Shown here one piece after another: positions 1-62,960 of a stretch of DNA of 62,960 nt. The stretch is taken from positions 1 through 62,960 of the IMG/VR virus record IMGVR_UViG_3300036861_000645, one strand, 5' to 3'. A model generated the notes under the pieces. That model was not told the DNA's origin. It saw nothing but the letters and a program-made list of their open reading frames with translations, and made no database searches. Made by a program: the position numbers and the translations under genes. The DNA is from a virus (Duplodnaviria; Caudoviricetes). Each line of letters begins with the position of its first letter. Within the stretch, counting starts at the first letter, position 1.

Positions 1-119
1 TTCCATTTTGTCGGCAGATGCGTGGCGTGAAGCGTACCGCGCGAGCAGAGATCCAGCGGCCCGTCAGTCTTGTCGATGTGGCCGGGGTTGACGGGATCGC
101 CTTTGCCGCCATTGCAAGG
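1..119. repeat. Terminal direct repeat, copy 1 (circular assembly overlap)
   Basis: 1-119 identical to 62839-62957; next base differs (T120 vs C62958). Confidence 0.95.
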
Positions 120-500
120 TCGCCCGGCTTCATCCGAGCGCCAGAAGGCAATCATAGCGCCTTGATCGCGAAGCTCGCCCAGTCGCATGCGTTGCGACTC
201 TGACCAGCGATCCGCGAAACAATCGATAGTGGCAAGCCAATAGGCCTTGGACCCGTACCCGTCCCCGTACCCGGACCCGTACCCGTACCCGGACCCGTAC
301 CCGTACCCGTCTCCGTACCCGTACCCGTACCCGTACCCGGACCCGTACCCGTCCCCGGACCCGCACCCGTACCCGGACCCGGACCCGGACCCGTACCCGT
401 ACCCGTCCCCGTACCCGTACCCGTACCCGTACCCGTCCCCGTACCCGTACCCGTACCCGTCCCCGTCCGGCATTTTGCCTCTTAGGATGGTCATTTCCAT
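1..500 (-). CDS. Gly-Tyr repeat protein, 5' part; runs through the circular junction to 62739 (199 aa total)
   Basis: ATG at 500 overlaps the upstream gene end; reads [21 protein letters not shown]...[13 protein letters not shown]...[11 protein letters not shown]; missed by the ORF track because it crosses the contig end. Confidence 0.85.
250..468. repeat. 6-bp microsatellite (CCCGTA/CCCGGA/CCCGTC) encoding (G-Y/D/S)n on the minus strand
   Basis: Direct inspection. Confidence 0.95.
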
Positions 501-781
501 GGTGCAAGTCCCCAAGCTTTCACTGCTGCGTCCGAGCACTCCGCTACACAAGTGATGTCGCGCAACTCGATGTCAGCGGCCGGCCCGACGCGAGCACCGC
601 TGAGAGGCCCCATGGAGGCGAGGCCGAGAAAGCCTTTGTTTTCTGCTGGCCAGTAGAGGCAGTTGCGCGCGGCGCGGAGTTTGATCGTCGCGCCATCGGT
701 TTCCTCAGCATAGCCGAAGAACACACCGCGGTGCTGCGTCGTCACGAGGACTGCGCGCTCTTTGCCATTTGGTTTTGCCAT
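491..781 (-). CDS. DUF6948-like small phage protein
   Basis: VLVTTQHRGVFFGY...LRAARNCLYW...GFLGLA motif pattern; sits upstream of the Gly-Tyr repeat gene. Confidence 0.65.
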   Translation of the reverse strand: MAKPNGKERAVLVTTQHRGVFFGYAEETDGATIKLRAARNCLYWPAENKGFLGLASMGPLSGARVGPAADIELRDITCVAECSDAAVKAWGLAPWK

Positions 782-798
782 TGTAGGTTCCTGATTTG

Positions 799-849
799 GT
801 GGTTGACTTCCATCCCAAACTAAGCACTATGGTGTCACATGTCAACCAC
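799..849. promoter_or_regulatory. Overlapping divergent promoters with inverted repeat (candidate operator)
   Basis: GTGGTTGAC 799-807 / GTCAACCAC 841-849; minus-strand TTGACA-N17-TAGTTT; plus-strand TTGACT at 803. Confidence 0.55.
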
Positions 850-870
850 AAATGCGGAGTAAAATTATTC

Positions 871-1017
871 ATGGTCAGAAAACAGATTGCGCTCCGCGAG
901 GACGAGGATATCCTCAAGAAGCTCGCGCGGCAGGCCAAGGCCAAAGGGATCAGCGTATCGGATATCATCCGCATTGCCATCCGTTTTTACCTAGAGCACG
1001 AGAAGGCGAACGCATGA
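871..1017 (+). CDS. Ribbon-helix-helix (CopG/Arc-like) regulator
   Basis: KQIALREDEDILKKLARQAKAKGISVSDIIRIAI. Confidence 0.75.
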   Translation: MVRKQIALREDEDILKKLARQAKAKGISVSDIIRIAIRFYLEHEKANA

Positions 1018-1208
1018 AGCGCCAAGACAAACACCGCGTTCCGTTAGACCGCGTGCTCTCACTCCGGGCGGCTGGCCTGAGCTTCCCCGAGATCTCGATC
1101 GCGCTCGGCCCGATCGGCGGGGCGCTGTTCCATGCGAATACACTCATGCGCGCGGTGAGCCTTTATCGGCGGGCGCAGAGAGAGAATGAGAACCATGGCC
1201 TGTCATGA
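1014..1208 (+). CDS. Small HTH-like protein
   Basis: ATGA coupling; LRAAGLSFPEISIALG. Confidence 0.55.
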   Translation: MKRQDKHRVPLDRVLSLRAAGLSFPEISIALGPIGGALFHANTLMRAVSLYRRAQRENENHGLS

Positions 1209-1794
1209 CATCGGTTACGAGATGCTGCTCACCGGCATGGTGCTTGGCGCGGCAGTGTCCATCCTGACATTCTTCGTTTGGCACTGGACGCATTGAGTAG
1301 CGACGATGCCCGATCACGAAGTAGTCCTGTGGATGGGCCGCCCCATCGAAGACCTCTCGAAAGAGGAGCTAATCGAGGTGGTGAAGCACTTGGCACGCGA
1401 TCTTGACGAAACGCGCAAGAGAGCAATTCGCGCTATACGAGACCTCACTCCCTCCTCTCCATAAGCAGTCCTATCGCAAGGGCAAGAGAACTGTAGCCCG
1501 CGACCCACACCGGCGGCTGCGGCAGCGGGACGTGAATTCCAAGCGCCGACGCGAAAAAAATCAGTCCGAAGATCACCCAAATCCCGATCGTTGCGATGCG
1601 CATCCCTCAAACTCCTGGCAGAATGAGCGCGCGCGTCGTGAGCGCGAGCACGGCGCAGAGGATCACGCCGTACAGTAGCAGCGCTGCGAAGGCGCGGGAC
1701 TGGCGGCGGCGATAAACACGAGACGCTTTCATCGGGTGGCTCCTTGTCTGAGGTCGATGAGGCAGTCTCGCGCAAAGAGGTTGAGGTGAGATTA

Positions 1795-2349
1795 ATGTGG
1801 CCGTTCGGATCGCTGAAGACGCTCGCATATGATCTCATCATTGCTGATCCGCCGTGGGATTTTGTCAACTATTCTGCTGCTGGCACGAAAAAAGGCGCCG
1901 ATCCGCATTACGACGTGATGGATCTTTCCGCAATCAAATCTCTGCCGGTCAGCCATCTCGCGCGCGGCGACTGTCTCCTGCTTCTATGGGCGACAGGATG
2001 TATGCTGCCGCAGGCTCTTGAGACGATGAAAGCTTGGAACTTCACGTTCAAATCCGAAATCATCTGGCACAAGACGACGATCAACGGCAAGACCCGCATG
2101 GGCACGGGCTATCGTGTGCGGACGATGCACGAGCCGATTCTCGTCGGGACCATCGGCAATCCCCGACATCGTCCGTTCCCGTCCTATTTTCAGGGACTGG
2201 CGCGCGAACACTCCAGAAAGCCTGATGCGTTCTATGATATCGTTGAAACCTGCGCGCCGAAGCTCACGCGCGCTGAGTTGTTCGCGCGACAAGAACGGCC
2301 AGGGTTCGACGCATGGGGCAATGAAGTCAGCAAATTCGCTGCAGAATAA
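1795..2349 (+). CDS. MT-A70 family N6-adenine methyltransferase
   Basis: YDLIIADPPW, LLLWAT, HSRKP, ELFAR, WGNE motifs. Confidence 0.9.
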   Translation: MWPFGSLKTLAYDLIIADPPWDFVNYSAAGTKKGADPHYDVMDLSAIKSLPVSHLARGDCLLLLWATGCMLPQALETMKAWNFTFKSEIIWHKTTINGKTRMGTGYRVRTMHEPILVGTIGNPRHRPFPSYFQGLAREHSRKPDAFYDIVETCAPKLTRAELFARQERPGFDAWGNEVSKFAAE

Positions 2350-2610
2350 TTCTCCCCAGGTTTTCTTTCCGAGATTGTGTTTCTCGCTTGTGCGACTACC
2401 GCGAATCAGCCAACCTGGGCGAGATCTCGGACGGCCGCGCAGCCTTCGAGGTTATGGCCTTCCTCGCCATTCGCAGCCGGTGGAGCGAAGCGGCCCTTCC
2501 CAGGGTTTCGCTCGCCGGCTGCAGCGAGGGTCAACCTGGGAACGGATCGATGCAAATCACGCCACAAAGCCCTCTCATGCCCAGGCATCACGCCAGGGCA
2601 TAACCCTTTT
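2350..2610 (+). ncRNA. Candidate structured RNA or leader
   Basis: Nested stems CCTCGC/GCGAGG, GCAGCCGG/CCGGCTGC, GAGCGAAG/TTTCGCTC; hairpin ATGCCC/GGGCAT. Confidence 0.4.
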
Positions 2611-2623
2611 GCTTGAGGATCAT

Positions 2624-2947
2624 ATGCAACCTTTTGGAGACATCCTCGCCGCGATGAACGGCGATTTGTATGAGGAAGCTGGGGCAAAGCTTCAGGATCT
2701 CGTGACCGCCGTTATGGAAAGTCGCAAGGCCGGCACATTCCAGCTCACGCTGAAAATCAAGCCGAACGGCGAGCGGATGGTGGAAATCATTCCTGATCTC
2801 AAAGTCAAGGCACCTGAAGCGAGCCCACCCAACACGATGTTTTTTGCGTCCTCAGGCGGCACTCTGCTGCGTGATGATCCCGCTCAACCCCGCTTGCCGC
2901 TTCGCGAAGTCGAGCAGCGCAAGCAAGATCTGAAAGAGATGGTCTAA
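2624..2947 (+). CDS. YfdP-like protein (usual partner of DUF2303)
   Basis: GAGG RBS; LQDLVTAV...KAGTFQLTLKIKP...FFAS..GTLLRDDPAQ. Confidence 0.7.
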   Translation: MQPFGDILAAMNGDLYEEAGAKLQDLVTAVMESRKAGTFQLTLKIKPNGERMVEIIPDLKVKAPEASPPNTMFFASSGGTLLRDDPAQPRLPLREVEQRKQDLKEMV

Positions 2948-2948
2948 C

Positions 2949-3761
2949 ATGGCCGACCGCACCGAAGCCCAGGACATCGCCGAACTTGCGGCGTCAAAAC
3001 TCGTTGAGGTCATTCTCGATGCCAATGGCGAGAAGGATTACGTCATCAGCCAGAACGGTGAGGGGATCGTCTCCATCACCGACCTGGACGAAATGAAGGC
3101 AAAGGGCCCGCGCCGTTTGTCAGGTGCAGTCATCGTCCGGGATACAGCCTCGTTCATTGCTTACGCCACGCGGTTTCAGACGCCGGGCACGACCGTCTTT
3201 GACAGCGTGAGCAAGGGCGAACTGCTGGCCAAGCTCGACTATCATCAGCCCACGCAGGCCTCGTTCTGCGCACATTCCGTCACGCTGAAGCTGGCGCTTG
3301 ATTCCGAGTTCGCGCAATGGCATCGCCTGACAGGCAAGCCGATGGACCAAGGGACGTTTGCGAAGTTCCTCGAAGAGCATGCGGAAGCCATCGTCGAGCC
3401 CATGGGCGCTGAGGTCTTCGAGATCGTGAAGAGACTACGGGCTACGATGAAAGTCGAATGGCAGGGCGACGCTCGCACCAATGCCGGCATGGCGCTGCAA
3501 TATAAGGAAACCGTTGAGGCCAAGGCGGGCGACCGTGGCGATCTCGCTGTGCCTGAGGAGTTCAATCTCGGCCTGCCCGTCTATCACGGTGGCGCGCCCT
3601 ACAAGATCCGCTGTCTCCTGCGTTATCGAATCGAAGAGGGCAAGCTGCGCATCGGCTTCGACATCTACCGGCTCGAGGCCCTAATGGAGATAGCCTGGGG
3701 CGATATCGTCTCGGTCGTCGAAACGGGGCTTTCGGGCGTTCCCGTCATCCATATCCCCTGA
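2949..3761 (+). CDS. DUF2303 / YfdQ family protein
   Basis: SFIAY, LDYH, MDQGTFAKFLEE, PVYHGG, LRYRI motifs. Confidence 0.85.
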   Translation: MADRTEAQDIAELAASKLVEVILDANGEKDYVISQNGEGIVSITDLDEMKAKGPRRLSGAVIVRDTASFIAYATRFQTPGTTVFDSVSKGELLAKLDYHQPTQASFCAHSVTLKLALDSEFAQWHRLTGKPMDQGTFAKFLEEHAEAIVEPMGAEVFEIVKRLRATMKVEWQGDARTNAGMALQYKETVEAKAGDRGDLAVPEEFNLGLPVYHGGAPYKIRCLLRYRIEEGKLRIGFDIYRLEALMEIAWGDIVSVVETGLSGVPVIHIP

Positions 3762-3768
3762 GGCTGGA

Positions 3769-3996
3769 ATGACGCGCCCCGTCAGCCTCTCCGTAGACTT
3801 CGACGCGGCGATCCTCATCGCCCAGCAGCAGACCGAGCGCCTGCGCGTCGAGCTCAAGATGCAGGAAAATCTCATAATCCTGCTCGAGCACCTGAAGTCG
3901 TGTCACGAGCTGTTTTTCCGGCCGATCGGTGCGCCCGGCAACCTCCGCCTCGTGCCGCGGGCGCTCCATGAGATCGCAGAGGGGAAACCGGACTAA
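3769..3996 (+). CDS. Hypothetical protein
   Basis: Packed in operon. Confidence 0.55.
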   Translation: MTRPVSLSVDFDAAILIAQQQTERLRVELKMQENLIILLEHLKSCHELFFRPIGAPGNLRLVPRALHEIAEGKPD

Positions 3997-3997
3997 C

Positions 3998-4201
3998 ATG
4001 GGCGACATCAGAGACCTCCCTTTCAACGTCGAGCCCGTCCCCAACGAGCCCCGCATAGAGTTCATGTACGACGTACTGGAGGGGCATCCGCCGGCGCGCC
4101 AGAAGCGCATCATTCTACGCGCCGCCGACCCCCAGGTCGCCTTCCTCACGCCCGAACAGGCCACACGGCTGATCTCCTCCCTTGGCATTGCGGGGGAGTG
4201 A
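3998..4201 (+). CDS. Hypothetical protein
   Basis: Packed in operon. Confidence 0.5.
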   Translation: MGDIRDLPFNVEPVPNEPRIEFMYDVLEGHPPARQKRIILRAADPQVAFLTPEQATRLISSLGIAGE

Positions 4202-4893
4202 TGAGCGACAAATCCGACAGCCTGTGGTGGCCTCGGTATGTCGGTGATTATGCTCGCAAAACTGCCCATCTGAGCCTGATGGAGCACGGGGCTTACGCCC
4301 TGCTCCTGGACCATTATTACGCGACCGGAAAACCGCTGGATGCAAATGCATCCGTTTTGCATCGGATTTGCAGAGCGTTTGCATCCGATGAGCAGGCCGC
4401 TGTGGATGGCGTAATCAGGCAGTTCTTCGTGTTAGAGGCCGATGGCTATCATAACAAAAAGGCTGATGAACAGCTTGGTAAGAGGCTGATAATCAAGAAA
4501 AAAAGGTCTTTGGCGGCGCAGGCAAAGTGGGCTGCACATGCAGATGCACATGCAGATGCAAATGGATATGCAAATGCACCTACATCCACATCCACATCCA
4601 CAGTAAAGAAAAAGGGACCTTCTTTTTCTAACGAAAAAGAAGCGCGCCAAGCGCCTTTGCCAGATCCGAAGGCCGTTTTCTACAGCCTCGCGAGCGAGAG
4701 ACTCGGCAAGAGCTACGGGGCGATTGCCACTCAGCTGCTGAAGGCCACCGGGGGGCGCTACGAAGTCGCGATAGGCATTCTGGAGGATTCCCAGGCTCAC
4801 GACCCCAAGGCTGCCAGGGAATACGTTTGCGGGGCGATCAAGCGGCAGAGCGACCCCAACGGCTACCATGTCCAGCGGGACCCGATGCTATGA
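4198..4893 (+). CDS. DUF1376/YdaU-like replication initiator
   Basis: YVGDYARKTAHLSLMEHGAYALLLDHYY N-terminus; upstream of primase-helicase. Confidence 0.85.
   Translation: MMSDKSDSLWWPRYVGDYARKTAHLSLMEHGAYALLLDHYYATGKPLDANASVLHRICRAFASDEQAAVDGVIRQFFVLEADGYHNKKADEQLGKRLIIKKKRSLAAQAKWAAHADAHADANGYANAPTSTSTSTVKKKGPSFSNEKEARQAPLPDPKAVFYSLASERLGKSYGAIATQLLKATGGRYEVAIGILEDSQAHDPKAAREYVCGAIKRQSDPNGYHVQRDPML
4533..4642. promoter_or_regulatory. Candidate replication origin (iterons plus A-rich tract) inside initiator gene
   Basis: TGCA(C/G/A)A repeats 4533-4578, ACATCC x3, then A-rich tract; related TGCA cluster at 4339-4388. Confidence 0.5.
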
Positions 4894-5180
4894 GAAGCGC
4901 AGCCGAGATTCTGGCCGAGCTGGGCATCCGCGCTCGTCACGCCGGGGCGTCACAGCAGAAAACCACCTGCCCGCAGTGTTCGCACCTGCGAAAAAAGAAA
5001 CGGGATCCCTGCCTGTCCCTGGAGATCGGGCAGTCAGGTATTCGTTACCATTGTCACAATTGCGGTTGGACCGGAGGGGTTTTCTATGACGGGTCTCAGT
5101 CAGCGCCACATCAATTGGCTGGAGCACGAGCGCGCCATCAGTGCCGAAACGGCAAGCCGCTATGGGCTTTATTCAGCTAG
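4890..5180 (+). CDS. Primase zinc-binding domain (stand-alone)
   Basis: CPQCS...CLS...YHCHNCGWTG. Confidence 0.75.
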   Translation: MRSAAEILAELGIRARHAGASQQKTTCPQCSHLRKKKRDPCLSLEIGQSGIRYHCHNCGWTGGVFYDGSQSAPHQLAGARARHQCRNGKPLWALFS

Positions 5181-6540
5181 CAAGGGCGCAGGCGGAGAAA
5201 TCGTGCCCGACGCGGCCGGAAACGTTTTGGCGATGCCGTTCTTCGAGGACGGCACGGTTGTTGCCGAAAAATATCGCGGGCCCGGCAAGGAATTTTGGCA
5301 GCGCAAAGGCGGGGCGCAAACGTTTTGGAACAATGACGCTTTGCGCGATCCCAGTTTCGAGACCTTCCGGCCCTTGATTATTTGCGAGGGCGAGCTCGAC
5401 GCCTTATCCGCCATCGAATCCGGCTTTCCCCTCGCCGTATCGGTGCCTAGCGGGGCGCCCTCGGCGGAAAGCGATGACGGGGACATCAAGCCGACCGGGA
5501 AATTCTCGTTCATGTGGCGCAACCGACATGCGCTTGCCCGAATTCCGCGGTTTGTCTTGGCCGTCGATGGCGATGAGCCGGGCCGGCGCCTTCAGAGTGA
5601 GCTGGTTCGCTTTTTGATGGCCTCGCGCTGCAGCTTTATCGAATATCCCGAAGGCTGCAAAGACCTCAATGAGGTCCTGGTCAAATTCGGGCCTCAGCAT
5701 GTGGCGATGGTGCTGAATACCGCCAAACCGTTCCCGGTCCATGGCTTGTATCGGTTGAGCGATTATCCGGCCGCCCCCGATCTGAAAACCTACACGACGG
5801 GCTGGGTCGGAATGGATGGGCACCTCCAGCCGGCCCTCGGTCAGTTCTGGGTCGTTTCCGGAATTCCGAACCATGGCAAAAGCCTGTGGACGCTCAATCT
5901 CGCCCACAATCTGGCTGGCATGCACAATTGGCCGGTCGCGATCTTCAGCCCGGAGATGCGCACCGTCCCGGTCTTACGCAACCGCCTCCGCCGCATGCGC
6001 GGGAAATTCGGAACAGCCGAGGCTTGCGACGCCTGGATCGAAGAGCGGTTCGTGTTCATGGACGGCGACCCGGACCGCAACGGGGATGCCGAGGAAGCCT
6101 TCAGCATGGCTTGGATCCTCAAAACGGCAACGGAAGCCGTATGGCGCTATGGGATCAAGGTCTTGGTGCTGGACCCCTGGAATGAAATCGAGCATACGAA
6201 AGAGATCGGGGAGACGACGACAGAGTATGTCGGCCGGTCTATCCGGCAACTCAAAGCATTCGCGTACAAGCATCAGGTTCTTGTCATTGTCGTCGCTCAT
6301 CCGACCAAGGATGTTGTTGGCAAGGACGGAAAAGCAAGAACGCCGACGCTTTACGATATTGAAAGCTCGGCCAACTGGTTTAATAAATGTGATGTGGGCA
6401 TAATTATCGAGCGCCCCGATTTTGAGCGGACGGAGTGCAACGTCTCGGTCCAGAAGGTCCGTTTCGAAGAGTGCGGCCGGCGGGGCTCGGTTCGCATGAA
6501 TTTCTGCCGCGACGAAGGTATTTATCGGATACTTGGCTAG
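5086..6540 (+). CDS. TOPRIM primase / DnaB-Twinkle-like helicase
   Basis: ICEGELDA, VSVPSGA, DGDEPG, KDLNE; Walker A GIPNHGKS; LVLDP; VAHP. Confidence 0.9.
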   Translation: MTGLSQRHINWLEHERAISAETASRYGLYSASKGAGGEIVPDAAGNVLAMPFFEDGTVVAEKYRGPGKEFWQRKGGAQTFWNNDALRDPSFETFRPLIICEGELDALSAIESGFPLAVSVPSGAPSAESDDGDIKPTGKFSFMWRNRHALARIPRFVLAVDGDEPGRRLQSELVRFLMASRCSFIEYPEGCKDLNEVLVKFGPQHVAMVLNTAKPFPVHGLYRLSDYPAAPDLKTYTTGWVGMDGHLQPALGQFWVVSGIPNHGKSLWTLNLAHNLAGMHNWPVAIFSPEMRTVPVLRNRLRRMRGKFGTAEACDAWIEERFVFMDGDPDRNGDAEEAFSMAWILKTATEAVWRYGIKVLVLDPWNEIEHTKEIGETTTEYVGRSIRQLKAFAYKHQVLVIVVAHPTKDVVGKDGKARTPTLYDIESSANWFNKCDVGIIIERPDFERTECNVSVQKVRFEECGRRGSVRMNFCRDEGIYRILG

Positions 6541-6554
6541 CGAAAGGGCGCATC

Positions 6555-6761
6555 ATGACCATTCGATTCCGGCTCATTTCGGACAAGGCGGACGAACAAT
6601 TTCCTGAGAATCAGGCGATCGAGGAATTCCGGAAGAGGGGATTTCTCTTTATGGGCAAGATCATGGACGAGGATTTCAAAGGTCTGCCCTATTTCACAGG
6701 ATTGAGTTGGCCATCGATTGTTGAGGGCGGCATCATTTGCTATTTTGAGGTAGCGGATTGA
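6555..6761 (+). CDS. Hypothetical protein
   Basis: RBS and ORF. Confidence 0.5.
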   Translation: MTIRFRLISDKADEQFPENQAIEEFRKRGFLFMGKIMDEDFKGLPYFTGLSWPSIVEGGIICYFEVAD

Positions 6762-7012
6762 AACCTCCCCTCCTCCGCAGCCAGATCACCACCCTCCTCA
6801 GCGAGGGCATAGACCCTGACGCGATCGCCATCCAGACTGGCGCCGACATCAGCTACGTCATGCGCCTGAAGCGGCACGACGGCATCCCCGAGCCCCACGC
6901 GAAGCGCCAGAAGCCCGCTTCCACCCCCTCGCCCCGCCAGCAGCGCTGCGCCGCCCTCAAAGCCGAGATCGAAACCCTCATTCTTCGCATCCTTGGCCCA
7001 TCGGAGGCTTGA
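6758..7012 (+). CDS. Hypothetical protein, possible HTH
   Basis: EGIDPDAIAIQTGADISYV. Confidence 0.5.
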   Translation: MKPPLLRSQITTLLSEGIDPDAIAIQTGADISYVMRLKRHDGIPEPHAKRQKPASTPSPRQQRCAALKAEIETLILRILGPSEA

Positions 7013-7036
7013 AAGCCCCATGATTTTGTGCCCATG

Positions 7037-7120
7037 CTTGGGGGTCGGAGGCACTGGTTCGAATCCAGTACCCTCTTCGTTCGCGAAGAAGTCGGTTAGC
7101 TTAGCGGTTAGAGCGCTGAC
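7037..7120 (+). ncRNA. Circularly permuted tRNA-like RNA (YrlA-like topology; possible Pro-UGG loop)
   Basis: Order: GTCGG - AGGC - T arm ACTGG TTCGAAT CCAGT - acceptor-like stem closed by TCTTCG TTCG CGAAGA - TA - D arm GCTT AGCGGTTA GAGC - G - CTGAC (pairs with GTCGG). Confidence 0.75.
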
Positions 7121-7144
7121 AACGAATTTTAGGAACCCAGATCC

Positions 7145-7345
7145 ATGGCTGACATCTCCGACGCCAGCAAAGCCGCAATGGCCTCAGCCCCCCAGGACGC
7201 CTGGTATCTCATCCCCGATCCCAGCAAGCTCCAGGACTTCATCGCCGCCGGCATTGCCATGGGCCGCCCCGATCTCAAGATCTGCCCCGCCCATATGAGC
7301 CGCAAGCTCGAGGGCCCTATCGTTGCTGACCCGGGAACTGCATGA
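7145..7345 (+). CDS. Hypothetical protein
   Basis: AGGA RBS; first gene after the tRNA-like element. Confidence 0.55.
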   Translation: MADISDASKAAMASAPQDAWYLIPDPSKLQDFIAAGIAMGRPDLKICPAHMSRKLEGPIVADPGTA

Positions 7346-7566
7346 GTAAGTTCGACCAATTCCCGCGCCTTCCCTCGCAAATCCAGCGGATCGCCATGCG
7401 CGCTGAGGCTAGGGCCATTGAGCGGCCTGCCGTCACTCCTGCGTTACGTAACGAAGCGGCAATCGTAACGCCGCGTGATGAAACCCCCAAGAGGGGCGGC
7501 CGTCCGAAAGTCTTCGCCTCGCCCGCCGAGCGCCAGAAGGCCTACCGGGCACGGAAACGGGGATGA
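7342..7566 (+). CDS. Small basic protein
   Basis: GGRPKVFASPAERQKAYRARK; coupled to terS. Confidence 0.6.
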   Translation: MSKFDQFPRLPSQIQRIAMRAEARAIERPAVTPALRNEAAIVTPRDETPKRGGRPKVFASPAERQKAYRARKRG

Positions 7567-8051
7567 CTACCAAGCGCAAAGCGCCTGAAGACCTGCTACC
7601 GGAAGGCCGGCCTTCTGCCTATCAAGAGCCCTATGCCGAGCAAGCTTTCAAGCTCTGCCTCCTTGGTGCAACAGACACCGAGATTGCCGATTTCTTCGAA
7701 GTAGCAACATCCACAATTTATTTGTGGAAAAAGAAACACCCGGAATTTTCGGAGGCCTTGGCCAAAGGGAAGGTCAAAGCCGACGCTGAGGTGGCTCATA
7801 GCCTCTACAATCGGGCCAACGGATACAGCCATGAGGCGGTGAAGATCTTCATGCCGGCCGGCGCCCAAAAGCCTGTTTACGCGGCCTATGTCGAGCACTA
7901 TCCGCCAGACACCAATGCCGCCACGCTGTGGCTCAAAAACCGCCAGAAGGACAAATGGCGGGATAGCCAGGAGATCACCGGCGATCTGACCATCAGCACG
8001 CTGGCTGAACGCATCGCCGCAGCAAGGCAACGCGATGGCGAAGACCGCTAA
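7563..8051 (+). CDS. terS: Terminase small subunit
   Basis: GRPSAY, LLGATDTEIADFFEV, WKKKHPEF, WLKNRQ; directly upstream of terL. Confidence 0.9.
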   Translation: MTTKRKAPEDLLPEGRPSAYQEPYAEQAFKLCLLGATDTEIADFFEVATSTIYLWKKKHPEFSEALAKGKVKADAEVAHSLYNRANGYSHEAVKIFMPAGAQKPVYAAYVEHYPPDTNAATLWLKNRQKDKWRDSQEITGDLTISTLAERIAAARQRDGEDR

Positions 8052-9630
8052 AGCGCTGACGGCGGCTGATGTCGAGGCCGATCTCGCCAATCTCATCGCG
8101 AGCTGTCATCATGATCCTCTACGCTTCGTGACACGGGCTTTCCCCTGGAAGGAAGCTGGCTCCGAGCTCGCCCTGCATGATGGCCCTGATGCGTGGCAGC
8201 GCGCCGTGCTCTGCGAGATCCGGGACGGGCTCAAGGCCGGTAAGGACCCGATCCAGACGGCGGTTGCGAGCGGCCATGGCGTGGGCAAGTCGACCCTCGT
8301 GGCCTGGCTGATCCTCTGGACCCTTGCCACCCATGAGGACGCCAAGGCGATCGTCACGGCGAATACCGAGATCCAGCTCCGCACCAAAACTTGGCCCGAG
8401 CTGTCTCATTGGTACAATCTCTTCATCGCCCGTCATTGGTTCATTATGACGGCGACCTCGATCTACTCGAGCGATCCCCGGCACGAGCGAACATGGCGCG
8501 CCGATGCAATTCCGTGGTCTGAGAACAGAACGGAGTCCTTCGCCGGTCTGCACAATCAAGGGCGCCGTGTCGCGCTGTTCTTCGATGAAGCCTCAGCCAT
8601 TCCGGATGTGATCTGGGAGACCGCCTCGGGTGCCCTGACCGACAAGGACACCGAGATCATCTGGGGCGCGTTCGGCAACCCGACGCGCAACACGGGCCGC
8701 TTCCGGGAGTGCTTCGGGCGCTTCCGGCACCGCTGGCGCACGCATCAGATCGACAGCCGCACCGCCAAGCTTACGAACAAGGAGCAGATTGCGCAGTGGA
8801 TCGCCGACTATGGCGAGGACAGCGACTTCGTGCGCGTCCGTGTGCGGGGCGTCTTCCCGCGGGCGGGCTCCATGCAGTTCATCTCCTCGGAGCTCGCTGA
8901 GGAGGCGGCGCGGCGCGAGGATCCCGAGACGACGCTCATGGACGCCCTTGTCATGGGTGTCGATGTGGCCCGCTTCGGCGATGACGAGACGGTCATCCAG
9001 CTCCGCCGCGGGCGGGATGGGCGTTCGATCCCGACCATTCGGCTCCGGGGCGCCGATACCATGACGGTGGCGGCCCGCGTGGCCGAGGCCTATCAGGAGC
9101 ACCGGCCGGATGCGATCTTCATCGACGGCGGTGGGCCTGGGGCGGGCGTGGTCGATCGCCTGCGTATGCTGCGCTATCCCGTGATCGAGATCCAATTTGG
9201 GGCGGCGCCGGACCGGACGCGCGAGACACAGGATGGCGCCATCGCCTATGCCAACAAGCGGGCGGAGATGTGGGGCTCGCTGCGAGACTGGCTGCGCCAT
9301 GGCAGCATCCCCAATGATCCTCAGCTCCTTGCCGATCTCTGCGGAGTGGAGTACGGCTATACGCTTCGTGAGGGGCGGGATGTGATCATCCTCGAGAAGA
9401 AAGCGGACATGAAGAAGCGGGGACTGTCCTCGCCGGACTGGGCCGACGCGCTCGCGCTGACGCTGGCTCTGCCCGTGCAGCCCTCGGACCACAGCCATGC
9501 GATGGGCGGCCGCGTGGCTCATTCCATCGACTACAAGCCTTTTGGCAGCGCCTACAAGCAGCCCAACCAGCCCTTGGGCTCGGAGCCGCGCAAGGGCACC
9601 TTCATGCCCCATGGACCCGGGAGAACCTGA
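8035..9630 (+). CDS. terL: Terminase large subunit
   Basis: Walker A SGHGVGKS, Walker B LFFDEA, GNPT, nuclease GVDVARFGDD and SPDWADAL. Confidence 0.95.
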   Translation: MAKTAKALTAADVEADLANLIASCHHDPLRFVTRAFPWKEAGSELALHDGPDAWQRAVLCEIRDGLKAGKDPIQTAVASGHGVGKSTLVAWLILWTLATHEDAKAIVTANTEIQLRTKTWPELSHWYNLFIARHWFIMTATSIYSSDPRHERTWRADAIPWSENRTESFAGLHNQGRRVALFFDEASAIPDVIWETASGALTDKDTEIIWGAFGNPTRNTGRFRECFGRFRHRWRTHQIDSRTAKLTNKEQIAQWIADYGEDSDFVRVRVRGVFPRAGSMQFISSELAEEAARREDPETTLMDALVMGVDVARFGDDETVIQLRRGRDGRSIPTIRLRGADTMTVAARVAEAYQEHRPDAIFIDGGGPGAGVVDRLRMLRYPVIEIQFGAAPDRTRETQDGAIAYANKRAEMWGSLRDWLRHGSIPNDPQLLADLCGVEYGYTLREGRDVIILEKKADMKKRGLSSPDWADALALTLALPVQPSDHSHAMGGRVAHSIDYKPFGSAYKQPNQPLGSEPRKGTFMPHGPGRT

Positions 9631-9924
9631 ATGGACACCGTCGAAGCCCGCATGGCCAAGGCCTGCACGGATGATCTTGCAGTGCGTCATGAGCCGGTCA
9701 ACTCACCGCCGCCGCTCGTCCCGAATCCGTATCGGGCTCGGCTGCGGCTGGATCAGATGGTGGGCGGGCCGCTGATGGCCGCGATTCGGGAGCCCGATAT
9801 GACGGCTACGGAAGTTTCTGCTCGCTGGGCTTTTCTGGAAAAGTCTTACAAACAAGCCAAGGCGGAGTTCGACAAGGCATGGAACGATCCTTGCACCTAT
9901 CGGCTCTTCATCCGCACCCCATGA
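9631..9924 (+). CDS. Hypothetical protein with portal-like MTATEV motif
   Basis: DQMVGGPLMA and DMTATEVSAR. Confidence 0.5.
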   Translation: MDTVEARMAKACTDDLAVRHEPVNSPPPLVPNPYRARLRLDQMVGGPLMAAIREPDMTATEVSARWAFLEKSYKQAKAEFDKAWNDPCTYRLFIRTP

Positions 9925-9958
9925 ACCTCCGCGAGATTATGGCCCACGGAGATCATGA

Positions 9959-10180
9959 ATGGTGACCCCCATCAGCCATAAGATTGCTGGGATGAGCCGT
10001 GATCACCTTACGGGCTTGGCGCGCGCCCTCGTCAAACCGGCTGGCGCTGCGCAAGGCGCCCTAATCCCAGGCTTTGCGGCGTCGTCTGTCGGAGGGCGCT
10101 CGCTCACTGAGCTATCGCACAAAGAGTTGCTTGACCACGTCCATACGCTCCTCCAAACCACGTTGACCCCAAAGCTGTGA
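9959..10180 (+). CDS. Hypothetical protein
   Basis: Coupled to next gene. Confidence 0.5.
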   Translation: MVTPISHKIAGMSRDHLTGLARALVKPAGAAQGALIPGFAASSVGGRSLTELSHKELLDHVHTLLQTTLTPKL

Positions 10181-11718
10181 CCATCTCGAACACCAAGACT
10201 GTGGTCACGGCCCAAGGCAACGGGGTCACAACGCAGTTTGCCTATGACTTCCTGATTCCGGAGGCCTCGGACGCCGAGGTCATCTACACGGACTTGCTGG
10301 GGCAGCAGACGCCGCTCCTGCCCAGCCAGTACACGATCACCGGTCTTGGCAATGTGCTCGGCGGTAACGTCACATATCCCTTGAGCGGCCTGCCTCTCGT
10401 CGCCGGGACCTATCTCACGATCCAGCGCGTCTTGCCCGTTGTGCAGGGCACGAGCATCTCGAATCAGGGGCCTGTCTTCGCGGCGATCGAGGATGCGCTC
10501 GACTATCTCACCATGCTGGCCCAGGCTGGCGTCGAGGGCTCGAGCCGCGCCATCACCTTCCCGCCGGTTGATCTCAATCCGCAGGGTGTGCTGCCGGTCG
10601 CGGCGTTGCGCGCCAACAAGACGCTCGGCTTCGATGGATCCGGCAATGTGATCGCGGGCGGCGTCGCCAGCGCGCTCATCTCCTCCATCATGTATCCGGT
10701 GGTGCAGGCGTCGAGCCTAGCCATCGCTCGGTCCGCGCTCGGCATCCCCACGGGCCAGGGGCGCACGATCTCCGCCAGCACGACGTTGCTCACGACGGAT
10801 CGCGATACGCAGATCCGGGTCGGCACGGGCGGCGGCCCCGTCACGATCGCCCTTCTCCCCGCCGCCACGGCCGGGAATGGCTACGAAGTCGAGATCATCA
10901 AGGACGGGAATGACACGCTCTTGACGCTGGATCCCGATGGCGCTGAGACCTTCTGGAACCAGGGCGAGAGCTTTCTTCTGGTCGGGCCCTTCGACAGCGT
11001 GCGCTTGCGCTCGGACGGCGTGAATTGGTCGTATATCTGGGGCAACGGCTATGTCGCGCCGGCCAGCCTCAAGGAGTGGCCGGGCACAACCACACCCGTA
11101 GGCTGGCTGCTCTGCTACGGGCAGGCCATCAGCCGCGTGACCTATGCGCGGCTCTTTGCGCTGCTTAGCACGACCTACGGTGTCGGGGATGGCTCGACGA
11201 CGTTCAACCTGCCGGATTATCGCGGCCCCGCGCGTGTTGGACGCGACAACATGGGCGGGACACGCGCCAATGTCCTACAGAAGTCGACGACGCTCACGAC
11301 GACGAACACCTTGAACACCGCAACGGTCGCTTCGGCCACAGGCCTTGCGGTCGGCATGTATGTGCTGAGCGCGAATGTGCCAGCTGGGACCAGCATCACG
11401 GCGATCTCCGGCACGACGATCACGATGTCCGCCAATGCAACAGTTACGGGCGCTGATGCGTCGGCGCATTACTCGCTGATCAACAATCCTGAGCTTGTTG
11501 GCCGCACGGGCGGCTCGCCCACGCATGTTCAGCTCGTAGCCGAGATTGGCACCCATGTTCACGGCAGTCACAACCATCTCTCGGTTCAGAGTGTCGGGGC
11601 TGGCGGCATCAATGTGCTGAGCAGCGTCGATCCCGCAGACACGGATCCTGCTGGCCTCAGCCAAGCCATGCCGATCCTCCAGCCCACCATCACCGTCGAC
11701 GTTTTGATCAAGATCTAG
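10177..11718 (+). CDS. Tail fibre with T7-gp17-like N-terminus and tail-collar domain
   Basis: GNGVTTQFAYDF; PVGWLLCYGQAISRVTYARLF...GDGSTTFNLPD. Confidence 0.85.
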   Translation: MTISNTKTVVTAQGNGVTTQFAYDFLIPEASDAEVIYTDLLGQQTPLLPSQYTITGLGNVLGGNVTYPLSGLPLVAGTYLTIQRVLPVVQGTSISNQGPVFAAIEDALDYLTMLAQAGVEGSSRAITFPPVDLNPQGVLPVAALRANKTLGFDGSGNVIAGGVASALISSIMYPVVQASSLAIARSALGIPTGQGRTISASTTLLTTDRDTQIRVGTGGGPVTIALLPAATAGNGYEVEIIKDGNDTLLTLDPDGAETFWNQGESFLLVGPFDSVRLRSDGVNWSYIWGNGYVAPASLKEWPGTTTPVGWLLCYGQAISRVTYARLFALLSTTYGVGDGSTTFNLPDYRGPARVGRDNMGGTRANVLQKSTTLTTTNTLNTATVASATGLAVGMYVLSANVPAGTSITAISGTTITMSANATVTGADASAHYSLINNPELVGRTGGSPTHVQLVAEIGTHVHGSHNHLSVQSVGAGGINVLSSVDPADTDPAGLSQAMPILQPTITVDVLIKI

Positions 11719-11727
11719 AGGCGCATC

Positions 11728-11943
11728 ATGAGAGCAGAAGCATTGCGGCAGGAAGCCGAAGCAGCGAAAGATAGGGTGATTTGTCCACTGCTGCCGGGCA
11801 TGGTTGTTCGGCTGAAAAGTGGCGGCCCGATGATGACGATCGCCCAGAGGAGGGGGGTAGATTACTCCTACGTGTTCTGGATGGACGACAACGGCCATCT
11901 GCATGAACACGAAATCCTCTCCTGCCTTTTGATGGAGGCCTAA
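11728..11943 (+). CDS. DUF2158/YodC-like protein
   Basis: GMVVRLKSGGPMMTI. Confidence 0.75.
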   Translation: MRAEALRQEAEAAKDRVICPLLPGMVVRLKSGGPMMTIAQRRGVDYSYVFWMDDNGHLHEHEILSCLLMEA

Positions 11944-11946
11944 GCC

Positions 11947-12174
11947 ATGGGTGGAGCCTCCGTCCCCGAGCCGTCAAAACCGAAAGAGCTTCCCCCGCCC
12001 GCGATATCGCCCACTTTGGCCAACCCTGCGGTTTCAAGATCAGGAGCAGCTCAAAGGGCCAAAGCCGCCGCCCAGTCCGGCGCCGGCTTCGCCGGGACGG
12101 TGCAGAACGCTGGCGGTCCTCAGGGCTTGGAGGGCAGCGACACGCCCACCGCGGGAAAGTCGCTGCTCGGATGA
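11947..12174 (+). CDS. Small virion-associated protein (pre-portal)
   Basis: MGG..P-rich...GKSLLG pattern typical of genes upstream of podovirus portals. Confidence 0.55.
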   Translation: MGGASVPEPSKPKELPPPAISPTLANPAVSRSGAAQRAKAAAQSGAGFAGTVQNAGGPQGLEGSDTPTAGKSLLG

Positions 12175-12377
12175 CCAATCTGCTGCCTAAGCCAGTTGTC
12201 TGGGCTCTCTTGATCGGGTTTGCCGTCGCAGGCTGGACGAGTGGGCAATGGCGTCTGGCGATTGTTTTTACTGCGGTCGTTTGTGCCCTTGTCCTTGACA
12301 TCGTATGGCAATGGGTTTCCAGGCGGCTCCTGATTCGCAGGCTCCGGCGCACAGTGAGGGATCGACGCAAGGCATGA
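12171..12377 (+). CDS. Small two-TM membrane protein
   Basis: Two hydrophobic segments, basic tail. Confidence 0.55.
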   Translation: MTNLLPKPVVWALLIGFAVAGWTSGQWRLAIVFTAVVCALVLDIVWQWVSRRLLIRRLRRTVRDRRKA

Positions 12378-12568
12378 CCATCCCCCACACCAAGCGCCCC
12401 GGCCCCAATGACGAGCTCCGGCTCCTGCTCACCGTCGCGCGAACGCTGCGTGGTCTTGTGGCCAGGCTGGCAACTTCCTCGATCGAGAACGATCTGGCTG
12501 CGCTCGACGCCGCACTGACGCCATTCTGGGATATCGCCGTGGCCGACGATGATAAGCGAGATCTGTAG
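12374..12568 (+). CDS. Hypothetical protein
   Basis: ATGA coupling. Confidence 0.5.
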   Translation: MTIPHTKRPGPNDELRLLLTVARTLRGLVARLATSSIENDLAALDAALTPFWDIAVADDDKRDL

Positions 12569-12570
12569 GC

Positions 12571-14472
12571 ATGGCTGACGTTCCTGTCGCTCCTCCCTCC
12601 GCGAACGGCGCCGCTCCTCCGCCGGAGAGCCTGACGGCCACGCGCAAGCGCAAACGGGATGCGCGGACCGTGGCGTATGAGCGGGCCAGCGCACAGAACT
12701 TGGCCAATCAGCCGTCGCGGGCTGTGCTCACCGATCGCCCGCCACCACGCGAATGGCTGATGACACGGCAGCATCTCGAATCGCGCTTGAACATGCAGCG
12801 GGCATGGCGGACGACGTGGGCAGCGCACTGGTCGCTGCTTGAGACCTATCTGCTCCCGCGGCGCGGCATCTTCATCAACAATGCTATGCCCACCGCTAAT
12901 TCGATGGTGAGAGGATCACCCATCAATCAGGAAATCGTCGATCCCACGGGCACCTATGCCATGCGCGTCTGCACGGCGGGCCTCGTCTCCGGGTTGATCT
13001 CACCGTCGCGGCCATGGTTCAAGCTGAAGCCCGCGCTGTTCGATCGCAACATGCTGGGCGCGGATGCCCAGGAATGGTTCGAGGAGTGTGAGGACCGCAT
13101 TTACACCATCATGGGCCGCTCGAACTTCTATGATGCTGGCGCCCAGATGATGGAAGACATCGTCGCCTTTGGCACGGGCCCGATGATCATCTATGAGGAT
13201 GAAGATCAGGTCATCCGCTGCTACACGCCCTGCCCGGGGGAGTATTTCGTGTCGTCCTCGAACGCGATGCGGGTCGGCTCGCTCTATCGTCTATTCGTGA
13301 TGACAATTTCCCAGATCGTGCAGATGTTCGGCCTGGAGAACTGCCCGCAAGACGTCCAGAAGATGTGGCAGGAGAAGGGCGGCCAGATCGAGGTCGAGAA
13401 GCTCGTGGCTCATGCGATCGAGCCGAATTTCCCGATCGCCACGTCCTCGCAGGAAGAGGTCGGCGTGGTCCAAGGCGATTACGCTTGGCGCGAGGCCTAC
13501 TGGATCTACGGCAGCGGGGCGGAATGGCCGCTCAGCTGGCGCGGCTTCATGGACGAGCCCTTCATCTGTCCCCGCTGGGCCGTGACGAGCAACGACGCCT
13601 ATGGCCGCTCCGTCGCCATGGAGGTGCTGCCCGACATCATCCAGCTCCAGGTCATGACGAACCGCATGGGCGAGGCGATCGAGAAGATGGTGCGCCCGCC
13701 GCTCCTCGCTTCAGCCGACATGAAGAACGAGCCGAGCTCCATTCTGCCCGGCCATATCACCTATGTGACGAGCCTCGACGCCAGCAAGGGCATGCGCCCC
13801 ACCTACACCGTCAATCCCGAAATCAAGGAGATGATGGAGAACCTGCAGGCTATCCAGGCACGGATCAAGACGGGCTTTTTCAACGATCTGTTCCTCATGC
13901 TCGAGACGGCCTCAAACAAGAACATGACGGCCTTCGAGGTCGCGCAGCGTCAGCAGGAGAAGCTGCAGGTGCTGGGCCCTGTGATCGAGCGCCTGCAGAA
14001 CGAAGCGCTCGGGCCAGCAATCAAGCGCATCTTCCGCATCATGGAGCGTAAAGGCTTGCTGCCGCCGATGCCGGCCAGCCTCCGCGGCGTTAAGATGGGC
14101 ATCGAGTATCAAAGCATGCTCTCACTCGCGCAGAAGGCGGCGAGCACCGCCTCGCTGGAGCGCTGGGCCTCGGTGATGGGAAACATGCAGGCCGCTGATC
14201 CATCGATTGCCGATGTTTGGGACCGCGACGCATGGGCAGAGGAATACAGCCATGATATCCTCTTGCCACGGAGAATCATGAACTCACCGGAGAAGGTGCA
14301 GCAATTGCGAGAGGCGCGGGCGAAACAGATGCAGCAGCAACAGGCCATGGGGGCAGCACAGGCGGCGGTCGAGGGGGCGAAGACTCTATCCGAGACTCAG
14401 CTCGGATCCGGGCAGAACGCTTTGGCTCTCATGATGGGGAATCAAGGCTTAAGTGGGGTAACTCAACAATGA
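12571..14472 (+). CDS. Portal (head-tail connector), BPP-1/T7-like
   Basis: SPSRPWFKL, SNFY, FGTG, YGRS, MTAFEVAQRQQEKLQVLGPVIERL. Confidence 0.95.
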   Translation: MADVPVAPPSANGAAPPPESLTATRKRKRDARTVAYERASAQNLANQPSRAVLTDRPPPREWLMTRQHLESRLNMQRAWRTTWAAHWSLLETYLLPRRGIFINNAMPTANSMVRGSPINQEIVDPTGTYAMRVCTAGLVSGLISPSRPWFKLKPALFDRNMLGADAQEWFEECEDRIYTIMGRSNFYDAGAQMMEDIVAFGTGPMIIYEDEDQVIRCYTPCPGEYFVSSSNAMRVGSLYRLFVMTISQIVQMFGLENCPQDVQKMWQEKGGQIEVEKLVAHAIEPNFPIATSSQEEVGVVQGDYAWREAYWIYGSGAEWPLSWRGFMDEPFICPRWAVTSNDAYGRSVAMEVLPDIIQLQVMTNRMGEAIEKMVRPPLLASADMKNEPSSILPGHITYVTSLDASKGMRPTYTVNPEIKEMMENLQAIQARIKTGFFNDLFLMLETASNKNMTAFEVAQRQQEKLQVLGPVIERLQNEALGPAIKRIFRIMERKGLLPPMPASLRGVKMGIEYQSMLSLAQKAASTASLERWASVMGNMQAADPSIADVWDRDAWAEEYSHDILLPRRIMNSPEKVQQLREARAKQMQQQQAMGAAQAAVEGAKTLSETQLGSGQNALALMMGNQGLSGVTQQ

Positions 14473-15119
14473 TGCCAACTGAAGGGCCGATGGAGATCGG
14501 CAGCCGCATCGGCAGCGTTGTTATCATTGGACAGAAATATACAGTTGGTGGAAAGCGTGTTTTTAACAAGGTCCGTTGCGATTGCGGTAAGGAGTGGGAT
14601 GCGCGGAGAGATGCGCTCCGCAGTGGGCAAATTACATCGTGTGGGTGCAAAAGAACAGAACGCTTCATCGCTCAAAATACTAAACATGGGATGACGTCAA
14701 GAGCGGGCGTACCGCCAGAATATACAACGTGGGCTGACATGATCCAACGATGCCACAATGAAAACAGTGCAGCCTATAAATATTACGGTGCGCGAGGCAT
14801 TGCGGTATGTGATCGCTGGAAAACTTCATTCAAGAATTTTTACGATGATATGGGCCCGCGGCCTTCTGGTACATCGATCGAGCGCATCAACAACGATCTC
14901 GGATATGAGCCAGGAAACTGTCGCTGGGCCACCCATGCGGAGCAAATGCAAAACACGCGCGGAACCCGAAAAGTTCTTGTGTCCGGGCGTGAGATGTCAA
15001 CGTCAGAGGCGGCCAAAGCGATTGGTGTTCCAAGAATGAGAATCTATTGGCGTGTTCACAAGTATCGCATCACGCATCAGGAAGCGGTGGATTTCTACGC
15101 TGCGCAGAGGGGCGCTTAG
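14469..15119 (+). CDS. HNH homing endonuclease
   Basis: CDCG, SCGC, YGARGIAVCDRW, SIERINNDLGYEPGNCRWAT; lower GC. Confidence 0.9.
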   Translation: MMPTEGPMEIGSRIGSVVIIGQKYTVGGKRVFNKVRCDCGKEWDARRDALRSGQITSCGCKRTERFIAQNTKHGMTSRAGVPPEYTTWADMIQRCHNENSAAYKYYGARGIAVCDRWKTSFKNFYDDMGPRPSGTSIERINNDLGYEPGNCRWATHAEQMQNTRGTRKVLVSGREMSTSEAAKAIGVPRMRIYWRVHKYRITHQEAVDFYAAQRGA

Positions 15120-15120
15120 T

Positions 15121-15363
15121 ATGCCAGCGGAAATCCCGAATCAGCTGCAGTCAGGTTCTCCGTACACGGAACGTGAATTGTTTTCCCGCTTGCTTCATGA
15201 TTTAGGAAACTGCCACACAGATGCGCGAGGACTCGCGGCGCTCCGTAAGGATCTCCGTTGGCTTGCGGTCGCGGGGCTCTTTGAAGAATTGCGTGAGAAA
15301 GCCACACTTCTTATGACGAAGCCCCAGGGCATCGTGATCCCGAAATCCTACAAAGGACTGTAG
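15121..15363 (+). CDS. Hypothetical protein
   Basis: ORF after HNH. Confidence 0.6.
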   Translation: MPAEIPNQLQSGSPYTERELFSRLLHDLGNCHTDARGLAALRKDLRWLAVAGLFEELREKATLLMTKPQGIVIPKSYKGL

Positions 15364-15546
15364 ATGTTCGATCTTCTATTCCGCCTCCGCTGGGTGCTGA
15401 TGATCCTGTGCATCGCGTCCGTTACAATCGGCGGTCTGATGGACGTTCAGGGGGCCATTGGCTGGATTCTATTGGGTGTGGGTTGTGTGGGAATGATCGG
15501 ATTGTTTTTCATCCTCTTGGAGATCAATAGCTGGAGATCGCGCTGA
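15364..15546 (+). CDS. Small two-TM membrane protein
   Basis: Hydrophobic. Confidence 0.55.
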   Translation: MFDLLFRLRWVLMILCIASVTIGGLMDVQGAIGWILLGVGCVGMIGLFFILLEINSWRSR

Positions 15547-15548
15547 AG

Positions 15549-17189
15549 ATGGGCGAGCATAAACACAAGCCAATGATCTCGGTCATTCTGCCCAGCCGCG
15601 GCCGTCCGCTGCAGTGTCGGCGCGCCGTGGAATCGCTGAACCGGAACGCGGGCAACTGCCGCATCGAGATCCTGGTCGGGTTGGACGAGGATGACCCGAC
15701 GCTGGAGGAGTACCGGCTCGTCGACGCCGAGATCTGCATTGCGCCGCGCGGTAAGACGCTGGGCGCGATCCAGAACCGCCTCGCGGCCCAAGCGCGTGGC
15801 CGGTATCTCATGTTCTTCACGGATGATTACGTGTTGGAGCAGCCGGAATGGGGACAGGCGATCCTGACCGTGGGCAAGCGCCTGCCGCAGGACATCGGCG
15901 TGCTGTATCTGGATGACCCCACGCATCCCGGCTTCTCGACGTTCCCCGTGATCCCGCGCGCGGTCTATGAGACCGTGGGCTATCTCGCGCCCGCGTTCTT
16001 CCCATACTGGTTTACGGACACTTGGTACGATGAAATCGGGGAGCTGCTCGCGGCAAAGCTGCAAGTGCCGGTTACGGTGGCCGCGCCCGAAGGCCGAGGC
16101 AAGACGCATGGCCTGATCGATCTACCCTTCTGGCTCGACGTGTTCGAGCGGACACGGCCTCTGCGGGTCAATGACACGCTGGCGCTGGCGGCCAAGGGCT
16201 TCGGCGAGGAGGCCGCGCGCCGCGGTGCCGATTCGACCGAGTTCATGCGGCGGCTGACGCTCTGCGAGAAGCGCGTTGCGCATCTCCATGATCCCGCTTT
16301 GCAGGCCAAGCTTGCCGAAGGCGCGGCCAGCAAGCCCGGCCCGTTCTATGAAGAGGTCAAGGCCGAAGCGGCGGCGCTTTGTGAGAAGCTGGAGAAACTT
16401 GCGCCGAAGCGCTTGCGCGTGGCGATTTGTATTCCTTCCGCCGATACCTGGAAGGCGGGGACGGCGACCGACATCGCAGGCATCAGCGCTTATTCCGCGA
16501 GCGCTGGCATTGAGGTCGCGATCCTGGGCTTCGAATGCGCGACGGTGACGAATGCGCGGAATGGCATTGTCGAAATGGCGCTCGCCAACAAATGCTCGCA
16601 TCTCCTATGGGTCGATAGCGATATGAGGGCACCACCGGACACGATCGTCAGGCTTTTGAACCACAACAAGGATATCGTCGGGGCCGTTTATAATAAACGG
16701 CCGCCCCCACACACCACCTTGGGCCGGCTCAAGGGTGATAAGCCGGAAGACATGAGCACGATCTCGCCTCTGCATGAGGCCACGCTCTTGCCCGGCGGCA
16801 TGATGCTGGTCAAGGCCGATGTCTACCGCAAGATCGGCTGGCCTGCGTATTTTGAAGTTTACAACTGGAGTGCCAAGGCTGCGGATGGCTTCGAGGGCTT
16901 CAAGCTCATGATGCGCAATCTCTTCAGCCAAGCTCCCTCTGATGAGGTGCTGGCGTCACTCGACGGCACAGCCTTCGCTGACTGGATGAAGGACCACTTC
17001 GTCATCGGCGAGGATGATGAGCCTGTGCTAATGTTCTCAGAGGATTACGCCTTCTGCCGCAAGGCGAGGCGTGCCGGATTCGAGATCTGGGCGGATTTGG
17101 AGTTGAGCACGAAAATCGCTCATCTCGGTACGATGCCCGTGACGGCTGCCCTACCAAAAGAGACCAAATTCAAGGAAGCGGCGGAGTAA
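15549..17189 (+). CDS. Tandem GT-A (GT2-like) glycosyltransferase
   Basis: Domain 1 ISVILPSRGR...FTDD; domain 2 VAICIPS...ARN...WVDSD...SEDYAFC. Confidence 0.85.
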   Translation: MGEHKHKPMISVILPSRGRPLQCRRAVESLNRNAGNCRIEILVGLDEDDPTLEEYRLVDAEICIAPRGKTLGAIQNRLAAQARGRYLMFFTDDYVLEQPEWGQAILTVGKRLPQDIGVLYLDDPTHPGFSTFPVIPRAVYETVGYLAPAFFPYWFTDTWYDEIGELLAAKLQVPVTVAAPEGRGKTHGLIDLPFWLDVFERTRPLRVNDTLALAAKGFGEEAARRGADSTEFMRRLTLCEKRVAHLHDPALQAKLAEGAASKPGPFYEEVKAEAAALCEKLEKLAPKRLRVAICIPSADTWKAGTATDIAGISAYSASAGIEVAILGFECATVTNARNGIVEMALANKCSHLLWVDSDMRAPPDTIVRLLNHNKDIVGAVYNKRPPPHTTLGRLKGDKPEDMSTISPLHEATLLPGGMMLVKADVYRKIGWPAYFEVYNWSAKAADGFEGFKLMMRNLFSQAPSDEVLASLDGTAFADWMKDHFVIGEDDEPVLMFSEDYAFCRKARRAGFEIWADLELSTKIAHLGTMPVTAALPKETKFKEAAE

Positions 17190-17480
17190 TTACTGCGCCG
17201 GCTTCACATAGATCGGGTTGAACGCGCTGCCCGGCGCATAGATCCGTTCCATATGAGCCGTGGCCGCATCATCGGCTGCGGTCTGCATCATGAGCGCATC
17301 CATGATCGTGGCCGAGTATTGAGCGGGCGTGATCTCGCCGCGCTTGAGCGCATCGGCGGCCCACTGCAGTTTCCGCTGTGAGACTTCCGCATTGACTTCG
17401 AGGTTGCGCTCATAGGCGGCCTCGAGCTGGGCGGCGCAGCCCGTGAGGCTGAGGAGGGCGAGAAGACAGAGCGTTTTCAT
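17190..17480 (-). CDS. Lipoprotein
   Basis: MKTLCLLALLSLTGC signal/lipobox; AAGGAAAGG RBS. Confidence 0.75.
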   Translation of the reverse strand: MKTLCLLALLSLTGCAAQLEAAYERNLEVNAEVSQRKLQWAADALKRGEITPAQYSATIMDALMMQTAADDAATAHMERIYAPGSAFNPIYVKPAQ

Positions 17481-17525
17481 GTTGGCTTGACCTTTCCTTG
17501 TGCGATTTGATTGACCGCCCGCCGC

Positions 17526-17963
17526 TCACAGCCAATTCCAGCCTGCTGGCTTGGTCGGTAGAGTAAATGGGCTGGGGTTGTCATGGATTTCCCATGGCAT
17601 AGGGATTTGAACGACTTTTGATATGTCTAGAGGACGGCACCTCTTGGCATAATCGGACCAGTCCCATTTTTGGCGGCCCTTTAAGCGACAATCTCGCATG
17701 TTATCTTCATGCGTCCCTGGGAATAAATGGTTTGGGTTGACGCATGGAGGATTGTCGCAGCGGTGGCAGGAAAAAATATGTGACGGTTGTTTTCCATGAA
17801 CAAGAAAAAGGCTGAGGCGATGCGCTCCGATTTGATATTGCCCAGTCCAAAAGCGACCATAGCCTTGCTTATTTCGTGGCCCGGTCCACAGCCAGCATTC
17901 ATCATCTCCGGCTTTGGCGACATTTGCCCAAAAGCGGTCTAGCACTTCTTGGCTGACGATCAT
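17526..17963 (-). CDS. HNH endonuclease (HNH_3 type)
   Basis: CWLWTG, GYGRF, AHR, CHRCDNPPCVNPNHLFPGTHEDN. Confidence 0.9.
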   Translation of the reverse strand: MIVSQEVLDRFWANVAKAGDDECWLWTGPRNKQGYGRFWTGQYQIGAHRLSLFLVHGKQPSHIFSCHRCDNPPCVNPNHLFPGTHEDNMRDCRLKGRQKWDWSDYAKRCRPLDISKVVQIPMPWEIHDNPSPFTLPTKPAGWNWL

Positions 17964-18142
17964 TTAAAATCCACCATCGCAGCAAGTTTGTTGGCTTGTC
18001 GGCGCTCATACCATCCGTCGAGTAGGCCGCGGAGATGCTCGCCCCAGCGGATGCCCTTTTCGCGGGCCTCCTCATTTAATTCCCGGAAAATGTAGTTAGG
18101 AATTTTGATAAAGTGCCGATCGGACTCAATGACTTTGCGCAT
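17960..18142 (-). CDS. Small RHH-like regulator
   Basis: FIKIPNYIFRELNEEAREKGI; GGAG RBS. Confidence 0.5.
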   Translation of the reverse strand: MRKVIESDRHFIKIPNYIFRELNEEAREKGIRWGEHLRGLLDGWYERRQANKLAAMVDFK

Positions 18143-18234
18143 TTCTCCGCCCCAGAGCAAACTCTAGCTATAGAATAGCTATATTAAGACGAATTTCCTT
18201 GAAGTCCACTAGATCTAGCGTCAACGCTCATCCC

Positions 18235-18555
18235 ATGCCCGTCGACACGAGCCCTGAGCCCTTCAACGCCTCCGACCCCGAACAGGTCAAAAAGCAGAAG
18301 CTCAAGGCGGAGATCCGGGACGACAAGCGCCGCGCCGTTCTGCAGGGGCTCCTTGCCTTTCAGGATGGCCGGGATTGGATCTGGGGATTGTTGGAAGCCA
18401 CAAACGTGTTCGCACTGAGCTTCGTCCAAGGTGACCCCTACGCCACCGCCTTCCGGGAGGGCGAGCGCAACCGTGGTCTGGCGCTGTTGCACGAGATCGT
18501 CCGCACCGACCCCGAATCCTTCACACTCATGATGCAGGAGCACAGCAATGGCTGA
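18235..18555 (+). CDS. Bbp19-like head protein
   Basis: GRDWIWGLL...TAFREGERNRGL; upstream of scaffold. Confidence 0.75.
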   Translation: MPVDTSPEPFNASDPEQVKKQKLKAEIRDDKRRAVLQGLLAFQDGRDWIWGLLEATNVFALSFVQGDPYATAFREGERNRGLALLHEIVRTDPESFTLMMQEHSNG

Positions 18556-19360
18556 TGAGCCCGCTCCCGTCGCCCCAGTCGCCGCGCCCGCCCCTGTAGC
18601 GGTGCCGGCCGAGGTTTCACCAGCTGTCAGCACGCCCGTGCCCGCAGCTGTCACTCCGCAGGCGAGCGAGCCTCAAGCGCCCGCTCTGCCTGCGGCTTCT
18701 TCTTCCGAGCCCGCTCCGGCGGCTCCTGAGGCGCCCGCCGAACCGGCCCCGCCCGTCGAGCCCGCGCTCAAGACCTCACTCCTCAGCGAGACCGACAAGC
18801 CACCCGTCGACGGCACGCCCGATGAGCCCGAGGCCAAGCCGGAGGCCGCACCCGAGCTGCCGCCGATCACCTATGAGGCGTTCAAGCTCCCCGATGGCGT
18901 GAAATTCGATGACGCCGAGGTGGGGAAATACACCACCATCCTCGGCAAATATCAGGTCCCGCAAGAGGCCGCGCAGCAGCTCATGGATCTCTATGTCCAG
19001 GAGCATCAGCGCAGCCAGACGCTCAACCAGGAGACCTGGAACCGGACGCGCGAGAACTGGATCAACGCGTTCAAGAGCGATGACGAGATCGGCGGCAACC
19101 GGGTCAACACGACGCTCGGCCGCTGCCGCGCTGTGATCGACCGCTATGCCGGCGTCGCCGGTCCGGAGCGCGCCCAGACCTTGCGCGATGTCTTTTCCGC
19201 CACGGGGGCCGGCGATCACCCCGAGGTCATTCGCTTCATCAACTGGATCGCCGGGCGCACGACCGAGCAAGCCCGTGTCGTGCCGGCCACTGTGCCCAAG
19301 GCCCCCCAACCGGGCAGCCGCGCGACACGCCGTTATCAAAACACGAATGGAGCTGCCTGA
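18548..19360 (+). CDS. Capsid scaffolding protein
   Basis: Pro/Ala-rich N-terminus; YEAFKLPDG, QEAAQQL, DDEIGG, GAGDHPEVIRF; directly before MCP. Confidence 0.8.
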   Translation: MADEPAPVAPVAAPAPVAVPAEVSPAVSTPVPAAVTPQASEPQAPALPAASSSEPAPAAPEAPAEPAPPVEPALKTSLLSETDKPPVDGTPDEPEAKPEAAPELPPITYEAFKLPDGVKFDDAEVGKYTTILGKYQVPQEAAQQLMDLYVQEHQRSQTLNQETWNRTRENWINAFKSDDEIGGNRVNTTLGRCRAVIDRYAGVAGPERAQTLRDVFSATGAGDHPEVIRFINWIAGRTTEQARVVPATVPKAPQPGSRATRRYQNTNGAA

Positions 19361-20397
19361 TGGCCTATCTGAGCCTGCTTGACGTCACCCGCCGCATGGA
19401 TCCGGATGGCACCGTGGCCGAAGTGGCCGAGCTCCTGTCTCAATGCAACGAGATCTTCAAGGACATGCTGTGGCGGGAATCGAACCTCCCGACCGGGCAC
19501 AAGTCCACGGTCCGCACCGGCCTGCCCCAGGGCACGTTCCGCGCGGCCTATGGCGGCGTCGCCTACACGAAGTCGCGTTCGGCCCAGTTCACCGATTCTC
19601 TCGGCTGGCTCGCCGCCTACAGCCAGATCGACAAGAAAGTCGCCGAGCTGAATGGTCAGGTCGCCGAGCTCCGCATGGAAGAGGACAACGCCCATCTCGA
19701 GGGTCTCTCCCAGCAGATGGCGCAGACCTTCATCTACGGCAATTCCGCGACGCAGCCGAACCAGTTCACGGGCTTCGCGCCGCGCTTCAACACGCTCTCG
19801 ACGGCGACCGCCGCCAATGCCCAGAACTGCATCGGCGCAGGCGGTCTCGGCTCGTCCAACGCCTCGATTTGGCTCGTTGGCTGGGGCGACAACACCTGCT
19901 TCGGCATCTATCCCAAGGGCTCCAAGGCCGGCCTCGTCTTCGAGGACCGCGGCGATGTCGTCCCGGGCTATGATGCGAGCGGCAATCCCTTCCCCGCCTA
20001 CACGTCGTATTTCGAGTGGAACGCCGGCCTCGTCACCAAGGATTGGCGCTACATCGTCCGCATCTGCAACATCGACACGACCTCCGCCGGGCTCGCCGGC
20101 ACCACGCCCCCCGATCTCTTCTACTACATGTCGAAGTCGGTCGTGCGCCTGCCCACCATGACCAAGCGCCAATCCGGCATCACCGAGACCGACGCGCCGA
20201 ACGAGCCCGCGCCCGGGATCAATCCGGCGTTCTATTGCAACAGGACAGTCAGGGAATTCCTTGACATACAGGCTATTCGGGATAAAAATGTTCTGTTAAA
20301 GCCGACTGAGTATGCTGGCGAACCAGTAGTCGAATTCCGCGGAATTCCTATCAGAGTTATGGATTCCCTCCTCAGCACTGAAGCGACGATCTCGTAA
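19360..20397 (+). CDS. Major capsid protein (BPP-1-like)
   Basis: ELLSQCNEI, VRTGLP, GIYPKGSKAGL, DWRYIVRICNID, FRGIPIR. Confidence 0.92.
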   Translation: MAYLSLLDVTRRMDPDGTVAEVAELLSQCNEIFKDMLWRESNLPTGHKSTVRTGLPQGTFRAAYGGVAYTKSRSAQFTDSLGWLAAYSQIDKKVAELNGQVAELRMEEDNAHLEGLSQQMAQTFIYGNSATQPNQFTGFAPRFNTLSTATAANAQNCIGAGGLGSSNASIWLVGWGDNTCFGIYPKGSKAGLVFEDRGDVVPGYDASGNPFPAYTSYFEWNAGLVTKDWRYIVRICNIDTTSAGLAGTTPPDLFYYMSKSVVRLPTMTKRQSGITETDAPNEPAPGINPAFYCNRTVREFLDIQAIRDKNVLLKPTEYAGEPVVEFRGIPIRVMDSLLSTEATIS

Positions 20398-20425
20398 CAC
20401 ACGAAGGTAACACATCTTATTATGC

Positions 20426-20454
20426 TTGCTCTGCCGCGCCAAAACATGTATAAC
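20426..20454 (+). promoter_or_regulatory. Sigma70-like promoter for HNH gene
   Basis: TTGCTC-N17-TATAAC. Confidence 0.55.
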
Positions 20455-20505
20455 CAAGCTGCCTCAGAAGAGGCGGTTCTGGCGATACATGTTCTGGAGA
20501 GCGAT

Positions 20506-21282
20506 ATGGGTAGGCCCCCGATCTACACGGAAGCAGAGCGGCGCGAGAAGCGTCGGATCAAACAGGCGAAATGGCGCGCCGAAAATCTTGAGCGCGCGCG
20601 CGAGATTACGCGTCTATCTGAAGAGCGCCGCCGCCACGCTGTGGCAATTGCGGAGGGGCGTGATCCTCGTAAGCCTGGAGTTGCTCGGCGATTCACCGAA
20701 GAGGAAAAGCGCGCGAAACGGCTCGCAAAATCCAAGGCGTACTATCACGCTCATCGCGACGAGTTGAAAGCTAAGCGTGATGCGGGGAAGCTGGGAGCGA
20801 CTGCTGTTGCCAAATCAGATCTCTCACCGGATGAATTGGCGCGGCGCGCGAAAGCTAACGAAAAAGTGAAACGCTGGCGGACCGCTAATCCTGAACGTGC
20901 CAAGGAGATCACGCGTAAGTCCGAGCGGAATCGTCGAGAGCGTCAAGCCGCTGCTGAGGGCCGCACTCTTAGGCAGTGGGGCAATCCGCTTCCTGAAGCA
21001 GATCGCCTCCTCCGTGATCGCGCCATCAGCGCTACGCGCCGCACACGCATTCGCGGCAATGGCGGAAAGTTCACGCGTCATGACATCGCCGAAATGCGCG
21101 CGACACAAAAGGGCATCTGCCCCGTCTGTTCGATCGCGCTTGGTGATGAAGTGCATGTCGACCATTGGGTTCCGGTTGTCCTCGGTGGCTCCAGCGACCC
21201 AGGCAATCTTCGCCTGCTACACCCTGCTTGTAACCTGAAGAAGGGTGCGCGGCACCCGAACGAACTGGGCTTGCCCGGATAG
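20506..21282 (+). CDS. HNH endonuclease with duplicated basic helical N-terminal repeat
   Basis: GGAG RBS; CPVC...HVDHWVPVVLGG...NLRLLHPACNLKK; WRAENLERAREITR / WRTANPERAKEITR. Confidence 0.85.
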   Translation: MGRPPIYTEAERREKRRIKQAKWRAENLERAREITRLSEERRRHAVAIAEGRDPRKPGVARRFTEEEKRAKRLAKSKAYYHAHRDELKAKRDAGKLGATAVAKSDLSPDELARRAKANEKVKRWRTANPERAKEITRKSERNRRERQAAAEGRTLRQWGNPLPEADRLLRDRAISATRRTRIRGNGGKFTRHDIAEMRATQKGICPVCSIALGDEVHVDHWVPVVLGGSSDPGNLRLLHPACNLKKGARHPNELGLPG

Positions 21283-21298
21283 CCGATAGGAGGCTCTT

Positions 21299-21805
21299 TT
21301 GCTGCTCGATTTAAACCTCTTGTTCTACCATACCGGGGCATCTTTTGCCTTCACGGCGGGCGAATATGTCAGCCTCTCTGGTCTCGGCACCGCCTCGGCC
21401 TGCGCGTCTGCGGTGATCAATCTCGGCGTCCCCGAGGACATGGGCATCGGCGATGGCGAGTTCATCCCGCACATCATGCTCTCGGTCGGCACGGGCATCA
21501 CCTCGGCCTGCGCCAGCACCACGATCAACGCGGCGTTCCAGGGCTCGACGGATTCCTCGAACTGGACGACCTACATCGAGAGCGGGCCGCGGACCACGGC
21601 GAGCCTCACCGCGAACACGCAGTTCTTGCCCCAGGCGGTGCCGCGGCGTCCCGGCGGTTTCCCGCTCCCGCAGTATTATCGCGTGCTGCTCATGGTCGCC
21701 GGGGTCGGAGGTGCGGAGGTGATCTCGGCCGGTTCGATCATCGGTGGGATCGTGATCCAGCGTCAGGATGACGCGCTTTATCCCGCAGGCTACGTCGTCT
21801 CGTAA
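21299..21805 (+). CDS. Bbp16-like capsid cement protein
   Basis: AGGAGG + TTG; MLLD..., INLG...DMGIG, QGSTD, YYR, YPAGY. Confidence 0.75.
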   Translation: MLLDLNLLFYHTGASFAFTAGEYVSLSGLGTASACASAVINLGVPEDMGIGDGEFIPHIMLSVGTGITSACASTTINAAFQGSTDSSNWTTYIESGPRTTASLTANTQFLPQAVPRRPGGFPLPQYYRVLLMVAGVGGAEVISAGSIIGGIVIQRQDDALYPAGYVVS

Positions 21806-21814
21806 GGAGAGATC

Positions 21815-22453
21815 ATGTCGGACACCGAAAACACGAACGCGCATGTCCTGCAGGATCCTGAGATCTTGCGGCGCGAGAATGACGAGCTGCGGGCGCGCCT
21901 CAAGGCGCTCGAGGGTGACCGCGTCGTCCATCCGGAGTTCCCGGTGGGCGATCTGCCGCTCTACCGGCTCAATACGACCTGCTTCCTCGATGACGACACG
22001 CTGCACCCCGAGGGCGAGGAGCTTCGGTATAATGGCACCCCGAATTTCGAGATGGTGCCGCTGAACGACGCCGCGCGCGCCCGGATGCAGAAATTCATCG
22101 ACGAGCAGACCGATTGCGCGCGCCGGCGTGCCGAATCCAGCGGGCGGGAATTCCGTGGGCTCATCACGGACAATGGCACCATCATCGCGCAGGCCATGCA
22201 GGACGAGCGCCAGGCCGAGCGTAAGGGCACCTTCACGCCGCTGATCGCAATGCCCGTCGACAAGGAAGACGTTCCCACGATGGGCAACACCGAGACGGCG
22301 AGCCAGGCGCGCCGCCGCGGCCGGCCGCCCAAGAAGCACATGGTCGAGACCGTGAAGGCGGCGCCGGATCGCACGGGCCCGCCCGTTCCCACCGCACCCT
22401 CCGTCATTCTCGGCCGCAATTACGATCGCACCGCGACCGATACCAGCCTCTAG
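21815..22453 (+). CDS. Hypothetical head-region protein
   Basis: AAGGAG RBS, GC3-rich codons. Confidence 0.7.
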   Translation: MSDTENTNAHVLQDPEILRRENDELRARLKALEGDRVVHPEFPVGDLPLYRLNTTCFLDDDTLHPEGEELRYNGTPNFEMVPLNDAARARMQKFIDEQTDCARRRAESSGREFRGLITDNGTIIAQAMQDERQAERKGTFTPLIAMPVDKEDVPTMGNTETASQARRRGRPPKKHMVETVKAAPDRTGPPVPTAPSVILGRNYDRTATDTSL

Positions 22454-22461
22454 AGGGATGA

Positions 22462-22941
22462 ATGAGCCTCGTCGGCAATGAAGAGCTGTATGTCGTTCCG
22501 CCTCAGGCGAACGGCCTTCCTGGTGTGCTGCAAAAGCGGACCACGGCGGCGGAAATCGGCGCCCTGGTCCCGCCCTCGCAATTCGCGAGCGCCACGAACA
22601 CGACGGGATTCACGGCAACGGGCGCCCAAGTCGCCGGCGCCGCGTTCTGTGTTCTCCGGCTGACCGGCACGCTCGGGGCCGGCGCCGCGCTGACCTTGCC
22701 GCTGCCGGTGGATATCGTCGCGGCCATCCCGAATGCGGTGGCGGGGCAGACCTACATGCTCCGGATCATCAATGAGAGCTCGGCGAATTTCGCGTGGACG
22801 GTAACCGCGAATGGCGGCTCGACGCTGGGCGGCGGCGGCGTCGCGACCATTGCGCAGAACACGTGGCGGGATTATCAGGTGACTCTGACGAGCCTCACGG
22901 CGGTGGTGTTCAACAACATCGGCACGGGTTCGTGGTCCTAG
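22462..22941 (+). CDS. Putative capsid decoration / minor structural protein
   Basis: Thr/Gly/Ala-rich, ALTLP motif, position. Confidence 0.55.
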   Translation: MSLVGNEELYVVPPQANGLPGVLQKRTTAAEIGALVPPSQFASATNTTGFTATGAQVAGAAFCVLRLTGTLGAGAALTLPLPVDIVAAIPNAVAGQTYMLRIINESSANFAWTVTANGGSTLGGGGVATIAQNTWRDYQVTLTSLTAVVFNNIGTGSWS

Positions 22942-22951
22942 GAGAACGCAG

Positions 22952-23131
22952 CTGCCTCCCCAGAGTCAAAGCCAAAGGCGTCTGATGTACGCGGCGGCGT
23001 CCAAGAAGGGCGGCGCGGGCGGCGTCTCGCAAGCCGTGGCCAAGGAGTTCGTGAAGGCCGATCCCGGTGGTAAGCTGCCGGAGCACAAGGGCAAGGGCCG
23101 CTATGGTCAGAAGGCGGTGAAGCGTGGCTGA
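22952..23131 (+). CDS. Small basic protein with CTG start
   Basis: GGAG RBS then CTG; (M)PPQSQSQRRLMYAAA...SQAVAKEFVKAD. Confidence 0.6.
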   Translation: MPPQSQSQRRLMYAAASKKGGAGGVSQAVAKEFVKADPGGKLPEHKGKGRYGQKAVKRG

Positions 23132-23297
23132 GAAAAAGAAGAAGAAATGGATCAAGTCATCGACGGCGGGCCAGAGTGGCGGCATGGAGCGGCCCGGCCC
23201 CAGCGGCGCTTCGATCAAGCCGCACGCCGCGGCGATGAGCCCGCATCAGGTCCGCGCGGCCAAGCGCTACAGCGCGAAATCAGTCAAGAGAGGGTGA
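23124..23297 (+). CDS. Small basic protein
   Basis: GTG start; (M)AEKKKKWIKS...AKRYSAKSVKRG. Confidence 0.55.
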   Translation: MAEKKKKKWIKSSTAGQSGGMERPGPSGASIKPHAAAMSPHQVRAAKRYSAKSVKRG

Positions 23298-23298
23298 C

Positions 23299-23676
23299 AT
23301 GGCCGAAGCCGCGCACAAAGAGAGCAAAGGGTCCCGCCGGTACGGCAAGGGCCCAAAGATCACCGAGGAGCATGAGGTCGGCATCACCGATCACGGCCAG
23401 GCCCTGAAGAAGGGCGAGGGTGGCCATGGCGACGCTGGAACGCGTGGCGCATCCAAGTCCGAGAGCAAGACCGACGCCAAAGGCGAGCCCGAGAAGAAAG
23501 AGCCGCCGCCCGAAGGCAGCGTTGCCGCCGGTGACGAGGCCGTGCCCGTCGAGGGACAGAAGTCGTCTGAGTTCGATGAGATGATGGATCGTCACGAGAG
23601 CGAGCGCAAAGACATGTTCAAGCGGCATCGCAAAGAGATGAAGAAGCACCTCGCGTCTGCGGACGAGGAGGAGTGA
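23299..23676 (+). CDS. Charged low-complexity protein
   Basis: RBS and ORF. Confidence 0.65.
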   Translation: MAEAAHKESKGSRRYGKGPKITEEHEVGITDHGQALKKGEGGHGDAGTRGASKSESKTDAKGEPEKKEPPPEGSVAAGDEAVPVEGQKSSEFDEMMDRHESERKDMFKRHRKEMKKHLASADEEE

Positions 23677-23677
23677 T

Positions 23678-23998
23678 ATGCTCAAGCTCATCGATATGCG
23701 TCGGACCCCGGAGGACAAGGCCGAATCCGTCCTCGAGTCGATGCCCATGGCGGGTCCGATCAATGTCGATGACTATCCGCCCGGCCTCTCGATCTCGCTG
23801 ACCGAGGACGAGCTGGAGAAGCTCGATCTCGACGACGATGTTGACGTCGGCGACATGATCGACCTGCGCGCCTTCGCCAAGGTCACGAGCGTGTCCAAGC
23901 ATGAGCGCAACGGCAAAACCTCCTGCCGTGTGGAGCTTCAGCTCACGATGCTCGGGTTCGAGAACGAAACCACGGAAGAGCCCGGGGAGGGATACTGA
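23678..23998 (+). CDS. Conserved podovirus head-region protein
   Basis: YPPGLSISL...LEKL...AKVTSVS...VELQLT. Confidence 0.7.
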   Translation: MLKLIDMRRTPEDKAESVLESMPMAGPINVDDYPPGLSISLTEDELEKLDLDDDVDVGDMIDLRAFAKVTSVSKHERNGKTSCRVELQLTMLGFENETTEEPGEGY

Positions 23999-24345
23999 TG
24001 CCTCGCTATCTCATCACCCAGCGCAGCTATCTGGGCGGCCGGATTGTCCAGAAGGGCGAGACCGTGGAGCTTGCGGCGGACGTCATTCCGGGTGAGCACA
24101 TGATCCCGCTGGATGCCCCTCCGCCTCTGCCGGCCCCACCCGCCGGATCGAACGTATCTGCGGCGCCGATCGCTGGCATAGGCCTTGCGGCGCCGCCCCC
24201 GGCGTTCGCGACGAGCCCGGACGCGCCGGGCGAGAGCTCCGCCGAGCGCTATCTCAAGTCAGCCCGCGAATTGCGTGAGGCGGCTCAGGCGGCCGCCGCG
24301 CAGGTTCCTGGCGCAAACGTCCTGGGGCCCCCTAAGACGGAGTAG
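23998..24345 (+). CDS. Hypothetical protein
   Basis: MPRYLITQRSYLGGRIVQKGE. Confidence 0.6.
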   Translation: MPRYLITQRSYLGGRIVQKGETVELAADVIPGEHMIPLDAPPPLPAPPAGSNVSAAPIAGIGLAAPPPAFATSPDAPGESSAERYLKSARELREAAQAAAAQVPGANVLGPPKTE

Positions 24346-24355
24346 GGGGCCATAA

Positions 24356-25150
24356 ATGGACAGTGTATCTGTCGTAAATCTGGCCCTGCTCGAGATGGGC
24401 AACCGGGTCCAGATCAACAGCTTCAATGATGCGAGCCCCACGGCGCAGGCCGCAAGGCTCCTGTTTCAGCCTAAAATTTCTATGCTCGCTCGGTCCGCAC
24501 CGTGGGGCTCATGGCGTGGCCAGATCACGCTGACCCAACTCAAGGCCGCCCTCATCAACGGCACGCTCTCGAGTGATCCGCCGCCGCAGCCATGGCAGTT
24601 CGAGTACGCGTGGCCCCCGGACTGCCTCTATGCCCGCTTCGTCATGCCGACGATGAACTCGGGGTTTGGCAGCGGGCCGCCGCTCACTACGGCGCCGAAT
24701 ATCAATTATCCGCAAGGGACACCGCCCACGGCCTGCCCCTTCGTCACGGCGACGGATTTCGATTCGACGGGCAATTCCAACCGCGTGATCCTGACGAATG
24801 TGCCCCAGGCCCAGCTCGTCTACACCCGCGACCTCGTGCACCTGCCCGATCTCTGGGACCCGATGTTCCTGGCGGCGGCGACCGCGACGCTGGCATCGTT
24901 CTTCATCGCGGCGCTCGCCAACGACAAGGCGAAGCTGAACCAGCAGCTCGGCATCGCCCGATCGATGATAGAACAAGCAAGAATGATGTCGGCCGAAGAA
25001 GGCATCTCCTCGATCGACACCACGGCCGAATGGATCCGTGCACGGAGGATGTCGTCCGTCCCCTGGCTCTTGTCGCAGGGCGGTGGGCCGAATGGTGTGG
25101 TATACTCTGCATACGATCAATTTTTGGGACCCGAGGGCATTTCGTTTTGA
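24356..25150 (+). CDS. Tail tubular protein A / adaptor (T7 gp11-like)
   Basis: VNLALLEMG, YAWPPDCL, ILTNV, WDPMF; position. Confidence 0.85.
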   Translation: MDSVSVVNLALLEMGNRVQINSFNDASPTAQAARLLFQPKISMLARSAPWGSWRGQITLTQLKAALINGTLSSDPPPQPWQFEYAWPPDCLYARFVMPTMNSGFGSGPPLTTAPNINYPQGTPPTACPFVTATDFDSTGNSNRVILTNVPQAQLVYTRDLVHLPDLWDPMFLAAATATLASFFIAALANDKAKLNQQLGIARSMIEQARMMSAEEGISSIDTTAEWIRARRMSSVPWLLSQGGGPNGVVYSAYDQFLGPEGISF

Positions 25151-25674
25151 AGAAATTCAAACCACTGCCAACACAAAAACGATTGCGTGAGCTTCTGGAT
25201 TACAATCCAGAAACTGGGGTCTTCATTTGGAAGAAAAGGGCAGGAACATCTTCTGAAATTTCACGATGGAATACACGCTACTCCGGAAAGTTAACTGGTA
25301 ATGTAACCCCACAAGGGTATGTAGTGATTCGGATCTACGGGGAGTGGTATCCAGCTAGTCGCCTTGCGTGGGTGTATATGCATGGAGCGATAAAGGGAAA
25401 TTATTGTATTGATCATATTAATCTAAACAAATCTGATAATAGGATTTGCAACTTGCGGCTCGCGACACGCGGGCAAAACTTGTCAAATCAAGCAAAGCGT
25501 AAATCAAAAACCCTATCAAAGGGAGTGACAGCCAATGAATCAGGATTTGTCTCTAGAATTGGGCTTGATGGGAAAGTATTATACCTTGGAATATACAAGA
25601 CGGAAAAAGAGGCTCATGCTGCTTATGTAGAGGCGGCGAGGAAGTATCGACGTGAATTTGCAAGATTTGAATGA
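25147..25674 (+). CDS. HNH-AP2 homing endonuclease
   Basis: TTG overlapping upstream stop; LDYNPETGVFIW, IDHINLNKSDNRICNLR, YLGIYKT..EAHAAY; AT-rich. Confidence 0.9.
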   Translation: MKKFKPLPTQKRLRELLDYNPETGVFIWKKRAGTSSEISRWNTRYSGKLTGNVTPQGYVVIRIYGEWYPASRLAWVYMHGAIKGNYCIDHINLNKSDNRICNLRLATRGQNLSNQAKRKSKTLSKGVTANESGFVSRIGLDGKVLYLGIYKTEKEAHAAYVEAARKYRREFARFE

Positions 25675-25677
25675 GCC

Positions 25678-28563
25678 ATGGTTGTTCCAGTACTTCAAAA
25701 TTCGTTAAATGGCGGGGAGATCAGTCCGGACCTCTTTGGCCGCACCGACCTGGACAAGTATAAAAAATCCTGCAGCACAGTACGTAATTTCTTCGCGAGC
25801 TACCGGGGCCCATTGCATTCGCGTGCCGGTACAAAATTTGTGGGCCAGTGCCTTCAGCCTGGGACCGGCGCCCCCCCGGTCCTGATCCCATTCGAATTCA
25901 GTCTGAATCAAGGCATCGCCCTCGAGTTCGGCAATGGCTACATCCGTTTCGCCATCAACGGCGGCTATGTCACGGAAAGCCCAATCGCGATCACGGGCGT
26001 CTCGAACGCCGCGCCCGGCACCGTCACGGCCACGCAATCCTACGTCAATGGCGATTGGGTCTATATCGCTGATGTCGTAGGGATGCCGGCGATCGATGCG
26101 AATATCTACATCATCGCGAACCGCACCGGCACGACCTTCAATCTGCGCGATCCCCTCACCAATGCGCTCGTCGATACCACGGCGTTCGGCGCCTATGGCG
26201 GCGGCGGTACCGTGGCGCGGATTTACACGCTTGCGACGCCCTATCTCGTCGCCGATCTGCCGCTCCTGAAATGGACGCAGTCTGCCGATGTCATGACGCT
26301 GACGCATCCGAGCTATGTTCCTTATGATCTCGCGCGCATCACGAACAGCAGTTGGACGCTGACGGCCACGACCTTCGCCTCCTCGATTGCCGCGCCTGCC
26401 TCCTGCACGGGCACGTCGACCACGGCGGGCAGCTTCTATTATCAATATGTCGCGACCGCGGTGGATGCGACGACCGGCGAGGAAAGCGTGGCCTCGCCCG
26501 TCACGATCTTCACCTCGGACAATATCGGGCTCGTGCGCGGGACCATTCAAATCACCTGCGGCACCGTCGTGAATGCGGGCTCCTACAATTTCTACAAGGG
26601 GCCGATCTCCTATGCCTCGGCGCCGACCCCCGGTCCGATCTTCGGCTATGTCGGCACGGCGTTGGCGCCCAGCTTCACCGATGACAACATCGTGGCGGAT
26701 TTCACGACGGTGCCGCCGACGCATCAGAACCCGTTTCCCTCGGCGGGCAACTATCCCGGGGTGGCGGCCTATTTCCAGCAGCGCCGCTTTTATGCCGCGT
26801 CCTTCAACAATCCCGATACGTTTTGGGCCTCGCAGCCCGGCGCGTTCAAGAACATGGACACCTCCATTCCGGCGCAGGACGATGATGCGCTGATCGCGAC
26901 GCCCTGGGCCCAGCAGGTCAATGGCATTCAGGCGATGCTGCCCATGCCGGGCGGGCTCGTCATCCTGACGGGGCTCGGCGCGTGGCAATTGTCGGGCGGG
27001 CAGTCCGGCGCGGCCGTGACGCCCAGCAATCTCCTTGCGACGCCGCAGGCCTATAATGGCTGCGCCGCGGACATCAAGCCGATCACGATCAATTTCGACA
27101 TCCTCTATGTGCAGTCGCGCGGCTCGATCGTGCGCGATCTCTCCTACAATTTCTTCGTCAACATCTACACCGGCACGGATTTGACCGTGCTCTCCAACCA
27201 CCTCTTTACGGGCCATCGCATCCTGCGCTGGGATTGGGCGGAGGAGCCCTACAAGCTCGTCTGGGCGGTGCGCGAGGATGGCATTCTGCTCTGCCTGACC
27301 TATCTCAAGGAACAGGACGTCTATGCCTGGACCCGGCATGATACCAACGGCTTGTTCCAATCGGTTTGCACGATCTCCGAGCCGCCGGTCAATGCGCCCT
27401 ACTTCATCGTCAAGCGTCTCATCCAGAGCACGGGCGCCCCGGTCTGGGCTTATTTCCTCGAGCGCATGGACAACCGCATCTGGAACAGCCTGGATGAGAC
27501 ATGGTGCGTCGATGCCGGCGCGGCCTATCCCCAGCCGAAGCCCAATGCCACGCTGACGGTGTCCTCGTCGCGGGGTGTTTCGACGATCATCGCGGCGCGC
27601 ATCATCCTGCAGGGCTCGGGCTATGTCACGCCGATCGCCATCATCACGGACGCCACGGGGAACGGGGCCGTCTTGACCCTGACCCAGACCGGCGGCGCCA
27701 TCACGGGCGCGGTCCTGTCGGGCACGCTCACCGGCTACACCGCGCCCCGGGTCGCGATCGTGGACACCGGCGGGGCGGGCGTCGGCGCCGAGATCATCCT
27801 GGACGTCCAGCATCTCGCGACCTTCACGGCCTCCTCGGCCGTCTTCGGCAGTGCTCTTGCCGGCGATGTCATCCGCTTGAAGCAGGGCCGCGCTGTGCTG
27901 ACCAGCGTGACCGATACCCAGCATGTCGTGGGCAATCTGATCCGGCCCGCGACCCAGACCATTCCGAATGATCCCCTGAACACGCCCGTGCCGAATGCGC
28001 CGGGCAGCTGGAGCCTGACCCGCCCCGTCACGACGGTGCATGGCTTGGGGCATCTCGAAGGCATGACGGTCTCGATCCTCGCCGACGGCAATGTCATCAC
28101 GCCGCAGACCGTGGTGAATGGCGCCATCACCCTGCCGCAGCCCGCAACGGCCATTCTGGCGGGGCTCGGCTTCACCGCGCAGGCCCAGACGCTCTATCTC
28201 GACGTCCCGGGCGGCCCGACCATCCAGGGCCGCCGCAAGACAATCTATAATGTCTTGGCCCGAGTGGTTGACAGCGCGCGCGTTCAGCTCGGCGCCAACC
28301 AGCCGGATCAGTCCGTGCAGCCCGACCGGCAGACCGTGCCCTGGGGCGAGGCGCCCGCCGGCATCATGACCGAGGTCCAGGCGCCCATCCCCTCGCAGGA
28401 TCCGTTGCAGCCCTTTCCGCTCTACACCGGCGATCTCTTCACCAATGTGGCGGACCAGCCGGGCTTCACCCGCGGGCAGGCCGCCGCGCAGCAGATCTAT
28501 CCCTTGCCGCTCAACCTGTTGGCGCTCATTATTTGGGCCGAGGTCGGAGACGATATCGGATGA
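25678..28563 (+). CDS. Tail tubular protein B / nozzle (T7 gp12-like)
   Basis: GGEISP..GRTD, FQQRRFYA, WASQPG, AWTRH, GLGHLEG. Confidence 0.9.
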   Translation: MVVPVLQNSLNGGEISPDLFGRTDLDKYKKSCSTVRNFFASYRGPLHSRAGTKFVGQCLQPGTGAPPVLIPFEFSLNQGIALEFGNGYIRFAINGGYVTESPIAITGVSNAAPGTVTATQSYVNGDWVYIADVVGMPAIDANIYIIANRTGTTFNLRDPLTNALVDTTAFGAYGGGGTVARIYTLATPYLVADLPLLKWTQSADVMTLTHPSYVPYDLARITNSSWTLTATTFASSIAAPASCTGTSTTAGSFYYQYVATAVDATTGEESVASPVTIFTSDNIGLVRGTIQITCGTVVNAGSYNFYKGPISYASAPTPGPIFGYVGTALAPSFTDDNIVADFTTVPPTHQNPFPSAGNYPGVAAYFQQRRFYAASFNNPDTFWASQPGAFKNMDTSIPAQDDDALIATPWAQQVNGIQAMLPMPGGLVILTGLGAWQLSGGQSGAAVTPSNLLATPQAYNGCAADIKPITINFDILYVQSRGSIVRDLSYNFFVNIYTGTDLTVLSNHLFTGHRILRWDWAEEPYKLVWAVREDGILLCLTYLKEQDVYAWTRHDTNGLFQSVCTISEPPVNAPYFIVKRLIQSTGAPVWAYFLERMDNRIWNSLDETWCVDAGAAYPQPKPNATLTVSSSRGVSTIIAARIILQGSGYVTPIAIITDATGNGAVLTLTQTGGAITGAVLSGTLTGYTAPRVAIVDTGGAGVGAEIILDVQHLATFTASSAVFGSALAGDVIRLKQGRAVLTSVTDTQHVVGNLIRPATQTIPNDPLNTPVPNAPGSWSLTRPVTTVHGLGHLEGMTVSILADGNVITPQTVVNGAITLPQPATAILAGLGFTAQAQTLYLDVPGGPTIQGRRKTIYNVLARVVDSARVQLGANQPDQSVQPDRQTVPWGEAPAGIMTEVQAPIPSQDPLQPFPLYTGDLFTNVADQPGFTRGQAAAQQIYPLPLNLLALIIWAEVGDDIG

Positions 28564-29027
28564 CGAGAAAATGCACCATCGTGCCCTGTGAGCCGGCGCA
28601 TGTACGTGCGCTCCTTGCGGGATTGCGAGAAAAGGATGCCGAGGAGATCAGAGGCGATGGCATCTCGCTTCAAAAGGGTGTGTGGCGGCCATATCGAATG
28701 AGCGCTTACGCAAAGACGGCATTGGTCGACGGCGACGTCGCCGCTTGTTTTGGGACCGCCGCGAACTGCCTATCCAACAGCGCGCGGCCCTGGCTCTTGA
28801 CCACGAATGTTGTCTATCGTGCACCGCTCGCGCTTGTGAAGGCGGGTTTTCGCGAAGTCAAGATCATGACGGAGATGCACCCCTTTCTGGAGAATTACGT
28901 GCTAGCCTCCTATACGGGAGCCGTGGGTCTGTTGTCGATGTTTGGCTTTAATATTGACGAGCCGTTTCCGCACAAGCAAACGGGCGTGCTGTTCCGTCGC
29001 TTTTGGATTGATAGAAGGACGACCTAG
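28560..29027 (+). CDS. T7 gp13-like (GNAT-fold) internal virion protein
   Basis: LREKDAEE, PWLLTT, LENYV, FGF; position. Confidence 0.75.
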   Translation: MTRKCTIVPCEPAHVRALLAGLREKDAEEIRGDGISLQKGVWRPYRMSAYAKTALVDGDVAACFGTAANCLSNSARPWLLTTNVVYRAPLALVKAGFREVKIMTEMHPFLENYVLASYTGAVGLLSMFGFNIDEPFPHKQTGVLFRRFWIDRRTT

Positions 29028-29618
29028 ATGGCTACGGCAGCAGTTGCCGGAATCGTGACGGCCGTTGTCGCCGTGGTCGGTGCGGGCGTCACGGCTTATT
29101 CCGCCATTCAGCAGGGCAACGATGCCGCAGCCATGGCGCGGTATCAGGCCCAGGTCGCCGAGAACAACCAAGTCATCGCGGAGCAGAATGCGCGGCTGGC
29201 CCAGGCCTCCGGCGAGGCGAAAATCAATCAGGAGCAGCTGAAGACCCGGGCCATCGTGGGCGCCCTCAAGGCGAAGGAGGCGGCGAGCGGCATCGATGTC
29301 AACACGGGCTCGGCGGTGGACGTCCGAAGTTCCGCCGCGGAGCTCGGCGAGCTGAACGTCCTGACGACGCGCTCCAATGTGGCGCGCGAGGCCTATGGCT
29401 ATGAGACGCAGAGCCAGAATTTCGGGGACCAGTCGAAGCTTGATCAGGCCCAGGCCAGCAATGCCGAGACCTCTGGGGCCATCAGGGGTGCCAGCTCGCT
29501 TCTCAGCGGCGCGTGGTCGTATGCTCAGCAATTCGGGTTTGGCGGATCGACGCAGACCGATGAGGGCCTGAATTTTAATGCGGGGCAGCGCACGCCTCCC
29601 TCCAATGCGTTGTGGTGA
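29028..29618 (+). CDS. Ejection protein (gp14-like)
   Basis: Hydrophobic N-terminus, AASGIDVNTGSA. Confidence 0.8.
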   Translation: MATAAVAGIVTAVVAVVGAGVTAYSAIQQGNDAAAMARYQAQVAENNQVIAEQNARLAQASGEAKINQEQLKTRAIVGALKAKEAASGIDVNTGSAVDVRSSAAELGELNVLTTRSNVAREAYGYETQSQNFGDQSKLDQAQASNAETSGAIRGASSLLSGAWSYAQQFGFGGSTQTDEGLNFNAGQRTPPSNALW

Positions 29619-29621
29619 GCC

Positions 29622-31973
29622 ATGGCCGCCTTTGATCCCATCCCCGATGTCCTGCCGACCGGTCCGCCCCAGGATTATCAGCAGGTCCAGACCAATCCGC
29701 AGCAATTCGGCGCCGATGTGGCGGCGGCGACGGGCGGGCTTGGCGCAACAATCGAAGACCAGGCCTTCAAGTTCCAGCAGCTGAAGAACGAGACGGACGC
29801 CTTCAACGCGACGGCGGACGCATCGGCGAAGCTCGGACAGATCGATCTGAACTACCGCCAGCTGAAGGGCACGAAAGCCGCCGAGGCCTTGCCGAGCTAT
29901 ACGCAGAAGATCAAGGATCTGCAGGCCGAGACGGCGGGGCAGCTGCAAAGCCCTGCGGCCAAGATGCAATTCATGCGGGATTTCCGGGGCTATGCCGACC
30001 GGACCATCCTCAGCATGGGCCAGCATTCGGGCCAGCAGGCCGAAGAAGCCCATATCGGCTCTTTGGTCGCCGGGATCACGGCCGATCAGAGCGTCGCGGT
30101 GCGCACGGCGGGCGTCGCGGATATCGAGCCTCTCCTGCATGGCATCGTCGACAAGACCGTGCTGCTCGGGCAATCGCAGGGCTGGGAAAAGCCGCAGGTC
30201 GATTCGACAGTGCAAAAATATGTCGGCGACACCATGCATCAGATCGTGATGTCGCGCCTGGGTCAGAATGATGGCGCCTCGGCCAAAGCGATTTTCGACA
30301 AGGCGCTGAAGGAAAATGTTCCGGGTACGAACCTTCCGCTCCTGGACGCTCCGCATCAGGCCGCCATTGCGCAGGAGCTGCACAGCTATACCATCACGCA
30401 GGGCGGGCGCGATCTGGCGGCCGAGGCATTCTCCCATGCCGCTTCGCTGATCCAGCCGCCGAGCGGCGTGGCGAAAGCGCCTCCGGACGTGCTCGCCATC
30501 GTCGATGCCATCCACAAGCAGGAATCGGGCGGCGCGCTGACGGCACCCACGAGCGCGGCCGGCGCGGTCGGGCCGATGCAGATCAAGCCCGAGACGTTCA
30601 AGAGCTACACGCTGCCGGGCGAGACGCTCGACATCAACAGCGCGCAGGATCAGAAGATCATTGCCCAGCGCATCATCGAGGACGGTTTGCGGCGCTCGGG
30701 CGGCAATCCGGCCGGCGCGGCCGTGGCCTATATCTCCGGCGCTGGCAATGTCGCGCCGCCGGGCAGTCCCACGCCCTGGAGGGAGAATTTCATTGACCCG
30801 AGTACAGGCTTGCGCGTCTCGGACTATGTCGGACAGGTCTCGCGCAAACTCGGCATCGAGACCGCACCGACCAGCGCGCTCCGTGCCGATGCCTATGAGC
30901 ACATCAACAATTCTCTGGCCTCCGAAGAGGTGAAGCAGGCCGCGCGCGAGGCCGTCAACCAGCAATATCAGGCGACGATGATCGCCTCGGCCGCCGACGA
31001 GAAGGCGAAGAAGGACGCCAATGATCAGGCGGCGGACGGTTACATCAAGCGGCTTCATTCGCCCGATGCCAACCAGCTGAAGGGCGTCATGGACGACATC
31101 TTGAACGACCCGCATCTGACCTATGAGACACGGAATGCATTGGCCAATGCGGCGGAGCGCCAGGTCGGCAGCGACATCAAGGATGCGAGCGGGGCTTATG
31201 GGCCGGGCTTCTGGGACGCCTACAAGAAGGTGACGGCGCCGAATGGCGATCCGAACCGGATTGCGGATCCGAATGCGATCCTGACCCGCGCCGGCCCGGA
31301 CGGCGATCTCACCTTGGCCGGCGCGGAGAAGCTGCGCAGCATCCTGATGCAGAACCAGGCCAGCATCAACGATCAGGCCGTGAACACGACCAAGGTCGGG
31401 TTGCTCAATTACGCCAAGCAAAAGCTGTCATTCGATGAAGAGATGGCGGCCCCGGGATTCCCAGGCCTCAAGGATCCCAAGGGAGTGGCGGCCTTCAATG
31501 CCCAGTTCATCCCGAAATTCGAGGCGGCCTATGATGAATGGGTCAAGGCCGGAAAGAACCCGTGGGAGTTTCTGACCCAGAAAAAGGTCGATGAGATGGC
31601 CGAAGGGATTCGCCCGAAGTCAGAACTGGCGCGCGATCGCCTCTCAGCACTGGGGACCGTGCCCGAGGAGGTGCCGGGCACGCCGCTGCCGCCGGCGCCA
31701 CAGGGGGCCGAGCCTGAGGGCTGGAAGGCCGTCGTGTCCGAGCCGCCGCCGCTCGATGGTGGCGGGACCTTCAATCACGCGGCCTGGGGCAAGGCGCTCG
31801 AGGCGCTGCTGAAAGACCCGAGCCCTGAGAATTATCAGCGCTTCAACGCCTCGCAATTCGGAAAGGCAGGCTATGATGCGGCCACCTTGGTCAAGAAAAT
31901 GACGGAAAAGCCGGAGCCTTCCATCGGAGAGACCATCCATAGCGGCCTCTCGCGTCTGTTTCCGGGGTTCTGA
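29622..31973 (+). CDS. Ejection protein (gp15-like) with lytic transglycosylase domain
   Basis: QESGG...GAVGPMQIKPET...AYISGAG. Confidence 0.8.
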   Translation: MAAFDPIPDVLPTGPPQDYQQVQTNPQQFGADVAAATGGLGATIEDQAFKFQQLKNETDAFNATADASAKLGQIDLNYRQLKGTKAAEALPSYTQKIKDLQAETAGQLQSPAAKMQFMRDFRGYADRTILSMGQHSGQQAEEAHIGSLVAGITADQSVAVRTAGVADIEPLLHGIVDKTVLLGQSQGWEKPQVDSTVQKYVGDTMHQIVMSRLGQNDGASAKAIFDKALKENVPGTNLPLLDAPHQAAIAQELHSYTITQGGRDLAAEAFSHAASLIQPPSGVAKAPPDVLAIVDAIHKQESGGALTAPTSAAGAVGPMQIKPETFKSYTLPGETLDINSAQDQKIIAQRIIEDGLRRSGGNPAGAAVAYISGAGNVAPPGSPTPWRENFIDPSTGLRVSDYVGQVSRKLGIETAPTSALRADAYEHINNSLASEEVKQAAREAVNQQYQATMIASAADEKAKKDANDQAADGYIKRLHSPDANQLKGVMDDILNDPHLTYETRNALANAAERQVGSDIKDASGAYGPGFWDAYKKVTAPNGDPNRIADPNAILTRAGPDGDLTLAGAEKLRSILMQNQASINDQAVNTTKVGLLNYAKQKLSFDEEMAAPGFPGLKDPKGVAAFNAQFIPKFEAAYDEWVKAGKNPWEFLTQKKVDEMAEGIRPKSELARDRLSALGTVPEEVPGTPLPPAPQGAEPEGWKAVVSEPPPLDGGGTFNHAAWGKALEALLKDPSPENYQRFNASQFGKAGYDAATLVKKMTEKPEPSIGETIHSGLSRLFPGF

Positions 31974-34900
31974 TGGCGGATCCGGCCGAAGCCAATCCTT
32001 TCGACGCGCTGTACAAGCAGGGCAGCGAGCCCGAAGCACCGGCTGAGCCGCAGGAGCCCGCCAATCCCTTCGATGCCATCGCGGCGGAGGGTGGGGGCCA
32101 GATTGTCAGCCGGTCCTCTTTCGGCGGCGCGCTGCTGCGCTCGACGACACGAGGCGCCCTTCCAGCCTATGGAGGCTGGGCTGCGGCTGGCGCTGGGTTG
32201 GAAGCGGGTGCGGCAGCGGGGCTCTTAACCGGGCCCGCTGCGCCGATTGCCGAGCCCGTTCTTTCGATCGCCGGTGCTGTTGTTGGTGGCATTTATGGCA
32301 GCCGCGTTGTCGAGAGTGTTCAAAACTGGGCCTTGAAACAGTTGCCGGACAGCTGGACCGAAGCCTTGGGGCAATCCGATCGTCAGCAAAAGCTTGATCA
32401 GGAAACTCAGGGCACGGCCTCGTTCTTAGGAGGTATGCTCCCTTATACTCTCGCCATGCGCCCGGGCGCTGCGACGCCTTTGGCTTCATTGCCTGAAAAT
32501 CCCACGGCGTTGCATCGCCTCATGGCCAACCCCGTGACGGCGCGCCTCTTCGGCGGAGTGGTGCAGGGTGGCATGGAGCTCGGCAACGAGGTCGTGTCCG
32601 GCCAGAGCCCGGATTGGGCTCATGTGGCCATCGCCACGGGCTTTGGCCTCGTCTTCAACAAGCCCACGAAATTCGGCGAGGCGATCACAGAGATGGGTGC
32701 CCGTCCGGCGCGGGGCATTCTCGGTCGTCCCGATCCCACGCTGGCACAGGTCGCCGATGCCAAGGTGGCCGGAGCCGGCATGACGGAGAGCGTCTTCCGG
32801 GGCACGGAGGAGCCCGACCCCGCAGCCATGGCGAGTGCCCATGACACCGCAGCGACGGAAGCGGCTATGCTCGGCACGGAGACGCCCGCAGAGCCCGATC
32901 TTCACGCTGTGGCCCGGCAGATGCATCCCGAGACCTTCGCGGCTTATGACGCCCTCAGCCAGCAACGCGATACCTACCGGGAGTGGCTGAGCGATCTCGG
33001 CGGCCAACGCGATGAAGCGTTCCCCGCGCGCGAGGACGTCAAGGCGGTCTCGGACCAGATCGATACGATCCTGGATAAGGTCGGCGGCGTCGAGGACAAG
33101 CTGACGAAGAAGGCATCGGCGCGGCTGGAGGATCTCCGCAGTCAATTTGACGAGCTTCACGCCACGGCCAAAACCGATACCCCGGAGATGCAGGCGGTCC
33201 GTAAGCGCCTCATGGAAACCGACGAGCAGATGCGGGATTTGAGCCCAGAGGTCTCGGCCGCCTATCGCCGGGCTGAGGAGCGGACACGCGTGGTGGAGGA
33301 GCCGGCCGAGCCCGCCGCGGCGCCAGAGACGACCGCAGCAGAAACGCCGCCCGAATCCTTAACGGAAGGGACAGAGATCGGCCCCACAGGACGTCCGATC
33401 ACGGCGCAACGGCAGGCCATCGTTCAGGATGTCAGCCAGAAGCTCATCAAGGCTGGGCGGCCAGAGGAGGAGGCCTCGGCCGCGGCCCAGATCATCGCCG
33501 CGCGCTACGAGACCCGAGCCGCGCGCTTCGAGGGCGCCAAGGGCACGGCGGAGGAGCTTTACAGCGCTGAGGCGCCGGATATCCGGGCGGGACGCCAGAC
33601 CGCGAAGGAACGCGAACTGGAATTAGCGCAAGGTGTCACACGTGAAAAAGGCAAATCCCGCGGCAAGATCAAGCTCAGCGAGGGCCGCGCCGTCATCACC
33701 CTGATGAAGGACGCCGATGCCTCGACCGTAATCCACGAGCAGGGTCATGCCTGGCTTGAGGAATTGATGCGCGACGCCGCCGATGAGCGCGCGCCGCCCG
33801 ATCTCGTGCAGGATTCGAAGACGGTCCTCGATTGGCTCAAGGCGACGAGTGCCGAAGGGATCACGACGCGCCAGCATGAGAAATTCGCGCGCGGCTTCGA
33901 GCAGTACATGCGCGAGGGCGTGGCACCGTCAAAAGATCTGGCGGGCGTTTTCGCCCAATTCCGGGATTGGCTCACCAAGATCTACGAGACCATCAAGCGC
34001 TTGGGCGCGCCGATCAGCGAGGACATCCGCGGCGTGTTCGACCGCATGCTGGCCGTGACGCCGGAGCGGACCGTGCTGGCGCCGGAGCGCGAGACCCTCA
34101 CCCACGAGATCGCCAAGATCCATGAACTGGACGCCGCCGAGGTCGAGCCGCGCGATGCCGAGGCCGCCATGGCCCGCGTGGCGGCCGAGCAGCGGGAATA
34201 CCTCACCTCATTGCCGAAGGAGGTCCAAAATGAAATCGCAAGCCGACTCCCCGCAGAGCCCTCCGAGCCTGGAGGAGAGGCTGGCGGGGGCGAAGGAGAA
34301 ACAGGCGGTGTACGCCCAGATGAGCCAGGATCCGGGGCTCAGCCACGGCGGGGCGGTGGCGGCGCGAACGCTGCTGCGCTCGGCAAGGGCGGAGGTGAAG
34401 CTGGGCGAGAAGGCGCTGGCGCATCAAAAGGCCCAGACCTCGCCCCCGGCTTCACCCGCGGACCCAACAGCCCTTTCCCCGCTGGAGAGTCCGCCCTCAT
34501 CGACCGCGCCGGAAACATCCGCATTGAAAATCTGACGGACCAGACGGAGATCGGCGACGCCATCCGGGATTCGGCGGCGCGCAACAATGATTTCCAGGGT
34601 GCGCGCGGCGGTATGACCAAAGGCCAGATGATGGATCTGGCTGATGCCATGGGGGTCAGCGTCGATACCCTGAACGAGCGGAAACTGGCCCAGGTCTTCG
34701 GGGGCACGGAAAATCTGGGCGCCCGCATCCTGGCGGCGCGGAAGCTCCTCATCGAATCGGCGGGCACCGTCTCCAACGCCATGAAGGCGGCGGCCGAGAG
34801 CGGCAGCGATGCCGATGCGGCCCAACTCGCCGTCGCCATCACGCGGCACGACATGATCCAATCTCATGTCGCGGGCGTCACGGCGGAATGGGGCCGGGCG

Positions 34901-36994
34901 GGCAACGCGTTTCACTCGCTTCTGGATGGCTGGAATAAGGCGCAGAACCTTGATGAATTCCTGAAGGCCAATACGGGCCGGACGCTGTTTCAGCTCAAGG
35001 ATATGGCCAAGCTCGGCGCGCAGCTGGAGACGCCGCAGCAGATCTCGAAATTCATCAAGGATTCCCGCAAGCGCAATTTTTGGGGCATGGTCCTGGAATA
35101 TTGGATCAATGGCCTGATCTCGGGGCCGGCCGGCCAGATGACCTATAACATCGGCACCACGGGGCTCTCGGCCTACAAGGCAACGGCCGAGACGGGGCTC
35201 GCCGCGGTCATCGGCCGGCTGCGTGAGGTCAGTGGGCGTCAAGGCGAACGCGTCTATGGCGCGGAGGTCAGTGCCCAGCTCCACGCCGCGATCGACAATC
35301 TGCCCGGCGCAGTGAAGGCATCAGCCGAAGCTTTGCGGGCCGGGCGCTCCGTGGCGCTGCCGGGCGAGGATCTCTATATCAGCGCGTTCGAAGGCGATAA
35401 GGCCTATGCCGCGTCACCGCAGATGACCGATGCGCTGGTGACCGCGGCCGAGGCCAAGGATGCCGTCTTCAGCCTGTTCCAGGGGCTTCATGACGGCTTT
35501 GTCTCCGGCGCCGCGCTGCTGAAGGCGGGCGGCCTCGAAGGCGCGCCGCTGATCGGCACACGCTATTCCCCCTTGGGAGAAATCCCCGGCATTACCGTCA
35601 AGGGCGTCGAGGTGCTGCCGCTCGGCACGGCGGCGCGTCTGCCGAGCCGGGTGAATGCCGCGATGGACTCCTTCTTCCGCATGACCAACTATTCCATGGA
35701 GAAGGCGGCGCTCGCCACGCGCGCGGCCTCGGTCGAGGGGCTGACCGGTGCGGCGCGGGAGGCCCGCATTGCCGAGCTCATCGCCCATCCGACAGAGGCC
35801 ATCATGGGGCAGGCTGCGCACAACGCCTCAGAGCTGTCCATGCTCGGCAAGGGTGGAAAGCTGACCAGCGCCCTGATGCATCTCATCAATACCGAGATTT
35901 TCGGGGTGAAGATGCTCAAATTCGTGAGCCCATTCGTCCGCGTCGCCTCGAATGTGATTGACCAGTCTTTGGTGCAGCGTTCGCCGCTCGGTCTTCTTTC
36001 GCCCACGATCCGTGCCGATCTCATGGGCAAGAACGGCAATGTGGCCCAGGATTTCGCATCGGCCCGCATGCTGGCGGGGTCAGCCCTCAGCCTTCTCTTC
36101 GGCAGCATGGCCGCGAGTGGGGCGATGACGGGATCCGGGCCGGCTGATCCCAGAAAAGCGGCGGTCTGGCGCATGGCGGGCTATCAGCCCTACAGCGTGA
36201 GGATCGGCGACACTTGGTACTCCATGAAAAAGCTGGATCCGTTCGGCACCTTGGCCGGGGTCGCGGCGGATCTCTATGATGTCTCGCACGCCATCGGGAC
36301 GGAGGATGCCGACAAGATCGGCGCCATGCTGGTGCATTCCTTCGCCCAGAACATCCTCGATGCCAGCTTCATGCGCGGCCCGTCCGATCTGATCAAGGCC
36401 ATCAATCAATCCGAGCAATATGGCGACAGCTACGTCCGCAATTTCCTGTCCTCCTTTACGCCCTATTCGGTCGGAATCTCGCAGGTGGCGCGCGCCATCG
36501 ATCCCTATTCTAGGCAAGCGCGGACCATCATGGATGCGTTCAAGGCCAAGATACCGGGCCTTTCCGAGGAGTTGCTGCCGCGCCGCGATCTCTGGGGGGA
36601 GCCTCTGCCCAACAGCGAAGCGCTGATCGCCAAGGGCCTGACCGCGATCTATGAAAGCCGCATCTCGAGCGACCCCGTCAACATCGCGCTCGCTGAACTT
36701 GGCATAGGCATTGCACAGCCCGAGCGCCGGATCCGGAACGTCAAGCTGACGGATCAGCAATTCGACGATTACAGCCGGATCGCCGGGCGCATGACCAAGT
36801 CGCGGCTTGACGTGATTATCGGCTCGCCGGATTTCGCGCGGTGGCCGCCCGGGATCCGGCAGGACGTGGTCAACCAGGTGGTCCGCCAATGCCGTGAGGC
36901 GGCCCGCGGCATGACGATGCTTAAATACCCGCAAATCATGCGGGATGCCACAAGGGCAAAGCTCGATAAATTCCAGGGCGCCGCCGCGGAATAA
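31973..36994 (+). CDS. Large ejection / DNA-transfer protein (gp16-like)
   Basis: 1673 aa; ANPFD N-terminal repeats, HEQGH...HEKFARGFEQY domain, PFVR, RDLWGEP. Confidence 0.85.
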   Translation: MADPAEANPFDALYKQGSEPEAPAEPQEPANPFDAIAAEGGGQIVSRSSFGGALLRSTTRGALPAYGGWAAAGAGLEAGAAAGLLTGPAAPIAEPVLSIAGAVVGGIYGSRVVESVQNWALKQLPDSWTEALGQSDRQQKLDQETQGTASFLGGMLPYTLAMRPGAATPLASLPENPTALHRLMANPVTARLFGGVVQGGMELGNEVVSGQSPDWAHVAIATGFGLVFNKPTKFGEAITEMGARPARGILGRPDPTLAQVADAKVAGAGMTESVFRGTEEPDPAAMASAHDTAATEAAMLGTETPAEPDLHAVARQMHPETFAAYDALSQQRDTYREWLSDLGGQRDEAFPAREDVKAVSDQIDTILDKVGGVEDKLTKKASARLEDLRSQFDELHATAKTDTPEMQAVRKRLMETDEQMRDLSPEVSAAYRRAEERTRVVEEPAEPAAAPETTAAETPPESLTEGTEIGPTGRPITAQRQAIVQDVSQKLIKAGRPEEEASAAAQIIAARYETRAARFEGAKGTAEELYSAEAPDIRAGRQTAKERELELAQGVTREKGKSRGKIKLSEGRAVITLMKDADASTVIHEQGHAWLEELMRDAADERAPPDLVQDSKTVLDWLKATSAEGITTRQHEKFARGFEQYMREGVAPSKDLAGVFAQFRDWLTKIYETIKRLGAPISEDIRGVFDRMLAVTPERTVLAPERETLTHEIAKIHELDAAEVEPRDAEAAMARVAAEQREYLTSLPKEVQNEIASRLPAEPSEPGGEAGGGEGETGGVRPDEPGSGAQPRRGGGGANAAALGKGGGEAGREGAGASKGPDLAPGFTRGPNSPFPAGESALIDRAGNIRIENLTDQTEIGDAIRDSAARNNDFQGARGGMTKGQMMDLADAMGVSVDTLNERKLAQVFGGTENLGARILAARKLLIESAGTVSNAMKAAAESGSDADAAQLAVAITRHDMIQSHVAGVTAEWGRAGNAFHSLLDGWNKAQNLDEFLKANTGRTLFQLKDMAKLGAQLETPQQISKFIKDSRKRNFWGMVLEYWINGLISGPAGQMTYNIGTTGLSAYKATAETGLAAVIGRLREVSGRQGERVYGAEVSAQLHAAIDNLPGAVKASAEALRAGRSVALPGEDLYISAFEGDKAYAASPQMTDALVTAAEAKDAVFSLFQGLHDGFVSGAALLKAGGLEGAPLIGTRYSPLGEIPGITVKGVEVLPLGTAARLPSRVNAAMDSFFRMTNYSMEKAALATRAASVEGLTGAAREARIAELIAHPTEAIMGQAAHNASELSMLGKGGKLTSALMHLINTEIFGVKMLKFVSPFVRVASNVIDQSLVQRSPLGLLSPTIRADLMGKNGNVAQDFASARMLAGSALSLLFGSMAASGAMTGSGPADPRKAAVWRMAGYQPYSVRIGDTWYSMKKLDPFGTLAGVAADLYDVSHAIGTEDADKIGAMLVHSFAQNILDASFMRGPSDLIKAINQSEQYGDSYVRNFLSSFTPYSVGISQVARAIDPYSRQARTIMDAFKAKIPGLSEELLPRRDLWGEPLPNSEALIAKGLTAIYESRISSDPVNIALAELGIGIAQPERRIRNVKLTDQQFDDYSRIAGRMTKSRLDVIIGSPDFARWPPGIRQDVVNQVVRQCREAARGMTMLKYPQIMRDATRAKLDKFQGAAAE
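34230..34535 (+). CDS. Overprinted ORF (101 aa) in alternate frame of the large ejection gene
   Basis: AAGGAGG at 34217-34223, ATG at 34230; overlaps the Gly-rich linker of the host gene. Confidence 0.5.
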   Translation: MKSQADSPQSPPSLEERLAGAKEKQAVYAQMSQDPGLSHGGAVAARTLLRSARAEVKLGEKALAHQKAQTSPPASPADPTALSPLESPPSSTAPETSALKI

Positions 36995-37021
36995 AGCCTT
37001 TCACCTCTCCGCGTCCGGTGC

Positions 37022-37195
37022 TATAAGGCCCTCACGGCAGGACCCCAAACGGGCCGCCACCCCTTTTCAGGGCACGGGCGTTTTCTTTGGAGGGTTGCCG
37101 TGATCGGCACCAACGCCCCGCCATCCTCCCCAATCTTGTCGCGTGCGTCCTCTCGGCCGGTGAGAGCGTATCTCCACCGGCCGACCCCCGCACGC
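37022..37195 (+). ncRNA. Candidate promoter plus two-hairpin structured RNA
   Basis: TGcTATAAG extended -10; TCACGGCA/TGCCGTGA; GCGTGCG/CGCACGC enclosing TCGGCCGGTG/CACCGGCCGA. Confidence 0.4.
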
Positions 37196-37216
37196 CTCTG
37201 CCTATAGGGGAGCCTG

Positions 37217-37558
37217 ATGGCCGTTTTCACACTCTCTGCTGCGGGCTCGACGCCCATTGTGCCGATCAGCGCCTTCCCGCCGGCCTATTCGAGCCGGTCC
37301 GAGACAGGGGGCGGGCTGCTCCCCGGCATCATCGTCACGCTCTCGGCCGGGGCAGTGCTCACCTATTCCGTCGAGGTCACGGGCGATCAGATCGACGCTG
37401 TGGGCCATAACCCCGCCACCGGGCATTGGAACGGCTTCGATACCATGACGGATCAGACCGTCTCGGCGAATGGCACGCTGGGCGGACGTTGCTCCGGCAT
37501 CCGCTGCACCATCACGAGCTACACCAGCGGCAGCCTGACGTTCCAGGTCGTCCAGTAG
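37217..37558 (+). CDS. Small beta-rich structural protein
   Basis: GGGAG RBS; YSVEVTGD...W...IRCTITS..SGS.TFQVVQ. Confidence 0.65.
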   Translation: MAVFTLSAAGSTPIVPISAFPPAYSSRSETGGGLLPGIIVTLSAGAVLTYSVEVTGDQIDAVGHNPATGHWNGFDTMTDQTVSANGTLGGRCSGIRCTITSYTSGSLTFQVVQ

Positions 37559-37570
37559 GAGGGCCTCATA

Positions 37571-37822
37571 ATGAGCGTCATTGCTCCTGTTCTTGATCCG
37601 ACCTGGCCTGCGCGATCGATCATAAAAATCACGCCGAGCGATACCGTGCCTTTTCCGACATGCCGCGCTCTTTGGGTTGGAACGGCGGGCGCGGCGACGC
37701 TGATCGATTCGGCGGGGAACACATGCGCGGCATTTCCGCTGCTCCAAGGTTTGAACCAGATCGCCGTGTCACGCATCAATGCAACGGGCTTGCTCGCCAA
37801 TGACATCTGGGCCCTTTATTAA
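37571..37822 (+). CDS. Head-spike base protein (RcGTA Rcc01079-like)
   Basis: ITPSD...RALWVGTAG...I.ATG..A.DI.ALY. Confidence 0.75.
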   Translation: MSVIAPVLDPTWPARSIIKITPSDTVPFPTCRALWVGTAGAATLIDSAGNTCAAFPLLQGLNQIAVSRINATGLLANDIWALY

Positions 37823-37837
37823 CCTCGCGGAGTCAGT

Positions 37838-38245
37838 ATGGCCCTATCCACCTATGCCGGAAACAAACTGCTTGATCATCTGCACGGGCGCACCTCCTAT
37901 ACGATGCCGACGTGCTTTTTTGCGCTGTACACGGCCGATCCCGGCATCGGGGGCACCGCCGTTACGAATGAGGCGGCCTATTCCGGCTATGCGCGTGTCG
38001 CAGCGCTCAGCGGCGGTTCCTCGCTGTTCGGCGCGGCGGCCGGCAAAACCTCGCAGAACAACACGGCCGTTGTCTTTCCGGCATTGGTCAGCGGAACGGT
38101 AACCGCCACGCATATCGGTCTCGTGGATTCCTCATCCGGCGCAGGCAATCTCTTGGAGTTCGGCCCGCTCGCGGCGGCGTCGACCTATGTCACGGGACAA
38201 TCGCCCACTGCGGCCATCGGCGCGCTCAACGACACGGTGGTCTGA
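37838..38245 (+). CDS. Fibre-associated structural protein
   Basis: STYAGNKLLDH, ALYTADPG, YSGYARV, THIGLVD, GNLL. Confidence 0.7.
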   Translation: MALSTYAGNKLLDHLHGRTSYTMPTCFFALYTADPGIGGTAVTNEAAYSGYARVAALSGGSSLFGAAAGKTSQNNTAVVFPALVSGTVTATHIGLVDSSSGAGNLLEFGPLAAASTYVTGQSPTAAIGALNDTVV

Positions 38246-38247
38246 CC

Positions 38248-39984
38248 ATGGCTGACATGTATGTCGGCTCCGTCGAGTACACCGCCGTCGCGCAATGGGC
38301 GGCGTTGCATGTCTATGCGGCGGGCGCCATCGTGCGCCAGCTCGCGGCGCCAGCTGTCGGAAGCGAGCGCTGTTTCCGCACCGCGGCGGGTGGAACATCC
38401 GGTGCGGCTGAGCCGGCTTGGGTGCTTACGGCGGGGGCTGCAAGCCCCACGGATGGCACCGTCACGGATTGGACCGAGGTTACGGGAAAAGAAGCCTATC
38501 AGGCTTCTGCGGCCTGGGGCGCGCCGCATGCCCGGCTTGCGAACGCACTTGCCTCGGGCTGGGCTGCGGCAGGCGATAAGATTTACCTTTCGAACGTTCA
38601 TGCCGAGACGCAGGCCTCTCTTCTCACGCTGACCTTCCCCGGGACAGCTGCGGCGCCGAACAAGGTGCTTTGCGTCGATCCGAATGGGGCTGTGCCCCCA
38701 GGCGAAGGCGACCTGCAAACGACGGCCTCAATCGCGACGACGGGCGCCTTTGGGCAGACCTTCTCGGGTGCCGCGTACATCTACGGCGTTATGTTCAATG
38801 TCGGGACGAGTGGCGGCGGTCAGTTCTTCTCGGTCATCACGCTCTTTACAGAAATCGTCTTCGTCAATTGTGCGATCAAGCTCAATGGCACGACGTCCAG
38901 CAACAGGATTCAATTCGGTTCGAGCGGGGCCGTCGGTCAGCGGTTTCGACTCCTCAATACGCAAGTCTCTTTCGGCTCGGTCCTCCAGTCTCTCGCCCTC
39001 TACAATTGCCGCTTCGTTTGGGAAAATACGCCCAATGCCGTTCTGGGTTCACTTCCGACGAATCTGTTTCAGCAGAGCTCGACCCCGAACAGCTATACGG
39101 TCGAGGCGCGGATCAGGGGCGTCGATCTGAGCGCCCTCACCACGGGAAAGAGCCTCGTGCTGGGGACGATTCCGACGCCGCAGACCTTCAATTTCTCGAA
39201 CTGCCGGCTCGGCGCAGGCGTGGCTGCGTTCTCCGGCACGATCCCTAGTGGCAGCGGCGTCGTTGTCGATCTCCAGAACTGCGACGATTCCGCGAGCGGG
39301 AAGAACTATCGCACGGAACGTTACAGCTACGGCGGGAGTCAAGTTCTAGACGCGGCGGTCCGGCGAACAGGCGGCGCGACAAACGGTGCGACAGCCTATT
39401 CGTTCAAGATTGTCTGTGCATCCGCCGCGCTCTGGCAAGCCCCGTTCGAGGCGCTCCCCATTGCGGTCTGGGAGCCGACGCTTGGGAGTGCTGTCACGCT
39501 CGGCTTTGCCCTGCTGTCCGACGGTGCGGCGGCACTCTTGAACGACGAGATCTGGTTCGATCTCGAATATCTCGGCGCGGCCGGCTATCCCCTGTCCTCT
39601 TTGGCAAGCAGCACAAAGACGAATATTCTGTCTGCCGGCGCAGTCTATGCTGCGGATAGCGTGTCGGCATGGGATGCCGGCGTAACGGCGCGGGCGAACA
39701 CGACAGCCTACAGCGTTGGCGATCGCATCAAGCTCGCATCCAATCCGGGGCGGGTCTTCTTCTGCACGACGGCGGGAACGACGGCAGGAACAGAGCCGGC
39801 CGGCTACGCAACGGCGGTGGATGGCGGGAGTGTCACAGATGGCAGCGCTGTCTTCCGTGCCGGGTGGCGGCAGTTCATGTCTGTCACCGTCACGCCCCAG
39901 ATGGCCGGCTATATGCGTGCGGCGATCAAAGCGGCGAAGGCCTCTGTCAATATCTGGGTCGATCCCAGGTTGCAGGGGGTCTAA
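38248..39984 (+). CDS. Fibre / structural protein
   Basis: Two CBM-like AGT(S/T)...EP...TDG(T/S) motifs, beta-rich. Confidence 0.65.
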   Translation: MADMYVGSVEYTAVAQWAALHVYAAGAIVRQLAAPAVGSERCFRTAAGGTSGAAEPAWVLTAGAASPTDGTVTDWTEVTGKEAYQASAAWGAPHARLANALASGWAAAGDKIYLSNVHAETQASLLTLTFPGTAAAPNKVLCVDPNGAVPPGEGDLQTTASIATTGAFGQTFSGAAYIYGVMFNVGTSGGGQFFSVITLFTEIVFVNCAIKLNGTTSSNRIQFGSSGAVGQRFRLLNTQVSFGSVLQSLALYNCRFVWENTPNAVLGSLPTNLFQQSSTPNSYTVEARIRGVDLSALTTGKSLVLGTIPTPQTFNFSNCRLGAGVAAFSGTIPSGSGVVVDLQNCDDSASGKNYRTERYSYGGSQVLDAAVRRTGGATNGATAYSFKIVCASAALWQAPFEALPIAVWEPTLGSAVTLGFALLSDGAAALLNDEIWFDLEYLGAAGYPLSSLASSTKTNILSAGAVYAADSVSAWDAGVTARANTTAYSVGDRIKLASNPGRVFFCTTAGTTAGTEPAGYATAVDGGSVTDGSAVFRAGWRQFMSVTVTPQMAGYMRAAIKAAKASVNIWVDPRLQGV

Positions 39985-39987
39985 CCT

Positions 39988-42663
39988 ATGGTGGGGACCC
40001 GCCAAGCTGTCGTTCCCGGTCTCGGCTTCATCAACGAGACGAACCATGACGATGCGGCCTTGGCGGGCGCGCGCGCCTTCGTCCAGCAGAACGCCCTGCC
40101 CTTCGAACTCGTCTCGACGTGGCAAGAAACGTTTACGCTGATTTCGTCTCTCAAGCCGCCTGTGATGGCGGCGAACTGGACCGAGTCGTTCACGCTTGCG
40201 ACGGTTCCGCAGCGAAGCTGGATCAACTTTACAGGTGCCGGCTATTACACGGTGCCGGCGAGCTCGGCCTGGAACCTGCCCAATGCGGATTGGTGCATCA
40301 GCCATCTCGATATGACGACGGGACATGCGGACGTCTTAGAGCAGGTCATCCTTTCGCTCGGCGCCCGTGGCGGCACGAGCACGATCGTGATCGGCGTTTG
40401 GGGAAATAACGGAGGGAATCCGGTTCCGCAGCAGAGCGTGCAGTATGGTCAGCGCGAGGCGGCGATCAGAGATGGAACGGGAAAGTTTGCGATCCTGCAG
40501 AGCCGCTCGAAGTCAAGGCAGGATGGGCGGATTCGGCGCTGGTTCTATCAGCGGACGGGTTCCGTCATAGAAATGTGGTCGTGCCTTCTGGGCGGCGTTC
40601 CCGTACTCGAAAGCAGCATTCCGATTCCCGCGGGCTTCGCAACGGTGACGCCGTCGGCCTTGCAGGCGCAAATCGGGGCGGATTCGGCCTTCTCGGCCAT
40701 CTCGAAGTTCACAGGGAATATCGGGGATCTCTGGGTCGGCTCGTTCAGCTTGACCCGCGAAGAGATGATGCGCTGTGCCAATGGCGTCGATATCTCCAAT
40801 AGTGGCGCCGGAGGTCTCGGCAAAACCGTGAGCGTGCGCTACGCCATGGAGACGGCGGGCGCGACGATTCCCGACACGGGCGGCGGCGGTCATACGGCAA
40901 CGCTTGTGGGAAGCGCCGCGACGACGACGGATCTCATCTATGTGCCGGTGACACCGTTGCAGGTTGCGGATTTCGGGCCGAACCAGATCTTCAGTTGCCC
41001 GCTCAATGGCTCTGTGACCGTCCCCCTCCGGGGGCGATACACGGGGACGCCCTCTGGCCTCGAGGTTCAGCGGCCGGATGGAAGCTGGACCGCAATCTCT
41101 GGCTTGAGCCTCGGCAGTGGCGGGGCCTTCGCCGGAGGGCTTTTCGAGGGCACGGCGATCTTTCCAGATTCGCTCGGGGTCTGGAATGCACCCGTCTCCG
41201 TCCGCAGTGCGGATGATCACAGCCTCGTGTCGAGCGGCGCGAACCGCTGGGGTCTCGGCATTCTCTTCCATGATATGGGGCAGTCGGAGTCGCTCCGGTT
41301 GGCGGACTCGTCTGGGCCGAAAAGTGGTCTCGACAGGGACAATCGGATCGGGGTCTATGCGCGCGGGGAGTGGACGCCCACGTCTGAGATCCTGTGGGAC
41401 GGCGCGATTACGGCCTGCAACAAGATCGCGCAGGTCAGCGGACGGCTTGCGGGCTTCATCTGCTCCAGCGTGGGGAGCACCTCGATCACGGCCTGGAATA
41501 CGATCGCCTCGACCTATCTGCTCGGCGCCGTGACGGATGCCTATGTGAATGGATGGCCTGGCTATCTCTCTTGGATCGTTCAAGGCGCCAGCGATGTCGG
41601 ACAGGTTTCCGGTCAGCGTGCGGATTATCTCGCGAATCTGGAAGCGCTCTACGCGCTGGTCCAGACGCTCTGGCCTGCCGGGACGCCGTTCGGCGTTGCC
41701 GTCATGAGCAACAAAACACAGTACACGACGAATTGGACGGACGAGCATATTCATACGGTTCGGCAGGCCTACTACGACTTCTACCGGGCGCATCCAGGGC
41801 TGCTCTGGTATGGCGTGGACCAGGATATCAGCCGTCTGGATGCGCTGCATCCGGATGCGCTGGGCGCGCGCGTCATGGGCTATCGCATCGCCTTGGGTGT
41901 CCTCAAAGCCGCCGATCTCATCCCCTATGACAGCTGGGGTCCCACGATCATCAGCTATCAGTATGTCGGATCGACCTGCGAGATTTATGTGCAGCAGAAT
42001 GGTGGCTCTGCCTTGCAGCTCGCGCATGGCGGAAGCTTCACTTTCAATTTCACAACGGGAAGCGTCGCAAGCGGAAGCGATCAGTTGACCGTTGCCGTTG
42101 TCACGAAATTCTATTATGGCATGCCGATCGTCGTTGCGGGCGCAGGTATCGCCGGGGCTGACCTTCCGACCTACGTCAAGAGCATTGCAGGCTCCGTCGT
42201 GACGCTGCAGGATCTCGCCTCGACGACAGTTTCCGGGGCGAACATCGGCGATATCTCGGCAACCAATTTTCGCTTCTTCGATCATGGCACGACGATACAA
42301 TCGACACTCTACGGGATCTCAGCTTCGATCAGTGGCGATAAGATCGTCGTGGGCCTCAACAGAACGCCGACCAATGAAGATCCAATCTTTCAGTACGGTC
42401 TTCATCGCGATGTCTCGAATGGGACACCGATTGACGCCTATTCCACGCAGGATGCCGGCGTTCCGAATGCGCTCTCTCAGTCGATCGGTGGGCATCCGCT
42501 TCAGATGACGCCGGACCCTATCCGGTTTGGCGTGCCGCCGAATTCCGCGCAAGTGGATTGGACAGAGACGTTCACAATGACGGCGATACTCAGTATCCCC
42601 GGGGGGGGCGGTGCATCCGGACGGAATATGGGCCTTGGTATGGGCATCGGGATCTCCTTATGA
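39988..42663 (+). CDS. Fibre with LamG-like and SGNH/SASA-type esterase domains
   Basis: GQSE, VGSTSI..W, WIVQGASD, DALHP. Confidence 0.65.
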   Translation: MVGTRQAVVPGLGFINETNHDDAALAGARAFVQQNALPFELVSTWQETFTLISSLKPPVMAANWTESFTLATVPQRSWINFTGAGYYTVPASSAWNLPNADWCISHLDMTTGHADVLEQVILSLGARGGTSTIVIGVWGNNGGNPVPQQSVQYGQREAAIRDGTGKFAILQSRSKSRQDGRIRRWFYQRTGSVIEMWSCLLGGVPVLESSIPIPAGFATVTPSALQAQIGADSAFSAISKFTGNIGDLWVGSFSLTREEMMRCANGVDISNSGAGGLGKTVSVRYAMETAGATIPDTGGGGHTATLVGSAATTTDLIYVPVTPLQVADFGPNQIFSCPLNGSVTVPLRGRYTGTPSGLEVQRPDGSWTAISGLSLGSGGAFAGGLFEGTAIFPDSLGVWNAPVSVRSADDHSLVSSGANRWGLGILFHDMGQSESLRLADSSGPKSGLDRDNRIGVYARGEWTPTSEILWDGAITACNKIAQVSGRLAGFICSSVGSTSITAWNTIASTYLLGAVTDAYVNGWPGYLSWIVQGASDVGQVSGQRADYLANLEALYALVQTLWPAGTPFGVAVMSNKTQYTTNWTDEHIHTVRQAYYDFYRAHPGLLWYGVDQDISRLDALHPDALGARVMGYRIALGVLKAADLIPYDSWGPTIISYQYVGSTCEIYVQQNGGSALQLAHGGSFTFNFTTGSVASGSDQLTVAVVTKFYYGMPIVVAGAGIAGADLPTYVKSIAGSVVTLQDLASTTVSGANIGDISATNFRFFDHGTTIQSTLYGISASISGDKIVVGLNRTPTNEDPIFQYGLHRDVSNGTPIDAYSTQDAGVPNALSQSIGGHPLQMTPDPIRFGVPPNSAQVDWTETFTMTAILSIPGGGGASGRNMGLGMGIGISL

Positions 42664-44651
42664 GCGAACCTGAAACAGACGCCATCATCGCGGAATATGC
42701 CTCGGCGCCATCGCCGACGTTGGCTGCGGCGATCGATGCTGTCGTGGTGGCGCTCAAAGGCACAGCGGCGACCACAGGAACGCTCTGGGATAGCCTCGAG
42801 GCGCTCTGGGTGCCCGGCTGCGGCAATGACGTGGCAAGCTCTAGACTCGATTGGAAGAACCCTTCAGGCGGTCATAGGCTCAACTACCACGTCGGCGCCG
42901 TGGATGGCGGGCTTACCTTCCTTGCAGGCTATGGCATCAAGGGAACAGGGCTCGGCTTCGGGTCGGACGGCTCTCACGCCGTCACAGGCATCATGCCCGC
43001 GGCGGGCGGCTTCACATTCTCCCAGGATGACATCGGGCTATTCCAGTTCTTCACGCAGGCCTCAGCGGACGCGGCGAATGACAATTACCAGGGGTTCTCG
43101 CACGCGACGGCGGGCCAGATCATCCTGATCTCATGGCGCTCGACCGGGACCGGTTTTGCAACGCGGCTCTGCACGACGACCACGCTACAATTCTCCAATG
43201 CGGATGTGGCATCAAGGACCGGCGCGCGCGGGGTGGAGCGCGTCGGCAACCAAGTCTCCGGCTGGCTCAACGGCCTTTCGGCCGGCGCCTCGATCGCGAA
43301 CGCGTCCCAGGCGCTCGTCAACGGTCCGGCCGGGATTACGCTGCTTGGCGGCCCCGGTGTCATCTCGAACCCAGACACGCTGGGGACTGCGGCGATCTTC
43401 CGTGCAGTCGGGGATTCCGCACAGAAGGCACTATCCGATGCTTTCTACGCCTGCTTCATCTCACTCGGTTCCTGGCCGCCCCCGCCCCCAGCCGCCACGA
43501 CCTACAATGGGGATGCCATCGATCTGACGCTGGATGGCGGCATAGCGGGCTCCGGCAAGGCCTTCCTCAGGAATGTGACGACCTCGGACTTCGATCATCT
43601 GGGCGTGCGTGATTTCAATGGCGGTGGCATTCAGCTCCCGGGCACGGGCACCTATGCCCTCGAAATCAGCGACAGCCAGATTTACAGCCTATTCGGCAAT
43701 GGGACGGGGATGGTGCCGCTCGTGCCGGAGTTCCCGTTTGCGGAGCCTGCCTGGTACGATTCTGGCGACCCGACGAAATGGAACGTGCTTTCCGCGCCGC
43801 ATTCGACGTCCGGCCTTCTCGATGCGACGGCGGCGATTCAAGCGGGTCTCGACAGCGCCGCCGAGGTCGTGGTGCTTCCGCCGGGCCGGTATTATATCAA
43901 CGACACGCTGTTGCTGCGCGGGACAACCAAGAAGTTTCTCTGCATCGGGTCTCAGCTCTTCATCCTCAGCAACACGACAAACAATTGGAACGATCCACTC
44001 AATCCGCGGCCATTGCTCCGTTTTACGTCAACGACGACGGACTGCGTCATTGATAACCTGGATAATGGTGGCTCGACCAATGCCGGGATCGGCGGCACGC
44101 TCGGGTTTATTTGCGTGGAGCATGCCAGCCCGCGCGATCTTGTCATTCGGGATAGCGCGACATTCCAGGTCAATAAATATGTCGGTTATCGCAACACGCC
44201 GGCTGGAACCGGCAAGATCTTCCTGCACAACACCGCGTTCGGCATGATTGAAATTCACAATCAAAGACTCTGGGCGCGCAACCTGAACCTCGAAACGAGC
44301 ATCCTTCCATTGGGGCGTTCGCGGTTCGTCAATGATGGCGGCGAGGCTTGGATCTTCAGTTACAAGACCGAATTCAAGGGCATCCTGTGCAAGGCGACGA
44401 ACGGCAGCAAGACGGCAATCTATGGCGGCTTCTTCTATCCGAATCAGGCCTTCGCGGATGGCGACGATCCGATGTTCGACATCACAAACTCCCAATTCTC
44501 CGCGAGCTGGGTGGAAATGGTGTTTACGGCTAACCGCACATACCAGACGCTGGTGAAGGAGACCGTTGGCGCCGAAACGCGCACGCTGCTTAAAGCACAA
44601 GTTCCAACGCGCGGTTCCGGTTCGGCCGTCATGCTCTATTCGAACGTGTGA
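42660..44651 (+). CDS. Fibre: unique N-domain plus beta-helix C-module paralogous to 44655-46625
   Basis: DATAAIQAGLDS..VVVLPPGRY; ends VMLYSNV. Confidence 0.75.
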   Translation: MSEPETDAIIAEYASAPSPTLAAAIDAVVVALKGTAATTGTLWDSLEALWVPGCGNDVASSRLDWKNPSGGHRLNYHVGAVDGGLTFLAGYGIKGTGLGFGSDGSHAVTGIMPAAGGFTFSQDDIGLFQFFTQASADAANDNYQGFSHATAGQIILISWRSTGTGFATRLCTTTTLQFSNADVASRTGARGVERVGNQVSGWLNGLSAGASIANASQALVNGPAGITLLGGPGVISNPDTLGTAAIFRAVGDSAQKALSDAFYACFISLGSWPPPPPAATTYNGDAIDLTLDGGIAGSGKAFLRNVTTSDFDHLGVRDFNGGGIQLPGTGTYALEISDSQIYSLFGNGTGMVPLVPEFPFAEPAWYDSGDPTKWNVLSAPHSTSGLLDATAAIQAGLDSAAEVVVLPPGRYYINDTLLLRGTTKKFLCIGSQLFILSNTTNNWNDPLNPRPLLRFTSTTTDCVIDNLDNGGSTNAGIGGTLGFICVEHASPRDLVIRDSATFQVNKYVGYRNTPAGTGKIFLHNTAFGMIEIHNQRLWARNLNLETSILPLGRSRFVNDGGEAWIFSYKTEFKGILCKATNGSKTAIYGGFFYPNQAFADGDDPMFDITNSQFSASWVEMVFTANRTYQTLVKETVGAETRTLLKAQVPTRGSGSAVMLYSNV

Positions 44652-44654
44652 GCC

Positions 44655-46625
44655 ATGGTACAAATACGCTTTCCCACCATCGCCGATGATCCGAACGGGC
44701 ACTTCTTTGACGTAAAGCTCGACTATGGCGCGGCTGGGGATGGCGTCACCGATGATACGCCCGCGATTCAGGCGGCTCTTACGGCAGCCTCGACGGGCGC
44801 AAATTTCCAGGGCGCAAATGGGACCACGTATTTCCCGGCTGGCACATACCTCATTTCGGCGCGGCTTATCACGCATAAAGTCAGCGGCACGAGTTCATCA
44901 CGTCAGCGCCTGATCGGAGAAGACAAGGCGACGACGATCATCAAGCTCAAGGACAATTGCACAGGCTTCGGCAATGTCGCGGTGAGCCCCACGACGTTCT
45001 ATCCTCGTGCGATGTTCCGCAACGGCTCCTCGACCACGACAGGCGGTCAGGACGGCGGCAACAATGGCTTCAACAACTCCGTTCGTAATCTGACCTTCGA
45101 TATCGGGGCTGGGAATCCCGGCGCTTGCGCGATCGATCACAATGGCAACAACTGGTCGCTGCTCGAAGATCTCATCCTCAAATCGAGCGATCCGGATTTT
45201 ATCGGCCATAGCCTTCTCTATATGGGCCGCAATTATCCAGGCCCAGGCTACGGAAAGAACATCGAGCTCTATGGCTCGGATTTCCCACTGTTTCTTGGTG
45301 CGATCGAATACTCTTTTGCCTTCGAAGGCCTGAAGATCCGCAATGCGCGGCGCCAGGCCATCTATTGCCCGCAGAACGCGCTGATCCTGAAGGATGGCGA
45401 TATCGTCGGAACGCCCAACATCAAGGGCGGCACGATCTACAGCTATATGACGCTGCTCGACACAAGCATCACCTATACCGGCCCGCATCCGATCGTCACT
45501 CCGAAACCGCCACCACCGCCGCCGCCGAGCATCGCGCTGGACACAGGGCCCGGCAAAGCGTTCCTGCAGAATGTGCGGGTCGATCTTTTTGAGCATCTGG
45601 GGATCGGGCCGACACTGCCGGGCACGGGGACCTATCCCCTGATCACGACGGATGCGCAGATCTGCAGCCTCTTTGGGAACGGTACAGGGCTGGTTCCTCT
45701 CATGGCAGAGGACCCGACCGTGTCGCCGGCGCCGTACGACCCAGGCGACCCCACGAAATGGAATGTGATCTCTCTGACGCCGGCCGATTCCACTGTCGAC
45801 TCTGGTCCTGCCATCCAGGCCGGTCTCGACAGCGCGGCTGAAGTGGTGGTCATCCCGCCTGGTGTCTTCTACGTCAAAGACCCACTCCTCGTGCGCGGCT
45901 CCACGAAGCGGCTCTATAGCGCGGGTGCATTGCTTCTGCTGAAGTCTGATGCCTCCGGATGGAACGATCCGAACAATCCCAAAAGCTTTATTCGCTTCAC
46001 GTCGGCCACGACGGATTGCGTGCTCGATTCGGTCGACGGCGGGGATTCGGCCGATCCTGCGATCGGCGGCACGCTTGGCTATGTCTTCATCAGCCACGAA
46101 AGCCCGCGCAATCTCTATGTGCGGGATAGCGCGACATTCCAGGTCTCCAAGCTCTGGGGCTATCGCAACACGGTCGATGGCACGGGGAAAATCTATCTCG
46201 GCAACACAGCCCTGGGCGCGGTGCAGATCAATGGTCAACAGCTCTGGGCGCGCAACCTCAACATGGAGACCTACACGCAAGCCGCGGGCACGGGACGCTT
46301 TCATAACAACGGCGGGCAGGCCTGGATTCTGGGTCTCAAGACAGAGGGGAAAGGCACAATCATTCTGGCCGAGAACGGGTCGAAGACCGTTCTCTATGGC
46401 GGGTTCATCTATCCCAATCAGGATTGGGTCGGGGGTGATGGTCCGCTGTTCAAGGTGATCGATTCGGAGTTCTCGGCAAACTGGGTGGAAATGACCTTCA
46501 GCGGCGCCCGCGTGTATCAGGATCTCGTCGCGGAGACTGTCGGCGCGGAGACCCGCGTGCTCCGTAAGGTCGATGTCGGCGCCCGCGGCGCCGGCAGCGG
46601 CGTCATGCTCTATTCGAACGTGTGA
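44655..46625 (+). CDS. Tandem beta-helix depolymerase (Pectate_lyase_3/GH55-like)
   Basis: VKLDYGAAGDGVTDDTPAIQAAL...YFPAGTYLIS; second repeat DSGPAIQAGLD. Confidence 0.85.
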   Translation: MVQIRFPTIADDPNGHFFDVKLDYGAAGDGVTDDTPAIQAALTAASTGANFQGANGTTYFPAGTYLISARLITHKVSGTSSSRQRLIGEDKATTIIKLKDNCTGFGNVAVSPTTFYPRAMFRNGSSTTTGGQDGGNNGFNNSVRNLTFDIGAGNPGACAIDHNGNNWSLLEDLILKSSDPDFIGHSLLYMGRNYPGPGYGKNIELYGSDFPLFLGAIEYSFAFEGLKIRNARRQAIYCPQNALILKDGDIVGTPNIKGGTIYSYMTLLDTSITYTGPHPIVTPKPPPPPPPSIALDTGPGKAFLQNVRVDLFEHLGIGPTLPGTGTYPLITTDAQICSLFGNGTGLVPLMAEDPTVSPAPYDPGDPTKWNVISLTPADSTVDSGPAIQAGLDSAAEVVVIPPGVFYVKDPLLVRGSTKRLYSAGALLLLKSDASGWNDPNNPKSFIRFTSATTDCVLDSVDGGDSADPAIGGTLGYVFISHESPRNLYVRDSATFQVSKLWGYRNTVDGTGKIYLGNTALGAVQINGQQLWARNLNMETYTQAAGTGRFHNNGGQAWILGLKTEGKGTIILAENGSKTVLYGGFIYPNQDWVGGDGPLFKVIDSEFSANWVEMTFSGARVYQDLVAETVGAETRVLRKVDVGARGAGSGVMLYSNV

Positions 46626-46628
46626 GCC

Positions 46629-47585
46629 ATGCCAACCATTCGCTTCCCCCCAGCGCTGAGCGGCACCTTCCTCTTCGATGTCAGGGCCTATGGTGCGGTC
46701 GGTGATGGCGTTGCGGACGACACGGTGGCGGTGCAAGCCGCGACCACGGCGGCATGCGACTTCGCCGGGATTGCCTATGCCGTGGTGTATTTTCCGATCG
46801 GAACCTATCTCATCAGCGATCGGATCATGACGCATGCGTCGAGCGGCTCTCCTCCGACCAGATCGCGCAAGCAGTTCATCGGGGAGAGTCGTGAGCTCAG
46901 CGTCATCAAGCTCAAGGACAATGCGACGGGCTTCACGACCATCCCGGACAATCTGACGACATTCTATCCTCGGGGTATGATCCGCAACTCGGGCTCTAAT
47001 CCGCTCATCGGGACGGACGACGGCAGCAACAATGGATTCTTCAATACGTTCAAGAACATGACGATGGATATCGGGTCCGGCAATGTCGGCGCCTGCGCGA
47101 TCGATTTCAATGGCAACAATTGGTGCCTGCTCGAAAATCTTCTGCTGCGCTCCAGCGATCCCGAGTTCAAGGGGCACTCCTTGCTCTACATGGGCCGCCC
47201 TTACCCGGGACCGGGTTACGCGCGCATGCTGGATCTGCGCGGCACCGAGTATCCGCTCTTTGTCGGCCAGCCAGAATACTCCTTCATTTTCGAGAATCTG
47301 ACCATTCGTAACGCCCGGACACGCGGGATCTACAACCAGCAGAACATGCTGATCATCCGTGGGCTGGACTACATCGGCACACCGCCGAGCTATGCGTCAT
47401 CCAATCCACTGGCGGCATTGACGCTCATCGATTCGGTAATGAGCGGCGTTGCGGAGAAACAGGGCAGCAGCGGCCTTGCCACGGGCGTTGGTCTTGCCGC
47501 CCGGGCCGGCCTTGATGTGAATGTCGGCTTAAGGGCCGGCACAGGCATCGCGACGGGAACAGGGGTCGGAAAAGTATGGCCATAG
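46629..47585 (+). CDS. Beta-helix protein, paralog of the N-half of 44655-46625
   Basis: VRAYGAVGDGVADDT...YFPIGTYLIS. Confidence 0.8.
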   Translation: MPTIRFPPALSGTFLFDVRAYGAVGDGVADDTVAVQAATTAACDFAGIAYAVVYFPIGTYLISDRIMTHASSGSPPTRSRKQFIGESRELSVIKLKDNATGFTTIPDNLTTFYPRGMIRNSGSNPLIGTDDGSNNGFFNTFKNMTMDIGSGNVGACAIDFNGNNWCLLENLLLRSSDPEFKGHSLLYMGRPYPGPGYARMLDLRGTEYPLFVGQPEYSFIFENLTIRNARTRGIYNQQNMLIIRGLDYIGTPPSYASSNPLAALTLIDSVMSGVAEKQGSSGLATGVGLAARAGLDVNVGLRAGTGIATGTGVGKVWP

Positions 47586-48097
47586 ATTGGAAGATGATCG
47601 CAACGCTCGAAGGCGCGCGCATCCTCACAGGCTACGTGCCCGATCCTGGCGCCTCGAAATCCGGCGTGACGATCGCCACGGGCTTTGACCTCGGCCAGCG
47701 GGCCGACGCGGATCTCATGGATTTGCCGAATGCGCTGCGGGTGAGGCTCCACGATTATCTCCATCTCCGTGGCCCGAAAGCGGTGGAGATGCTTCGCGCC
47801 CATCCCTTGGAAATCACGCCCGCTGAGGCCGATCTGCTCGACGCCAAGGCGCAGGCCGAGACAGAGACCATGCTCCGCGCGCTCCTGCCGGGGTTCGATC
47901 AGATGCCGGATGCGGTTCAAACTGTGGCCGCCAGCGTGAGCCTCCAATACGGCTCGCTGCGCACGGAGTGCCCGAAATTCTTCGCGCTGCTCCAAGGTCG
48001 GGACTGGCGGGGCATGGCTGAGGAGCTGGATGACTTTGGCGATGCCTACACCATGCGCCGGCACAAAGAGCGCGACTATCTGAAGGCCCGGCTATGA
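47576..48097 (+). CDS. Endolysin, pesticin-C / T4-lysozyme-like muramidase
   Basis: LEG...GYVP...SGVTIATGFDLGQ...QTVAASV..QYG...RR.KE. Confidence 0.85.
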   Translation: MAIDWKMIATLEGARILTGYVPDPGASKSGVTIATGFDLGQRADADLMDLPNALRVRLHDYLHLRGPKAVEMLRAHPLEITPAEADLLDAKAQAETETMLRALLPGFDQMPDAVQTVAASVSLQYGSLRTECPKFFALLQGRDWRGMAEELDDFGDAYTMRRHKERDYLKARL

Positions 48098-48639
48098 CGC
48101 CTGCGGATCTCGTCTTCATCGTCTTTGCGGCCTTCGTCAATCGCTGGCGTGGGGGAGGCGCACCCGGTCATCTCTGGGGCGCCCCGGCGATCATCCCTGG
48201 GCTTGCACTCGGCGCCATGGCGGCAATTCTCCTCTGGTCCTGGCCCATGGGACTTCTCGTCGCCTTCGGCTATATCGTTTGGGGAATCGGAGGATATGGC
48301 GATTCCTCGATGGGCCGTTCGACCAATCCCCGGGCACCCTGGCCCTGGCCGATCGAGCATCTGATCACCGGAATCCCGGGCTGGCCCAAAGAGGCGGCGG
48401 GCATGGCGCTGCGCTCATTATTCGCGGCGCCCTTCTTCGCCCTTGTTGCGCTCTATCGGCATGAGCCGGTTCTGTTCCTCTGGCTCCTGCCGTTTGCGGC
48501 GCTGGTCACAGGGGCGTATGTCTTAGCCTGGCGGCTCTTCTGGCCCGGCCGCTGGGGGATTGCGCCGACGGAGCTGGCTGAGATTCTGACGGGCGTGATT
48601 TGGGGCGGGTCTATCTTGGTGGTGTCTCATGGCCTCTAA
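48094..48639 (+). CDS. Multi-TM membrane protein
   Basis: Several hydrophobic segments, NRWRGG. Confidence 0.65.
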   Translation: MTPADLVFIVFAAFVNRWRGGGAPGHLWGAPAIIPGLALGAMAAILLWSWPMGLLVAFGYIVWGIGGYGDSSMGRSTNPRAPWPWPIEHLITGIPGWPKEAAGMALRSLFAAPFFALVALYRHEPVLFLWLLPFAALVTGAYVLAWRLFWPGRWGIAPTELAEILTGVIWGGSILVVSHGL

Positions 48640-49165
48640 ATTCTGGGATAGCCTCGCGAAGTTTGCTCCGACGCTGGCGACGGCGATCGGAACGCCCTTT
48701 GGCGTTGGACCGATTGCGGGCTGGGCGGTCAGTGCGCTTGAGCAGGCGCTTGGGCTGCCGCAGAACTCGACGGAGGAGGAGCAGGCTGCGGCGCTGGCAA
48801 CGGCGACCCCGGAGCAGATCATCGCATTGAAGAAGGCCGACCAGGAGTTTCAGGTCAAGCTGAAACAGATGGACGTTGATCTCGAAAAGATCAGCGTCGA
48901 TGACCGCCGCTCAGCGCGAGACATGCAGATCGCGAACAAGGACTGGATCCCCGGTGCGCTCGCATTCCTCGCCATCGGTGCCTTTACGATTCTCTGCTCC
49001 TTCGTCTTAAGCGGCTTGGTCGATTTGAAGGGCGAAAGCGGCCTCATGGTGGGCACGATTATCGGTCTGGCCGGCAGCTTCGCGAAGGATGTCTATTCCT
49101 TTTACTTTGGTTCAACACGGTCATCGCAGGCGAAGGATCTGACGATCTCGAACCTTTCGAAATAG
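48629..49165 (+). CDS. Holin-like protein (GTA 3TM-holin-like)
   Basis: APTLATA, DRRSARDM, two C-terminal TMs, FYFGS. Confidence 0.7.
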   Translation: MASKFWDSLAKFAPTLATAIGTPFGVGPIAGWAVSALEQALGLPQNSTEEEQAAALATATPEQIIALKKADQEFQVKLKQMDVDLEKISVDDRRSARDMQIANKDWIPGALAFLAIGAFTILCSFVLSGLVDLKGESGLMVGTIIGLAGSFAKDVYSFYFGSTRSSQAKDLTISNLSK

Positions 49166-49244
49166 GTGCACAATGAGATTTTGGCGCCCCCTATCCGAAG
49201 AAACCCGAGCGTTTCGGCGCGCGCTCCTGAAGGAGTTACGCATC

Positions 49245-49442
49245 ATGACTCAAGCCACAGACAATCTTGCCTTGGCCGTGAACGGTCTCGCGGCCGAGAT
49301 CCCCGCCGTCGTCGCGGCGCTGCAAGCCACGGGCACGCCCGATGCTGTGATCCAGCAATTCGCGGATCAGATCAACAGCATCACGGCCCAGATTGTGGCG
49401 GCGCTGCCGCCGGCCCCCCCGCCGGCTCCGCCTACACCGTAA
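49245..49442 (+). CDS. Hypothetical protein
   Basis: AAGGAG RBS; start could instead be 49173. Confidence 0.55.
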   Translation: MTQATDNLALAVNGLAAEIPAVVAALQATGTPDAVIQQFADQINSITAQIVAALPPAPPPAPPTP

Positions 49443-49450
49443 CAAAGAGA

Positions 49451-49480
49451 CCGGGCGCCCGGCTGTTGCTCGGCGCCCGG
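49451..49480. terminator. GC-rich hairpin between convergent genes
   Basis: CCGGGCGCC / GGCGCCCGG; no clear U tract. Confidence 0.35.
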
Positions 49481-49510
49481 CATTCCTGAAAGGAGACAAT
49501 GCCGTGGATC

Positions 49511-49981
49511 TTATTTCCTCTGTCTCGCTCGAATTTTGCGCTGCCCCTCGCGGGCTCGTTTTCTCGCGCATATCAAACAGAGGCGAGCGTGAGGTAAACA
49601 GAACCGAACCAGATTGCCTTCGACAAGTGGATGGCCCTGCGGGCAGTGAGTCTTTCGTTTGTTTTTGTAGGCGATGTGGCCAGGGCTCAAGTCGCCAAAG
49701 TGCTGGGAAGGAGTTGTTGCTTGTAAGTGGGACGGACGAACACAAAGCCTATTCTCACATCTATGATGGAGATGTGCACTCGGCTCCAATGGTCCCACGA
49801 AAAGTTCGTAACCAATGCGATATGCGTCTCGACATTTGCCTTTATAAAAGAATCGTCCGCACCCGGAGCGTCCTATGCTCGATGTAAAGTTCCAGCAGCG
49901 GCCTAAATTCTCGCGAAGGACAGGGCCGTGCTTATCGACCTTATCCATGAAACGCTCTCGAACGGGTTGGTTCTTTGTCAT
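49511..49981 (-). CDS. HNH homing endonuclease (antisense insertion)
   Basis: CWNF, HHRCENRLCVRPSHL, KTHCPQGH, CLIC. Confidence 0.88.
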   Translation of the reverse strand: MTKNQPVRERFMDKVDKHGPVLRENLGRCWNFTSSIGRSGCGRFFYKGKCRDAYRIGYELFVGPLEPSAHLHHRCENRLCVRPSHLQATTPSQHFGDLSPGHIAYKNKRKTHCPQGHPLVEGNLVRFCLPHARLCLICARKRAREGQRKIRARQRK

Positions 49982-50015
49982 ATTTTGAGTAAATACCTAT
50001 GCCAATGGAAAGGCA

Positions 50016-50213
50016 ATGCCGATGTCTCTCATAGGCCTAATTATCACTCTAATCGTTGTTGGAGTGCTGCTCTGGTTGGTCAACACCTATCTGCCTCTTG
50101 ACCCGAAAATCAAGCAGATCCTGAATGTCGCCGTTGTCATCATTGTTGTGCTCTGGCTGCTGCAGGCGCTTGTTGGTGTTGGAACGCTCGGTGACATTCG
50201 CATCGGGCGATAG
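50016..50213 (+). CDS. Thivi_2564-like two-TM membrane protein
   Basis: LIVVGVLLWLVNTYLPLDPKIKQILNVAVVI. Confidence 0.75.
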   Translation: MPMSLIGLIITLIVVGVLLWLVNTYLPLDPKIKQILNVAVVIIVVLWLLQALVGVGTLGDIRIGR

Positions 50214-50221
50214 CGTGAGGC

Positions 50222-50575
50222 ATGGAGGGAAAGCCGTCTTGGATCATCAGGCAAGTTCATGGGCTTCGGGTTTCCCTTGCGACCCTCATCGCGCAGGCCG
50301 AAGCCAATGAGAAAGCGCTTAAGGTCCAAGCTGCGGAATATGAGCGGCGGCTTAATCTCCTTAACGGAGAGGCGGCCCGGCTTCGTGAGATTCAGGCCAC
50401 CTATCTGCCCCGCGAGGTCTTCGAAAACAAGCTGACGGAGTTGAACAAGGAGCTTCTGGAACTTAAGACGTACAAGGACAATACGGCGGGGCGTCAGGCC
50501 ATTGTCGCCCTCGTGATTCCAACCGTGGTATCTCTGATGTTTGCCGCCTTCAATTATTTTGTGATGAGAAAGTAG
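50222..50575 (+). CDS. Coiled-coil protein with C-terminal TM (lysis region)
   Basis: Sequence composition. Confidence 0.6.
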   Translation: MEGKPSWIIRQVHGLRVSLATLIAQAEANEKALKVQAAEYERRLNLLNGEAARLREIQATYLPREVFENKLTELNKELLELKTYKDNTAGRQAIVALVIPTVVSLMFAAFNYFVMRK

Positions 50576-50585
50576 CGGAAATATT

Positions 50586-50894
50586 GTGGAGGGATCCGGT
50601 GATCGAGAGACGGAACTCAATGGCCAAGGCGCGGTTGACCATCTTGCGCGGGGCCTTGCGAGGGACGCCATGCAATATGTCAAATCCTATGAACGCCTCA
50701 ATGCGAAGGACATGGAGAACTTTCAGAAGCAGTTGGACCGCATCGAGAGATCACTGGTCGAGCAGACCAGGGAGTTGAAGCTCGCCATCAAGGGGTTGTC
50801 GGCCCCCATGCTGGCAGGAATTGGAACGGCGTTTATCATCCTGATCGGCACCGTCGGGTGGCTGATCGCGGAACTGGTCCATAAGGGACCCTAA
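50586..50894 (+). CDS. Coiled-coil protein with C-terminal TM (lysis region)
   Basis: Sequence composition. Confidence 0.6.
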   Translation: MEGSGDRETELNGQGAVDHLARGLARDAMQYVKSYERLNAKDMENFQKQLDRIERSLVEQTRELKLAIKGLSAPMLAGIGTAFIILIGTVGWLIAELVHKGP

Positions 50895-50906
50895 GGAGAT
50901 GTCATC

Positions 50907-53192
50907 ATGGCGTTGAGCGCAGGCACAGGCGTTTCGAAGCAGCCCACGGGCGCGGAAGTCACGATCGCGCTGACGGACCTTCAGGTGGCTCTCACGAGCC
51001 TTGTGGCCCTCGCCACCGCGGCGAACACAACGGCGAACCAGGCGCTGACCCGCGTGGCGACGGTCGAGCCCATCGTCAACGGGCTCAATTCCCAGCAGCA
51101 GCAGAATGTTGCCGCCATCGCCGCGGCGCAGGCTGGGGTCACCCAGGCGCAGCAATCCATCAACGCGAACACGGCCGCCGATGCCCAGAAGGCCACGCAG
51201 ATCGCAGGGCTTCAGACCGGCCTCAGCGTGGCTCAGGGCGATATCAACATCCTGAAGCAGGCGGGCGGCGCCGTCGAGAGCCCCAACGGGACACCGATCA
51301 CACCCGGCGCCGGCACCGCCTATGACGCCGCCGTAGCCGCCTGGACCATCGCGGGCAGCCTCCCGGCCGGCGGCCATCCCCAGAAGGCCGGTGTCGATTA
51401 CGGCTCGGTCACGACCGCCGTCTTCGGGAAATATTACAAGCCCACCTCTGCCGCCGGGGTCATGTACTTCAAGGATTTCGCGGGGGCGTGGTGGAAGGAC
51501 AACGGAACGACCTTGGTCGCCAATACGGCGGGCGATCCCGATGCGCCCATCACGATCGCCGAGAGCACCAACGGCGCGGCCATCACGCCGAGCTCGGGCA
51601 CGGATTACGACAGCGCGCTCGCGCCCTGGACCATCGCGGGCAGCCTCCCGGCCGGCGGTCAGGTCAAAAAGAGCGGCGCGAACTATGGCTCGGTCACGAC
51701 CGCAGTCTATGGCAAATATTACAAGCCGACCTCCGCTGCGGGCGTCATGTATTTCAAGGACGCCGCGAACAATTGGTGGCGGGACAACGGGACCACGCTC
51801 GTTGCGAACACCGCCGGCGATCCGGACAATCCCACGGTCATCAGCGAGAGCACCGATAATACCTCCATCACGCTGAACAATGGCTTCCTCTACGATGCCA
51901 ATCTCTATCGCTGGGCCGTGGTGCTTAATTTCCCGGGGACGGCGACCGGATCGACCTCGCTTGTCACGCGCGCGCCGCCCTATACCGGCCCCGATATCTG
52001 GCCGAACTCCACCATCGTGCCGCCCACCGATCAGGGCAATCACGATGTCCAATCGGCGTTCTACAACGGCCATGCGGTCTATCAGGTCAACACCATCGGC
52101 GCGATCTACAAGGTCGTCCTGACCCCACCCAGCACCTTCGTCGGCTCGGGCCCCATCACACCGGACCCGCGGGGCACCTCGAGCTTGCCAACCATCGCGG
52201 CGGCGGCCAAGCCCGGCGGGGTGATCCAGTTCGGCGGCATCGCCTCGAACGAGCTCACGAATTTCAATCAGTATTGCGGATGGTGGCGTCTGACGGCCGA
52301 TGCGACGGCCGATTCGGCGCCGCTCTGGAACGGAACGACCTTCACCAACACGATGGCCCAGCTCATGGGCACCGGCAAGATCGTCTTCATCATCACCTAT
52401 TTCGCTTATGGCTCGGACGTCACAAACTACAACGATCCGACCACGGTCAATACGACCAAGCTGAACAGCTACATCAACACCTACATCCCGGCGATGGTGG
52501 CGGGCGTGCGCTCGCGCTATCCGAACTCGCAAAATCAGATCGTCTGGCAGGTCTACAACGAGCCCCATATGCGCCAGGACCTCCTGCGCGGGACATGGCT
52601 GCCGGCGATCATCACGGCCATCCGCAATGCGGAGATCGCGCAGGGCGAACCGCCGCACTACATCGCCGTCATGGCATCCGACGCTCCTACAGCCGGCGGT
52701 CATCAGGACTGGGATATCGGCCTTATCAACATGGCGCCGTTCTCCGATACTCGGATCATCTATGGCTTTCACTGGTACACCCCAGGGAATTACACGGGCC
52801 AGGGCACGGCAGGATGGCCTGCTGCGGGCACCGTGAGCTATCCCCAGTCGGGAGACCAGACGACGCTCACCAATCGCTTCAACGCCGTGAACAACTACAA
52901 GAACACGAACAGCGTGCCGATCCTGCTGGATGAGTACAACTGCGCCGGCTTCGACCCCGGCTCGAGCGGACCTGGCTTCCGTCCCATGCCTCTGATGCGC
53001 AGTCGCTTCATGAAGGACATCACCGATGCCGCCAAGAGCCGCGGCTTCATCGTCGGCCCCTTCGGCATCCAGGATTACAACTCCTGGGATCCGCTCGTGG
53101 ACAATGCGCGGCCGAATCGGGTGATCGCGGCGCAGCTCATCACGCGCGACTTCGGCGACGGGCTCGGGCCGGTCCCGATCGTGTGGGGGTGA
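50907..53192 (+). CDS. Fibre-like protein with C-terminal GH5-like glycoside hydrolase
   Basis: Coiled-coil N-terminus; two 95-aa repeats; WQVYNEPH, YGFHWY, PILLDEY. Confidence 0.8.
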   Translation: MALSAGTGVSKQPTGAEVTIALTDLQVALTSLVALATAANTTANQALTRVATVEPIVNGLNSQQQQNVAAIAAAQAGVTQAQQSINANTAADAQKATQIAGLQTGLSVAQGDINILKQAGGAVESPNGTPITPGAGTAYDAAVAAWTIAGSLPAGGHPQKAGVDYGSVTTAVFGKYYKPTSAAGVMYFKDFAGAWWKDNGTTLVANTAGDPDAPITIAESTNGAAITPSSGTDYDSALAPWTIAGSLPAGGQVKKSGANYGSVTTAVYGKYYKPTSAAGVMYFKDAANNWWRDNGTTLVANTAGDPDNPTVISESTDNTSITLNNGFLYDANLYRWAVVLNFPGTATGSTSLVTRAPPYTGPDIWPNSTIVPPTDQGNHDVQSAFYNGHAVYQVNTIGAIYKVVLTPPSTFVGSGPITPDPRGTSSLPTIAAAAKPGGVIQFGGIASNELTNFNQYCGWWRLTADATADSAPLWNGTTFTNTMAQLMGTGKIVFIITYFAYGSDVTNYNDPTTVNTTKLNSYINTYIPAMVAGVRSRYPNSQNQIVWQVYNEPHMRQDLLRGTWLPAIITAIRNAEIAQGEPPHYIAVMASDAPTAGGHQDWDIGLINMAPFSDTRIIYGFHWYTPGNYTGQGTAGWPAAGTVSYPQSGDQTTLTNRFNAVNNYKNTNSVPILLDEYNCAGFDPGSSGPGFRPMPLMRSRFMKDITDAAKSRGFIVGPFGIQDYNSWDPLVDNARPNRVIAAQLITRDFGDGLGPVPIVWG
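51276..51845 (+). repeat. Diverged 285-bp tandem duplication inside the GH5 fibre gene
   Basis: WTIAGSLPAGG, YGSVTTAV, GKYYKPTSAAGVMYFKD, DNGTTLVANTAGDPD each occur twice. Confidence 0.9.
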
Positions 53193-53198
53193 GGCCTC

Positions 53199-53426
53199 TC
53201 AGAGAGTTGAGCGGTAATAGTTCAGAATCGCCAAGGCAGCGGGATGGCTGGGTGTTTTTTTAAGCGCCTCCCATGCCTGCCGGATTGCTTCCTCTGCCAG
53301 CTTAATAGCTGCAGTGCGCCGCTCGATCTCCTTCGCCCCCTTCATGAGCATGTCGAAGGCCTCGCTCGGCCGAGCCATGGGAAGCTTTAGAGCGGTCTCG
53401 CGCATCTCGGCGGCGATGTCGGTCAT
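53199..53426 (-). CDS. Hypothetical protein
   Basis: DI...MR...AKEIERR pattern. Confidence 0.6.
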   Translation of the reverse strand: MTDIAAEMRETALKLPMARPSEAFDMLMKGAKEIERRTAAIKLAEEAIRQAWEALKKTPSHPAALAILNYYRSTL

Positions 53427-53437
53427 GGGCGCGGCCT

Positions 53438-54088
53438 CTATGCTTGTTTCTGCGCGAGCTGCTCAGCCGCGCACTTTCGGATGTCCGCGATGGCGTTCTC
53501 GGTGCTGTCAAAAAACCACGGCACAGACTTGCGGGATGCGTGATAGATGAGCGTTCCCGCCATCTGGACTCCGACCTTATCCTGTAGAGCCTTGCCCTTC
53601 TCGCCGGCCAGATGCACCGCCCATCCAGCCCGGCAATGCGTCGTACCGCACCAATGATCATCCGGGCCGTGCCACGAGTCCATGTCTAGGGTGCCGCCGG
53701 TTTCGATTGCCTTGAGAATTTCGGCGTCGATTGCGTCGATGACAGGAATCTCTTCTGGCGGAATTTTCAAGGCGTCTGCGAGGTTGGCGCCCGCGAGGTT
53801 GGCGTCCGCGAGGTTGGCGTCCGCGAGGTTGGCGCCCGCGAGGTTGGCGCCCGCGAGGTTGGCGCCCGCGAGGTAGGCGCCCGCGAGGTAGGCGCGCGCG
53901 AGGTTGGCGCCCGCGAGGTAGGCGCCCGCGAGGTAGGCGCGCGCGAGGTCGGCGCCCGCGATGTCGGCGCGCGCTTTCACTGCTAGTTCTAGCGCGACCT
54001 TGCAGCGCAGATGCTCCTCCGTATCGTCGGGGATTTCCTGCGTATAGATCACCTTGGCCGTGATCCTGGCTTTGAATTCGAATTTCAT
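53438..54088 (-). CDS. Pentapeptide-repeat protein with CGTTHCRAGW C-terminal domain
   Basis: A(N/Y/D)LA(G/R/D) repeats, 15-bp units about 53776-53975. Confidence 0.9.
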   Translation of the reverse strand: MKFEFKARITAKVIYTQEIPDDTEEHLRCKVALELAVKARADIAGADLARAYLAGAYLAGANLARAYLAGAYLAGANLAGANLAGANLADANLADANLAGANLADALKIPPEEIPVIDAIDAEILKAIETGGTLDMDSWHGPDDHWCGTTHCRAGWAVHLAGEKGKALQDKVGVQMAGTLIYHASRKSVPWFFDSTENAIADIRKCAAEQLAQKQA

Positions 54089-54099
54089 CTGTTGGGGCT

Positions 54100-54309
54100 C
54101 TAGTGGTCTGCGACGACTTCGAAGCCGTCATTGTAACGGAGCACGTCGCCAAGATAGTAATCCGGACCTTCGGTCGGCAGAGTTCCTTGGCAGTAGAAAT
54201 AGCCTCTGGCGTAGACCGCCTTCACTGGCTTCTTGTGAAGCGGGTTGTTAGCGTTCGGATGAAGCAGGACGAGCGAGCCGTCCTCGATCTTGTCAAAGTC
54301 TGTGCGCAT
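54100..54309 (-). CDS. Hypothetical protein
   Basis: RBS and ORF. Confidence 0.6.
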   Translation of the reverse strand: MRTDFDKIEDGSLVLLHPNANNPLHKKPVKAVYARGYFYCQGTLPTEGPDYYLGDVLRYNDGFEVVADH

Positions 54310-54323
54310 CTCGGGCCTTTCCT

Positions 54324-54659
54324 CTATCGTGTTGGCCGGTAAACGTTAAGCCTGTCTTCAAGCATGGCCACAAGCTGCCTGAAGACAACGGGCTCATTCC
54401 CACTCTCTAGGCGAAGCTGGACGTGCTGATCGCCGGACGATAGGCGAAGAGACATGCCGCCGTCATCGCAAACCATCGCCGCTCTCATATGCCTTGGTAG
54501 GTCGCGAAGGCAGGCCAAAGAAACAATATGGTATCGCCCCTCAGACAAAGCGCGTAACCGTTCGATCTCATCCGCCGCGCGTTGCGTCATGGAATCTGGA
54601 CCATCAGGGCATACGAGGCTTGGGTTGGCTTGACTGCGCAGTTCTTCCACGATGTCCAT
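54324..54659 (-). CDS. Hypothetical protein
   Basis: MDIVEELR...AADEIERLR. Confidence 0.65.
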   Translation of the reverse strand: MDIVEELRSQANPSLVCPDGPDSMTQRAADEIERLRALSEGRYHIVSLACLRDLPRHMRAAMVCDDGGMSLRLSSGDQHVQLRLESGNEPVVFRQLVAMLEDRLNVYRPTR

Positions 54660-54681
54660 GCCTCGGGCCCTTCCTTAAGCG

Positions 54682-54879
54682 TCAGAACGACGCAAGCTCA
54701 GCTTGCTCTCTGGCATGGTCACGAGACGGATTTTTAGGCTTGCTCATTAGTTCGGAAGCAAGCCAGTCAAGAACTTCCTCTGGCGTCGAAAACGCTGCGC
54801 CACGCTGCTCTATGGTGACCTCACCATCCTCCTTGAGGACCAGAAATCCAGGCTCGCAACGAATGATCCTATAATCCAC
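54682..54879 (-). CDS. Hypothetical protein
   Basis: GTG start after junction motif. Confidence 0.5.
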   Translation of the reverse strand: MDYRIIRCEPGFLVLKEDGEVTIEQRGAAFSTPEEVLDWLASELMSKPKNPSRDHAREQAELASF

Positions 54880-54890
54880 GGCTCGGGCCT

Positions 54891-55157
54891 CTATGCGTGT
54901 ATTTGTTGCTTGTACCAAGGCCAAAGCTCATCGGGATCATATCCGTCTGCTTTGGCCTTCGCTACGAGCGCATCCATCCTGATCGGGAAGGGTACGCCTA
55001 ATGCTTTGGATGCGGCCTGACCAGCATCGCTATGACCACCCTGGCAGCTTGCGGCGCACATAAACAACGCCGTGCGCAGCTCGGTGTTCTCGGCAGCCAG
55101 CTTGATGTTGTCCCAGCGCTGTTGCTCAAGATCGCTTCGTTTGCGCGGGCGCGGCAT
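54891..55157 (-). CDS. Hypothetical protein
   Basis: GGGAG RBS. Confidence 0.6.
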   Translation of the reverse strand: MPRPRKRSDLEQQRWDNIKLAAENTELRTALFMCAASCQGGHSDAGQAASKALGVPFPIRMDALVAKAKADGYDPDELWPWYKQQIHA

Positions 55158-55295
55158 TTTGGTGGTCTCCCGTCCCTGGCCTAAGCGGCCAGGGCAGTGA
55201 TGGAGTCGATGCGCTCCCGCATCGCGGCTTCACTCATTTGGACCTCAATAAGGCCCACGTCATCGGCGATCGCCCAGAATTGGCCAAAGCGGCCT

Positions 55296-55532
55296 CTATG
55301 CGTCTGACTTGGAAAGTTTGCGAGCAGCGTCCTGAAGATCCATGACGAACAGCGCATCGGCGCCGGTCTTCTGGTTCTCCGTCAGGTAGTACGCCATCCT
55401 GCGAAGGCGATCCGACAACGTGGAGGCGTCGCTTGTGAATGCGACGCGACCTCCGCCCAAAGCCGCTGCCTCCTTCTCGCCGTAAAGCGCCTCGTAAGGG
55501 TTTGTCATCGGCGGATGGCTCTTGTCGGACAT
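55296..55532 (-). CDS. Hypothetical protein
   Basis: ORF in array. Confidence 0.55.
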   Translation of the reverse strand: MSDKSHPPMTNPYEALYGEKEAAALGGGRVAFTSDASTLSDRLRRMAYYLTENQKTGADALFVMDLQDAARKLSKSDA

Positions 55533-55546
55533 GTTGGGCTTCTTCT

Positions 55547-55822
55547 CTACTTCAGCAGCAGCTGCACGCTGCGCGGTGATTTGTAGCCGAAAATCTTCCC
55601 GATCTCTCGGAGCGAGTATCCGGCCTTGTGAAGCGTTTTAGCCATAGACTTTTGCGCCTCTCGGTCATCCGCCCTCAAGGTTCGTGGCGGGTTGATCTGT
55701 CCCGACCCCTGGCAAACGGGGCAACTGATTGGGTCTCGCTCCATGCGGGTCAAGGAACGCCGCGACCCGGCGACAAGCTTCCGCGATGGCACAGGCTTCA
55801 CCGACCGTGAGGTTGCTGCCAT
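55547..55822 (-). CDS. Zn-knuckle plus HTH protein (start uncertain)
   Basis: CPVCQGSG; GYSLREIGKIFGYKSPRSV. Confidence 0.65.
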   Translation of the reverse strand: MAATSRSVKPVPSRKLVAGSRRSLTRMERDPISCPVCQGSGQINPPRTLRADDREAQKSMAKTLHKAGYSLREIGKIFGYKSPRSVQLLLK

Positions 55823-55917
55823 TGTCGTGATCCCTATCGCCGTCGCGCTTCATGATGATTTGCCAAATGGCATCAAGCTCACTGACATGTGTTTTGCGCT
55901 CTGATTGCATGCTCGGC

Positions 55918-56148
55918 TCAGTCTGCGTCCCAGCGACCATCAAGAACCCTCTCCGCCTCTTTAACGTACTCATCATTCGATCCGACAGGATGCTCGGCAG
56001 CATAGCCTTTGGCCATAGGCAGGATAAGTTTGAGAGTGCGCCTCAGCATTTCGACATGGCGCCCACAATCTTCGCCTGACGTTGCTCCGCATTCTTGGCA
56101 TGGCTGGTTTCCGGTCAGGTCAAAGCCTGCGACGCATTTCGCCTTCAT
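55918..56148 (-). CDS. Small Cys-containing protein
   Basis: PCQECGA...C. Confidence 0.55.
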   Translation of the reverse strand: MKAKCVAGFDLTGNQPCQECGATSGEDCGRHVEMLRRTLKLILPMAKGYAAEHPVGSNDEYVKEAERVLDGRWDAD

Positions 56149-56426
56149 TGTGCATCTGCGAGAGGGTGAGCGATCACCTTGGCAATGCAGGAGACCGAAT
56201 ACTCGGCCTCACGACGCTGCCGCTCAATCGCGCCATTCTTGTGATCGGGGTGGAAGAAAATCTCAGGCTTCAGCCCATCCCTTTTCAGGTGGCCGAGAGC
56301 GCCCGCCTTGACGGCAGCGGCCAGCTCTTTGCGGACAGAGGCCGGGATCCGACCACGCACGACCCGAGTTGCCTGGCACAAGATCTGCTCGACGTTCGGT
56401 CCAAACTCTGCGGTGTAGCGGCTCAT
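56145..56426 (-). CDS. Hypothetical protein
   Basis: GGAG RBS; first gene of the leftward array. Confidence 0.6.
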   Translation of the reverse strand: MSRYTAEFGPNVEQILCQATRVVRGRIPASVRKELAAAVKAGALGHLKRDGLKPEIFFHPDHKNGAIERQRREAEYSVSCIAKVIAHPLADAQ

Positions 56427-56450
56427 GGCTCATCTCCATCTGATGAGGGG

Positions 56451-56502
56451 AATATAAGCTATTATTTCATGCCTTGACAAGGGGTGATGAAAGAAATATT
56501 TT
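56451..56502. promoter_or_regulatory. Back-to-back divergent sigma70-like promoters
   Basis: Plus TTGACA(56474)-N17-TATTTT; minus TTGTCA-N18-TATATT; palindrome CCTTGACAAGG flanked by TTTCAT/ATGAAA. Confidence 0.65.
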
Positions 56503-56509
56503 AAGGCCC

Positions 56510-57058
56510 ATGAAATTAGGTTTGGCGACAACAAGCCCTCGCATGACGGCGGAACAACAAATGGCACCCCTTAAGTCGTGGGGCGCGCGCACCATCTTCG
56601 TAGACGGCGAAGAGGATGACTTCGTGGCTGCGCTTCGTCCAGGCAATGAGGGCGGCGTGGTTGCGTTGCATAGGCTTGGCTCCGACTGGGATAAGGCCGC
56701 CGAACGATATCAGCAGATCGAGGCCAGAGGCGCCACCCTGATCAACATCGAAACCGACAAGCCATTCACCGTTGCCGACATGATGGCCGCTAAGAAGTGG
56801 TATCGCGGCGAGAGGCGCATGCCGAACTCGGAAGAGGCAAAGCGCCGGGCGCTGCTATCCAAGCGGGCGCGCCGCAAGCTGCTCAATGGCCACAAGGTCA
56901 AGGCACGTGAGATATGGCGCAACCTTCGGATCAAGACCAACGACGCCGCCTGTGCTAAGATCGAGAAGCTGATCGGGGTTGAGGTTTCGCTTGCAACCCT
57001 TTGGCGCGCTTTCGGCCCATCCGGCCGACCGCGCGGCAACCCTAACCGCAAGCAATGA
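56510..57058 (+). CDS. Degenerate serine resolvase/invertase-like protein with C-terminal HTH
   Basis: MKLGLATTS (cf. GYARVS), QMAPL..WGA..IFVD, LRPGN.GGVVALHRLG (cf. LRPGDTLVVWKLDRLG), VSLATLWR. Confidence 0.65.
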   Translation: MKLGLATTSPRMTAEQQMAPLKSWGARTIFVDGEEDDFVAALRPGNEGGVVALHRLGSDWDKAAERYQQIEARGATLINIETDKPFTVADMMAAKKWYRGERRMPNSEEAKRRALLSKRARRKLLNGHKVKAREIWRNLRIKTNDAACAKIEKLIGVEVSLATLWRAFGPSGRPRGNPNRKQ

Positions 57059-57068
57059 GGAGCCGGGA

Positions 57069-57374
57069 ATGACAGCCAGATGCAGTGCGTGCGGTGAGCC
57101 GATGCCCCCTGGCGAGGAGATGTTCAAATATCACGGCTATAGTGGGCCATGCCCCAAGCCGGCCATTGCTCCGAAGGCCGTCGTCGGCGCCCTTATCGAA
57201 TATGTCCTGCTCGACGATGCTCTCGGGTTCTGGCTTGAAATCTGGGTTGATCGGAAGAAACACGAGACCATCGGACCATTCGACACCGCTGGAGAACGTC
57301 AGCGCGTGCACGATGACTTGCTTAGCATGATGCGGTCGCTGGGGGCGAAGGATCTCCCGGTTCGTACGAATTGA
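57069..57374 (+). CDS. Hypothetical Cys-containing protein
   Basis: CSACGEPMP...YHGYSGPCP. Confidence 0.6.
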   Translation: MTARCSACGEPMPPGEEMFKYHGYSGPCPKPAIAPKAVVGALIEYVLLDDALGFWLEIWVDRKKHETIGPFDTAGERQRVHDDLLSMMRSLGAKDLPVRTN

Positions 57375-57386
57375 GGAGCGAAGTCG

Positions 57387-57461
57387 ATGCCCTTACCGTC
57401 TAGGATAGCAATTGCGGTCTCGGTAATCTGGCTGACGCTTTTTGCGATTTATATTCTATAG
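57387..57461 (+). CDS. 24-aa single-TM peptide
   Basis: GAGGAG RBS; MPLPSRIAIAVSVIWLTLFAIYIL. Confidence 0.45.
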   Translation: MPLPSRIAIAVSVIWLTLFAIYIL

Positions 57462-57476
57462 GAACGGAGCGAGGAA

Positions 57477-57824
57477 ATGGCCCGCGACACAGCATGGCTG
57501 ATCGAAACTGGCGATCACAAATACTGGAACGGCAAGCGGGCCGATCAGGATGGCTTCACGCATGATCCGAATGACGCAGTCCGCTTCGCCCGGTTCGAGG
57601 ACAGTGAACGCGTGATCTACTGGCTGCTGGAGCAGTTCAAGGTCTTCCTGGTCTCTCGGGAACATGCTTGGCTTGACGGCGCTGCGCAGAAGATGACCGA
57701 GGGCGCACACGAGACGTTCGATCGCCAGATGGTAGAGAAGACCACTCAGGAGATCGAGGCGAGAGGTCCGGGCTCACGCCGCCACCGGCCAATCTTAAAT
57801 CCATCGAGCAAGGCTCGATTTTGA
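57477..57824 (+). CDS. Hypothetical protein
   Basis: AWLIE...YW...DPNDAVRFAR..D...EHAW. Confidence 0.65.
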   Translation: MARDTAWLIETGDHKYWNGKRADQDGFTHDPNDAVRFARFEDSERVIYWLLEQFKVFLVSREHAWLDGAAQKMTEGAHETFDRQMVEKTTQEIEARGPGSRRHRPILNPSSKARF

Positions 57825-57837
57825 CTCAACAATAGGA

Positions 57838-58746
57838 GTGCCCGTGCGTGTCCTTGATCTCTTCAGCGGCGCTTGTGGCGGATGGAGCCTCGGACTGCAC
57901 CGAGCGGGTTTCACCACCGTTGCCGCCTGTGAGATCAACGATTGGAGACGGGAGCAATTCGGCAGAAACTTCCCGCACGCCAAGCTCTACAGCGACGTCC
58001 GCCAGCTCACCCGCGAACGACTTGACGGCGATGGCTGTGGGCCAATTGACGTTATTTGCGGAAGCCCCCCCTGCAAAGAATACAGCTCCGCCAATCACCG
58101 TGGGCAAGGTCTCGACGCCGACGATCTCTTCCTTGAAGCCGTCCGTCTCGTCGCCGAGGTTAGACCGGCTTGGGCTGCATTTGAGAACTCACCTCGCGTC
58201 CGAACTCAAGGCTATGACCGGATCGCGCTCGCGCTGGAAGCGCTCGGCTACGCCTCATGGCCGCTCGTGGTGGGTATTGCCAATGCCGGCGCGGCCCATC
58301 GGCGCGCCCGTGCATGGATCATATGCTTTGACACCGACCGAGACGGGGAACATGGCATCCCCGTCGATGGCGAAGTGGCGGGGTCATTGGGGTCAGTTTC
58401 TTCCGACGTGTATGGCCTCGGACAAGTCAGCGATGGGGGCGGACGAGGCCGGCCGGGCGCGGATGGTTGCGGCGGCAGAATTCCTGCCGACCGTCACTGC
58501 GCAGGACTACGGATCGAACAAGGGCGGCGCTGCGGGCCGGACGGGCAAGACGCGCCTATCTCTTTCGAGCCTAGCGCGATCCTTGGGCCTGTGCCCTCGC
58601 GGCCTCTTGGCGAGCATCTACGAAAATATGATGGGCTTCCCGCCGGGGTGGCTGAGCGATGTCGCTCGGCTTACGGAGACGCCGTCTCTCCCATCATCCC
58701 CGAACTCATCGGACGTGCCATAATGGCCGCCGAGCACTCAACATAG
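57838..58746 (+). CDS. C5-cytosine DNA methyltransferase, alpha polypeptide
   Basis: VLDLFSG (I), GSPPC (IV), FENS (VI), HRRAR (VIII), YGDAVSP (X); motif IX absent from this frame. Confidence 0.9.
   Translation: MPVRVLDLFSGACGGWSLGLHRAGFTTVAACEINDWRREQFGRNFPHAKLYSDVRQLTRERLDGDGCGPIDVICGSPPCKEYSSANHRGQGLDADDLFLEAVRLVAEVRPAWAAFENSPRVRTQGYDRIALALEALGYASWPLVVGIANAGAAHRRARAWIICFDTDRDGEHGIPVDGEVAGSLGSVSSDVYGLGQVSDGGGRGRPGADGCGGRIPADRHCAGLRIEQGRRCGPDGQDAPISFEPSAILGPVPSRPLGEHLRKYDGLPAGVAERCRSAYGDAVSPIIPELIGRAIMAAEHST
58031..58723 (+). CDS. Overprinted methyltransferase beta polypeptide (TRD plus motif IX), +1 frame; start uncertain
   Basis: Repeated LTPT/FLPT..A.D segments and YENMMGFPPGW. Confidence 0.7.
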   Translation: MAVGQLTLFAEAPPAKNTAPPITVGKVSTPTISSLKPSVSSPRLDRLGLHLRTHLASELKAMTGSRSRWKRSATPHGRSWWVLPMPARPIGAPVHGSYALTPTETGNMASPSMAKWRGHWGQFLPTCMASDKSAMGADEAGRARMVAAAEFLPTVTAQDYGSNKGGAAGRTGKTRLSLSSLARSLGLCPRGLLASIYENMMGFPPGWLSDVARLTETPSLPSSPNSSDVP

Positions 58747-58756
58747 GGAGACACAG

Positions 58757-58936
58757 ATGGCCGAGCCCGAAGCCACATGCGCGCATTGCGGCGATAAAGC
58801 CGAAGATACTTTGGTCCTCGTGCGCATTGGCTATGCATCAATCTGTATCGTTTGCGCCGACTTGGCCAAAGAGGCGTGCGAAGAGATTTTGGAGGGCGTC
58901 GTCGTCTCGCTCCCGGAAGAACCGAAAGCAACCTGA
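58757..58936 (+). CDS. ClpX-type C4 zinc-finger-like protein
   Basis: GGGAG RBS; CAHCG...LV.....SICIVCADLA... Confidence 0.6.
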   Translation: MAEPEATCAHCGDKAEDTLVLVRIGYASICIVCADLAKEACEEILEGVVVSLPEEPKAT

Positions 58937-58943
58937 GGAGCCG

Positions 58944-59312
58944 TCACGTCTGCCTCTTCCAAACAGGATCGCCGGAAAAAGTCCGCCAGCCTCTGAAACT
59001 GCGGCTCCTGATCGGCGGGCCTCGGCGTTGACGGCCGCCGGCAGCCAGGCGCTTGGTCTTGTCTATGGCGTGCCGATCCGAACCATAGCTTGTCGATGGC
59101 CGCCCATTGGTCTTCAGGTGCGCGTGATCCCCGCACAAACACTGAAAATTCTCGATCGAGTTGTCATGCGAAAGCGCCAGCGGATTGGCGTGGTCGAACT
59201 GCATGCCGGGCGCTGGTAGTTCGATGGTGCATCCCGGCCATGCGCAGAGGCCGTGCTGCCTGAGGAGAATCGCGGCGCGCTCCTTCTTCGTTGGGTAGCG
59301 CCGTTTGGTCAT
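58944..59312 (-). CDS. HNH endonuclease
   Basis: CAWPGC...FDHANPL...NFQCLCGDHAHLKT. Confidence 0.85.
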   Translation of the reverse strand: MTKRRYPTKKERAAILLRQHGLCAWPGCTIELPAPGMQFDHANPLALSHDNSIENFQCLCGDHAHLKTNGRPSTSYGSDRHAIDKTKRLAAGGRQRRGPPIRSRSFRGWRTFSGDPVWKRQT

Positions 59313-59818
59313 GCGGCGGCCTTCCCGTGCTTCATGAGGGCGTCCGAGCTGACGCCGATGAGGCGCGCAGCATATTCGAGGACCATAGTCTTACTGGCAG
59401 CGAAGTCTTTCGCGCCCATTGCTTTGCGGGATTGACTCTTGGCCGTCAGAACGCGCACGACACACTCCTTCACCACGACGATAGCATAATCGTTCATGGG
59501 CTTGACGAACGCCGCGAGCCGCAGGGCCTCAGCCTTGGATCTGCAAACGAAGTCCTGGTTGTCGCAGAAGCCTGTGCGGATGAGCAGCTTTTTGCGGAAA
59601 TGCTCGAAGCTCTGGTATTCTTCCAGCAGATCATCGGGAAGGTTGTTGTAGGCGATCTGGAGTACAGCAAAAAAATGCGAGTGCGATCTTTGCGATCGAT
59701 CATGCTCCTCGACGAGCCGATAGACCTTGCCTGCCTCGAAATCCTTCGCGGCGATTTTGGGCTGCAGCGGGACCATGACCTTGCCGTCCCACCGCCAAGG
59801 AAGAGGGGGCGCGCTCAT
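59309..59818 (-). CDS. NinB/DUF1367-like recombination-region protein
   Basis: RSQRSHSHFFA, EHFRKKLLIRTGF, KSQS..AM. Confidence 0.6.
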   Translation of the reverse strand: MSAPPLPWRWDGKVMVPLQPKIAAKDFEAGKVYRLVEEHDRSQRSHSHFFAVLQIAYNNLPDDLLEEYQSFEHFRKKLLIRTGFCDNQDFVCRSKAEALRLAAFVKPMNDYAIVVVKECVVRVLTAKSQSRKAMGAKDFAASKTMVLEYAARLIGVSSDALMKHGKAAA

Positions 59819-60375
59819 TAAAAATCTCCATGACTGGCAAAGGCGCCATGAAATTTTTCCCGCGCATCGCGTATTGCAGCTATTGCCTGCTCAAGAGTTT
59901 CAAATGTTCCGATATGATGGCGCTTCCTGGAAAGCGTTATTCCAGCCTTGAATTTTTGTTCTCTCACGCTCCACCAAACGCCCTTCGGAAGATCGCGCTC
60001 CACTCTTCTATGTTGCTTCATTATGTTTTGCGAATGCAGGCAGGACTGGAGATTTTCAATCCTGTTATTTGTATGATCTCCATCAATATGGTCTATCACA
60101 TTCTCTGGTGGGATATCTCCGTGAAACATCGAGTAAACGATGCGATGCTCCAGAATTTTTGCACCGCATAATGAGATCGTCCTATATCCATTTCCCATAG
60201 GAGAGCCGGCGCGCTTACTGGCACAGTTTGAGTTCCATATTTTACAGAGACGTGCCGTCTCGAAATCAGTTTCTGGCCGACTCTTCCAAAATAAAGCGCC
60301 ATCCCGATACGTAAAACGCGTCAGGAGATATTCTTGGCTCGGCAATTTGCGGCGCTTGCTGGGTGCCGCGCTCAT
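59818..60375 (-). CDS. HNH-AP2 homing endonuclease
   Basis: GALFWK, EHRIVY, IDHIDGDHTNNRIENL, HIGTFET; AT-rich. Confidence 0.9.
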   Translation of the reverse strand: MSAAPSKRRKLPSQEYLLTRFTYRDGALFWKSRPETDFETARLCKIWNSNCASKRAGSPMGNGYRTISLCGAKILEHRIVYSMFHGDIPPENVIDHIDGDHTNNRIENLQSCLHSQNIMKQHRRVERDLPKGVWWSVREQKFKAGITLSRKRHHIGTFETLEQAIAAIRDAREKFHGAFASHGDF

Positions 60376-61007
60376 GTCGCATACTTCCGCCTCAGGGCTT
60401 CCATCTTCTCATCCGTCTCGCTGAGGAACTCCCTCACCTCGCGCTCGATTTGCGCGATGCGATTGTCATCGCGCTCAACGCGCCTAACAAAAAGCCGCAT
60501 CTCGACAGGAAAATCCGGATTCCAACTGACGTAGTCCGCGTCCTCAGCATCGCAGCAAGCCATCTGCCAAATCATCTGAAGCATATATTTCTCAGGAATG
60601 GTGCCGCTCAGAAGCGTTTCGAGATGCATTGCGGGTTGTGGACACTTGATCTCTAAAACACGCGGAACGCCGATCACGAGCCCGTCCGGCGAGGCGTGGG
60701 TGCCCTTGATCGACGGATGAGGCTTGAGCCCTATTTCCTGTACGCCGCAGTCTTGGTCGAAGCAATAGGCATTGCGTGCTTCCGGCTCTCGCTCGATACC
60801 AGTCAGCATAGCAGCGTTCTGATATGTCTCCTGAGGAACGCCGGTCAGCCGCTCGATGATAAGACGGCTTTGAAGATTGGCCCGCGATGCGCCCCATCCC
60901 GTTTTCGTGCGCGCAAGAGCCTCATGCAACGAGGACGCGCCGAGCGAGCCGCAGCGCGCAGCTTTCCATTCCGAACTTCCCTGGATCAGTTCCGATGTGT
61001 CGGTCAT
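60372..61007 (-). CDS. YqaJ / lambda-exonuclease family nuclease
   Basis: QGSSEWKAARCG, ASPDGLV, LEIKCP, Q..WQM. Confidence 0.9.
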   Translation of the reverse strand: MTDTSELIQGSSEWKAARCGSLGASSLHEALARTKTGWGASRANLQSRLIIERLTGVPQETYQNAAMLTGIEREPEARNAYCFDQDCGVQEIGLKPHPSIKGTHASPDGLVIGVPRVLEIKCPQPAMHLETLLSGTIPEKYMLQMIWQMACCDAEDADYVSWNPDFPVEMRLFVRRVERDDNRIAQIEREVREFLSETDEKMEALRRKYAT

Positions 61008-61807
61008 GGTTTCTTGGCCTGTTTCTGCTTGAGCATCTTCAGCGCTTCGTCGAAGTCCGAGGCCTTGAGCTTGGAGACGCTCTCCGCCTTGAAGTGTTTC
61101 AGGAAGGCCTCTTGGTTCGCGCTCGTTACTGCGAGCAAGTCCGTCAGCGTGCCGAGCTGCTCATCGGTGATGACGGGGTCGTCGGCAGTGCCAGATGCTT
61201 TGGCATCGTCATCCTCACTGGAGGACAGCCCGAGCGAAGCCTTCAAGGTCATTCGCTGCAGATAAGTGAGGGTACTGCCCATGCTCTGCAGGTAGTTCTT
61301 GGAGCCCGATTCATCACGTGGCCCGGGCAGAGAGTTCTCAACCGAATGCCCAGCTTCGTGGAAAACGACGCAGGTCACGATAATATTGCTCCCGTCCATC
61401 TTCGTCTCAAAGCGATAGTCGAGCCCGTATTTCGAGAGGATGGGGCGGGCGGTGCGCTCGATCTCCGCAAGATCTTCGTATTTGTAATGCGTCCGTCCTT
61501 TTTGCGATGTGAAATCCACCGTGCGGTTCTTGAGAATGACGGGAATTTCGCCCTTGGCTCGGGTCAGGGCTGCGTTAAACGCGTTCCGCGCTATATTCGC
61601 CTCATGCCGCTCGCTCAGGTTCATGAGGCGTTCCAGCACCTCGATGCTGGCGCCCTGCTCGATAGCCTTGCTGAGCATCAGGAGGGGCGTGGGCGGGGCT
61701 TGCTGGAAGTCCAGGCGCACCACGCCGCCCGATGCGCCGCGCGCACCACGGACCTCGCCCGGCAAGGGGGGCAGCATCTCGGCCAATTCGTCCTTGTCTT
61801 GCATCAC
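61004..61807 (-). CDS. erf: ERF family ssDNA-annealing protein
   Basis: YKYEDL, HEAG, Q.MGSTLTYLQRMTL...EDDDA. Confidence 0.88.
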   Translation of the reverse strand: MMQDKDELAEMLPPLPGEVRGARGASGGVVRLDFQQAPPTPLLMLSKAIEQGASIEVLERLMNLSERHEANIARNAFNAALTRAKGEIPVILKNRTVDFTSQKGRTHYKYEDLAEIERTARPILSKYGLDYRFETKMDGSNIIVTCVVFHEAGHSVENSLPGPRDESGSKNYLQSMGSTLTYLQRMTLKASLGLSSSEDDDAKASGTADDPVITDEQLGTLTDLLAVTSANQEAFLKHFKAESVSKLKASDFDEALKMLKQKQAKKP

Positions 61808-61943
61808 ACGAAAACTCCCATAATAAACCCGATCACGAGGGCATAGGCCGCCATCACGATAATCAGCCTGCGGGGATGGCTGATCTTGGGCGCGGGCCGA
61901 TGGGGGAAAACGGTGTCATAGTCTGCGTCGGAGTGGTGGGTGG

Positions 61944-62195
61944 TCATGCTCCCACCCTCCGGATCGACACAAAGTATTCACCGCCATCGACAGGATTGAT
62001 CACCGTGAGGCTGGCGCCATCGGCAGAGGAGACCATGCCAGAGACTGTGACAGGCTCGCCATTGTCGAGGCTGGATGTCTCTGTAGAGGCCCTGAGACGC
62101 TTGCGGATGATCGCGGCGAGACAGGCGGCCGGCGCCTCCTCCCGGATTGAGGCCACGAGCTGGGCGTGGGCAAGGCTAGATTTGAGCGCCATCAC
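61944..62195 (-). CDS. Hypothetical protein
   Basis: Coupled ORF. Confidence 0.5.
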   Translation of the reverse strand: MMALKSSLAHAQLVASIREEAPAACLAAIIRKRLRASTETSSLDNGEPVTVSGMVSSADGASLTVINPVDGGEYFVSIRRVGA

Positions 62196-62470
62196 TTTGA
62201 GTCCTCGTTGTGCACATCGAGTTGGTGCCTGTCGCCGTAATGCGTCGCGACGTAAATGTCTTCAGGCAAGTATTTCCCGGTCTCATCCTGGATCATGCAG
62301 CCAGTCCAGAAGCCCCACTGGCTGTGCAGCCCCATGGCCGCTGCTGTTTGTCTGCACGTAGGCGGGCTCATGAGCGCGTAGATAGCGGAGCATGTGCCTA
62401 GAGCCAATATAATTACGACGATGAGGGCCCCCGCCATAACTGCTAAAACTTCAAGAAGATCGCTCATCAC
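62192..62470 (-). CDS. Membrane-anchored hypothetical protein
   Basis: N-terminal TM; C...W...TGCM. Confidence 0.55.
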   Translation of the reverse strand: MMSDLLEVLAVMAGALIVVIILALGTCSAIYALMSPPTCRQTAAAMGLHSQWGFWTGCMIQDETGKYLPEDIYVATHYGDRHQLDVHNEDSK

Positions 62471-62742
62471 TTCGCATCCTCATATTGGTTAATCGCCTTC
62501 TGCGCATCGGCCTCGATCTTCCGGAGCGCGTCTCCGAAATTATCACAGGCGAACTCCAGATCGGTGCAGTCTGCGCCGCCCTGCTTCAGGTGGACGACCT
62601 TCTCTGCGAGCATATTCAGGCTGCGGCGCGTGGACACGGCTTCCGCGAGCGTCCATGCGGCCAGTATGGCCGCCTTGCGCAGGCGCTCGAATTCCTCGGG
62701 AAAATCGTCGGCGAGCCTAGGGAACGGGGTGTTGGCCATCAT
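62467..62742 (-). CDS. Hypothetical protein
   Basis: ATGA-coupled to the Gly-Tyr repeat gene stop. Confidence 0.55.
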   Translation of the reverse strand: MMANTPFPRLADDFPEEFERLRKAAILAAWTLAEAVSTRRSLNMLAEKVVHLKQGGADCTDLEFACDNFGDALRKIEADAQKAINQYEDAK

Positions 62743-62960
62743 GTGCACTCACCGAGAACTTCCCTACAAAGAGCCCCATATTTTTCCTCATCGCCGATAA
62801 CCTCACCGATGAGGGCGACAATCCACCAGCGCTCGCCCTTCCATTTTGTCGGCAGATGCGTGGCGTGAAGCGTACCGCGCGAGCAGAGATCCAGCGGCCC
62901 GTCAGTCTTGTCGATGTGGCCGGGGTTGACGGGATCGCCTTTGCCGCCATTGCAAGGCCG
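62739..62960 (-). CDS. Gly-Tyr repeat protein, 3' part (joins 1-500)
   Basis: ...KWKGERWWIVALIGEVIGDEEKYGALCREVLGECT stop at 62739-62741. Confidence 0.8.
   Translation of the reverse strand, partial: RPCNGGKGDPVNPGHIDKTDGPLDLCSRGTLHATHLPTKWKGERWWIVALIGEVIGDEEKYGALCREVLGECT
62839..62957. repeat. Terminal direct repeat, copy 2
   Basis: Identical to 1-119. Confidence 0.95.

Follow-up and report, generated by a model that had tools for sequence, protein, structure and literature searches.

Permuted tRNA genes, in which the 3′ half lies upstream of the 5′ half, are found in red algae and archaea; they have a full 7-bp acceptor and are matured by the eukaryal or archaeal splicing endonuclease together with a ligase. 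We know of no bacterial pathway for the maturation of a permuted tRNA. In the two-piece tmRNA of Alphaproteobacteria, the 5′ acceptor strand follows the T arm and the 3′ acceptor strand in the gene, and there is no D arm. Plant mitochondrial t-elements, mascRNA, and the tRNAs that serve as punctuation in longer transcripts have an open acceptor end and normal gene order. The Y RNAs of bacteria contain a tRNA-like domain whose role is, to our knowledge, not yet known. A literature search combining "permuted tRNA" with "bacteriophage" gave no phage permuted tRNA gene among the papers listed, judged by title and abstract opening. According to one report, the YrlA RNA of M. smegmatis has a closed 7-bp acceptor stem that RNase P cleaves in vitro, and the RNA is cleaved and CCA-tailed in vivo; Salmonella YrlA is modified by TruB and DusA (Chen et al. 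2014, PMC4201824).

The DNA analyzed here, referred to as the window, is the complete genome of a 63-kb podophage from soil (62,960 bp), for which the likely host clade is alphaproteobacterial. Two small-share soil DNA sequencing runs lacked coverage of 7032–7214 (X2) and 7032–7153 (X3), while one run of the three contained every sampled word and is the probable origin of the record. All three runs are of DNA, with none of RNA listed, and they yielded no variants.

Anatomy and genomic setting of the element

At positions 7044–7120 of the + strand, the window contains a 77-nt tRNA-like element in which the core features of a tRNA are complete but their order is rearranged. The 3′ half comes first, the acceptor end is closed, and the anticodon end is open, a topology that the initial annotation had described and that proved real, with the letters and coordinates it gave for each tRNA element all confirmed on the sequence. 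The element begins with GTCGG (7044–7048), the 3′ strand of a closing helix that resembles an anticodon stem (tRNA positions 39–43) and pairs at 5/5 positions with CTGAC (7116–7120). The 4-nt variable region AGGC (7049–7052; A44, G45, G46, C48) aligns to the variable positions of R1, a covariance model built from 13 other phage YrlA-like modules with the window excluded. It is followed by the T arm ACTGG-TTCGAAT-CCAGT (7053–7069), with a 5-bp stem and the loop TTCGAAT, which is matched by both Rfam and R1, and by an acceptor-like stem closed into a hairpin (7070–7096). This stem is composed of 3 bp (ACC 7070–7072 with GGT 7094–7096), a 1×4 internal loop, and 6 bp capped by TTCG, so that the perfect 6-bp hairpin TCTTCG-TTCG-CGAAGA (7074–7089) sits inside the ACC/GGT pairing. 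The equivalents of U8 and A9 (T7097, A7098) align to the UA of R1 and of the Rfam YrlA model RF02553. The D arm GCTT-AGCGGTTA-GAGC (7099–7114) is again matched by Rfam and R1; its loop, AGCGGTTA, includes G18 and G19 and is identical in two phage YrlA-like loci, L096 and L108. The element ends with an equivalent of G26 (G7115) and, at tRNA positions 27–31, CTGAC as the 5′ side of the closing helix (7115–7120). CCA is absent, and in a 7-bp acceptor register 5/7 positions are paired, with two central mismatches.

The contacts of a canonical tRNA include U8-A14, R15-Y48, G18 and G19 with U55 and C56, U54-A58, and G53-C61, and further A9 with U12-A23, G45 with G10-C25, and G26 opposite A44. With this list and the tRNA position numbers as we take them to apply to 7044–7120, nucleotides for every listed tertiary contact are present, and the earlier claim of a complete elbow signature is borne out.

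The element lies in a non-coding gap of 132 nt (7013–7144, + strand), between an 84-aa ORF without a family match (6758–7012, +) and a 66-aa ORF (7145–7345, +), the first gene past the gap, for which no real relative was found in the viral_contigs collection. Coding of the gap itself by an ORF at 6993–7298 was rejected, as its GC3 is only 0.59, against 0.84 and 0.76 for the flanking + strand ORFs. The 66-aa ORF is followed by a 74-aa ORF, terS (7563–8051), and terL (8035–9630), with the element thus approximately 440 nt upstream of terS. An AGGA Shine-Dalgarno-like motif and the ATG of the 66-aa ORF occupy 7131–7147 (+), 24 nt downstream of the element.

Controls, homologue searches, and the relatives' tRNA genes

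R1 matched 7045–7120 with 42.3 bits (E 4e-10), the sole match in the window with E<1. Ordinary tandem-tRNA junctions score 38–66 bits with R1, and 42.3 bits alone is therefore non-discriminating. In a control set of 350 junctions between neighbouring, different phage tRNAs, 5/5 complementarity across the "anticodon stem" was found at 7/350 and a hairpin of at least 6 bp between the T arm and U8 at 23/350. The element has both features, and by these controls a chance meeting of two unrelated tRNAs does not explain it. ARAGORN called 0 tRNA genes in the whole window, so that no intact tRNA lies beside the element. RF00005 matched 7003–7077 at 18.7 bits, below its cut-off of 29, with the T arm supplying most of the score; on these two results a linear tRNA was rejected, and neither flank is recognizable as a tRNA half. 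Comparison of the element with five Bradyrhizobium genomes that carry related prophages gave longest matches of 14–24 nt, all with E of at least 0.1, by which a recent copy of a Bradyrhizobium tRNA was rejected.

No homologue was found in 311 related loci, in 151 Bradyrhizobium-family genomes, or by scanning the viral, metagenome, and genome contigs with sequence patterns, and neither conservation nor covariation therefore stands behind the element. A blastn search of 6990–7160 against 50,697 phage records returned only T-arm matches of 21–28 nt, which fell in tRNA genes or unannotated DNA. A regular expression together with R1 over 80 terS-related loci gave two weak matches, both without a D arm. 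Among helicase-related loci, R1 gave 0 matches over 80 viral loci, a single 13.4-bit match over 81 metagenome and viral loci, and matches solely at real tRNA genes over 70 genome loci. R2, a model built from the window sequence alone, gave a lone match of 28.5 bits over the 151 Bradyrhizobium-family genomes, which was rejected as spurious, having no T-loop and no tRNA. A DNA pattern specific to the window found 56 loci in viral_contigs, none of which resembles the element: 50 either are junctions between tandem tRNAs or coincide in part with a tRNA call, and the remaining six (L288, L298, L301, L302, L331, L335) appeared YrlA-like by eye. ARAGORN calls a tRNA over L301 and L335. A tighter pattern found 0 loci in metagenome_contigs and 0 in genome_contigs. 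As no relatives are known, the function of the element is still a guess, and the present value of this single sequence is that of a testable lead.

The main rival to a functional element is an inert relic, in which tRNA genes, most simply a tandem pair made by duplication of one tRNA, once stood between the replication and packaging modules; deletions would have taken the outer halves and left a young, non-functional permuted fragment. Genes for tRNA do occur in this slot, upstream of terS in 10/80 terS relatives (in L041, for instance, at a distance of 228 nt) and downstream of the helicase in 4/70 genome loci, one of which (L451) has four tRNAs there, and they make a relic plausible. The 5/7 pairing of the acceptor register is what a decaying duplicate would show, and the lack of conservation among related loci and genomes fits the same history, as does a tRNA-like fold that is not the thermodynamic optimum. 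The relic is nonetheless rather unlikely. Both the 5/5 closing stem and the hairpin are rare between unrelated tRNAs in the controls above, and neighbours with the same anticodon make up merely 22/372 pairs. A relic would require both outer halves to have decayed until unrecognizable, whereas the nucleotides of the tertiary contacts in the inner halves are all intact. The phage is without any other tRNA, and the operon is otherwise tightly packed, so that its retention of a 132-nt gap counts against a relic and for a functional mimic.

The relatives' tRNA genes also bear on a site acting at the DNA level, with the tRNA likeness only historical, such as a vestigial attP core, a pac or terminase site, or an operator at TCTTCG-N4-CGAAGA. 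In L419 and L440, which are related prophages, the end lies at a tRNA-Pro(tgg) gene approximately 1.4–2 kb past the helicase, with TTCTGAC repeats adjoining, so that the relatives' att site maps to the same module boundary; the position of the element approximately 440 nt upstream of terS also speaks for such a site. A DNA-level site is very unlikely, however, as the complete genome has no tyrosine integrase (PF00589, 0 matches), no recombinase was found among the 95 different ORFs scanned, and the element's sequence is unlike the tRNA-Pro genes of L419 and L440. Furthermore, an attP requires just the 3′ part of a tRNA with no 5′ half after it, and the palindrome occurs once in the genome. A tRNA-derived attP core was rejected on the absence of PF00589, on that dissimilarity to the tRNA-Pro genes, and on matches to the five Bradyrhizobium genomes of at most about 24 nt, which were non-significant. 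A repeated operator was rejected because the palindrome is unique, with 6 near-matches against 3.6 expected (not significant), and direct repeats of 8–15 nt around the element were discarded as being at chance level by a rough estimate.

Comparison with YrlA and other tRNA-like RNAs

The tRNA-like domain of YrlA (RF02553) has the same layout as the element, with closing stem, variable region, T arm, closed hairpin, UA, D arm, and closing stem in that order, and its T-loop and D-loop consensus is the same. The initial annotation had matched the element to YrlA by topology. The order of the tRNA-like domain is supported by both Rfam and R1, but membership of the family is not: RF02553 aligns 7052–7114 to YrlA model positions 30–81 with 14.2 bits against a gathering threshold of 69 (E 3.8 in a 351-nt search of 6900–7250). 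At gathering thresholds Rfam has no match to the element, and standard tRNA and Rfam scans miss elements of this kind entirely. Where YrlA has an invariant GCTC in the D stem and GGTC as variable region, the element has GCTT and AGGC. It also differs in its complete 5-bp closing stem, in having an equivalent of G26, and in the interruption of the acceptor hairpin. The element is also located inside a protein-coding operon, without a called promoter or terminator of its own, and it has no Ro-binding helix, no YrlA flank motifs, and no adjacent or phage-encoded Ro60. PF05731 matches nothing in the whole 62,960-bp genome, in agreement with the earlier observation that no Ro60/TROVE gene is visible. 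The Ro60-binding helix is absent in that the flanks have no conserved motifs and pair no better than shuffled sequence; neither the flank motifs of phage YrlA-like RNAs (GGTTAC... / ...ACTTG) nor those of Bradyrhizobium YrlA (TACTTC / GTTCCCGG) occur around the element. Its architecture is that of the YrlA tRNA-like domain without the Ro60-binding helix, in a phage without a Ro60 gene.

YrlA-type modules are common in phage contigs, with 13 loci found by one narrow pattern. Among ten phage contigs with a YrlA-like module, TROVE is present in 6/10 and absent in 4/10, two of the latter being 100% complete. The Ro60-less phage RNAs (L146, L152, L159, L168) resemble the element in being phage-borne permuted modules with no TROVE in the contig. 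These four, however, share conserved flanks (ACAGCAA ... YCCAAG upstream) with an outer helix and adjoin tRNA arrays; the element has neither the flanks nor a tRNA array, and it scores 42 bits with R1 against their 72–77. Among likely hosts, 2/5 Bradyrhizobium genomes with related prophages encode Rsr (TROVE) with adjoining YrlA-like RNAs, and these RNAs were the top matches of the window-derived R2 (39 bits). Together with the shared topology, this speaks for a divergent Y RNA still able to bind the Ro60 (Rsr) of the host by way of the closing stem and flanks, linking it to a partner in the manner of YrlA. Such an RNA is most unlikely here, given that RF02553 covers only positions 30–81 at a score far under its threshold, that the phage and Bradyrhizobium flank motifs are missing and the flank helix is at chance level, and that this phage has no TROVE whereas most of the YrlA-like-bearing phage contigs do.

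The 3′-half-first order is shared with the permuted tRNA genes of red algae and archaea, and ARAGORN at default settings calls the de-permuted element tRNA-Pro(tgg). CTTGGGG is present at 7037–7043 and, if read as an anticodon loop, offers U33 together with a purine as nucleotide 37. A genuine permuted gene for tRNA-Pro(UGG), with a transcript made circular or joined by ligation at 7120/7037 and then cut open at its acceptor end to yield a working tRNA, is nevertheless the least probable of the readings weighed here. The same ARAGORN test is passed by 52/350 chimeras of unrelated tRNA halves (15% false positives). The red algal and archaeal genes differ from the element, which has two central acceptor mismatches and no CCA and belongs to a phage in which no ligase (RtcB) was found, and its acceptor also differs from those of the tRNA-Pro(UGG) genes of L419 and L440. 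The strand order is likewise that of the two-piece tmRNA, a form found in the element's likely host clade, the Alphaproteobacteria. The element, however, has a canonical D arm and lacks a tag reading frame and CCA. A tmRNA was rejected, with ARAGORN giving 0 and none present among the 8 Rfam matches with E up to 10 in 6900–7250. By analogy with t-elements, mascRNA, and tRNA punctuation, a tRNA-shaped fold between coding regions could direct RNase P-type cleavage. In this case the acceptor is closed, unlike that of t-elements and mascRNA, and the cleavage precedent is solely M. smegmatis YrlA (PMC4201824).

Folding, expression, and possible functions

In nearest-neighbour folding, three separate hairpins (-23.9 kcal/mol) are preferred to the tRNA-like fold (-19.2 kcal/mol), which counts against a mimic. 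The T arm (7053–7069) has an ensemble pair probability of 0.998, and 7121–7130 is 0.9 unpaired. A second copy of GTCGG (7091–7095, +) is the rival of 7044–7048 for CTGAC at 7116–7120: in the MFE and the ensemble, 7091–7096 pairs with 7115–7120 at a probability of 0.85–0.88, against approximately 0.05 for the tRNA-like closing stem. The 13 phage modules have continuous helices, but the acceptor-like stem of the element is irregular (3 bp, 1×4 loop, 6 bp). A consensus scan called neither a promoter nor a terminator on the + strand, a further result against a mimic. The letters of the promoter suggested by the initial annotation, TTGAAA-N18-CATGCT, are present, yet it is weak and was not among the scan's calls.

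The outer helix suggested to cover the start of the 66-aa ORF was not supported, with -14.4 kcal/mol for the flank duplex against a shuffle mean of -13.95 and 42% of 2000 shuffles as good. This helix (7030–7042/7136–7149) is the basis of another reading, a cis-acting translational riboregulator in which the flanks pair around the module and hide the start codon. It can be drawn, and it is in the MFE of isolated 121-nt and 131-nt stretches. In a 270-nt context, however, its pair probabilities are approximately 0 and the AUG is 0.66 unpaired, and the z-score of the 121-nt fold is -0.52, making such control extremely unlikely.

With the anatomy, its departure from chance, the intergenic position, and the absence of a Ro module established, we tentatively favour a functional, Ro-independent mimic of the tRNA core or elbow in the leader of the packaging operon, as possible rather than probable. 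We infer that the element is transcribed with the packaging operon or as a leader. Presumably adopting the tRNA-like fold in vivo, it would engage a host factor that recognizes the body of a tRNA and not its ends; candidates are RNase P, modification enzymes of the TruB or Dus type, and any partner of the YrlA tRNA-like domain.

A further reading, although quite improbable, is a "headless" Y RNA, the tRNA-like effector domain alone without the Ro60-binding stem, acting as a dominant-negative decoy. Such a decoy would occupy the factor recruited by the YrlA tRNA-like domain or by the tRNA elbow, whether PNPase as a component of the RNA-decay machine Rsr-YrlA-PNPase or enzymes of the RNase P/TruB type, and might thereby uncouple a host RNA-surveillance pathway in late infection. 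A natural tRNA-like domain stripped of its Ro60-binding module would isolate the activity of that domain and point to its partner.

The sub-mechanism that we favour for the mimic, itself doubtful, is a processing or stability signal resembling tRNA punctuation at the boundary of early and late genes. Acting in cis, the element would be a phage or bacterial case in which a permuted tRNA body without ends punctuates an mRNA. If RNase P cut at its expected position, 7089|7090 (seven nt before U8), the upstream RNA would end exactly where the UUCG hairpin ends and the downstream RNA would begin one nt ahead of the alternative hairpin at 7091–7120, and this hairpin would also account for the duplicated GTCGG. 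When folded, the products of this hypothetical cut have terminal hairpins.

Anatomy and setting of the tRNA-like element

Every part that the initial annotation had listed for a permuted tRNA-like RNA lies in the window sequence where it was placed; the observation is confirmed, and the interpretation built on it is partly supported. The element (7044-7120, +) has a perfect T arm and a perfect D arm, and its first strand, GTCGG (7044-7048), is complementary at five of five positions to its last, CTGAC (7116-7120), giving a potential closing stem. In the interval from the T arm to U8, three base pairs (ACC/GGT) are separated by a 1x4 internal loop from a perfect 6-bp stem with a TTCG cap. The nucleotides for what we take to be the standard tRNA tertiary contacts are complete, and under the numbering we assume, the base triples and the G26/A44 pair are also accounted for if the variable region is taken as 4 nt. 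The element is a tRNA body minus both functional ends, with the acceptor capped and the anticodon loop open, and what is left of the tRNA is its L-shaped core and elbow.

The element sits in a 132-nt gap (7013-7144) between an upstream 84-aa ORF (6758-7012) and a downstream 66-aa ORF (7145-7345). A 74-aa ORF separates the latter from terS (7563-8051) and terL (8035-9630), and the genes around the gap up to terL adjoin or overlap their neighbors. The gap is judged non-coding because GC3 is 0.59 in the ORF reading through it vs. 0.84 and 0.76 in the flanking ORFs. A consensus scan called no terminator in 6500-7700, and the promoter proposed for the element, although its letters are there, was not called either. 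The sole promoter-like (sigma-70-like) site in 6500-7700 lies on the minus strand at 7155-7126 (ATGTCA-18-TAAAAT, 9/12), antisense into the element; with one found and 0.3 expected, it may be chance.

The window comprises one entire IMG/VR virus record (62,960 bp, G+C 61%), which CheckV rates as 100% complete. Gene content places the phage among the BPP-1/epsilon15-like podophages, with a GP7-type major capsid, Bbp16/Bbp19-like proteins and a Gp80-like fiber; an HNH gene adjoins the portal gene, and a primase-helicase is present. The phage also encodes an MT-A70 methyltransferase (1744-2349, +), two pectate-lyase-like tail spikes (44655-47585, +), a 761-aa protein that includes a GH5 cellulase domain (50907-53192, +) and a pentapeptide-repeat protein (53438-54088, -). 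No tyrosine integrase was found in the complete record, although an ERF/YqaJ recombination pair is present (60372-61807, -). Since the nearest helicase relatives in genomes belong to prophages of Bradyrhizobium and uncultured Alphaproteobacteria (at most 54% identity), the host is probably a soil alphaproteobacterium.

Detection, chance and folding

ARAGORN found no tRNA or tmRNA genes over the window, and Rfam reported no family at gathering thresholds. Under permissive settings, the Rfam tRNA model gave 18.7 bits (cut-off 29) over 7003-7077, with the T arm driving the score, and the model for YrlA, a bacterial Y RNA (RF02553), gave 14.2 bits (cut-off 69), aligning 7052-7114 with model positions 30-81, which represent the tRNA-like domain only. 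An IMG/VR search for a T loop, 15-45 nt and a D arm returned at least 121 loci; among the matches listed, 108 overlap at least one ARAGORN-called tRNA, mostly at tandem-tRNA junctions, and 13 have no overlapping tRNA and a hairpin as spacer. A covariance model (R1) trained on these 13 phage modules, with the window left out, gave its best match in the window, 42.3 bits (E 4e-10), at 7045-7120; the runner-up reached 8.7 bits. In a control of 100 pattern loci, training members scored 67-79 bits and ordinary tandem-tRNA junctions 38-66 bits, so the R1 score proves only the order of T arm followed by D arm. The second, weak R1 match (E 1.5; 10096-10147, -), which includes a D-arm-like string TAGCTCAGT…GAGC, lies inside the start of a 513-aa tail-protein gene and is probably chance.

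As a chance control, 350 junctions between neighboring, different phage tRNAs were examined. Pairing at five of five positions between the 39-43 strand of the upstream tRNA and the 27-31 strand of the downstream tRNA was seen in 7/350, and a hairpin of at least 6 bp within the T arm-U8 interval in 23/350. The window has both features together and lacks recognizable outer tRNA halves, making it unlikely that the element consists of two unrelated tRNA remnants. Tandem duplication of a single tRNA is a possible evolutionary origin.

Thermodynamic folding speaks against the tRNA-like fold, if not decisively, as these models leave out tertiary contacts and modifications. The predicted minimum free energy (MFE) structure is three separate hairpins (-23.9 kcal/mol vs. 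-19.2 for the tRNA-like structure), and a second GTCGG (7091-7095) competes with 7044-7048 for CTGAC, the closing-stem probability being about 0.05. The module-alone MFE also missed the closing stem in several of the 13 phage modules. The suggested outer helix (7030-7042/7136-7149) does not stand out: it reaches -14.4 kcal/mol, whereas 2000 pairs of shuffled flanks average -13.95 and 42% of them do as well. Its pair probabilities are near zero in a 270-nt context, and the 121-nt fold has a z-score of -0.52. When the halves were joined in silico in de-permuted order, ARAGORN (default) called tRNA-Pro(tgg), but 52/350 chimeras of unrelated neighboring halves passed too, as did 4/22 same-anticodon pairs.

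Comparison with YrlA RNAs and Ro60

The tRNA-like domain of YrlA has the same build as the element: a capped acceptor, an open anticodon loop, and a core with elbow. Chen et al. (2014; PMC4201824) describe YrlA tRNA-like domains as modified by TruB and DusA. They report for M. smegmatis YrlA, whose 7-bp acceptor stem is closed, that RNase P cuts it in vitro and that it undergoes cleavage and CCA tailing in vivo.

Judging from the IMG/VR pattern matches, YrlA-type modules are common among phages. Rfam was run on 18 sources (the 13 tRNA-free loci and five more); 11/13 of the tRNA-free loci matched YrlA at 29-48 bits (E <=0.01), with L155 and L159 giving no such match. TROVE/Ro60 is encoded in 6/10 module-bearing phage contigs tested and absent from 4/10, two of these four being 100% complete. 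The six loci with a YrlA-like RNA and a TROVE/Ro60 ORF on the same contig (L088, L108, L124, L140, L163 and L181; contigs G001-G004, G008 and G010) scored 31-48 bits, all under the gathering score of 69, and so are missed. The TROVE gene is about 1 kb or less from the RNA in G001, G003 and G004, and all Ro-linked phage modules share conserved flanks (GGTTAC... upstream, ...ACTTG downstream). L163 carries two tandem YrlA-like copies.

Four further modules, L146:395-477(-), L152:395-465(-), L159:387-458(+) and L168:295-364(-), form a distinct subclass among the YrlA-like tRNA mimics of phages. They have a D arm GGTTTAGAGC, adjoin tRNA genes, reach just 0-34 bits with RF02553, and share …ACAGCAA… and YCCAAG directly upstream and a GGAAAC/GTTTCC-type outer helix. 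The TROVE search covered the large contigs of L146, L159 and L168 (170-401 kb, two 100% complete), which are without TROVE/Ro60; the L152 contig is 14.9 kb long. In Bradyrhizobium, 2/5 genomes have TROVE with adjoining YrlA-like RNAs, two in one genome (L499:4225-4523(-), G013) and one in the other (L500:2642-2710(+), G012), with GGTGAAGA…TACTTC upstream, CTCAGC…GTTCCCGG downstream and Rfam scores of 40-41 bits, under the gathering score.

The window contains neither the flank motifs of the Ro-linked phage modules nor those of the Bradyrhizobium YrlAs (TACTTC, GTTCCCGG). Because every YrlA test run (Rfam score, Ro-binding helix, Ro60 linkage) was negative, the element is filed as YrlA-domain-like rather than YrlA, a Ro-independent variant.

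Origin and candidate function

No counterpart of the element was found among 80 loci related by terS (identity up to 65%), among loci related by helicase in viral (80), metagenome (80) and genome (70) collections (identity up to 58%), or at one locus found through the 66-aa ORF. Two further DNA patterns retrieved no relative, and a model built from the window only (R2) gave one spurious match (28.5 bits) over 151 Bradyrhizobium-family genomes. As no collection searched holds a close relative of the phage, absence from distant relatives says little. A search of literature mostly outside subscription journals, and so no proof that the idea is unpublished, turned up no paper on a permuted tRNA-like element standing alone within a phage operon.

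We tentatively read the element as a functional tRNA-core mimic, a real possibility that we stop short of calling probable. Its structure is striking and overlooked by standard tools; it is a single sequence without relatives, a neutral origin is plausible, and the candidate function is unproven. The main rival, an inert relic of tRNA genes, we consider doubtful: tRNA genes occupy the same slot in relatives (4/70 genome loci and 10/80 terS relatives, the latter with tRNA-Asn and/or tRNA-Thr genes that mostly lie upstream of terS), the acceptor is imperfect and no conservation was found, but the tertiary-contact signature is intact, the outer tRNA halves are erased, and the gap has been retained within a compact operon. 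A recent copy of Bradyrhizobium tRNAs was considered and rejected, with matches of 14-24 nt, none significant (lowest E-value 0.1), many of them within the T arm of the query.

For a functional tRNA-core mimic, the mechanism we prefer, itself unlikely and purely conjectural, is a processing and stability signal resembling tRNA punctuation. RNase P would cut at 7089|7090, precisely where the UUCG hairpin ends on its 3' side and one nucleotide ahead of the alternative hairpin 7091-7120, so that both products would be folded with protective terminal hairpins; the alternative hairpin would then give a reason for the duplicated GTCGG. A trans-acting decoy, in effect a headless Y RNA, is the boldest reading left by the evidence and seems distinctly improbable.

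Helicase-related alphaproteobacterial prophages at two loci (minus strand; L419:6300-6480, L440:5700-5850) terminate at tRNA-Pro(tgg), about 1.4-2 kb past the helicase, with two to three TTCTGAC repeats just inside that probably serve as arm-type integrase sites. The att site of relatives accordingly falls at the element's module boundary; the tRNA-Pro(tgg) genes themselves are unlike the element in sequence. The remaining readings, that the element is a Ro60-binding Y RNA, a true permuted tRNA-Pro, an outer-helix riboswitch, or an attP, pac or operator site, are unlikely even jointly; a tested feature counts against each. Other tRNA genes were seen in a helicase-related Comamonas MAG prophage (L451:5665-7009), where Gly, Ser, Arg and Met genes lie 1.3-2.6 kb downstream of the helicase, and at L450, which has one (Gly).
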